DNA from: Azolla caroliniana
Lineage: Eukaryota; Plantae; Polypodiophyta
Length of the DNA stretch: 64,000 bases
Direction of reading: 5' to 3'
NCBI GenBank assembly: GCA_043228905.1
Contig: JBHGNT010000010.1
Coordinates: 5,084,001-5,148,000, forward strand
In this document: positions 1 to 64,000 of the stretch, one piece after another
Layout: every line of letters starts with the position of its first letter
Position numbering within the stretch: position 1 is the stretch's first letter
Position numbers and translations under genes: made by a program
The notes under the pieces: model-generated
Databases searched by the model: none
What the model saw: the letters and a program-made list of their open reading frames with translations, nothing else
Told to the model about the DNA's origin: nothing

Positions 1-272
1 AGCAATGGACCAAATACATCCCCATTCATGATAAAGTGCAATGTGGGAATATACTTGCCCTTGTCTATATGATGGATAAACACAATTACACAAAAGACTT
101 CTGTATTTCAAGATGGATGCACCCAAAATTACAAGAATTCCAGCGAGAAATCAGCACAAAACCAGTTCAACTAGCACAATTGCCGATGTGCTAAAATACC
201 TACCCATCATTATTACAATACAGTAGATATTTTGATAGTGTTATAACGTAAGATCGAACAAACTAGAGCCAT

Positions 273-1987
273 TTATCGGTTAGATTTTAGCAAGCTGAGC
301 AACATCAGGAAGAGATTTAAGATGTCTAGGTATAGCGCCACTGAAGCCCAAATATACTCATCATAGCTGAAACGTTGGATGAGGTTGTCGGTGTCAAAAA
401 TGATATAGCCACAGAATATAAGAGCACCTACTCCGGCGTATATCGATGTTGAAATGGGCCCTAGAGGGAAGAAAGCCTGCAGAACATATAATAAATCACA
501 TTCAACCCCAAGTAGACTCAAAAATGAAAAGAAGAACTCACAAAATGGCTTACACATTCAACCCAGGTGGGGCAGTAAAAAATTCACAGAATTAAAGAAC
601 TGTAAACTGTGTGTTACCTGAATGATGCCGAAGACAATGAGGATGATAAGGGATGTAAACAAGAAAGGGCCCATGAAGGAGAAATCATAGCCTTTCTTTG
701 CCGCCCAGAAAGTGTATGCAGTCAAAGATAGAACGACCACTGCTGTCAGAATCAAAGCTTCAAGAACTATGGCTCCTGATGATGAAAGAAAACAATAATC
801 AACCCACGAGTTAATTTAATTTTGAAACTCTAAGTACTATCCGACGATATGGATACTGATGAAATACTCAATCCAATGGAAATTAGTGCTATTGATATTC
901 TCACCACTAGTGAAGGCACAAGAGATACCAACAGAGCAGCTAAGGGCGATTGTGAAGATGCCAAGCAAAACGAGGTTTACCGGATGCTTCTGGCGATAAT
1001 AATACATGGGGCACATCACTGCAGCAACCACAAAATAAACAAATAGGTGAGTTACAATAATACCCTTGCATAAAAGGCCAAGCCACTATAATGTATTGGG
1101 CCTTGCACAAGGCCAAGTATATATATCCTGCACAAAGGCATAGACATGCCAAACAGGTACAATCTGCAAAAAAGATATAGTCATGGGGCATGGACAGCAG
1201 ACGTATAGCAACATTACCATTACCCAAAGCATGATGCAAATTCACAGCAATGGAAGTTCTTAAACACAGAGATACATGTATTAAATCATACACAAAAAGA
1301 TATAGTCATGGAGCATGGACAGCAGACATATAGCAACATTACCATTACCCAAAGCATTATGCACATTCACAGCCCATGGAAGATCTTAAATGCAAACATA
1401 CATGTATTCAATCATACACAAAAAGGCATAGTCATGGGGCATGGACTGCAGACATATAGCAACATTGCCATTACCCTAAGCATTATGCAAATTCACAGTC
1501 TATAGAAGATCTTAAATACACACATACATGTATTCAATCATACACACACATACATGTATTCAATCATACACACACATACATGTATTGAATTATACACACA
1601 CATACATGTATTGAATTATACACACACATACATGTATTCAATCATACGCATACGGGCGGCTGCGCACGCAGAGGCAAACATACATCCATACACAATAAGA
1701 GAGACAAGAAGAGAGGAAATCAAACCGATGAATGGCGTGAGGGCGACGACGTAGAGAATGGCAGGGGTATTGAGAAGGAACTGAGAGGTCGGGGTGTGGA
1801 GGACGACGAAGGATGCGACAATGGAGGTGAGGAGAAGCTGAATGCCGACAATGCCATAGACTTTGCGGATGAGGCCCCATCGCATCTCGCTCTCAGATGC
1901 AGAGATTCCCGGATATAGCACATCACCGCCCCCCTGTTGCTCCACATCATAGAATGAATTCCCCGGTTTGCCATATCCACCCAACAT
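273..1987 (-). CDS. LFG: LIFEGUARD / Bax inhibitor-1-like (TMBIM) membrane protein, 4 exons, ~245 aa
   Basis: Exons 1987-1726, 1018-905, 775-618 and 476-273 have GT-AG boundaries and join in frame (738 nt). Motifs LYPG..ESEMRWGLIRKVYGI, QKHPVNLVLLGIFT, YTFWAAKKGYDFSFMGPFL and YIIFDTDNLI.RFSYDEYIWASVALYLDILNLF are typical of plant LFG/BI1-like proteins. Confidence 0.93.
1168..1650. repeat. Intronic tandem repeats: three diverged ~125-bp units followed by ~26-bp ACACACATACATGTATT units
   Basis: The motif 'atagtcatgg(g/a)gcatggac..cagac.tatagcaacatt' recurs at ~1178, ~1302 and ~1428. Short units follow at ~1515-1645. Confidence 0.85.
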
Positions 1988-2033
1988 CTCTCTCTCTCTG
2001 TGTGTGATTGCGTCTGTATATATATATGATCTC

Positions 2034-2200
2034 TTTGTATCTCGGTTTCTTTCTGTGCAGAAGGGAGATCTCTCTTTGTATCCTGTTTGGTCTGGGTCTG
2101 TGTGTATATATATATGATCTCTTTGTATCTCGGTTTCTTTCTGTGCAGAAGGTAGATCTCTCTTTGTATCCTGTTTGGTCTGGGTCTGGATCTGGGTCTG
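2034..2200. repeat. Tandem duplication (~69-bp unit) upstream of the LFG start, followed by TGGGTC repeats
   Basis: 'tgtatatatatatgatctctttgtatctcggtttctttctgtgcagaag..gatctctctttgtatcctgtttggtctgggtctg' occurs twice back to back. Confidence 0.75.
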
Positions 2201-2323
2201 GGTCTAGGTCAAGGGGAACGGGAAGAGGTAGGGGAAACGTGAGTCACGGTTTTGTTCTTCTCTGTATCTTTTGTTTTGTGAAGAAGCTACTATCTCTCTA
2301 TCCATGTCCACACACCGTACACG

Positions 2324-2427
2324 TATGTATGTATGTATGTATGTATGTATGTATGTATGTATGTATGTATGTATGTGTGTGTGTGTGTGTATGTCTGTAT
2401 GTATGTCGGTAGGTATGTATGTATATA

Positions 2428-2476
<49 letters not shown>

Positions 2477-2620
2477 ATGAAGCTTTTTTTGACCTTTTGA
2501 TGGGGCTACAAGGTTACCCCTGCTTTATGGAGGGTTTCAAGTGTCTATGTATATATGTGTCTACAAATGTATGTATGTATGTATGTATGTATGTATGTAT
2601 GTACAAATATGTGTGTATGT
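2324..2620. repeat. (TATG)n/(TG)n microsatellites
   Basis: Directly visible simple repeats. Confidence 0.9.
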
Positions 2621-2629
2621 ATTTAATTT

Positions 2630-2988
2630 ATTTTTATTTTTTTAAAGAAGATATCTTGTCATTAGTGTAAACATTTTACAAGATTTTTAAACTTTATGTG
2701 ATCCGCAAGGGAAACAACCACTTTGGAGGTTGAAAATGCCTAAAGGAGTACCATAATTGGATGTCACGAATGGAGTGGTTGTCCAGACGATAAGAAACTC
2801 ATGTCGTTGAGCAATTTTAGCATCAGAATCTCTAACTATACCATCCCATTGTCCCTTCAAAGTATAAACTATGTCTAACTAGATATTTGAAACCAATTCA
2901 GCTGGTGATGTTTTAATTTGATGGAAAATGAGAGAGCACCGAGCCTTCCAGATGTGATATATAGTGGTACTACTCAGTATCTCCCATA
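2630..2988 (-). mobile_element. LINE 3'-terminal fragment (left part; continues at 9337-9435 after the Copia insertion)
   Basis: The minus strand encodes SSTTIYHIWKARCSLIFHQ, a LINE ORF2 C-terminal 'IWK.RN..IF'-like motif, and ends in a T-rich (poly-A) tail. It is near-identical to the uninterrupted copy at 26005-26455. Confidence 0.7.
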
Positions 2989-3507
2989 TGATATGAAAAA
3001 CAGGAACTCGGCCACAACCGAGTCGAATGCAGAATAGGGAACAAGTAAATACTAAGAGACAACAAACTGATGGTACACAGGATATATCGTGGAAAACCCC
3101 AAAATAGGGTAAAAACCACGGGTGCCCACAGACACCGAACAAATCACTATAAGAAAGATGTACAATGACACGAACACGCATGCACCGACCTAAGATTGTT
3201 CACTTCGTCGATTGGCAGTTACGATAAAGGCACTCTTAGTGTCTCTCTATCTCTCACGCGCTTCATCTGTCCTAGCTATGGAGGCAACGACCACGCACGC
3301 ACAGTACTCAATTACACTCTACTGCACTCGACAAGATGATTCTCACACACACTCACCTTACAACTACTGTTTGCCCTAGTTATATTTATACTTAGATAAC
3401 TTTCGGGCTATTTACATGACTAGATTGAGAAGGCTTGACTCAAACCTATTTACATTTTCCTTTTGTCATGAATTCGGCCTATCCGAAAAGGGACCTAATT
3501 CCCAACA
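2989..3507 (-). repeat. 3' LTR of the degenerate Copia element
   Basis: Begins TG and ends CCCAACA next to the polypurine tract. Bases 3163-3507 match ~8992-9336. Confidence 0.9.
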
Positions 3508-6462
3508 AACTCCCCCTTCACTTCAGATGGGGCTTTACCAATCCAACCCGACTCCGACATGCTCCTAGTCTTTCTGTCGACAATACCTTTGTCAGCATGT
3601 CGGAACCGTTTTCTGATGTGTGGATCTTTGTTAGAGCAAACTCTCCTCCTTCTACCCACTCTCGGAGCCAATGATATCTTCTTTGAATATGCTTGGTCCT
3701 TGAGTGGTAGGCCACATGCTTCGCAAGGTGGATAACGCTTTGGTTGTCGTAGTAGAGTCGGAATTCACCTTGTCGAATTCCCATCTCTCCGACAAACTCC
3801 TTCATCCATATCATTTCCTTGCCGGCTTCAACGACTGCCATGTACTCGGCTTCCGTGGTCAATAGTGCCATGGCCTTCTATGACCTTGACTACCACGAGA
3901 GGACTCCCCTACACAAGTCATCACATACCCGGATGTGGACCGTCTGGTATCTACATTAGCCAACATATTCAAGTCGGTAAAGCCTTCTAACATGGGGTTA
4001 CCTAAACTGAATCGGAGACACATGCTCAAGGTGCCATTCAGGTATCGAAGTATCCACTTGACTGCAACCCAATGCTCTCTTCTGGGGTTGGTCATGAATC
4101 GGTTGACGACTTCGACAATATATCGAATGTTTGGTCGTGTACACACCATTCTGTACATCAAGTTTCTTATTGTTGAGGCATAAGGTACCTTCATCATCTC
4201 AGCTTTCTCCGTCTTTGTCTTCGAACATTGTGTCGACGATACCTTGCTATTTGTCAGGAGTGTCAAACCGACCGGTTTCCCACTTTCCATGCCGAATCGT
4301 TTGGGCATCTTTGCCACATATTTTTCTTGTGACATCCATAGCATCTTCTTTGGCTGATCTCGGACTATGTGTATCCCCAAGATTTGTTTTGCCAGACCCA
4401 TATCTTTCATTGAGAGTGACCTAATCAAGGCCTTCTTCAGAGTTCGAATCTTCACTTGGTCTCGTCCGACAATCAACATGTCATCCACATATAGCAGGAG
4501 AATAAGACAATCTCCTCTGTCGAACTTCTTCACAAACACATAGTGGTCGGCCTGTGTTTTGTGGTACCCTTGATCGGTCATGAAGGATTCAAACTTCTGG
4601 TACCATTGTTAGGGAGCCTGCTTCAGTACATAAAGGCTCTTCCTCAACCGACACACCAGATTCTCCTTCCCTTTCTTGATGAATCCTTCTAATTGTTGCA
4701 TATAGATTGCTTCCTCTAGATCCCCATGCAGAAGTGTCGTCTTGACATCCATTTGTTTGACTTCTAGATCCAAGTTTGCCACTATGCTCAACACTGTTTA
4801 GATGGAGGTCATTTTTACCATCGAGGCAAACATTTCGTCGAAATCTACACCCTTCTTTTGTTGAAAACCTTTTACGATGATTCTGGCTTTATATATGGGT
4901 GGATTCCCGCCATCTCCCGATTTCAGCTTATATGTGCCCTCTTTCCTTTTGGCAACTCGGTCAACTCATATGTGTAGTTCTCATGCAAGGAATCCATCTC
5001 GTCCCGCATGGCACTTATCCACTTGCGGTTGTGGGTATCCCTCTTTGCTTCCTCAAAGCTTTCCGGCTCCCCCTCGTCGGTTAGCAACACATGCTCTTCA
5101 TTCGAAAATCAGCGGGGGGCTCTTCTTTCTCTTATAGGGTATCGTCTCTCACCATCCGACACAATTGGCTCCTCTTCGACTTCTTTAGTCAGTTCTTCAT
5201 CCGAGTCGAAGTCATGTACTTCTTCATCTTCGTCGGATCCGACTCCATGTCCAACTCTGGCCTCCGACTATCGACCCGAATTCGGTCGACTCTCCATGTT
5301 CTTCAATCAGTTGTCGACTTCCAACTGTTCAGGAGGATGTGCTCTTCTCTGACTCCCAGTTGACAATAGTCTTTTCCTCCATGAAGACTATGTCTCGGCT
5401 CCGAACGGCCTTTTTGTCGACGAAGTCCCATAGTCGGTAGCCAAATTCGTCGTCTCCATATCCAAGGAATATGCATGGCCGAGTTTTCGGGTCTAGTTCT
5501 CCCTGTTTTTTCTTTGCAATATGCACATAGGCAAGACAGTCAAACACCTTCAAATGCCAATACGAAACATCTTTCCCGGTCCACACTCTTTGTCCCCTCT
5601 TTGTGGTATATGTCCGTCCAAGGGTGCCCAAGGTAATTTGTTTATCACGTACGTTGATGTCATTAGCGCCTCTGCCCAAAACGTCTTGGACAAGTTAGCA
5701 TGTGCAAGCATACTTTGGACCCTCTCCATAATGGTCTAATTCATCCTCTCGGCCAGCCCGTTCAGCTCTGGCATCTTCGGCACGGTGTATTCGAGCCGAA
5801 TTCCCTTCAATTGGCAATACTCCTCGAACTGCCCTCGGTATTCACCTCCATTGTCAGCTCGAACTACCTTTAGCTTCTGGTCAATTTCTCTCTTGACTCT
5901 CGCATGAAGCTCCTTGAAGACGGACAATACCTAGTCCTTCGTCTTCAACGTGGAGACCCACAACTTTCGGCTATGGTCATCTATGAAGGTCACAAAGTAT
6001 TGTGATCCAGCATGTGACTTCATGTCCACGGAGCATACATCGGTATGCACGAGTTCAAGTTGTGCCTTCTGTCTCATCAGTGATCTCGATCAGAAGGAGG
6101 TTTTGTTCTGCTTGTCAACCAAGCAATCGGTGCACTTCTCAAGTTGCACGTTCTTCACCTTCGGAATGAGGTTATCATCGGCAAGTCTCTGCATCCCCTT
6201 CTCACTCATGTGGCACAGTCGTTTGTGCCACAGATCATCGGCAACGTCGGCTGCCGCATTTTCCTCCGACCGACATATCCAAGCACGCATCAAATATAGA
6301 GTGTTGGTCTTTTCAGCTTGGGCCACAATCAGGCTTCCTTTGCTGATCATGACGTCATTCCGGATGCTACATGTGTAGCCTTCATCATCCAGCCAACCGG
6401 CTGATATCAGGTTCAATTGAACCTTCGGAACGTGTCAGACATCTTTTAGTACTAGTTGACAC

Positions 6463-7541
6463 TAGGGATCGGCAACGGTTCGGTTTAGGCTTAGCCGGTT
6501 TGGCTTGATCCAAGCCAAACCGGCTAAGCCTAAACCGTTTACAGGATCTCAAACCTGAGCCGAGCCGGTTCACAAACCGGTTAGGCTAAACCGGTTTATG
6601 CTAAACCGGTTTGTGAACCGGCTTGGTAAACGGCTTGTAAACCGGTTTCCAAACCGGCTTGGAAACCGGTTTAGAAACCTCCCTCTCTCTCTCTCTCTCC
6701 CTACCTCCCTCTCTCTCAAATGATCCACTATATACTATATACTATATACTATACATTGTACAAGCTCTCCCTCCCACTCTCTCTCACGTCTGTGGTCTCG
6801 ACTCTCTCTCCCTCTCCCTCTCTCTCCCCTCTATGTAGTTCCTCTCTCTCTCTCACGTCTATGGTCTCGACTCTCCCTCTATCTCTCTCTCTCTCCCCTC
6901 TATGTAGTTCCTCTCTCTCTCTCTCTCTCCCTCTCTGTAGTCTCTCTCTCTCTCCCTCTCTGTAGTCTCTCTCTCTCTCCCCTCTATGTAGTTCCTCTCT
7001 CTCTCTCTCTCCCCTCTGTGTAGTCTCTCTCTCTCTCCCCTCTATGTAGTTCCTCTCTCTCTCTCTCTCTCCCCTCTGTGTAGTCTCTCTATCTCTCTCT
7101 CTCTCCCCTCTGTGTAGTCTCTCTCTCTCTCCCCTCTATGTAGTTCCTCTCTCTCTCTCTCTCTCCCCTCTGTGTAGTCTCTCTATCTCTCTCTCTCTCC
7201 CCTCTGTGTAGTCTCTCTATATATATCTCTCTCTCTCTCTTCCCTCTGTGTAGTCTCTCTCTCCTTATATGTTGTCTCCCTCCCTCTGTCTCTCTCTCCT
7301 CGTCTATGTAGTTCTCCCTCCCTCACTCTCACTCTCTCTCTCTTTCCCCTTGTCTTTTGTCTCTCTCCCCCTCTCTAAAGTTTATAAACGGCTTAAACGG
7401 TTTATCCGGCTTAGCCGGCTTGAGCCGGTTTGGCGAGGCTCAAGCCAAGCCGAGCCGAGCCGAGCCGCTAAGCCGCTAAGTCGTTTTCAAGCCGGCTAAG
7501 CCAAACGGTTTAGGCTTGAGCCGAGCCGTTGTCGATCCCTA
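6463..7541. mobile_element. Non-autonomous hAT (Ac/Ds-like) MITE, complete
   Basis: TIRs TAGGGATCG...CGATCCCTA and perfect 8-bp TSD GTTGACAC (6455-6462 / 7542-7549). Many subterminal AAACCG/AGCCG motifs and a CT-rich interior. Confidence 0.93.
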
Positions 7542-7632
7542 GTTGACACCCAGTCGACATTACCAGGCACACATCTCTGATGCCGACAGTTCGGCATTAA
7601 CCTTCATTTCCCATCCTTACAAGGCCATGGTC

Positions 7633-8233
7633 TCCAAGCCAAACCAGCTAAGCCTAAACCGTTTTGGGGATCTCAAACTTGAACCAAACCGGTTCACAAA
7701 CCGGCTTAGGCTAAACTGGTTTGGTAAACGGCTTAGAAACCAGTTTCCAAACCGGCTTGGAAACCTCCCTCTCTCTCTCTCTCTCTCTCTCACAGATGAT
7801 CCACTATATAGTATACATTGTACAAGCTCTCCCTCCCACTCTCTCTCTCACGTTTGTGTGGTCTCGACTCTCTCTCTCTCTCTCTCTCTCTCCCCTTATC
7901 TGTTGTCTCCCTCCCTCTCTTTCTCTCTCCTCGTCTGTGTAGTTCTCCCTCTCTCTCTCTCTCTCTCTCCTCGTCTGTGTGGTTCTCCCTCCCTCTCTCT
8001 CTCTCCCTCTCTCTCTCTCCCTCTCTCTCTTTCCCTCTCTCTCTTTCCCCTTGTCTATTGTCTCCCTCCCTCCCTCTCTTTCTCTCTCTCTCTCCATCTC
8101 GCTCTAAAGTTTCTAAACGGCCTAACCGGCTTGAGCCGGTTTGGCGAGGTTCGAGCCGAGCCGAGCCGCTAAGCTGCTTTAAGCCGGATAAACCAAACGG
8201 TTCAGGCTTGAGCCGAGCCATTGTCGATCCCTA
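7633..8233. mobile_element. Second copy of the same hAT MITE, left end deleted
   Basis: Right TIR CGATCCCTA ends at 8233. The sequence begins at the internal 'tccaagccaaacc' of the family. Confidence 0.88.
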
Positions 8234-8991
8234 TTGTTGGGGGTTAGATGGAATGATGCGCCCGAGTCGACTGCCCGTGTTGATTCATCGTCGACAAGGT
8301 TTACTTTGTTCTGCTCACTTATGAGCAACAATTCTTCCTCACTTGTCGTGATTGCCGACATTCCTTTTTGGTCCGAACTCTTCTTCGAGTCGGCACTATC
8401 GGCTTCCCCTTTTTCCTTTCAGAAGTGTCGACAATTCTTCTGGAATTGCCCCGGCTTCCCACAGTAGAAGCACATGGGCCTCCCCCTTGACTTCAACCTT
8501 GTCCCCAACTTCTCTCGGTTTTGGGGACTCCTGTTTCGGCCTCTGAGCCTCTCCCCGATGTGTGTCACTTTCCGTGACTAGGGCCTTTAGGTCAAGAATT
8601 GGCTCCTTGTCCTTCCAACGAGCTTCCTCATCCAACCAGCTCGATTTTACTCTGGCTAGAGATAAGTGCATCCCTTCCAGTCCGGCATTGCCCAATGCAA
8701 CGACTAGCATCTCCCAGCTATCTGGAAGGGATCTGAGCAACAACAATGCCAGTACCTCATCGGCTAAAGGTACTTTGAGTGAGGTAGTCTGGTTTATTAG
8801 CCCCTGGAAGGTGTTCATGTGCTCTGCCATATTAGCGCCATCCTAATACATGAATCTCACTATTTTTCGGAATACTGAGACTCGATTCATGACATTTTTG
8901 TTCTCCAACATAATGTCAATCTTCTCCTAGAGTTCATGAGCCTTGTTCTCTTCATTGAAGTTGTTGTATAGGCTCATCTCGATGAAGCATC

Positions 8992-9336
8992 GAATGACAT
9001 GAACACACAGGCACCAACCTAAGATCGTTCACTTCGTCGAGTGGCGGTTGCGATAGAGGCACTCTCAGTGTCTCTCTATCTCTCACACGCTTCGTCTGTT
9101 CTAGCCATGGAGGCAACGATCTCGCACGCACAGTACTCAGTTACACTCTATTGCACTCAACAAGCCAATTCTTACACACTCTCACCTTACAACTACTATT
9201 TGCCCTAGTTATCTTTATACTTAGATAAATTTCAAGCTATTTACATGACTAGCCTAAGAAGGCTCGACTCGAACCTATTTACATTTTCCTTTTGTCATGA
9301 ATTCGGCCCATCCAAAAAGGGACCTAATTCCCAACA
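8992..9336 (-). repeat. Truncated 5' LTR of the degenerate Copia element
   Basis: Homologous to 3163-3507. The inner part of the LTR, the PBS and the gag start are missing. Confidence 0.85.
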
Positions 9337-9435
9337 TCATACTGGTTGGACTTCCTTTCGTATTCCTGAATACTATAATGACAACAATGGTAATGTATGA
9401 ACACTTCCAGATTTAGTGTAAAATCCATGGTCCAT
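9337..9435 (-). mobile_element. Continuation of the LINE fragment split by the Copia insertion
   Basis: 'catactggttggacttcctttcgtattcctgaa...tttagtgtaaaatccatggtcca' matches 26355-26455. Confidence 0.7.
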
Positions 9436-10086
9436 AGATTCGGTGTCATAATGGAACGCCTCACAGACAAGTGATGTCCAAACCACCATGACCTATATGA
9501 AAACCAATGGGGGAAAATAGTTACCAAGTGATATATGTATGTTTATACATATAGATAATAAAAAATGCATGCATGCATGTGTGTGTACGAACGTACGTAC
9601 GTATGCATGTATATTGCCCATAGAAATCACAAGTACTCAATCAATCCTCTTGTCGGCATCGCCCCAACACCTCATCGTCGACAGATCGCTATTTATTATC
9701 ACCCTCCCATTATATGCATTATTACCTTTGACAACAATGTTTAGAGAGAGAGAGAGAGAGAGAGAGGTATTGGGGGCTATGGTTCAATTGGAATATGCGG
9801 AATGCCTTCATTTTTTATTCGCAAGTTGGGGTGAGAAAATATGTTCTAAAGTTAAAGGACTTCTTTTGTGGCAATTGACAGTGCTAGAGAAGTCATGAAA
9901 TCTCAACCAGGAAGAGAGAGAACTCTCCAAGGTCACATATCATCATACTCGCCATTTGAATTGGTGTGTAGGGTGGCATTGAGTTTGGTGTCGTAGTATT
10001 CTTTATATCCCTATATAGGAGGGTTCTATACTTTGTAGTAAGTTAGTCATGGTGGTGTTTTTTGTTTCGTAATGAAAGCCATTATT

Positions 10087-10131
<45 letters not shown>

Positions 10132-12710
10132 ATGTTCCACTACCTGTGTAGTCAGTTAGTGGGTGACCATACTCTATCATGACTCCCATTGCAAGTAGTG
10201 TTTTTCACACACATTTATTAATATAATTGTGTGTTTTCACCAAGTGAGAGAAGAGATAGACAAACATACAAAGAGAGATAAGGGGGTCAAACATTGTTTT
10301 TGCAAGCGACTACTAATCGCTAGTGCCATCATTCCATTGAGTCTATTCGAATGGAGACAATCTAAGGCTTAACAAGAATGGGTTATCATCTGATGCTTAT
10401 AAAAAATTGAAGGATTGTGGATGGTCACAAATCTTTAAATGTAATTGGCACTTTTAGCAAAGGTCTTTACCTTGAGAATATTGATCGAGGATTTGTCTTG
10501 GTATTAGCTCTAAGGAGACATAAAATTGCCTCTTTGTCATTGTTCTAAGTGGAAAACAATGCTTATCGTTACATACAATGTCTTATCGCTTGGCAACTTT
10601 TGAGTTACATTTCTAAGATTTAGCAAGTATTGCCACATTGTTACTTGATACCAAGACAATCAACGTTTGCACAATTCAAATTGAAATCAGAGTTGGAAAT
10701 TATTTTTCTATTTCTACATTATTTGGGGATCTCATCATAATTTGGATATTTGCAATATCTATGTATGGATGGTAGGCATGGAGTTAGAGCATATCTCCCT
10801 AAGTTAAAGGAAGTCTTGATGAAGAAAAAATAATTTATTGGAGCAAGTAAAATTTATTTCCTCAATATTTTGTTTTAAGTCACCTATTGGCGATTTATCA
10901 TGTCCCACTATTCGTGCAGTGGTGACATCACTCAATTGTGCTATAATTGTAGTGTTTCTCACTCACATTTTTTAATATAAATGTCCATTTTCACCATAGA
11001 GAGAGAGAGAGAGAGAGAGAGAGAAGCAATCTTGGGACCCCTTTTTCCATATGCACTTTTGGATCATTAGCCATGGGTAGGGTAGGGTAGGGCTAGTAGG
11101 GGCAACCTTACCATCCTTGTAGAAATAAGGGTTTAGATAGATTTTTTTGAATAGTGAGAACGTTGGGAGCACAAAGGTTCAATGTTTGGCAATCTATAAC
11201 ACATGTGGCCTCATGACTTTAGTAAAAATAAGATTGTAGGGGGAAATGTTAAGTTGATAGAATTAAAATTAGGGATGTTATATGTCAGGATGATCAACAT
11301 TCCTCATTGATAGAGGAACAAATGCACAAGTTAGATATGCAATGTGCAATATTGGATGGATTATTCATGCAATTTGACATTGACGGAGGCATTGGCACAA
11401 TCTACGGGTCATTTTATAGTATCAACAATGGTAAAGTTGGGTCTTGGCCCATGTATGATTTTCTTTTATGCAAATAATCTCTTCTCATTCTTGATTGCTA
11501 CATAATTTACTCTTAGGAATCAAGAAAATTAATGAATGGCCACATAATTGAGTCTTAGCAATCAAGAAAACCAATGGATGCTTGGTGAGTGCTTTGTTAC
11601 ATACCACCACAACTTCTGCATTAGTTTTGGATAATTGATTGAGCATTGACATATAAATGGCTTAATTTTGTAACATGTTGCAACACAAGTTATTGATGCT
11701 GAAATTTTACAATGCCTACTACCAAGTTAAATGTTGATTCTAGAAGGTATTATCCACTTGGGCTGAATGCGTCTTATAATTCGTAAGAGAGAAGTTAACT
11801 TATATGGGGAGATGCAACACGGCTAAATCATTCAAGATTGCCAAAAAAATAATTATTAGGACACATACAAGTTTCTTCATTAACATGGAGGAAAGATCAT
11901 GAGGATGGGTTCCAAGACATGCATACATTTTGAATACACAAGTCCATATTGCCACTTGTACTCTTATCAAATATATAACATATAGCTCAAAATTATGCAG
12001 ATATTATGGTGTTACCAAAGTACAAAAAGGCTTCTCAGCAATCATATTCCCAAGTGGTTCTCAAGATTCAGACTATCATTTACCATTGTTCATCAAGTTA
12101 TAACAGAACACAGTTTTTTAATCATTCCACATGCTTATCCCCGCTTTCTAGATTATCCTTTCTAAGCAAATAACCCCAATTTGTTCAAAACTTGATCTCA
12201 TTGCCACTTTTCTTTTTGCGTGAACTTGATCATCCTATTGGTTTGTTGAATGGATTTGAAATGGTAAGTGAACATCCATACTATTATAATAATACCTATG
12301 CTAAAAATATGAGACATCTATGCATATCATGATTGGATCACTTAAGTCTATTTTCAACCCATAACACAAAAAAGTGTCTGCGAATGTCTTAAAGGTAGTC
12401 AAAGAGCTCATCCAATCAATGGTGGATCATACACATGAACATTGAGAGAGGGTCCTACGGCTCACAAAACATCAGTGCCAATAGCATCTAAATTAAATAC
12501 CAAAACAAAAAACAATGCGATTCCTCAAAATGGTTTCATTAGAAGTAGATTTTGTCAAAATCATAGTATTTATACAATAAATCTTTCTCAAAAAGGCTTT
12601 TAAAATGAACAGCTTAAAAAAAACATCAGCTAGTTACTTCGTCACACTTGCCATTTCTTGTACTCATTAGGAAATTTGAGATTGAGAGGGTGGGTTTCTA
12701 ATCTATTCTC

Positions 12711-15700
12711 TCATATGTAAGTACCCAATTGTTTTTTGTGTCGGGATCTTCTCACTTCTCCCAATAGTTGATCTTCAAGCACTTTCTCTAATGCCATATC
12801 TTTTGATACAGAAGGAAGCCATCTCTCTCCTCGTTTTGCTTTCAATAAAGCAATGCGCTCCTCCTCTTTTCTCCGGGCCTCTTTCTCTTTGGCCCAATAC
12901 GCAAGCAAGGATGAGCAAGCCTTGGCAGCAGCTTTATCTGCATTTGCCTTTACTGCCATGCCATCAATCGCAGCCGCTAATATGCATGACTGGAACTGTC
13001 AAGCCACATATAGATGAAACATCAGTGACAACTGGCATACAAAAAATAAACACATGCCAAACCAACAATATTGGACTTCTCAACCAAACTCCTTCCATTT
13101 GAAAAAGGAAACTTTGTAGTCAGCCCCATAGATGATTTTTGTTTTACATAGATGCAAATACATCCTCTCTCTCTCTCTCTCTCTCTCTGAATGCCTATTG
13201 ATCGTATCCAACCTTATCTCATTACCAATATGAGTAGCATGCTCGTGGAGCCCTTACACTACTTCGCACTCGATCTCACAAGTTAGGTATTGAAGTTGCA
13301 TCATGGTATCAAAATGTAACGAATTTGAAGACATGTAAAGTATGCAATGAAGGCATGGTAGAGGATGAATGTCACTTGCTCTTCACATGCTCGACATATA
13401 GTGCAATTCGTTCAAGATATGTTGGCATACTAAGAGGTAGTGATAACTTAAGATCCATACTTAAGACACCACCTAGAGCTCATATGTGTATGCTTTATTA
13501 ACACATAGAGACTTTATGCTTCAACATATGAATACCCCTTCTTAGGAAGGAGACATATATCAAGAACACATGTATACTCTGGTCCCATAGGTCAAAATTG
13601 GCCTCTTTATGGACGATAAAAATTCTAATTCTAATTCTAATTCTCTCTCTCGTACAAAATAGAAAAACCCTTGTGAAAGAAATAACGGAAACTCATCAAG
13701 CCATACCTTTTCCGAAGTTTCGTATGAATCGTCATCTATATTCTTGGTTCTTTTTGCTACTACATTTTCTATCTTCCTGGTCCTTGGTACTCCATCTGTG
13801 ATAGGAAAAATAAAAAATTATAATTTAATATTTTGAAATATTAACAAATTAGAATTCATTTATTTCAGTCATTCCAGAGACTACCATTCACATATACTTG
13901 CCTTCACGAGGGTGTTCATCGGAAAGACCAGGTGGTGCACAACGAAATAGATAGAATGCACTACTGCTATCATCATTATGTTGCTCCATGTGTGTATCGT
14001 AATGCTTTGAAGTTTTTATTTCCAATGCATTGTCAATATACTTATTAAGCAGATCACGTGCCTGTTGCAAATGAAGAATATCATACATTTGAAGTGACTC
14101 TAAAGTAAATTCGACTTCTGTGAAATCTGATCATTTGTCTGCAAGAAGCAAGCATTATAAGTACTAAAACCCAAAAGCTTCTTATCAAGTTGGAAGGAGA
14201 CATGTTTCCTACATGCACTAAACCACGACTTGCAATTCTAGTTTCCTTGGAAGAAAAAGCATTTCCTTCTAGCAAGAATAAGGGACACATGGACAGAGTA
14301 CGGGCACACCATCCTATGCAATGGATGGTTAAACGATTATTTGGGGGGCCAGGAGGATCTACTAGCATATCTCAGGCAGCCTATGAAACCAATCTAGAGA
14401 TTATATCTGAGAATGCTGTCTCACCATGGAGAGCAACAATATTAACATGGGTAAAACTGCTCAAGGTATGGTTGCTATTGCTCAAGTAATTCATAAAGAA
14501 TCTAAATTGAAACATTCAATGCTCTTGAGGAAACATTATTGTTAGCTAAAAAGATAACATTGTGACCTTAGATGGATTCTGCCTTCAAAAGATCTCTAAC
14601 ATGGGCTATTCCAAGATAAAGATGTCTTTTGAGACAAATGTCTATAACACGATGCTCAATTATGCAAAGGTTCTTCTTTTGTTATCGTCATAGATGTCAC
14701 AGTCGTTGACCATCACAAGTTTATAAATCTTGGTGGTAATGGTGTGGTGCATTGCCCATTACAAGTTTATAAATATTGTGGTAATGGTGTGGTGATGCCT
14801 TCATTCTGGATCATGATTTCCCTCAATAGAGTAGACGCCATGTGCATCTCATCATGTTGTCCCATTATTTCATGCTGTTAGAGACTAGCACAGTAATAAT
14901 CAAGAAAAACAACTGCAATGAACATGCACTTGAAGCAAATGCAGATATCCTGCTCACAAAACCCTTTCCTGGAATATTTTCATAAAATTTACTCATGTTG
15001 GAAAGATGAAATATCGTCCATTCACGGTTCAGAATATTCTTTTCTTATAGTGGATTCGTCAACAGGGTAGAATGAGAGACGAATCCCTACCATTTGGATA
15101 GTAGATTGCGGCTGAAGATTTAGTGAAAAAGCTCTCATCTTTCCTGTATATAAGCATGTTCTAACAATCTGAAGGACCTAGACGTTCCAAAAGCATAGCC
15201 TGAGACAACCCATATTGGTCAGCACTAAAATGATTCGATTCACATGCAACCCATATATTCTTCAGTACTAATATGAGTCAATTCACATGCAACCCATATA
15301 TTCTTCAGTAATAAGATGATTCGATTCACGTGCAACCCATATGCTTCAGTATTAAGATAACTCGATTCACATAAGCAGTGAGAAAAAACAATTGTAGAAA
15401 TGATCAAATGTGTGTGTCCATCGGCATCATGGTCAGGTTTAAAGGCCCAAAGGCATGAAGCTGGCCCACAAAAGGTTGAAAATGCTTCGCTTGGACCAAA
15501 AAAAAGAAAAAAAAAGCAAGGAGGCTCTGTTTGCAGGAATCGTACCCGAGACTGGTAGAATTTGAGGGCGGGGCCAGAATCGTCTCCGGCGGCGGAGGAA
15601 GTGGAAGCAGGGGCGGCGGCGGCGGCGACTGTGGCGCTGTCGACGGCCACACTACGCAGCCTTTCCGCCTCTTCTTCGTCATCGCCATCGCTGTCGCTGC

Positions 15701-15713
15701 CTGAAGAACCCAT
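12711..15713 (-). CDS. Uncharacterised ~233-aa protein, CUSTOS-like, 4 exons
   Basis: Exons 15713-15546, 14061-13902 (GC donor), 13795-13707 and 12995-12711 join in frame. Features are an acidic Ser-rich start (SDSDGDDEEEAERLRSVAVD), FYLF..APPG, AAAIDG and a basic C-terminus (EEERIALLKAKRGERWLPS). The CUSTOS similarity is from motif recall only. Confidence 0.75.
13169..13645 (+). mobile_element. 5'-truncated non-LTR retrotransposon (RTE-X/RTE-like) tail in intron 3 of the CUSTOS-like gene
   Basis: Encodes LRTRSHKLGIEVASWY...CKVCNEGMVEDECHLLFTCSTYSAIRSRY, a C-terminal Zn-knuckle of LINE ORF2. It ends in an (AATTCT)n tail and is flanked by CT repeats. Confidence 0.72.
15230..15372. repeat. Three diverged tandem units (~40-50 bp) in intron 1
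   Basis: '(ga)ttcacatgcaacccatat(a)ttcttcagta' repeated. Confidence 0.7.
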
Positions 15714-15730
15714 ATCTCTTCTTCTGTAGA

Positions 15731-15875
15731 TCATTCATTCATCCCTTCATTCATTCATTCATTCTTTCATTCGTTCGTTCGTTCATTCATTCATTCATTC
15801 AGCCCTTCATTCGTTCATTCGTTCATTCGTTCGTTCATTCGTTCGTTCATTCGTTCGTTCATTCGTTCGTTCGTT
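15731..15875. repeat. (TTCA/TTCG)n tetranucleotide repeat in the 5' region of the CUSTOS-like gene
   Basis: Directly visible. Confidence 0.9.
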
Positions 15876-16169
15876 GAGAGCTGGCTCTGCTCTGCTCTCA
15901 CTCTCTTCACTAACAAAGTCTCATGTATGTATGTTTGTGTGTGGGCCTATTGAATCCCGGCACCGCCTCGTCATCATGTCCGCCCGGACATCTTTTCGCG
16001 TCGTCGTGTCCCCGCCCTGATTCCCGGGCCGTATGATTCCTTGACCCCGCCCAATCATCTTTACTTGGACAATGGGAAGCCTTGCGTATTCCCGTCTACT
16101 AGATATGTAGATGAGAAATTGATTTACCCGTGCTAGAACCCACACCATCCCCATGATATGTATAGAAGC

Positions 16170-16228
<59 letters not shown>

Positions 16229-18125
16229 GCTGGCCAAAACTTGTAACAAAAATACCTTGCTAGAATCGTGGAAGTCGTATCAATATGTAGAAGTGTCGTT
16301 TCTTCGGCAAAACTTGTAACACAAAAATATGTGTTAGAATTGTGGGCATCTTATGAATATAGTTGTCATTTCTCTCTTCACATCCCACTTTATTGTTGTA
16401 TTACTCGAGATTACTAATAAAATAATGTTTTTGGCATTTGGTTGTACAAGAAAGCACACCAAAGATGAACGGGACTAAGTGGTCGGCGAGATGTCGAGAT
16501 ACACATGGTAGGAGAGTGTTCCATCCCAAGTAAAAGAACTAGAGGAATGTTCCATGGTAGGTAAAAGAATCAGTACAAAGCAGTCCACAAAGGAGTGTTC
16601 CATAGTAGGTAAAAGAATCAGTGCAAGTAGCGTGTGGACATAACAGAAGTGAGAATACTGGATTGACTAACGCAAACAATTGGCGAGAATCCAATGCCTC
16701 CGAAAACCTAAGGGTTCCTTCGCACAAGGTTCGTCCACATAAGGGTGAGTCGGGGCAACAAGCCCAAGTTTGTGTCCCCAATGAAATGAGTAACCCACAT
16801 CCCTTGCCAATTGTGGCCTTAACACTTAGTCTCGATGGTTGGTGGGGAGTGTAACAACTTATGTTCGAGCGTCTTCCTACACGTACTGGACACGTGTCAA
16901 CTATAGAAAGTATTGTTCCAGAAATGACACCAATTCACCAATTCATGTTCAACTCGCTTGACGTTAGTGGACTTGCATGATACTATCAAGCAATTCGGGA
17001 AGAGAATGCATTAAGGTTGTGAACTTTGAATTTTCCTCTCTGAGCCCAGAGAATGTTATGCATTTTCCAGGGGCTTTAGCCACTCAACCGAAGGGAAGAG
17101 GGTAAACTGATTCTTACTCTATAGAACTGTGATGCATATTTTCATTCGTAGAGCTATCGAAGTCCCCTCACCTACTCTACTCTCCTTGCCGCTTTTTGAT
17201 GAGAAAAGTAGAAAATGAAACAATGCCGCCTCTAAGGCCCCACATCTAGCACAAGCACTTCCCGCTAAATTCAATCAAGCTACTTCTATGACATGCTATG
17301 CTTTTTGTCCTATGGTTAGAAGGTCAATTGGTCGCACGTCCAGCATATAGGTTTTTTTTGGCCTTGCATGTTCATAACTTAACTATAGGTGACCTTACAG
17401 CCGCTCGACTAGACATACCAATAGTTACAAAATTCATATAGGCTACTAAAGGCTAGGCAATAATCATTTTCAGATCAATTTATCTTATAGTAGTAAGGAG
17501 AGTGTATATAATAGCAATCATGGTTAGAGTATAAATAAAAAGAGTAAAAGTATCACTCCAAGAAACATGAGTACAAAAAATCTTTAAAAAACATAGGTTC
17601 CCAGTTAAACAAAAAAAAAATCCCGCAAAGATTACAAATCTAGTTGTAAAGTACCTCTACATGAGCTTCGGGTAACCAAATATGAACTGGTATCATAGGC
17701 ACTTTTACCCAGAAAGAAGCGAAAAAGGTGAGCCATAGCAAGATTTAGCGCCATTCACTAGACTCAGTGGTTAATAATATATGCAATTTCGATAGTTTCC
17801 GTATGAAAGAAAATCAATAAGATAGCTAAGAGCATGAAGACAGATCCAAGCAAGGTATATAAGAGAAACTAATGTGCCGCTCATATTTTTTCTTTATCTA
17901 GAACCCCATATCCCTATAATAACAAACATAAAGATTAATAAAAAAAACATAAAAAAGTAAAATATACAGCATGCGAGAGACACAGCAAAAGCAATCGTAA
18001 AAGATTCACCAATTGAAAATGCTATTAATATACTCTTTCTCAAAACTATCGATGTCCTTTGTGTAGATTGCATGTTTTTCATAGATATGAAAACAGAAGC
18101 AATCATACAGATATATATATATATG

Positions 18126-18142
18126 AGGGTTTAGGGTTTAGG
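18126..18142. promoter_or_regulatory. Telo-box-like (TTTAGGG)2 tract upstream of the DOMON-b561 gene
   Basis: agggtttagggtttagg lies ~300 bp upstream of the ATG, with TGGGC(C) site-II-like motifs nearby. Confidence 0.35.
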
Positions 18143-18268
18143 AGATGGGCGGGGTGGGAGACCGGACACAATTCGGGCGGGTAAGCGGACACCGTAAAAA
18201 AAAACCCAAGGGCTCCACCGGACAATGGCCATTGGGCCGGACAAATTACAATCAATGCCCTGTCTTTT

Positions 18269-18313
<45 letters not shown>

Positions 18314-18424
18314 ACAGCAGCAGCAGATCCAGCCACACAGACACAGCCCCAGCTCCATCGCCATAGCTCTCAGGAAAAACGAACAAAAAGAAATATATAT
18401 ACATATATATTTGCAGAAGATAGA

Positions 18425-18639
18425 ATGAAGACGACGCAGGGCCCCCCAAGCTCCGCCATTACCGCCTTCGCCTTCTCTCTCTTCCTCCTCCTCGCCTTCT
18501 TCGCAGGTCCCGTTTCCTCCGTCCTTTCCCCAGACGACTGCTCCCAGGCCGTTTCCATCCCTGACTTGACGTTTCCCGTCTCCCCACTCACTTGCGAGGT
18601 CGCCTGGCCTCAGTACAACTTCGTCCTCAGGGTACAAAT

Positions 18640-18672
<33 letters not shown>

Positions 18673-21600
18673 AAAATACTCATTAAACAGGTAATTGATC
18701 TCAATCTCGGGGAATATAGACAGAGATAAGAAGAAGAAGAAGAAGAAGAAGATATGTATACTATTACACGAGTGATAATGGTATAATATTGTCATCAGTA
18801 TAGCACTCCCCTATGGCAACAGGCGTTTGCTTTAACTACAATGCTTCCCTTTAGTGAAATTGGTATATGCCTTATTTGTCATCAATGTGCCTCAAATGAT
18901 GCTTCAATTTTCTCTCAAAAATGTCCCATACCAAGTTTGTTTCCATTCCTACGCCGGATATGTAGTATAAGTGCACTGGAGGATACATCGTATGAGTGCA
19001 TTGGTGCAAAGATAGGGAGGATACATAGCGGGTCATCTTCATACTTACTCACGGCAACTTGGGATTGATGTGTGTTCTTTCATTGTTTATTTGGTGACTA
19101 CGTGTCCTTAGGTGTGCACGGATAAATGTGGATGTAGCAGCCCCAGAAATACGCACTGTATGAAAATATCATATGTGAAATGGGAAGTCTGTAATTTATA
19201 CAACCCGTTCCAAACTGCACTTGAAATTAATATTTGTTGGACTTCCTTATAAATTGCACAAATGATTGATCAATTCTGAGAGAGCGGTCTATTGTTGAAA
19301 TAGAGACTACTGAATGGATTTGTGCATGGTGAGAGCATGCAGCGAATATTCACTCTATTTAATGGGCTCCAGAAATCTTGATTATAGGGCAGGGCTGACA
19401 TGTTGAAGATGATGACATGGCCAAGTGCTCATCTCATCAATCACTAGAAGTACACAGTTATATGTGAAATTAATTGTCAGTACAATCCTAATGTTGCTTT
19501 TTTTTACAGTAAATATATCTATTTAGATCCCTGACTGACATATCAGATCTCTAATGTCTGCTCAAGATGTCTATTTACTTTAATTTAGTGCTCAGTTGAG
19601 CAGTGTTGCTCCCATAGATGCATGATAATTAAGGATAAAATGTGAGTGTAATTATATAATTGATTATAACATAAGTTTATACTTTGATTAGAAAGCTAAA
19701 GCACTAGTTAATTACCGATGATTGCTACAAACATTATTGTCCAATGCTCTTATATGGAATATTGAAGAGCTTAAAAGTCAAATATAAAAGAGTGTATAAT
19801 AAGATCTGTGGGAAAGAAATGCCCCAAGGTAGCTATCTGGTTATGAAGAAATTGGGGAAGCATACCCCACAATTCCCACTTTAAATAATTATTTGAACTT
19901 ATTCAAATGTATCAGACGTTTCAGTACATGTCCCTTGATAATGTTTTGAACTACGATGTTCTTGTGCATCATTTATAGTGATTACTTCTTAGTGATGCAA
20001 ATGGATTGAAGACAAAAATGCAAATTTAGTGTTCCCAACATTTCCATTGATTAGATTCCAGATTGTTCCACAAAATCTTATGTTTCATCAAGGCCTCACA
20101 TTTGAATGTTCCATTCCAGTCTGATGCAAGTCTTTTTTTACTTGACAGTATTTCTATGACAAAAACATACAAAGGCTTAGCATTGTTTTATCTGCAAATA
20201 CTGCCATGAATTGGTTTTCCATGGGGTGGTCTCCAACAGGGAATATGGTTGGTGCAAGTGCCATGGTGGGGTACATGTCAAATGATGGTGAAGTTGCTGA
20301 AGGTATCATAAAACAATATTATCTGGCAGGCAAAACAAACTCTGGAGTTCTTGTAGATGATGGTAACTTAACAGTGATTCAAAAGTCGGCGTTGGTAACA
20401 ATGAAAAATCAGACTATATACATGGCATTTCAGATAGAGATGGACGAATCATCAGCATCATCTAGTAAACTCATTTATGCATATGCACGAACTGGTCAGA
20501 CGCCAGATGAAAATGGAAATATTCTCGTAGTCCATCAAGCTTCCTACAGAATGTCATTGGACTTCACTACAGGTAAGCATGCACTATGGTGGCAAACCAT
20601 TCTTGCACTCATCAATTTATTGTATCACAAAAATAAAGGGAATACTGTTTTTAATATGTGCTGGCTTCATTAAAAGACAACATGATAAGAAGGTTTAACG
20701 CCTGTCCATACATCTAGGTCTGAACTCTACATTCTTTAGTTGTTCTTTGGTGTTTTTCATACCTTTTTGCTTCAATAGGTTACCTTATATGTAAACCGAA
20801 TGTTTTAATCATGGCACATTCGTATGTCACTCCAATAGAAATGTAAATCTTACAACCAAGTTTTATGATTTTATCCTTTGTGGCTCACAATTACCTTTTT
20901 CGTTTTTTTATCTGCTGCCTATATATATAATTTTCTCTTTATAGTGGGCAGTCTTTTACATGTCTTTATGCCCCCCACTTTGTGTTGGTATGAACAATCA
21001 CCAACTTAAATCCCATAACTGTGGTCAATGAAGGGCGTGGTCCCATTAATGCAATAGATGGTTAACTGAATGTATTATAGTTCTGACTATTTTGCCCAGA
21101 TTGGCTGAAGCGCCCACGAAGTATGAGGCTCATATGATGGGCAAGTAGTGTTATATAGGTCTTTCAGCATGAGCGGATTAGAGAGCATTCTTCTTTGGAC
21201 TTGAACCATGCTAACCTCTGTGGAAAGACGATGATAAAACAGATATCCAGATCATCCATTAATGAGACATGCATGCTGTAATTAACCAGCTCCTTAGAGC
21301 CTATGTTCAAACATCAACATAATCTCTAAATTACCCGTGGCATGACGCAACATTTGGTGAATGTCATGTTTTTCTAAAATTCTATTCTAGTGTATGAATA
21401 GGGTGCTTCATCCACTGCCAGTTTGGTGATTGGACTTAGGGCCTGCCTGGGTTCAACATGCATGTTGACATGGACAAATATTCAGAGCACGTTTGACTGT
21501 GGGATGATATGGTCAAAAGTTGAAGAGGATGGGTATGAACCCGCATTGTCATTTTAATGTGGATCTTGATATGAAGGGATTTTACATTAATAGTAACGGA

Positions 21601-23935
21601 GGCTAGCTTATTCCAGAAACATGAAACAATAATTGAAAGTGATCTAGAAGCTCAATATGGATTTTTTTCTAGGAAAAAGTTCTCATGAAGAGAGTGCCAA
21701 CCTCCATCATGTTTCTCACTCTAAGTAACTGAAATTTGAGTTTTCGTAATCTGATCAGAATTGGGCAGAAATTAGGTATTAAAAAAATCAGAAATTAAGG
21801 TTTCTGATATTTTTTTGTCTGAAATTGGTATTTTGCTCTGGGATTTGTGAAATAAAGAACTTGGGGTTTACGTCGGTTACGAAATTCAGAAATTAGAGTT
21901 TCTGAAATATCCTGAGAATATTCAGTTGTGCCAGTAGGCTTTGCAGTTGCAGATCATGACAATTGGGACACTTCCGTGGACTTACTTCCTGGAACTTGTG
22001 GTTTTCTGGCTGAAACACCTTATTCTTGTGACCTCTTGATTTTAATTGAATTACCAAAGGGTCTATGCTTTCGGTTGAGATTTGGGAAGATTATTTGAGA
22101 GTGAGATTTAGATTTGTGGGATGTTGCAGTGAACAACTGACAAAAGTGGGGTAGCAACAGTTAGAAACTGAGGGAAGTGGGACAATAAATTAAATGATCT
22201 ACCATTATCATATCTTGCAAGCCAATTCAAGAACGACAGTTGCTCATAGCTAGAGCCAGGATTGATTTGAGAGAACAAGTAACAAAGCCCTTATATCACT
22301 GGTAGGGATCGACAACGGCTCGGCTCAAGCCTAAACCGTTTGTCTTAGCCGGCTTGAAAACGGCTTAGCAGCTCTGCTCGGTTTAGGCTTGAACTTGCCT
22401 TAACGGTTTGAGCTCGGCTTGGCTTGAGCCTCACCAATCCGTCTAAACCATTTAAGCCGTTTATAAACTTTAGAGAGAGGGGGAGAGACAACAGACAAGG
22501 GGAATTAAAGAGAGAGAGAGAGAGAGAGTGAGTGAGGGAGAACTACACAGACGAGGAGAGAGAGAGAGAGAGAGAGAGGAACTACATAGAGGGGAGAGAG
22601 GGAGAGAGTTGAGACCACAGACGTGAGAGAGAGTGGGAGGGAGAGCTTCTACAATGTATAGTATATAGTGGATCATCTGAGAGAGAGAGAGAGAGGGAGG
22701 TTTCTAAACTGGTTTCCAAGCCGGTTCACAAACCGGAACCGGTTTAGGCTAAACCGGTTTGTGAACTGGCTCGGCTCGGCTCAGCTCAGGTTTGAGATCC
22801 TGTAAACGGTTTAGACTTAGCCGGTTTGGCTTGGATCAGGCCAAACCGGCTAAGCCTAAACCGAACCGTTGCCGATCCCTACTTATATGTAAACAGCTTG
22901 AATGATGGTTTCCAACCTGACCGAGGTTGAGATAATTCTCTCTTATGTAGATCCCATCTCTGTAGTAAAGATGGGCTAATGACCCACAGCAGTAAGGCAT
23001 TCTCTACGATGATCCAACAACTTTTGATGCAGAGAAAAATGTTGTCATTGAATCGAAGTACATATTGGTTGTTTTGATGCTTTTACAGTGTCTGTTGTAG
23101 TATAATCATAATTTATGTCTGTTAACAGTGAACCAATTTGGACAAAACATTTTACTATGTCATATATGCTTTTATTGATGTCTTCAGAAGGTCAGACAGT
23201 ATAACTTCTTGCCTTTTGTCTGATTTAATAACTTTGAATTCTATATCAGCTCTTCTAAAGCACCAAAATATTCATCCCTACAGGATCTGAGACCTCAACC
23301 TCAACTTCTGTAGAAAATTTACGGACAAGCCATGGCATTGTTAATATATTTGCATGGGCAATATTAGCTCCTGTTGGCGGTTTTCTAGCCCGGTATCTCC
23401 GACAACGGGCTCCTTTGTGGTTTCACCTGCATATTGGTTTCCAAACATCCAGCTTTCTTCTTGCGATAGTTGGAATTGGTTTAGGGATCAAGTTGACCCA
23501 CGAACTCCCTGATGCCAGTTGGGGACGTCATAGGCTCATTGGAATCTTTGTTATCACTTTTGCAACTCTTCAGGTATGCCACAACATCATGGTCTTATAT
23601 CATTTTTTGGCATTGTATTCATGTCGAATGAACGTGATATATGCATTGCGTATATGATTTAGGTTACAGCACTGTGTTGGAGGCCCGCCAAGAATCGCAA
23701 GTTCTGGAATTGGTATCATCATAATGCGGGTCGGTTTGTCCTTCTTCTGGCTGCGATCAATATTGTTGTAGGTATCAGATTAGCTGATGCAGGCCATTCT
23801 TGGAAGGTTGGGTATGCCTTTATTCTAGCTATAACTCTCATTTCATTTCTTATCTTGGAGTCCATCTACTGGTATAAGTGGTTCAAGCAACGTAGAAACC
23901 CGTCTACAGCTTTCTCCAACTATGAAATGATGTAA
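18425..23935 (+). CDS. Cytochrome b561 and DOMON domain-containing protein (CYBDOM), 4 exons, ~397 aa
   Basis: Exons 18425-18631, 20149-20572, 23284-23573 and 23663-23935 are in frame with GT-AG boundaries. There is a signal peptide, a DOMON motif (WFSMGWSPTGNMVGASAMVG) and b561 His motifs (SHG..N..AW, WFHLH, RH..IG, WNWYHH). Confidence 0.93.
22303..22881. mobile_element. Third copy of the hAT MITE, opposite orientation, in intron 2 of the CYBDOM gene
   Basis: Both TIRs (TAGGGATCG / CGATCCCTA) are present, and the interior is the reverse complement of 6463-7541 with a shorter CT tract. Confidence 0.92.
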
Positions 23936-25757
23936 ACAACATACTTTGCTAAAGAAGATCCCGCATCTTTTCAAACATTTGTAATTCATCTAGTTTTTCG
24001 TAAGCATATTGATTTTTTGGATGCACCAAAACATATCAGGCCAATTGGCTACTTCATGTGTCTTACACGACAAATGTATTATTGCTTTGAGTCTTTGCAA
24101 ATACTGTGGTTAAAACAGTTAAAAGATTAACCCAACACATTGCATCTTGTATGATTTAGGCAATACCCCCAAAGCCTAAAGCCTAAAACTCTAGGTACCT
24201 CAGGGGGAAAGGAAGACTTGAAAGAAACTCAAAAGTTTTGTATAGTTGTGGCCATGTGGTTATATATGTACAAACAAAACCTATATTTCAAGTTATTCTT
24301 GTGGAATGTGTCGGCAGCAGTAAACCTATATAATGTCATGATTTGTGAGTAGGGCCAAGAAGTTCCAATTTCCAAACATGATCGTCACCTTGCCATACAA
24401 AATCATTACAATGAGCACCGCGTCAATGTTTAGAAGCCTATAACCAATAGCCCTAACTTAGCAAAAAAAACCCCAAAGAGATTATATTGTTGGGTGATTT
24501 GGACATTGTTTTTGGATACTTGATCTTTGTTTTCTTGAGAGTTAGTATTGAGTTAATTATTCACCATGATCCATAGATCAGGCAAAGTTCATGAGCGATC
24601 TTTTTCATAAAAATTTGTCTTCAAGTGTAGATATAAGCTTAATTGCCGATTAGTTTCCCATAAGAATTTGCTTGTAGAGAAACAAAAATAATCATAGGTT
24701 TAGCTAAGGAGAAAATTATTTTAAATGTTGGTTTTTTTATTTTTGGTGAGGAGGAAAAATTAACCCCTTGTGGTAAGTGCCTAGGACAAATGCAGAACCC
24801 CAATTGAATGGACTCTACATTAGGTGACATGTTTACAGGGGGCATTCCATAGATGTAACATATGAAGCATATTAAGACTCTAAAACGATCTCTACCAAAT
24901 GCACATTAAATCCAAAGCCATACAAAAGATGTTTGCTTATATATTATGTATTGAACTGGGAAGCCATTTTTAAACATGGGAAGCCATTTTTAAACATGCC
25001 ATACAGTAAATGGGATTCACTAATAATGGGACAAAAGGTGTTAGATTGAATTCTAATAGTTTGTTGGAAATTCGTGTACCTAATGCTTTCACTTGGAGTA
25101 TACCAAAGGAACATTTCATTTGATTACACTTAGACAACCATGATAGGTATATCATTTTGACCTTTAGAAAATCCTCAAAAAATTTGCGAGAAACGCAATT
25201 AGTTGCAAATAGCTAGCTAGAACTTGTACCTCTGGATTTTGTAAAACTTGATGTCTTTTTGGTCGGGTGATGCTCATGCCTAGGTGAAGGCATCAAATGG
25301 TACCTTGACAAATAGAAGAGGAAAAAAATGGTGGACTTTGGGCATTTTGTCACAATTTGTCCCTACCTAGTTTGACCTTAGCTAAGACTGAAGCCACATG
25401 CATGTAAATTGCACGAGAGAGGAAGGGAGAAGGACATTGACACATGTCGTTGTCACAATTGCAAGTCGGCATCGGTGATTGGCGCACGTCATTGAACCTA
25501 TAGCTACATGATCCCAAACTTAGGTTCCACACACACACACACACACACACAAAGCCCTACCTAAGGAGAAAAGGGAGGGGAACTTTAGATTCCCGAAATA
25601 CCCCTGCCTTCCAACAAAATTTGCTAAACACATGTAAATCCATTTCCCACAATTTAGCATTCCTCCATGTCTCCACTTTATAACTCTTTGGAAAGTTACT
25701 TCACTTCTCTCTTTAAAAGATGGTAGAGCTTTTTGGCATTTTCAGACACCAAGATGG

Positions 25758-25975
25758 TTTTTTTTTAAAGATATCTTGTCCTTAGTATAAACAATTTACA
25801 AGATTTTAAACCTCAATGTGATCGGCGGGGGAAACAACCATTTCGGCGGCTGAAAATGCCAATAAGGAGTGCTGTCATTGGATGTCATGAACAGAGTAGT
25901 TGTCCAGATAATAAGAAACTCACTCCATTGAACAATTTTAGCTTCAAAATCTCCAACTATACCATCCCATTGACA
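25758..25975 (-). mobile_element. Short LINE 3' fragment (same family as 2630-2988)
   Basis: poly-T followed by 'aaagatatcttgtc.ttagt.taaaca.tttacaagattttaaa', shared with the other copies. Confidence 0.7.
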
Positions 25976-25997
25976 CGATCTTCCCTCCACATATCAC

Positions 25998-26455
25998 TTT
26001 TTTATTTTGTTTTAAAGAAGATATCTTGTCATTAGTGTAAACATTTTACAAGATTTTAAACTCTATGTGATCGACGGGGGAACAACCATTTCGGAGGCTT
26101 AAAATGCCAATAAGGAGTGTCGTAATTGGATATCATGAATGGAGTAGTTGTCCAGACGATAAGAAACTCATGCCGTTGAGCAATTTTAGCATCAAAATCT
26201 CCAATTATACCATCCCATTGACCCTTTCAAAGTATGAACTATGTCTAACCAAATCTTTGAAACCAATTCAGTCGGTGATGTTTTGAGTTGATGGAAAATG
26301 AGAGAGCGCTGAGCCTTCCAGATGTGATATATAGTGGCACTACTCAATGTCTCCCATACTAGTTGGACTTCCTTCCGTATTCCTGAAAATTGTAATGACA
26401 GCAATTGTAATTTGGTATGAACACTTCCTCATTTAGTGTAAAATCCATGGTCCAC
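25998..26455 (-). mobile_element. LINE 3' fragment, uninterrupted copy
   Basis: ORF 26192-26404 (WETLSSATIYHIWKAQRSLIFHQ...) with a T-rich tail at ~26000. Confidence 0.72.
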
Positions 26456-26584
26456 ACCTCTATGTATGTATATTTGTGTATATGTACTTAAAAAAGTCCA
26501 GGCATACACATACACATGAGAGCCACGCCTCTATGTATATTTGTGTATACTAAGGAATGCATATCTTTCTTAAAAAAAGTCTAG

Positions 26585-26587
<3 letters not shown>

Positions 26588-26627
<40 letters not shown>

Positions 26628-26782
26628 TGTACATACACATACACATACACATGCACATACACATCCACATCCACATGCAAATATGTATATACACATACAC
26701 ATGCAAATATGTATGCACATTACACATAGACATAGACATAGACATAGACATAGACATAGACATACACATAGACATACACATA

Positions 26783-26861
<79 letters not shown>

Positions 26862-26890
26862 TAATACACATAATACACATAATACACATA

Positions 26891-26963
<73 letters not shown>

Positions 26964-26966
26964 TAC
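26588..26966. repeat. (CA)n / (CATACA)n / (CATAGA)n simple-repeat block
   Basis: Directly visible; it produces the spurious HT, HI, MC and VY ORFs. Confidence 0.92.
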
Positions 26967-27206
26967 GGATACGCATATACGCTCAGCATACGGATACGCA
27001 AATACGCATGCTTACCATAGGGAACAGAACTCTGCAGCTGAACAGAGCAAACGAAGAAGCAATTGGGAAGGAAGGGAAGGGAAGGAAGGAGGCAGAGAGT
27101 ATGTATGTGAGGAAGAAGGGTTCTTCTGTCTCTTTCCTTCTTCCTGCTGTCGGAGGCGGAGGAGCAGTCCTCAGGGAAACCCTAATCGGAAAGGCGAGGC
27201 GCGGCT

Positions 27207-28373
27207 ATGGCTTCTGACGATGGGGAGCCTCAAGAGGCAACCGGAAGGGAAGAAGAAGAGCAGCAGCAGGAGGAGGAGGAGGAGGAGGAGGAGGAGGTGA
27301 CCCCACCTCCTCCTCCTCTTCCTCTGCTTCTTCTTCCGGCTCCTCCTCCTCCTCCTGCCTCTGCCTCTGCATCTGCTGCTGCTGCTGCTGCTGCTTCATC
27401 CTCTCTGCCGCCACGGATCCTCTCTCTCCATAAATTGCGTCAATCCGGCAAGAAACCCCCTGGCACATGGACCCCTGCAGAGACCTTTCATCTCATCAAC
27501 ACCTACCAGGAGAAGTGGTATGCCCTAAAACGAGGCCAGCTCCGCACCATCCACTGGGATGAGGTTGCAGAGAAGCTAGCTTCTCTCTGCCATGGCCTCC
27601 AGGATGTTACTCCCAAGTCCTCCATGCAGTGCCGCCACAAGCTCGAGAAGCTCCGCCGGCGGTACCGAGCGGAGAAGCAGCTCATCCTCCGGAAAGGACC
27701 TGCCTTCGCAGCCTCCGGATCTTGGCCCTTCTTCGTGCAGATGGATCATATGGAGAGAGGCCCCTCTGCCCCACCCTTGCAGGCGCAGCACTACCAATTC
27801 CATCCCGATCTGCGCCAGGGCGCAAGTCATAATGCTGTCGCTGTTGCACAGGAGAATAATGCAATGAATGAGTCTACCACAATTAGCTTGGACGAGGATT
27901 CGGACCAGCCCCCTCCACGAGTATTCGCGACCCGCAAGCGGCGGATGCATCATCATCAGAACCCTTATATCAAAGAGGACCATGAAGCAGATTCGACAAA
28001 GAAGGCGAATAAGAAGAAGCCTGTGAATGGTGGTTCTAGCAGCAGCAGTAAGAGAGAGAAGAGTAGAGAAGCCTCTCCTGTAAACCCTAGCCCTCCCCCT
28101 AACCCACCATGGTATGAGATGGGTCATTCTGATGTTCAGCAAGCCTCGGAGCTAGCATACCTTGTCCGTGCCTTGGGAGAGAATTTCCTCAGGATGGAAC
28201 AATTGAAGATCCAGATGCAGCGTGAGAATGAGCTGTTCCGAGCTGACATGGAGCTCCGACGGACCGAGATGGTTATCGACTCACAGAAACAAATTGCGGA
28301 ATTATTTTCCGAGGCCATGATAAACATGAAGAAGAAGACAAAGAAGACAAAGAAGGATCAACCAACCAGATGA
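27207..28373 (+). CDS. Trihelix (GT/SIP1-ASIL type) transcription factor, intronless, 388 aa
   Basis: Myb/SANT-like trihelix motif W.PAETFHLINTYQEKW..LKRGQLR..HWDEVA...KS..QCRHKLEKLRRRYRAEK, plus a C-terminal coiled coil (RALGENFLRMEQLKIQMQRE.E..R..MEL.R). Confidence 0.93.
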   Translation: MASDDGEPQEATGREEEEQQQEEEEEEEEEVTPPPPPLPLLLLPAPPPPPASASASAAAAAAASSSLPPRILSLHKLRQSGKKPPGTWTPAETFHLINTYQEKWYALKRGQLRTIHWDEVAEKLASLCHGLQDVTPKSSMQCRHKLEKLRRRYRAEKQLILRKGPAFAASGSWPFFVQMDHMERGPSAPPLQAQHYQFHPDLRQGASHNAVAVAQENNAMNESTTISLDEDSDQPPPRVFATRKRRMHHHQNPYIKEDHEADSTKKANKKKPVNGGSSSSSKREKSREASPVNPSPPPNPPWYEMGHSDVQQASELAYLVRALGENFLRMEQLKIQMQRENELFRADMELRRTEMVIDSQKQIAELFSEAMINMKKKTKKTKKDQPTR

Positions 28374-29968
28374 TAGCTAAGTTCAACCAGGTGGAGAGCT
28401 TAAAACGTTATAATCGTGGAATTTGTAATGAAATCATTTTTCTTCCAGTTACTGTGCTTGAAAGTTCGGTTTGCCTATCTGAAATAGAAATACGTGCTTG
28501 GTATCAGAAATTGTTTTTCTAACATTCTTTTTTGGAGCAACATCCATTAAAAAAAAAGACCATGAATTGTATTGTAGGATAATGCTCGTGTTTGGTCATC
28601 TATCACCAATATTTGTCAATTGGCCAAGTTATAGGTTTTCAATAGGATAGAGCTCTTCAATGGCTGTCTCAGACGCATGTATTCCAATCTTCATTACAAT
28701 CATCAATGCCTAAACTAAGTTCACGCCTGATATATATTAGTTGATTTTGGGCATTTTCTGAACAAGAGCTTTTTATATACATCTTGTTGGGCTTGGAGGT
28801 GGAACCATGTAAACATATTGTTGGCCAGAATGGGACTTGGTCAATGCTTGATGGATTGTTGGATTGCACACAAATGGCTTGTTGAAGAGTATTTTGATGT
28901 GCACATAGAGAAATAAAAGGGACAGGAGAACTCAAGTCCATGTTTTAGTCACCCACATTGGAATTCCTGCACACTAAATTCAGAAGAACCCAAAACAGAT
29001 CTAATTTCCAAGCATTGTGTAGCTCGATTCATACTCAATATGGGGAAAATTACTGAAGGCAGTTGACCGATGCCCAAGCTCACATGTGGACGTGCTTGCG
29101 GAAGCAAACAAGATGTGTCATCATACTGATGCGCATGTATGTGCTCACATTGAAATAGAAAATGGGGCTGGCTGAATATGGAGCAGAGAATTAGAATATG
29201 CAGCCTATATTGCCTCACAATGTACAAGAAACAAAAGAAAGTGTCACTTTGTAATGCCTTGCATATTTATGGATGTTTGCTGAAACAAGTGAAGCTAACT
29301 TCATAGGTTCTGTAGCTGAGAATTTATAGAATCGTATTTATTATCAATTGTGCAAGGGATTCATTTGATTTCAAGTCTAGATCTGCAAGTATTGAGTAGA
29401 GATTTGTGATTAAATTTTTCATGATAAGAGGACAAAATATTGTTTCTGAACTATCTGCACCTCTTGTTATTTGTTTCAGATCAATGGGAGGTGGACCGAA
29501 CTTCTGCCACGTCGATCTATCAAACATATATGATGAATCTCCATATTTTGGATGAAGATGATGATGCCATGCTTCATATTCCTGTATGATATGAGCAGGA
29601 TGATGTAGGGTCTATTAAGACCTTATACTCTAGGTTATAAAGATTTTTGTATATAAACATATTAATAATAAAATACAAGAGAATCCTACTAACATGCAGG
29701 TCATTGGCTACCATAGAAGTTTTTTTGCAAAATGAAAACAAATTTAGATAGTCATTATTTTTGCTTTCTACTCTGGGTAGAAGGTATACAGCATGTAATT
29801 GTAGTGCACCTATCCCTAGTCACAATATTTTCTGCCCACTTCATCATTGAGTCTTCTTGCCTGACGTTTTTGGATTAGAGATATGATGGATGGTAAGAGT
29901 GAAAACTTATCTTACTTCAATTCGAATTTTTGAAATTGATTGCCTTCCATTATAATCATGCATAGGAG

Positions 29969-30030
<62 letters not shown>

Positions 30031-30432
30031 GTAATGTATTAATTGTGAAAAGTCAAATTACAATGATGGAATACGATACACCAGAAAATCAATCAGGGTG
30101 CAAATGACATCCCTCATCTCTAGATACATTGTTATGGACGTGTATTGTCTCATGTGATAAAACCTGATGCAAATGACAGACATGATACCATACCAACCTA
30201 CGAATCCCAGTTTCCTCATGTCTTGACCTCCTTTAGGTCTCCAATAACCTTTGTTGTGGATGCGCAAGAGTTTTCCCACAAGTCATGGGGCACATTCCTT
30301 CATGAGTTCCATTTGCTTGATAGACCTTGGGAGTGAAATGCAAGTCTTGTGGACTCCCTTAAGTTTGTAAATCCTATCAACAACTGTTATGTATGTTTCC
30401 CTTAATTGTTTTTGTCCATATACATGAATCAT

Positions 30433-30920
30433 TGTCACAATCCTTCGGTTACCAAGCAAGTTCCATGTAAGAGATTATTCCTAATGTAAGCATGAAATAA
30501 GGAAATATAAGATAGGTAGATAGAGAAAGAGAGAGAAAGAAGGGTGGCAATCCACCAGACCACCCTCGAGCAAAGGGATCGAGACGGACTCGAGGCTTGA
30601 TTGGCATCCCATACCACCTCCATGGCATTGAGTCATACCTGGTACTTGCGTGCTTGCTACAAGAGCTTGTTCATGACACAATCACAAATTCAATGTAGTC
30701 AAATGATGTGTCTAATGAGGGTAGCTAGGCCTCATATTTATAGCCCAACCTATGGCTCCCATGCAAGTTCACACTTGGTCCTAATGGGTTGTTCCAATTC
30801 CTAGTGTTAAAAGTAATCATTCCTTCTTTACACTCTTGATTAACCCTCACACTTTATCTGCGTGTATAGAATATTGCGGTACAACTTACCACGGAATAAA
30901 TTATGGTCATGCCCGTAACA
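30433..30920 (-). mobile_element. Probable solo LTR
   Basis: TGTCAC...GTAACA termini, a reverse-strand TATA (GGCTATAAATA, ~30735-30745) and a GA-rich segment. The flanks atcat/atcca match only partly. Confidence 0.45.
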
Positions 30921-31673
30921 ATCCAACTCTTGCTTTTAGTATCTCCTAGTGTATTTGCATCAACTCGAAATTTTGACCCCCATAGCTCATATGATTTCTG
31001 ATTTAGGATTCAATTAGTTGAGCATGAAGTTAGTCTTTTGGTTTTGATGAATATAGTCAACTATTGCTTTTTAAACTAAAGAGAAAACCTCATGCCATGG
31101 CAAACAACTCCTTGACCTAAAGCTAATGAGATAGTAAAGGGCTTGAATAATAATATAAAGGGGTTTGCTTAACTATGATCAAATGCACCAACAATTCAAA
31201 AAATATAATTGCATGTTTGCAATGACATTGTCAAAATATGGATTCCTAATCACAAAAATCAAGATGATGCACATCGTTGTAGCTTAATTACACTAGAGAA
31301 TCACTAATTTCGTTATAGTATGAGACATGATAACCCTTAATTGATTAAATCAAAACCTTAATTGCTAGTCGTGCTTTGAATGAGATAGCATGGCATGCAT
31401 AGATTGTGATTACTTGAAGAATTTTTAAAAATGAATAATTAATTATATCAGACACATGTATAGCATAATCAATTAAGATCATAAGGCGGAATATGCTAGA
31501 TCGGCGATCCATGATTGACATGAGACAATTATTAGGCAATTGAAGCTAGAATCATACAATTGTCGAGTATTGTTGAATGGGTGGGTCACACGTGATGTGT
31601 CACGACATCTTTGGCAATGAGCTTAATCTTAACTGTCACGGTCACTCATTGATCGATACAATTAATTGGCAGA

Positions 31674-32068
31674 CGAAGCTAGCAACATATGGTTCCATGT
31701 GTTTTTTTGTTTCTTTTTCCTATTTTGAAGGAACAATAACAGAGATTTCCCCGAGAATGTCATGCTCGATCCGAAAAACCTTCCGATACAAATCCGGAAG
31801 TGTGTGTTAGAAGGCATTGGCAACGTTAACGGGACCAAAAGGCATTGTCCGTTGCCCATATTGCCCATATTGTCCGAAGCTAGCAACATATGGTTCCATG
31901 TGTTTTTTTGTTTCTTTTTCCTATTTTGAAGGAACAATAACAGAGATTTCCCCGAGAATGTCATGCTCGATCCGAAAAACCTTCCGATACAAATCCGGAA
32001 GTGTGTGTTAGAAGGCATTGGCAACGTTAACGGGACCAAAAGGCATTGTCCGTTGCCCATATTGCCCA
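31674..32068. repeat. Near-perfect 201-bp tandem duplication upstream of ATP synthase delta'
   Basis: 'agcaacatatggttcc' starts at 31681 and at 31882, and the two copies give identical translations. Confidence 0.92.
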
Positions 32069-32428
32069 CTTGCATTACGCAGTGCTCATTTGGGCATGCA
32101 AAAGAAGAAGAAGAAGAAGAAGAAGAAGAAGAAGAAAGGGTTAATGAAAAAGCAAATTAGACAGAGGAAAGCGGAAAGCGGAAAGCGGAAAGCAAAAAGC
32201 AAAAAGCAAAAAGCAGAAAGCAGAAAGCAGAAAGCGAAAAGAATTTATATTTCTGTCCTCTCCTCCTCCTCCTTCTTCCTGAGGTATCTCTGAGAAAGAA
32301 GCAGAAGCAGAAGAAGAAGAAGCAGAAGCAGAAGCAGAAGCAGAAGCAGAAGCAGAAGGAGCAGAAGAAGCTCTCAAAGAGAGAAGTAGAAAGAAGCAGA
32401 GCAGGAAGACTGAAGGACAGACGCAAAG

Positions 32429-32826
32429 ATGCTGAGTCGACAGAGCCTGCGTGTTCTCCTCTCAATTAGGTCATCGTCTTCTTCTTCTTCTTCTTCCTGC
32501 GGAGGGCTGCGTGGCTTCGCAGTGAAGGCGGCCGATATCCCCCCTCCCGTTTCCGATGCCTTCAAGGAAGCTTTCAAGAAGGCGGCCCCTAACCTAAACC
32601 TCCCCAAGTTCCCTTCGCAGTTCATGGCCCCTCGCCCCCCTGTTCCCTCCACCCTACCCTCCAAACTCACTGTCAATTTCGTCCTCCCATACAAGACCGA
32701 GCTCGAAGCTAAAGAGGTAAACATAGTCTGCGATCCTTTCCCTCTCTAATTCTATCTCTCTCTGTCCCTCCCGCCTTTCCTTTCTGCGTTTGCCTTCCAA
32801 ACGAAACAGATCTCTTTGTTTCGGTG

Positions 32827-32857
<31 letters not shown>

Positions 32858-35714
32858 TGTGCATGTGTGTATAAGAGAAATAGAGATATACAAGAGGAGG
32901 ATTATGTCTATGTTTCTGAGGAAACGGATCTTTATGTTTTTATGGACTCTGTGTGTAAGATAGATGGATAGAGAGAGAGAGAGAGAGAGAGAAAGGCATG
33001 AAAGGAAAATCTATGTTAGTGTTCATAAAGAACAGATTTGTATGTTTTCGTGGACAGAAAGAAAGACATGAAAGAAAATGCAATATTTGTGCTCGTGAAG
33101 AAGAAACAGATCTTCATGTTGGCCATTGCCCCCTCAAGAGTGAGACAGTATGAATATCTTCTGAACAAAGAAGAATTCACACCCCTGTTTAGATGTTTGT
33201 GCGGTCATGGGCTTTTATGAGACAGAGATTAGTCAGAAATGTATCTGAACGTCTGGACAAGGCCATAAATGACCTGTGAGACAAATGTGAGTCATTTTGT
33301 ATGCTGTCTGCCATTGTGCCTGTGAGAATGAAATGAAACGGTCTCTTAGCATCTTCAAAAGACCAAAAAGAGGCAAAAAAAGATGTAAGAGACCCGAAAA
33401 AATTATATTTCATGGTGTCTTTCTGTTTTTGTTGTTGTTATGTTATTGCCCAGAGAGAAATGAAAATGAAACGTTACTGTAAATTTTCCTTCTAAAGGCC
33501 AGAAGAAAATGAGATCAATACGCTACCATGGTCTCCTGTGAGAGAGAAATGGAAACATAAATGAAGCATCAGATTAGCATCCTCGGAATGAAATATGACC
33601 TACTAAATTGCTGCAAAGTGAGATCTTACTGTTGTCATGGTCCATGTGAGAAATAAATAAAATGTTTTAATGTGTTGAAACGGATTAAAAATGACATAGG
33701 AGACAGAAATGAAGACATGATGCTCTATCTTTATGTGGTAAGACAGATTTTCTGAGATTAATATGAATTGTCCTCTAAATGGCTGTACTGATGCAATACA
33801 TAAGAACAACGTTATGCTCATGCTATCTGTTTTCGATGGCAGTATTCTGCACTGGTTGACATTCAGTCCAGGTATACCATCATGTTTTGCGTTTTTCACT
33901 TGCTGAACAATTTTCAAAATTAGAACTGCAAAGTGAGATCTTACTGTTGTCATGGTCCATGTGAGAAATAAATAAAATGTTTTAATGTGTTGAAACGGAT
34001 TAAAAATGACATAGGAGACAGAAATGAAGACATGATGCTCTATCTTTATGTGGTAAGACAGATTTTCTGAGATTAATATGAATTGTCCTCTAAATGGCTG
34101 TACTGATGCAATACATAAGAACAACGTTATGCTCATGCTATCTGTTTTCGATGGCAGTATTCTGCACTGGTTGACATTCAGTCCAGGTATACCATCATGT
34201 TTTGCGTTTTTCACTTGCTGAACAATTTTCAAAATTAGAACATATGCTGATGTTCTTTCATGGGCAGACTGATGCAAAATGTAAGAACAATGTGTTTGCT
34301 TTTCTTTTCAGTGTCTACATGACACTAATTCAAGGATTTACTATAATATTTGTGTTTCTTTGTTTACTGAATGATGGTAGAATGCTTGCACCTCAGAAAA
34401 CATAGAATATTATCCACTGGCGGTTTTAAATTCCATAGAGGTGGCTAGGAAAAACATTTTGTTATCAAGGATCCACTGCAGTCCATATAAGCTTAAAAGC
34501 TGCTATTAATTTGAAATCTTGTACTTGTTTTTATCAATGAAGATTGATAATGGTTGTCTTATAATCATCCTTTATTTCTATTTTATAAACCCTATGCAAG
34601 GTTCTAGAAATGATGCTGGACATCCTTCTGATCCCTCTGAAAAAGAAATATTCTAGAGGACTTTTCAATTCCTCTAAAAGGGAAATGTGGGTTTAAAATC
34701 GATAGTGGTGATCTGGAAAAACATTTTGCTATGAAGACTCCAACTCTGTCTGATCCAGCTGACGAGCTCTTAGTAATTTTGAATTCTTGTATGGATCTTA
34801 TCATTAAAGACTGACATCCTTTCAAATCCTGCCAGAGGGAAATGTCCAGGCACAGAGACGTAAATTTGGCTTTAAGTCATGTGCAAGAGTTGATATCTTT
34901 CCATTTATAAGTTTATATGAAAAAACTAAATGTATGCATATACTACATCATGCAAAATAGATGTAAATAAGAGCATAGCATTTGGTATTAGAACATCAAA
35001 TTAATTATCCATCGGAATGCAGTAGAGATGGTCTGTGTGTTGTTGTGAACATGGATATATAGAGATTATGAAAATGCTTGAATGAGCTCAGGCTTTGCTT
35101 CACATCTATTGACTAATCGATAAACTAACATGCTATTGGCCTCTTGGTATTTCATTTGGATGTATCTCAATACACCTGTAGTTCTCCTCAGCTTGTCTCC
35201 ATGCTGTTTAGGTTAATGATATTCCATGGAATCTAGGGAATAAAAAGCATGAGCAGCCACAATCTATGCTTAAGATACTGATAAATGATTATTAGGATGT
35301 AGTTGGTTATTACAGAAGTTGTGTGTTTAGGATATGCAACTCATAATATGTTTAAACGAATGACAGGTTGACATGGTGATTGTACCTGCAACATCAGGAC
35401 AAATGGGTATCCTTCCTGGACATGTGCCTACTATTGCAGAACTCAAGCCAGGTGTTCTATCTGTTCACGAGGGTTCTGAGGTGAAGCAGTATTTTGTAAG
35501 TGGTGGCTTTGCATTCGTCCATCCGAATTCTGTTGCAGATGTCACAGTGGTTGATGCGTCACCTCTTGATTGGTTTGATCCTGAAGAAGTGAGAAAAGGT
35601 TTAGTTGAGTATACACAGAAATCGAGTGTTGCAAACACAGAACTCGAGAAAGCCGAAGCTCAGATTGGTGTCCAGGTCCACAGCGCTTTATTTGCTGCAT
35701 TAGGCTTGTCATGA
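32429..35714 (+). CDS. Mitochondrial F1 ATP synthase subunit delta' precursor, 2 exons, ~211 aa
   Basis: Exons 32429-32716 and 35367-35714. Arg/Ser-rich presequence and motifs [57 protein letters not shown] and [14 protein letters not shown]. Confidence 0.96.
33611..34241. repeat. Apparently perfect 315-bp tandem duplication in the ATP synthase delta' intron
   Basis: 'ctgcaaagtgagatc' at 33611 and 33926; ORF 33603-34277 repeats the same peptide twice. Confidence 0.93.
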
Positions 35715-38116
35715 AGCAATGGTTGATTTTCTTTCCTTGTTTGCTTTTATGTCTACCGAAGAACTTTGCATCCTAGGTCTGTCTCTCACTAGCATGCATT
35801 AAATAATATTGTTTTTTTTGAAAGGGCACAATGCTGTTATTGTCTTAGGTGAGCAGATATGTACTTCATCATAAAAGGAAACTTTTCAAAACATTTTCGT
35901 TTCCTTTCTTGGCCTCTCTTTTCTATCATTTCTTCAGGTATCCAATACAATTACTGTTAATATTTTTCTTTTGCTTACAGCATACCTAGACTCTGGTTTG
36001 CATGTGAATTGGTGATTCAATAATACTCACTTTACCTGATTCTGTTTAATGTTAACAAGAGTACAAGAAATTGCATGTGTATATTTGAGTTACTTTTTCT
36101 TGTCTTTTAGATTGAAATTTGAAGATGAGGTGAATCAATATTGCGACATTTTTATTATACTAAATAAAAGAGTTCATGTCATGCATCTTCACATGATATG
36201 CTCATTAGTGGCATTTGTCAAATATTCTCGTTATTATATCAATAACCTTAAGAGTGGTAGATATTTGCTACCAGTAGATAATATCAATCTCTTCCATTTG
36301 ATAGTTAGCCTTTTGTTTTAGAACGCATGGGAACCATGTGCAATAAGTGAACAGTGTGATGGCATGGAAAAAGGTTTATTACTGTTGATCTACATACAAG
36401 GTTTGTGAAGGGACTGTTCTATATTAACTTTCAATTGAAAATATTCTTGGAATTGTATTTACAAAATGAAGATCGGAAATAGGATAGTTAAACGATATTC
36501 ACTGTTGACTTTGCCTCTGAAGCTTTTTGGGCCTTGTGAAAATAGTTTTGTAGTTGTGATTTGTTGCATAAAAATCACAAGGGAGCAAGAGGAGTACAAA
36601 CAATGGATGTCTGCTTTTTAATAGCAACATCTATATTACTAGTGGGAAACTTCAATGTGAAGGAAAAACTGAAAGATCTACAAGCTTTCAGTACCCAAAA
36701 CAAACTATGTATGTCTGTGACCTATCTCACTCCGTCAATATGAGTCATGATTTGGGTGTTCAATGGTTCTGTGAATATCACTAATTTATTGTGCCTCTAA
36801 CCGATCAAATATTTAAGTTTTGTGACCAAGAAAGTCTTATGGTTGAGCATTTTCTTGGCCTGGAAAGTTGAAGCTGATTTTGGAATCAGCTGTAATTTGG
36901 GGTTTTAGATAGCTGGGAGGGAACAGGGGCCCTCAAATGAAAGGCCCGACCCCTATTGATCTTATTTGTATAAGGTGGCAGAGGAGTCTAAATCAATGGA
37001 CATTAATGAACTATCATTGATGGACGTTGTACACTTGAATGACATGTGAAAATTGACTCCAGTTCCGGATGGATTAAAGCTCGAGGCTTTGACAACAATG
37101 TAACAACAACTACGTGTCTTATGGGATCTAAGCTGTCGAGATTGAGCGAAGGTCGAAAGACCATTTCGATGGGACATAGATATATGACGGATTGCTGCCT
37201 ATGAAAAACTAGCACCTAATCTCAGGTCAATGGTGACCAAAGTGCATTATGTACTCAAAGGTGCCTTAACATCATCGGAAATTGTGACTGGAATTCTTGT
37301 GATTTGGGATTGTGTTGTGATGAAGATGTAATGTGGTGTTTTTTCATGCCCAAAACTATTTAATATATCTAAGTTTTATTCATTATCATGAGCATAAATT
37401 ATATTTTCTGGGGTGGGAGTATTTATGTGAAGTTGATGGCTTATCACCTACTAGGGATGGTTTGCCAAGTCTCAGATGTTTTTCAGAGGAACATCAAAAT
37501 GTTACTCTCACTTGAAATGTCGTGTCAGTATAAACCATGTACGATTTAAATGATGTGAAAACAAGGCTCAAGCTAGCTCTACTTCTGATGGTCTCATTGA
37601 TGGATGCAAGTTTAAATCCTTGTAAGTTTAATTCTTATAGAGTATGTTAAAGGAGTAAACACAACATTCACAAAACGTTTCCATTATATCTAGAAAATCG
37701 TTTTATTCCTCCCATATAGACAAAAACTATGAGTGTCAATAAAAATTGGGTCATCTTACTTAATGATATACGTGAGCAAAGATATCATATGCAAGAGTGG
37801 ACGATAACAAAAACATTCGCAGTCTCTTCAAAAGGAAATGGACAATACTTAACTAAATTAGGGTTTGAGCAAACAAAAGCAAAAACTTCATTTTTCTTCT
37901 TTTATTTCTTTCCCTTTTTTGGCTTTAATATGGATAGAGCTATGGGTCTTGAGAAGAGCCGAATTGTGATGCTAGTGATAACAAAACAAAAAGCACACAC
38001 ACATTCTTTCTCTTTTTATCATAATTACACCACTAGCCCTACATCTTGGGTTTGAAACTCTGATTTTCTCACCTCTTTATACCCTCTTAATTTACTAGAT
38101 GCCCTTCTGGAACATA

Positions 38117-38173
38117 GGGGTTGAATCCATGACTTTATGGTCTCCATTGGAGAAACTTACCAATTGAGCTACA
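38117..38173 (-). mobile_element. Possible degenerate tRNA-derived SINE head
   Basis: Minus strand reads TGTAGCTCAATTGG (A box) ... GGATTCAACCCC (B-box-like) at tRNA-like spacing, with no intact cloverleaf. Confidence 0.35.
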
Positions 38174-38674
38174 TCTATCTTAAGAACATATTGATAAGGT
38201 TGAGCCAACATCTAAGCACGAATACCTTTTGTTCAATAAGATGTTATTTGGGTCAAAAGTATCCGGATCTCTCTGCTGCATGAATTTCGTGCGGTTACAA
38301 GATCGTACAAACTCCTCCAATAGGACTCATCTATAAACCAGCCATCGGCACGAGTAATGCGAAGAACAAAATCTCTCTCTCGATCTCTCGATCTCTCGCC
38401 ACAAAGAAATGAAGATTTCCGATGGGATGGGTATGGATCCACTCTGGCTGGGAGGGGCATCCATGAGAATATCTGTAAAACTACTCCTTTCTTCTGTTTC
38501 TTTCTCCCCCCTGCTCTGTTTCTACTGTTACTCCCCTGCTCCTGCTGCTACTCCCCTGCTCCTTCCTTCTATATATAGATGAGATGAAATGAACAAAGAA
38601 GAGACCGTGTTTCCACCTACGCTAAGCATCTTGCATCTTGCATTCCATCGCCCCCCTCTTCGCTCGAAGCTTCC

Positions 38675-38796
38675 ATGGAAACAAGCAGCAGCAAGGATGT
38701 GGTTGCAGCTCAGGTCTCTTCTCTCTCCCCTTGGCTTTTGTCTTTCTGTGCACTTCCACCTGAGGAATAAACGTTCCTCAGGTAAAATTTGTTTTT

Positions 38797-38893
<97 letters not shown>

Positions 38894-41800
38894 CTTTGGT
38901 TTCAGGAAGTAAAAATAAAAAAGTTTTTTGTGGGGAAATGGTTAGATCATACAAGTATTGCATCGTCCCTATTCTCTCGTGAGTGTGTTCTTCTCCCAAT
39001 TATCTTTGAGAAAGAGGGCGAAATGCATAAATGGAGAGAGATATCTTAATGCCTTAGGCTGAAATGGCCTGTTGGTAACGAATGAGAGACCACATCTTTA
39101 AATGTTTGTCTCATCTTTTGAGAACTAACAACCCAAAATAAATATAACCAAATTAGACGATCTGCCTGAGGTATCAGAAATGTCATTAGGTAAGCACTTA
39201 ACATTTTAAGAGTAGATGAACTCAATCATCTCCCTTAGAAAGATCTCTGATATGGGCGGATCTTTTACCTATCGAAGACAAGTGTGACAGGAATATGGTC
39301 CAGACAGACATGGCCTATGTACACGACAAATTTTTTATTGCCCAATCTATTGTAACCTCTTCTGAGCGTTATGGTTGAGACCCTGCTTGTGGCCCTTGAC
39401 TGACTTGTGGCACGAGAAGTAATAAAACGACTTTGGTGATGGTCTTTGTTTATAAGCTTTTGCGGTTATCTTTGTCCTTCAACATTTCTTCTCTATGTTT
39501 TTTGAGTCATAGCAAGAACAGTCCCAAAAACCGTTGATCTTCATTTTCCATTACCTTGCATAGTGGACCAAAGCTTTGAATGAAGAGGCTGTGGTACCTC
39601 CCTCCTATGTCTGTCTGGTTGAGGTTCATTTTTTTTAAAATGATGTCTATCATCATGTGGGGTGTGGCAAATTCAGCCCAGATGGAAACATTCATGAAAA
39701 CATGTGGGATGGATGCTTTGGTCATATCATCCATGAAAACATCATGGCTAGTGGATGCTCCATTTCTGTCCATGAAAGGTGTGGAGATCATATTGCTACA
39801 CTGTACATTAGGGTGGGGTTGACCACGATGTTAAATAACAACATTCTAGTTTTTCCTGGAACTGTGCATGGTGACATTGTTACTCTAGCAAGGATAGAGC
39901 TATATATCGTCGAGTGAGTCAATATTTGGTGTCTTAGGTCAAAGGGAAGTGTCCAAGGATGCTTGTAAATGTGACTACTAGAGAGACTTAGAATCCAATG
40001 CTTTGACTTGGCCTCCTGCTAAGTTAAAGTTAATTTGTTCTTGAAAATGTTTGTTACAGCAGGTAAAACCTTTTCTTGAGGACCGAATAGGTCATATTAT
40101 AGCTGCATTTTGAAGAGATGTATGGTTATAAACTAAAAAAATGTTCTTCCTGAGGAACATTATAGATCATACAGAAGTGAGAAACTATTTATTTGGCTAA
40201 ATGCGAGGTAGATTTTGTTGAAGAAACATAAATTCATGAACAATTCATGTTTTGTAAAGCTTTCTTTGGTTAGAGAGAATCTATTTATTTGGCTAAATGT
40301 GACTTAGGTTTGTTGAAGAAATTATAAAGTCATAAACAAGTTGTGTTTTGTAAAGCTTTCTTTGGTTAAATGATGCATATTCTTGGCTGAAGAAATTATT
40401 TTACAGGCTTTGCTAACAGCCATATCTGAGAAACTTGGACGGGAAGTAACCGTGTCTGTAAACAAGGCTGCAATTGTCACAACAGATGTAGACCTATCAA
40501 CTTCTACAGAAATGCAAGGTGAATTCAATATTGAAGAAGATTGTGTTTTTCTTTTCCATCATACATTTACTTTAGAGCTGCATATGTCCTATTTCATGTA
40601 TTAGAAGTTTTTTCATGCATTTGTTGAATTGGCATTTTTTTTTTGCATCCTCACTGCAGAGGAACCCGATGACTTTTATGAGTTCACTAAAGAAGACTAT
40701 GCTCGAATGGTGGCTAGTAAGAAACCAGGTTAGATCTACTATTTCTTGCTCATTTACAAGAATATTCATGGAGCAGAACCATTTATTTTCCAATCACTTC
40801 TTATAACCTTTCACTGGCAGAGATTTTGGAATCCTGCTGATTGACATTATAGCATGTTTATAAAAATGCATATTATGATGATAATATATTTGATTTTGTG
40901 ATCACCTAAATTATTTTGATGCTATCCAGATGTATTCCTGAAAACTAAGAAAATCAGAGATGCTGAAGCAGCAGCAAGACGCTCATCTATCTCTAAGGTA
41001 TACTGATGTGGCAACATATTTATATTTATATTGCAATATTATGGCCAGAGAAAACTGGAATCTATGTCTTTTTTTGTTCAGGCTGTCATTCGAGTGCTAT
41101 TTCCTGACAATTACATTCTTGAAGCAAAGTTTCAAGCTTCAGATTCTCTTTCTGAGTTGGTTGATCTTTTGAGAAAAGTAATATCGAGACCAGACATACC
41201 TTTCTATCTTTGTAAGGATGTTTCTGAATTATTATTATTTCATAATTCGTAATTGATGGGATATGGTAGAAGAAACAGGGAATGTTATTTCATAGAAAAT
41301 ATACCTTTATATTTTTTTACATGTACATTTTTCCAAATAAATGTTACTGTTATGAAGTAGCTAGCCTCAAAATTTGAGGTTGAATCACACTCCCAAAATT
41401 TATCCACAAGATTTATTTGGTGCGAATGAAAACATTAGTGTTAAGTTGAACGCTTGTGCTTATTGTTATTTTATATTGTCGGCTCTATTGTTCATTACAG
41501 ATACCACTCCTCCCAAGCAGAAGTTGCAACATCTAGAGAGAGATTTTTATACTGCTGGATTTACACCTGGAGCGTTGGTTCACTTCAGTTATGATGCCCT
41601 GAAAGGTTTCTTTTTAACTATTCAAATATATTAACTAAGCATATTAGTCTTTAATGGCATCAGCAATTTAAAAACTGCTGCAAGAGATTAGTACCCTTGC
41701 TTCCCACAAAATAATGTTAATATATTTTCAATGGAAATAGCCATCTTGATATCAATATGATTATGCCAAATTAATTGGAAATGATCTGGAGACCTCATTT

Positions 41801-42121
41801 CTTCATGGTGACATGAACCAAGTCATCGTTTCTTCAAATTTTTAGCAAAGCATTCTTCAGAACAGATCATCATTTCTTCATGTGTGCAATATAGGGACTA
41901 CTGAAAATCAATTGCAGGAGATTATTGGTGGACCATATCTCAAAAGTGATGTGATGGATATTTGTGACTTGCATTTGCTGGTAAAGCCTGTAACGGATGT
42001 TGAGAAGCCAGAACTCACAAGTGGAGCAGAGTCCCCTCCAGATAGAGCAGATAGAGCAGAGCAAAATGTGGTCTCAAAATCAAGAAAGACAGGAACAAAA
42101 CCAAAATGGATGAAGTTATAG
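38675..42121 (+). CDS. PUX1: Plant UBX domain-containing protein 1 (CDC48 cofactor), 7 exons
   Basis: Exons 38675-38713 (tentative), 40407-40518, 40660-40728, 40930-40997, 41082-41211, 41501-41605 and 41895-42121. Motifs EEPDDFYEFT..DY, LKTKKIRDAE, AVIRV.FPDNY.LEA.F, PFYLYTTPPKQ, DFY.AGF.PGA.VHFS and C-terminal KPKWMKL. Confidence 0.9.
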
Positions 42122-43504
42122 TGGGAATTTAGAGACTATGTTGTCATTATAAACTGAAGCCAAAGTGGAAGAAGCTATAATCAGAGCTTCAGTGACACTA
42201 TTGACGAAGTTATAATTAGAAATTAAAAAGTACAATTGTACAGTAAAGAGTACTGCACCGTGTCTCGAATAACGTTTTTGTAATTTAGTAGGCTGTGTAC
42301 TATGTTTTCAATTCTGTTTTGGTGAGCTTCTGGCTTTTAAAATAATAGAAATTCTAAAAAATTCTGGATGATGATTGGCTTATATTTTATAAGTATCCTA
42401 AGTCACTGACTATGATAATCAAATCCCCATTTTGACAGTCCGTTATAATCCTGTTTAAAGTTTGTTAAGTTGTGTCATAAGTTTCTTGTTAGTGAAAGAA
42501 CTTGTCTGTATGATAATATCACCGTAAACTTGATGTTCAACAGTGCGTAAATGGCATGCAATATGGCTCTTATTTTGTCTCCAATACAGAATGAAAGCAT
42601 TGATTACTGACATGTTGATGTATTGTCTTTGTTTCTCAATTCATCATTCTGGTCATTCGACATTGAGCTCTACAATAGTTTTCTTTTCTTGTCTGTACTA
42701 CTTTTTCAGTGTGAGCATATGCACTCAATATTGAACTTAAATGAAATCAATACTAGCTCCATTAGCAACCTCTGTAGCCCCTGTACAGTTTATCTTTATC
42801 CTTACCCCAATTTAGAGCAGTAATAATCTCCTCAGAAAAAAATGTGCTACATAAAGAAGACTGAAAAGTAATCACAAAATTAAAATGTTACCTATCCCTG
42901 ATCTAGATATGTTTTCTAATGTTTACAACAAAAATTGGCTTCGAGGCATGGAAAGTACTACTGTTTTAGCCTCCATGCAAATAAAATATTCTTATATATA
43001 GACTGATAACGTACACTAGAAATTATCAACTCCATACTGACATTGTTGCGAAAAATAGTTCTTTCAAGATGCTATGGTGCTCTGCCACATGAACACATTG
43101 CATACTGTCATCAGTTTGGTATCATGCAGTGGAGGTTCCATGCATTGCCTTGAGCACTGCTTCTTCATTGTTTTTATGTTGGCACTTGGTAAGCTGGGCA
43201 CAGATTTTCAACTACACGGATAAGCAATCATGACAAAGAATCTCATCACTTCCTGAGGAATCAGTTGAAATCTTTATCATAGTGAAGTCAATAAACTTGT
43301 AACATTTACATACACTCTAAAATGGCTGCTGTTCATCATGACTTTTATAGCTACAGAAGGTCCAAGGACACTTCGTGTTACAGCAGTGATGCCAGCATGA
43401 TGACATGGAAATCAAAATTGGCCAAGTATAATAGCTTCACAACAAACTAGAATTACATCTACTTTACAAAAAATGCTACATATTTACATGGCTGCCAGTA
43501 GTGG

Positions 43505-46500
43505 TTATGATGCTGATAGATTACGGGAATGTTTTCCTTTCACACAATCCTTTCCAGTTTGTGAAAGAATATCATGATTCATATTGGCAAGCTGTGATGC
43601 ATTCTGTTGATCATAAAAGATGGATAGTTCAGAAAAATAATTAATACATTAAATTCAGACGCATATTGTCTTCAAACAGATGGGCTATTTTGAAAATCAG
43701 CAAGATCCTCGTGGTCTTCATCCTGCAAAATGAACAAAAATCCTTTTATTCACAACATATTATCTAAATCTAATATGGCAGAAAAAATGACATCTCGGTT
43801 CGATCAAGTCTCTTATAATTCTTGGGAAAACATTCTAGAAGCAAGCCTCATTTAGTTTTTTAATTTGTTTCTGTAAGAAATGATAAGGGAACACAAGGAG
43901 CCAAACACCAGAATCATCCTGAGATCAGCGAACATACTAAACAGGAAAATTGCATCATTAAGTCGTCAGGTGAAGTATCACCAAATAATGTAAAGAAAAT
44001 AGCTGCAATTGTTTTTGAGGTTCTGCTGATTCCAGAAATATTTTATGATGAAAATTAATAATGCTTACCCCTTCGTTCAATGTAACTTTCAGTGAACTAG
44101 AGCTTGAACAACTTGTCTCACAATCACTTGAGTAACCAAATAATGATGATGAATTTGCATGACTCTCCAGATGCCTCGATGTGAAATAACTGGTATCATC
44201 AATGCTCTCAGGAATTGGAACAAAAGCAGCCTGCATCAGTCCTAATTAATGAGTGGCAAGTTGGACACTCCAAAATAAAATTTCAAGGAACACAGTTTTT
44301 ATGCACCTTTCCCATTCTTAAGCATGGATTATTATACAATAATCTTCATTTGCTTTTTTACTGTTGACAACATGTAGTGGGGGGGCAGGGTTTGAACCTG
44401 CAGTCTTCAGGTCATGAACCTCTGTCTAGCTAGATTCTCCCAGCTGATGTCCTTGAAAAATGGGTGACTTTTTACCTGTGCTCTCAAATGTTTATCATCT
44501 TGATGGGTAAAATCTTAAAAACACAACAAACCCATTGCGTACCTCGGAGGCTCCTTTTGATCCTAATCGCCGATTGGGATCTTCCGTGAGAAACCTATAT
44601 TAGAAAAACAATCACAGAAATTACAAACACAATTTTATTAGAGGATGTGCCAATTCTAATATGCACAATAGCTTTTTCCAGCTTGATCACACATTGCATC
44701 TGGACTTTGCTAACCATGTCAACCTAAAGTAGGTTACTGAAGCTATCTATGCTAATTATTCATCATTGCATAAATCATTGTCTTATTCTCATGCCCTAGT
44801 ACTAGATCATGTAAGAAATAATCATGCATAGTAGTAAGGAACTAATTTGAGAAAGGTTCTCCTCTAATGACTGATGGATGTCTAATTAAAATCTGTTAGA
44901 AGAAAATGTTTTAATGAGTTAATTTTTTTTGCTGACTTTAGGTATAGGCAATTGTTGATCCTCACTTGCTTCAAATCCAAATTAAGAAGAATTCTGGAAG
45001 CAAAAACGTTTGTTCCATTTCAATCATGCATACAAACAGAGGTGAATTCTAGTGCAAACATGGAATCCCCAGTGTGTGTTGAAGATAATCAACGATCCGT
45101 TATCGATTCCTTCTACACATATAGGGCCACACTGTGCTAAGGGTAGAACAATAATTAGTCAGCGTTTTCCCTACACCTGGAACATTGAATTTCAGATATA
45201 TGCTTTGGAGCTAATCAACAGGCATTATCCATATGTAGAATGAGGGATGTTAAGTGCAGCAATTACAAAGATTGAAGAGGTCATGTTAGTTAAATAAGCG
45301 CTTAGATCAAAATCATTCTTCCTTAAGTGGAAAAATCTTGTTTCCTTGATTATAATATTTATTTCATCATAAGAGCATAAGAAATCCTGCTACAGATAAA
45401 ACTTCAGAGTTTACCTTAACATCAACACAACATAAATGTTAAACATAATCTACATGTCATAATCTTACCAGCAACTGATGAATATTCCTTCTTTTATTTG
45501 AGAATGAAAATGGAAAGCTTAATCTATCTTGAACCACCAAATACCAAAATGATAAACATAAATGAGATGTATTTATTTGTTGAAAACTGGAGTTTAATCT
45601 AATTAGCTTTTACACACCAAGGAATTCTTGTTTAACGCTGAAAGTCATTCCTTAGAAGGCCACGTGCATTATCCTCATAGTAACTAAAGCAACTTTAGAC
45701 ATAATTATCATATTTACAACTACAATGATAACTTGACCTGATTTACGGTGGACCTTTAGTGCTTGTGTATGACATAAAGATTGTTGTTCCACCTTTTCAT
45801 TTGCATTTGAGACAGGAAAACTGCCAGAAGAAAAAGCATGGCTTACACTTGGTATTGTAATCTGATCAGGGTGCCTCCTCCCTGAATAAAACCTTTGAAG
45901 TCTCCATGCCTCACTTTTCCTCCTTGACTTTCCTTGTGGAGATTTGGAAGATATGTCCACATTCATAGTAATACTTGTTTTGCAAAGGTCGAGTTCTCTA
46001 GTACTCCCCAGCTTAATTTTATGCACATGTTTGTGTATCTCATTCTGCCAATGAAATCTTTGATAAATGTGTCTCTCATGATCGGCTATTGACTCATCAT
46101 TTTTAGTATCTTTGCCCCCTGTAACAATGACTTGGTGCTCCTCTTCAGTACACAAAGGCCCTGATCTTGTCCTTATTCTATTAAGCCCAAGAGAAAGTGA
46201 TAATGATGAACTATCAAGGTCTGAACTCTCATGAACCACATTCTCATTCTTAATCTGTATTGAAGGAGCTTTAGTTTCAGATTTTCCTTGAACATTCAGG
46301 TTCCATCTACTTCCTTTATAACCACCAGACCCTTGAGAATTCGGATTCTGTCTTATTTCCTCATAATCACCTAACCCTTGAGAATCAGGCTTCCATCTCC
46401 TTTCTTCATAACCATCCTTCGCTTCAGATTCTCTTTGGTCAGGATTATACATCTGCTTTCCTTACAACCAACATTTCTTTTGACATCCCCAGTTTCACTT

Positions 46501-46757
46501 TGCCCAGATTCTCTTCGTTCAGAAGGAACATGATCCATCTCTCTCGTCATACCAGGACCGCTATCATGTAATCTTTTTGAGACATTAACTGGAAAGCAAA
46601 GATCTGGTATTTGGGAAGATGCCAAATTTGCATTATCCTGCCTAGCCTTTTTATCAAGATCCTCTATTCTCAAACTCTCATGAAGACATTTATCTTCTAA
46701 GTTAGTATTGATCAAACCCTGATCCTGCTTTCTTAGTGAGTCCAGCCTAGTGTCCAT
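43505..46757 (-). pseudogene. IRE/IREH1-type AGC Ser/Thr kinase pseudogene, most of the kinase domain absent
   Basis: The N-terminal exon carries SLGLNRIRTRSGPL and has a frameshift near 46400-46450. C-terminal exons are FLTEDPNRRLGSKGASE (44594-44543), VKSHPFFKDISWENLARQ (44475-44420, 1 nt short), AAFVP...DTSYFTSR (44230-44069), DEDHEDLADF with in-frame TGA (from 43722) and NASQLANMNHDIL (to 43505). No ATP-binding, HRD or DFG exons were seen between them. Confidence 0.8.
44379..44420 (-). pseudogene. trnfM: 3' half of a tRNA-fMet(CAT), resembling plant mitochondrial trnfM (NUMT-like fragment)
   Basis: Minus strand GGTTCATGACCTGAAGACTGCAGGTTCAAACCCTGCCCC versus recalled plant mitochondrial trnfM GGCTCATGACCTGAAGACTGCAGGTTCGAATCCTGTCCCC. 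Confidence 0.6.
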
Positions 46758-48227
46758 CTCGAATTGTCCATTGTTTGGTGTCTCTCTCAGATGCCCTTCG
46801 ATCTTATTTGTGAGCTTCCCAAATGGCCCTGTTGCAAAGGAATGTTTAAATCAGGGAGTACTTATGCAAAACCTAGTCGTGTTTTTTGCATTATCTTTCG
46901 TTCATATGATCCCAAAAACTCTATGTTGAAATTTGTCATCCTTTCCATTATGTGAATTGCATAAAATAGAGAATGAAACCTCTCTATACGTACACAAAAT
47001 CAAACCTAGAGAAAAACCATTAGGCGTATCCTCGTGAAGAGGTCTAACTCAAAGTGATATACTGGAAATATTTGCAGAAATAACAGGAGTCATAAATACT
47101 AGTTACCTGGTGATTTTCTAGAAAGAAAGATTATGAGAAACTTGAGAGAATTTCACAATCAGATAATTTTGTTTCTAAAGTTTCAGGTAGTTTATGAATA
47201 CCAGAAGTCCTAAATCTGCGATTGGCATGGTATGGTTGATTCTTTACAAGAACAATAACCTGGATATGGAATAACTTCTTCTGATGGATCCACGCAAGTC
47301 TAATTTTATTAATGCTCCAAAAAAAACAGTTGCTTTTCTTTTTACCCAGAATGCATCGGAGAAGGATTTGATATTCAGCTGAGAGATCACTAGAGGTTTT
47401 TCTTCTTAATCTAGCATGTATCCGAGATTGTTCAATGTTCCGATGAAACTGTACGTGAGAAATCTTCGACTTTGGATATGTAAATGTTTCAAACTTATTG
47501 AAGATTTTCAGAAAGTATAGATTAGTCTCCATGTTCTTCTCCAAGCCTTCTTCTTTAAAACCTCTTAATCAAAGTTCTTCTTCTTTCAATTTTTTCTCTT
47601 TCAAATGTGATGTATATCATTTTCCTTAAGAAACTGATAGTAAGAATCTTTCTCTTTCTGTTTTTCCTCTGTGTGTGTGTTCGACATTTTCTGTGCAGGC
47701 CAGAAAACAGCAGCTCGTCCGCCTCCATTACTCCAGATTCAACAGTGGTATCAGAGCGTGGACTTTGTGAGACTGTGTGTAGCAACAAGCATCTACATTT
47801 CTGCGTTTTCCCCCTCTGCGCATGCTATTTTTCAGGACCTCGACAGAGGTAATATCTACTACACGTTTCCGTCTTGAACAGTTTTTTTTTGTGTGCCTAT
47901 TTTTTGGGGAAAAATAGACCTTGGTGGAAGGTAGAAACAGAGAAGACTTGTTGTTTCAGAAGTGAGGATTTACACGCAAAAGAACCTGTGTTTGGTTTTT
48001 TTTTTTTTTTTCCTTTCGATGCTTGCTCACTTGATGTGAGTTTGTGACGTTGGAAGTTACGTCTTGGTTACAGACATTTTACCTTGGCTGATATAAGAAA
48101 GAGGTGTTGTCCTCAATCGAACACGTATACCTACCCTAGAACACGGCTTGAGACTAGGTAGGGAGTAGTGTCTCAACTATTGTTAGTTGTTTATATTTGG
48201 GATTGACCAAGTTTACCTAGCTTCCGA

Positions 48228-50110
48228 ATGGCTGCCTCTGAAATGTCCGAGGTTTCAAGTACCTCACGTGGTGGTTCGTTCAATTCCCATAGAAATCACC
48301 CTATGAGTGGAAAAGACCACCTTGAGATCCGTAAATTTGACGGATCCAACTTTGCCCTGTGGAAGAATCAGATGAGAGATGTCCTGATTCAAAGAAGGCA
48401 ATTAAGAGCTATAAGTGGTGAAGCCAAGAGACCCGAGGGCATGACCAAGGACGATTGGGAAGAGCTCGATCTCTTGGCAATGTCTACCATAAGACTGCAC
48501 CTGGCTGACAACGTGTATTTCACGGTCTTGGACTGTGACTCAGCTGAAAAGCTATGGACTAAACTATCCAGTACATACGAAAAAGAGACCGCATCAAACA
48601 AAGTTTATCTAATGAGAAAACTTTATGATCTTCGAATGAAGGACAATGACAGTGTCGCTTCTCATTTGAATGATTTTGATGCATTATGGTCACAATTACT
48701 GGCTCAGAAAATGATTTTTGATGATGAGTTGAAATGTGTATTTTTGTTATGCACTTTGCTTAGCTCATGGAACACTTTTTGCACCGCTATTAGTGCAAGT
48801 GCACCAAATGGGAAATTAGTCTATAATGACATATGTGGAGCTCTTTTGGGTGAAGAAATTCGTAGAAAATCTGTGATTGCATCACACAATGGAGATGCAT
48901 ATAATGTTTCTGATGTTGGTCCTCGCAAGAACCAACAACGTGGTAGGAGCCAAACAAGAAATAGTGGTGGAAATGATAGAGGTAGAAGCAAATCTAGGAA
49001 GAAAAATATGGAGTGCCATTACTGTCATAAAAAGGGTCACCTTAAGAAAGATTGTTATGCCCTTAAAAATAAGGAGAAAGATAGTGCTAGAGGGCATGGT
49101 AGACAATCTAGTGGTCCCTCTTCCTCGTTGGAAACGGAGGAAGTAAATGCAACATGTGGTGAGACGGACATCTTGGTCCTAGATGATGTTAGCACACATG
49201 CTGGGGTGAACACGGTCTTTTCTCCATCATATACGTGGTTGTTGGACTCCGGTGCATTGTTTCATGTGACTCCACATAGAGAGTGGTTCACATGTTATGA
49301 AGCCAAGTCGCTTGGGAAAGTTCGACTTGGAGACTCACATCAATGCGATGTGATTGGCATTGGAGATATCTCAATGCATTTTAGTGATGGTGCTCATTTG
49401 ACCATTAAAGATGTACGCCATGTTCCCCAACTAACTCGTAGTTTGATCTCCGTTGGTCAGCTTGATGACAATGGATATAAGGTGATGTTTGCTTCTCAAT
49501 CCTTTCGTATAACGAAAGGAAATATGATTGTTGCAAAAGGGAACAAAGTTGGTTCCCTCTACCCTCTATTTGTTCATCAAAAGGAACACTTGTTGGCTGT
49601 CACAGACCAGCCAATGACGAGCATTTGGCATGGTCGTTTGGGCCACATGTCAAGAAATGGCATGGAAATCCTATCTCGTTATGGCCACTTACCTAAGTTG
49701 TCATTCTCTGATTTTGCCTTATGTGAGCATTGTCAACATGGTAAGCAAACTAGAAGTGCACATAAGACTAGTGTAAACTCATCCACTAAACCATTGGATC
49801 TTGTCCACACGGATGTTTGTGGACCTATGCCCACAAGATCTTTGGATGGTGCCCTATATTTTGTTACTTTCATTGATGATGCCACTAGGAAAGTTTGGGC
49901 TTATCCAATTAAGGGAAAGGATGATGTATACCCCACTTTCAAAAAATGGCTTAGTTCGGTTGAGCTAGAAAAGGACATAAAGCTTAAGGCTTTACGTTCG
50001 GACAATGGAGGTGAGTATACCTCTCACGAATTTGTTGACTTTTGTAAGTCTAGAGGTATTCGGAGAGAGTTTACAGCTCCTTACACCCCTGTCCAAAATG
50101 GTGTGGCTGA
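48228..50110 (+). CDS. Copia polyprotein 5' part: gag (CCHC), protease, GAG-pre-integrase and integrase core up to the gypsy insertion
   Basis: KFDGSNF..WK, CHYCHKKGHLKKDC, WLLDSGA, WHGRLGH, HTDVCGP, LRSDNGGEY and QNGVA|E; the frame is broken at the TSD. Confidence 0.92.
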
Positions 50111-50744
50111 TGTCATGAAGACATACATCTTGGCTTATCATGACATTCATCTTGGCGAACCAGGAATCGAACCCATAACCTCTTGGTTTACATATTGTAC
50201 TTTAACCATTGTAATAACATATGTGAGATGTAATCATAATAATTATATGTTTAGTTATTACGAGATATTTAGAACATTCTAGATTATTCTAGAATGTTCT
50301 TGAATATTTCATGATTATATTTATTATTATTATTATTCATAAATATCTAAAATATTCTAGAACATTCTAGAATACTCCATAAGGGCCTATAAATAAGAGT
50401 CCATACACTCATCACAACTCATTCGGTTCAACACCAGTCTTTAGCCCTTAGCCTACTCCTTGTAATCTTCTTTCTCATAATATAATCTCATTCCCATTTC
50501 TTATCTCTCACTTATACTTTTCTCTCTCTCGCACTCTCTCCCTTTTTCACTCTCTTTTGCTATCACTATCGCTATCTCTACCGCTCTCGCCATCTCTATC
50601 GTTATCGTTATCTCTATCGCCATCGCTCTCTCTCTGCTTCCTACTCAAGAGTCACGACAGTTTGAACCGAATATTTCTTTTCCCTTTCTCCAATAACCCT
50701 AGCAAGCTTTCTTCTTTATCCTTCTTTCTTTTTCCCCCGCGGTT

Positions 50745-51872
50745 ATGGAGTCGGTCAGCAAGCAAGAGTATATGCGTGTCCTTTCGGAGCTCGATATGCT
50801 CACCACTAAGTTTGTGGCATTAGAGCAAGAAAATCAAAGGCTACTCGGGGATCTTCAACAAGTCAATACTGAGAAAGCTCATCAATATGAGGAGTTATCA
50901 CAACGGGTTCATCAACTTGAGGCTACTATATTAACATTACGAGAACAAGCGGCGGGGGTTCAAAACTCCCCAAGGGAACCAAAGATTAGCCTCCCTGCCA
51001 AGTTTGATGGTACCAGATCTCTCTTTCGAGGTTTCCTGAATCAAGTTCGTTTGGTGATTCAGTTACATCCCAATCGGTATCCAACTGATGCTGCCCGTGT
51101 GGGATTAATAGGAACCTTGCTAAGCGGTACAGCGTTAGCATGGTTTGCACCACTTCTTGAGAAGAAATCACCATTACTGGAGGATTTCGAGGCATTCGTT
51201 AAGGAGTTTCAAGCTAGTTTTGGAGATACGGATAGCACTAGGACTGCAATAAACAAGATTCGAAGACTCCGACAAGGAGATCGTCCCGCTTCAGCTTATG
51301 CCGCAGATTTCCGTCTCTTGGCATGCGACATCCCTTGGGATGAGGCAGCCTTAATGGATCAATTCCGTCAGGGTTTGCGTAACGATGTCAAAGATCTTCT
51401 TCTTACTTTCCATGAAGATCCAAAGTCTCTTACTGAAGCTATTAGCCGAGCTGTGCGATGTGATAATCGCCTATTTGAGCGACGTTCTGAACGTCAACAA
51501 ATGTTACGCCGCCAACCGGAACAGACATACGCTTCTATAGTCGCCACACCGCCACAAGGTTCTAGACCCGTTACGAGGGATGGTCCCACTCCGATGGAAA
51601 TAGAGTCGACACAACGTCGAGGGCCCTTATCAGATGCTGAGAAACAACGACGTCGGGCGCATCGCCTATGCCTCTACTGTGGTGGTCCAGGACATATAGC
51701 TGTGAATTGTCCACATAAACCCAGGCGTCAAGTTTACCAAGTAAGTGCACATGACAACCCTACATCAAGTTCTACTATCACTTCTAATAACTTAAGTACT
51801 AAGCCTAATAGCCCATGCCATGAGAATAGATTTGATGTCTTGAGCCAATTAGAGGATGTGTTAAACGAATAA
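50745..51872 (+). CDS. Gypsy gag (PEG10/sushi-like capsid with CCHC knuckle)
   Basis: P.KFDG.R..FRGFL, LL.G.A..W, L.QG..A..YA..F, GPTPMEI and LCLYCGGPGHIAVNCP. Confidence 0.93.
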   Translation: MESVSKQEYMRVLSELDMLTTKFVALEQENQRLLGDLQQVNTEKAHQYEELSQRVHQLEATILTLREQAAGVQNSPREPKISLPAKFDGTRSLFRGFLNQVRLVIQLHPNRYPTDAARVGLIGTLLSGTALAWFAPLLEKKSPLLEDFEAFVKEFQASFGDTDSTRTAINKIRRLRQGDRPASAYAADFRLLACDIPWDEAALMDQFRQGLRNDVKDLLLTFHEDPKSLTEAISRAVRCDNRLFERRSERQQMLRRQPEQTYASIVATPPQGSRPVTRDGPTPMEIESTQRRGPLSDAEKQRRRAHRLCLYCGGPGHIAVNCPHKPRRQVYQVSAHDNPTSSSTITSNNLSTKPNSPCHENRFDVLSQLEDVLNE

Positions 51873-63926: not shown

Positions 63927-64000
63927 ATCCTTGTGTCGGACCGCACAACTCGTTCGGAGCATGGATGGGAATTTCGAAAATGAGGCCCGGTTCCGTCGCT

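What the first reader, a model, noticed from the sequence alone, without database searches (positions are those of the whole stretch)
50388..50672. Self-priming (tRNA-independent) chromovirus: PBS complementary to its own transcript 5' end
Seen: just after the 5' LTR there is no TGG-type tRNA PBS. Instead TTGAACCGAAT (50662-50672) is the exact reverse complement of ATTCGGTTCAA (50421-50431), which lies 33 nt downstream of the LTR TATA box (TATAAATA, 50388), the expected transcription start. Known: fission-yeast Tf1 primes reverse transcription with the first 11 nt of its own mRNA, and this is proposed for the Tf1/sushi group; seed-plant chromoviruses mostly use tRNA-Met. Inference: this plant element retains the fungal-type 11-nt self-priming mechanism.
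Basis: partly seen in the sequence, partly recalled or inferred. Interest (0 to 1): 0.72.

Follow-up and report, generated by a model that had tools for sequence, protein, structure and literature searches.

The report
Self-priming plant chromovirus with fossil intermediates
A young jumping gene in a non-seed plant carries a primer site that matches its own end-repeat instead of a tRNA end, so it likely starts copying itself with a cut-off piece of its own RNA, as already predicted for this group; about a hundred scrambled relatives in the same genome appear to preserve that copying intermediate.

Summary
It lies in a young Ty3/gypsy chromovirus (50111-56045; identical 549-bp LTRs; 5-bp target duplication) inserted into a copia element. 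The 11 nt that start 2 nt after the 5' LTR pair perfectly with an LTR stretch 33 nt after the TATA box. Relatives keep a 10-12-bp duplex through changes on both sides, and its start stays 32-35 nt from TATA. No tRNA 3' end fits in an incomplete tRNA set. The RT groups with fungal and vertebrate elements, not seed-plant ones. Self-priming is therefore likely, but it is already predicted in print for 83% of plant Tcn1 elements (Neumann 2019), and this scan reported it before on another genome. What is added here: 100 genomic junctions in three families join U3 plus the predicted primer directly to antisense U5. Their antisense tracts often stop at, or just short of, the predicted cut (9 of 19 in a test fixed beforehand). 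These look like fossil strong-stop intermediates. The transcription start and the cleavage were not shown on RNA.

The parts
50106..50110 (+). left target-site duplication (GCTGA)
   Evidence: same 5 nt follow the 3' LTR
50111..50659 (+). 5' LTR, 549 bp, TG...CA
   Evidence: 0 mismatches to the 3' LTR
50388..50395 (+). TATA box (predicted)
   Evidence: TATA-like motif 32-35 nt before the complementary tract in all 13 rows with a 10-12-bp duplex
50421..50431 (+). predicted self-primer: first 11 nt of the RNA (start inferred)
   Evidence: pairing probability 0.78-1.0 with 50662-50672
50432..50432 (+). first base after the predicted RNase H cut; predicted end of minus strong-stop DNA
   Evidence: inferred from Tf1 (PMC7175516 passage) and from tract ends in rearranged copies
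50433..50439 (+). weak helix extension pairing with 50656-50661 (U5 end and spacer)
   Evidence: pair probabilities 0.46-0.57
50660..50661 (+). 2-nt spacer between LTR and PBS, probably trimmed by integrase (inferred)
   Evidence: a 2-nt spacer in all rows
50662..50672 (+). primer-binding site complementary to 50421-50431
50745..51872 (+). gag ORF (Ty3-type capsid, zinc knuckle)
51836..55504 (+). pol frame overlapping gag: protease motif, RT, RNase H, integrase, chromodomain; broken in this copy by an in-frame stop at 53204-53206
55274..55423 (+). chromodomain with Y, W, Y at the aromatic-cage positions
   Evidence: PF00385, E 1e-10; residues; cage positions from my own knowledge of HP1-type domains
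55482..55493 (+). polypurine tract before the 3' LTR
55497..56045 (+). 3' LTR, with the second copy of the 11-mer at 55807-55817
56046..56050 (+). right target-site duplication (GCTGA)

Best explanation
This is a Ty3/gypsy chromovirus, probably of the Tcn1 clade (Tf1/sushi group), whose PBS is complementary to its own LTR and which likely primes reverse transcription with the first 11 nt of its own RNA. Shown: the anatomy, the complementarity, its co-variation in relatives and its fixed distance from TATA. Inferred steps: (1) transcription starts at 50421; (2) nt 1-11 fold onto 50662-50672; (3) RNase H cuts after nt 11, as in Tf1; (4) RT extends the 11-mer over the 2-nt spacer, U5 and R back to nt 12, then transfers to the 3' R; (5) plus-strand synthesis from the PPT copies the primer and so regenerates the PBS, which explains why PBS and LTR change together. 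A by-product, also inferred: a strand ending in the primer copy has two possible partners, the true PBS and the 11-mer in R. Mis-annealing at R would give the observed copies in which U3 and the primer run straight into antisense U5.
For: Exact 11-bp complement; 13 of 5000 shuffles reach it. Perfect in 40 of 46 readable copies of the window's family group., 18 rows: 12 have a perfect 10-12-bp duplex, 1 has 12 bp with a G-U, and in all 13 the tract starts at an A 32-35 nt after TATA. Seven primer types pair 10 of 10 with their own PBS and 4-9 of 10 with the others. In a third own-genome family the PBS and LTR variants agree in 13 of 13 readable copies (3 G/C, 10 A/T). No tRNA 3' end pairs beyond 2 nt, whereas the host copia has an ordinary TGG-type PBS. 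RT tree with fungi and vertebrates. Junction copies: 40, 17 and 43 exact matches, reversed-pattern controls 0. 19 of 38 loci of the first set have a matching target duplication, and six have 310/310 identical U3 in both LTRs, so they probably arose before integration. Tract ends within -1..+6 nt of the predicted cut: 14 of 18 tracts that get that far (window chosen after seeing the data) and 9 of 19 in the third family with the window fixed beforehand (note; P about 2e-10 against the upstream rate of ending).
Against: No RNA 5' end or cleavage product was observed. The third duplex of the Tf1 'pretzel' (leader with LTR) has pairing probability 0.0, the second is weak, and the whole 330-nt fold is only z = -1.9, 5 of 100 shuffles. 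6 of 46 copies have one-sided mismatches. In one search, 2 of 18 rows fail (L089 and the 5' LTR of L093) and 3 distant rows give only 8-9 bp with no TATA found. Metagenome rows were picked by a junction motif that fixes the first four PBS bases, and in four of them the LTR copy comes from the other end of the contig. Two tracts end 2-4 nt inside the primer (L174, L251), 11 run on into U3 and one (L193) is ambiguous. Tract ends were read by eye and carry 1-5 nt of microhomology doubt. The tRNA set was incomplete (14 anticodon classes).
Confidence: 0.88

Rival explanations
1. A host tRNA or tRNA fragment is the primer. The tract resembles the tRNA T-arm motif, and the LTR match is a leftover, such as a captured primer copy.
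For: The T-arm of two tRNA-Val genes matches 10 of the 11 nt, and tRNA-Asn 9 nt including the spacer. The tRNA set examined is incomplete. The junction copies alone could also form with a tRNA primer, because any PBS copy can anneal to the LTR 11-mer.
Against: No 3'-end match beyond 2 nt. The primer types listed by Neumann 2019 are whole tRNAs, anticodon-stem halves and self-primers, not T-loop fragments. Relatives change the tract at many positions and the LTR follows each change. With an external primer and a start at 50421, tracts should end at nt 1; none ended at nt 1-6 except the ambiguous L193.
Confidence: 0.04
2. The RNA starts at about 50432, the 11-mer lies in U3, and an unknown outside primer is used. 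Strong-stop DNA would then also end at 50432.
For: It explains the pile-up of tract ends as well as cleavage does. The start site is unmeasured.
Against: It needs a start 44 nt after TATA. It does not explain why the 5' edge of the complement, not its 3' edge, stays 32-35 nt from TATA while the duplex varies from 10 to 12 bp. It offers no reason for co-variation and no primer.
Confidence: 0.04
3. The element self-primes, but the junction copies are not reverse-transcription fossils: they come from later DNA-level template switching or hairpin processing at the 11-bp inverted repeat, or from assembly errors.
For: Short inverted repeats can guide inversions (own knowledge). One assembly only; no reads were laid on these junctions. 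Long U3 palindromes may be trimmed, which could bias tract ends.
Against: Most copies are not simple inversions: the tract is followed by jumps to many internal sites on either strand. Very young copies with identical U3 and intact target duplications carry the junction. Two fold-back insertions end in U3 on both sides and have their own target duplication (L152; L242).
Confidence: 0.25

Closest known systems
Tcn1 clade of chromoviruses in mosses and club-mosses (REXdb; Neumann 2019, PMC6317226; Novikova 2010, PMC2864245)
   Same: Chromodomain with aromatic cage, 5-bp target duplication, overlapping gag and pol frames, 5.9 kb (clade range 5.5-9.4 kb), no tRNA PBS and an LTR complement of 10 nt or more within 5 nt of the LTR. 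That is the paper's own criterion, met by 83% of 1500 elements.
   Different: No difference in kind. The passages read give only the complementarity criterion; I saw no co-variation, TATA-distance or rearranged-copy evidence there. Additional file 1, with per-element data, could not be read and may list close relatives. Novikova 2010 found no sign of self-priming in SM-Tcn1.
Tf1/Tf2 of Schizosaccharomyces pombe (also Tj1, Tosmo1-3, Tcry1)
   Same: First 11 bases of the RNA complementary to the PBS, RNase H cut between bases 11 and 12 (PMC7175516 passage); same duplex length and place here.
   Different: Tf1 needs a three-duplex 'pretzel' (bioRxiv 2022.12.06.519325 passage). Here the leader-LTR duplex is not predicted and the U5-side helix is weak. 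Tf1 is shown by experiment; this element is not.
Seed-plant chromoviruses (Tekay, Reina, Galadriel, CRM)
   Same: Domain order and chromovirus body plan.
   Different: They mostly use tRNA-Met (48-90%). Their RTs are 44-56% identical to this one and fall across a 99/95 split.

Membership tests
Ty3/gypsy chromovirus | LTRs, target duplication, PPT, gag, and pol in the order PR-RT-RH-IN | tested here: met
   protease seen as a DSG motif only, no Pfam hit at 1e-3
Ty3/gypsy chromovirus | Chromodomain at the integrase C-terminus | tested here: met
   PF00385 E 1e-10
Tcn1 clade | [quoted passage not shown] | tested here: met
   in a 97/89 set with Cunninghamella, Powellomyces, frog and fish sequences; seed plants and Closterium split off at 99/95. 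48 rows, 191 columns, midpoint root, references chosen from hits
Tcn1 clade | Monophyly with named Tcn1, PpatensLTR or SM-Tcn1 references | not testable with these tools
   no tool returned these sequences under their names
Tcn1 clade | Chromodomain keeps the aromatic cage | tested here: met
   Y, W, Y at the expected places; positions from own knowledge; 95% of Tcn1 have it
Tcn1 clade | Host is a moss or club-moss | tested here: inconclusive
   best named hits of a host gene in the window are ferns at 49-50%, seed plants 35-44% over short parts; a non-seed land plant is likely, moss is a guess
Tf1-type self-priming | PBS complementary to own LTR, not to a tRNA 3' end | tested here: met
Tf1-type self-priming | The complementary tract is the 5' end of the transcript | tested here: inconclusive
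   constant 32-35 nt from TATA is indirect; no RNA ends were available
Tf1-type self-priming | Cut just after the primer | tested here: inconclusive
   indirect support from tract ends in rearranged copies; no direct test
Tf1-type self-priming | Three-duplex pretzel structure | tested here: not met
   central duplex strong, U5-side helix 0.46-0.57, leader-LTR duplex 0.0 (prediction only)

The most novel reading that the evidence does not exclude
The genome holds a fossil record of self-priming: about 100 integrated copies in three Tcn1-like families contain the primer joined to minus strong-stop sequence, and the places where these tracts stop map the RNase H cut (after nt 11 or 12, by family) without any RNA data. 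If so, self-priming carries a built-in cost, mis-annealing of the primer copy at R, visible in a few percent to about a fifth of junctions. The signature could test predicted self-priming in any genome, and these elements would work with little more than the central duplex.
Probability: 0.6. Interest if true: 0.55.

Novelty: new member of a known kind. Interest (0 to 1): 0.36.

Why it matters
In the papers read, self-priming is demonstrated for Tf1 and only predicted for plant Tcn1 elements, from complementarity alone. Co-variation, the fixed TATA distance and the stop points of rearranged copies are three further lines of support that need no bench work. The rearranged-copy signature would give a cheap genomic test for other predicted self-primers (for example TAR copia elements) and shows a route to fold-back LTR insertions. 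The headline claim by itself is ordinary for this clade.

Tried and rejected
RNA evidence: no RNA holder listed. Four small-share runs were laid; all are contigs and cannot show starts or ends. One contig begins at 50434, two bases inside the predicted cut, which I do not count. tRNA T-arm priming: 3 hairpin-pattern matches in the genome, one locus with tRNA genes; rejected as above. Full pretzel: not predicted. Simple inversion between the 11-bp repeats as the source of the junctions: fits only L193 fully and L033 approximately. Named references for the tree: searches gave no Tcn1, Tf1 or sushi by name; the only named LTR-retrotransposon structure hit was Ty3. Most of the 79 metagenome loci lacked a usable LTR-PBS junction; 14 of them went into (one of them twice). 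Primary Tf1 papers (Levin 1995, Lin and Levin 1997, Atwood-Moore 2006, Esnault and Levin 2015) were not held, so the Tf1 mechanism is cited from passages of secondary papers. Literature searches for the rearranged junctions found nothing relevant by listing, nor did a search of this scan's notes; most subscription papers are outside the library, so this is weak evidence of novelty.

Full report
Observation. All coordinates are right. The 5' LTR runs 50111-50659 and is identical to the 3' LTR at 55497-56045 (549 of 549); GCTGA flanks both ends. After the LTR come two bases and then 11 nt that are the exact reverse complement of 50421-50431, 33 nt after the start of the TATA box. 13 of 5000 shuffled LTRs gave so long a complement, and 0 of 4770 internal 21-mers did.

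What it is. A Ty3/gypsy element with gag (50745-51872) and an overlapping pol frame holding RT, RNase H, integrase and a chromodomain. This copy has an in-frame stop at 53204-53206. It sits inside the integrase region of a copia element, which has an ordinary TGG-type PBS. The family is young and numerous: 40 of 40 scored candidates (of 934) match the LTR-leader stretch at 98-100%, and the 150 scored RT matches (of 19,449 candidates) are 88-100% identical. A host gene's best named hits are ferns at about 50%, so the host is probably a non-seed land plant; moss is my guess.

Co-variation. In the window's family group the duplex is perfect in 40 of 46 readable copies; 6 have one-sided changes. 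A sister family in the same genome has two changes on both sides and a 12-bp duplex. A third family has two variants, and PBS and LTR agree in 13 of 13 readable copies of 15 examined (these share ancestry, so they may reflect one event). Adding metagenome contigs, one search lists 18 rows: 12 perfect duplexes of 10-12 bp, 1 with a G-U pair, 3 distant rows with 8-9 bp, and 2 failures. In the 13 good rows the duplex starts at an A 32-35 nt after TATA although its length varies, as expected if its 5' edge is the transcription start. Seven primer types pair 10 of 10 with their own PBS and 4-9 of 10 with each other's. Caveat: metagenome rows were chosen by a motif that fixes the first four PBS bases.

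tRNA test. Among 42 distinct tRNA genes (from 30 of 62 Rfam loci plus one pattern hit; 14 anticodon classes) no 3' end pairs for more than 2 nt. The best internal match is 10 of 11 nt in the T-arm of two tRNA-Val genes. The set is incomplete.

Structure and tree. The predicted 5' RNA forms the 11-bp duplex with probability 0.78-1.0, a weak extension to the U5 end, and no leader-LTR duplex, so it lacks one arm of the Tf1 pretzel as described in a passage of bioRxiv 2022.12.06.519325. The RT is 74% identical to a Cunninghamella sequence, 64-68% to frog and chytrid sequences and 44-56% to seed-plant ones; the tree separates it from seed plants at 99/95. No named Tcn1 or Tf1 sequence was available, so the clade name is inferred from these features.

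Rearranged copies. Five of 40 diverged loci showed U3 and the 11-mer running straight into the spacer complement and antisense U5. Exact-pattern searches found 40 such junctions for the window's family group against 179 normal ones, 17 for the sister family against 184 (a count that also takes in most of the 17) and 43 for the third against 1070. These are exact matches, not true rates. All 40 and all 17, and 40 of the 43, were fetched. After the antisense tract the copies jump to varied internal sites on either strand. 19 of 38 loci of the first set keep a target duplication and six have fully identical U3 in both LTRs. After removing duplicates (37 and 16 events), 18 tracts get within 6 nt of the predicted cut: 14 end between -1 and +6, one ends 2-4 nt inside the primer, two run on into U3 and one is ambiguous (ends read by eye; P 4e-15 against the upstream rate, window chosen after the fact). 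I fixed that window in a note before reading the third family: of 39 independent events 19 get that far, 9 end in the window, 1 at -2, none in the rest of the primer or the next 30 nt, and 9 run on into U3 (P 2e-10).

Mechanism. Shown: anatomy, complementarity, co-variation, junction structures and their stop points. Inferred: start at 50421, folding onto the PBS, RNase H cut after nt 11, strong-stop DNA ending at nt 12, and copying of the primer during plus-strand synthesis. A strand that copies a primer-bearing minus strand ends in a PBS copy, which can anneal at the R 11-mer and copy U3; that yields the junctions, and in the extreme the fold-back insertions L152 and L242. The reverse route, a nascent plus strand switching onto the PBS of a cut RNA, gives the same product, and the data do not separate them. 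The junction alone does not prove self-priming; its stop points near nt 12 rather than nt 1 are the informative part. A start at nt 12 with an outside primer would give the same stops but leaves the co-variation unexplained.

Known work. Neumann 2019 (PMC6317226; passages and Additional file 5 read, files 1 and 3 unreadable) predicts self-priming for 83% of 1500 Tcn1 elements from mosses and club-mosses and uses it as an argument for horizontal transfer. Novikova 2010 (PMC2864245, passages) defines the clade and saw no priming signal in SM-Tcn1. Novikov 2012 (PMC3350952, passages) added tRNA-Met PBSs for other club-moss clades. Tf1's mechanism is taken from passages in PMC7175516 and PMC4600332; the primary papers were not held. 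The title of Atwood-Moore 2006, seen only in a reference list, says the Tf1 self-primer is not removed, which fits the junction model. This scan reported a self-priming moss chromovirus before on another genome (e1-7364707). Searches for the rearranged junctions found nothing by listing.

Verdict. Observation confirmed, interpretation supported, novelty low: a new member of a known, predicted kind. The fossil-intermediate evidence raises the interest to 0.36; if confirmed in raw reads and native cDNA it would deserve about 0.55.

Noticed in passing
window 58900-64000: Tandem array of about 365-390-bp GC-rich units carrying 12 tRNA-Asp(GTC) genes on the minus strand; it runs to the window's end.
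   Followed up: partly
window 47647-58641: The host Ty1/copia element has a canonical TGG-type PBS at 47746, but its two ends share only 99 bp (100% identical), so the 5' LTR looks truncated or replaced upstream.
   Followed up: partly
L242 (G000:C4, near 19.61 Mb) and L152 (G000:C3, near 10.42 Mb): Fold-back insertions of about 0.65-0.7 kb with U3 at both ends and their own 5-bp target duplication, as expected if snapped-back plus-strand strong-stop DNA were integrated.
   Followed up: partly
L164 (G000:C10, near 1.94 Mb): The rearranged junction is present in both LTRs of one element, with the antisense tract ending at nt 12, which suggests the rearranged form went through another round of copying.
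   Followed up: no
window 50265-50394: U3 holds imperfect inverted repeats built on TTCTAGAA motifs just upstream of the TATA box; they resemble heat-shock elements (recalled, not tested).
   Followed up: no
L108-L146 (metagenome contigs, 41-45% identity): A distant group with a different PBS also shows an 8-9-bp, often bulged complement to its own LTR after a 2-nt spacer.
   Followed up: partly
G000:C16, near 12.89 Mb (L184): Two divergent tRNA-Val genes share a T-arm that matches 10 of the 11 primer bases.
   Followed up: yes
window 27186-28373: Host gene with a Myb/SANT-like domain; best named hits are fern proteins at about 50%.
   Followed up: partly
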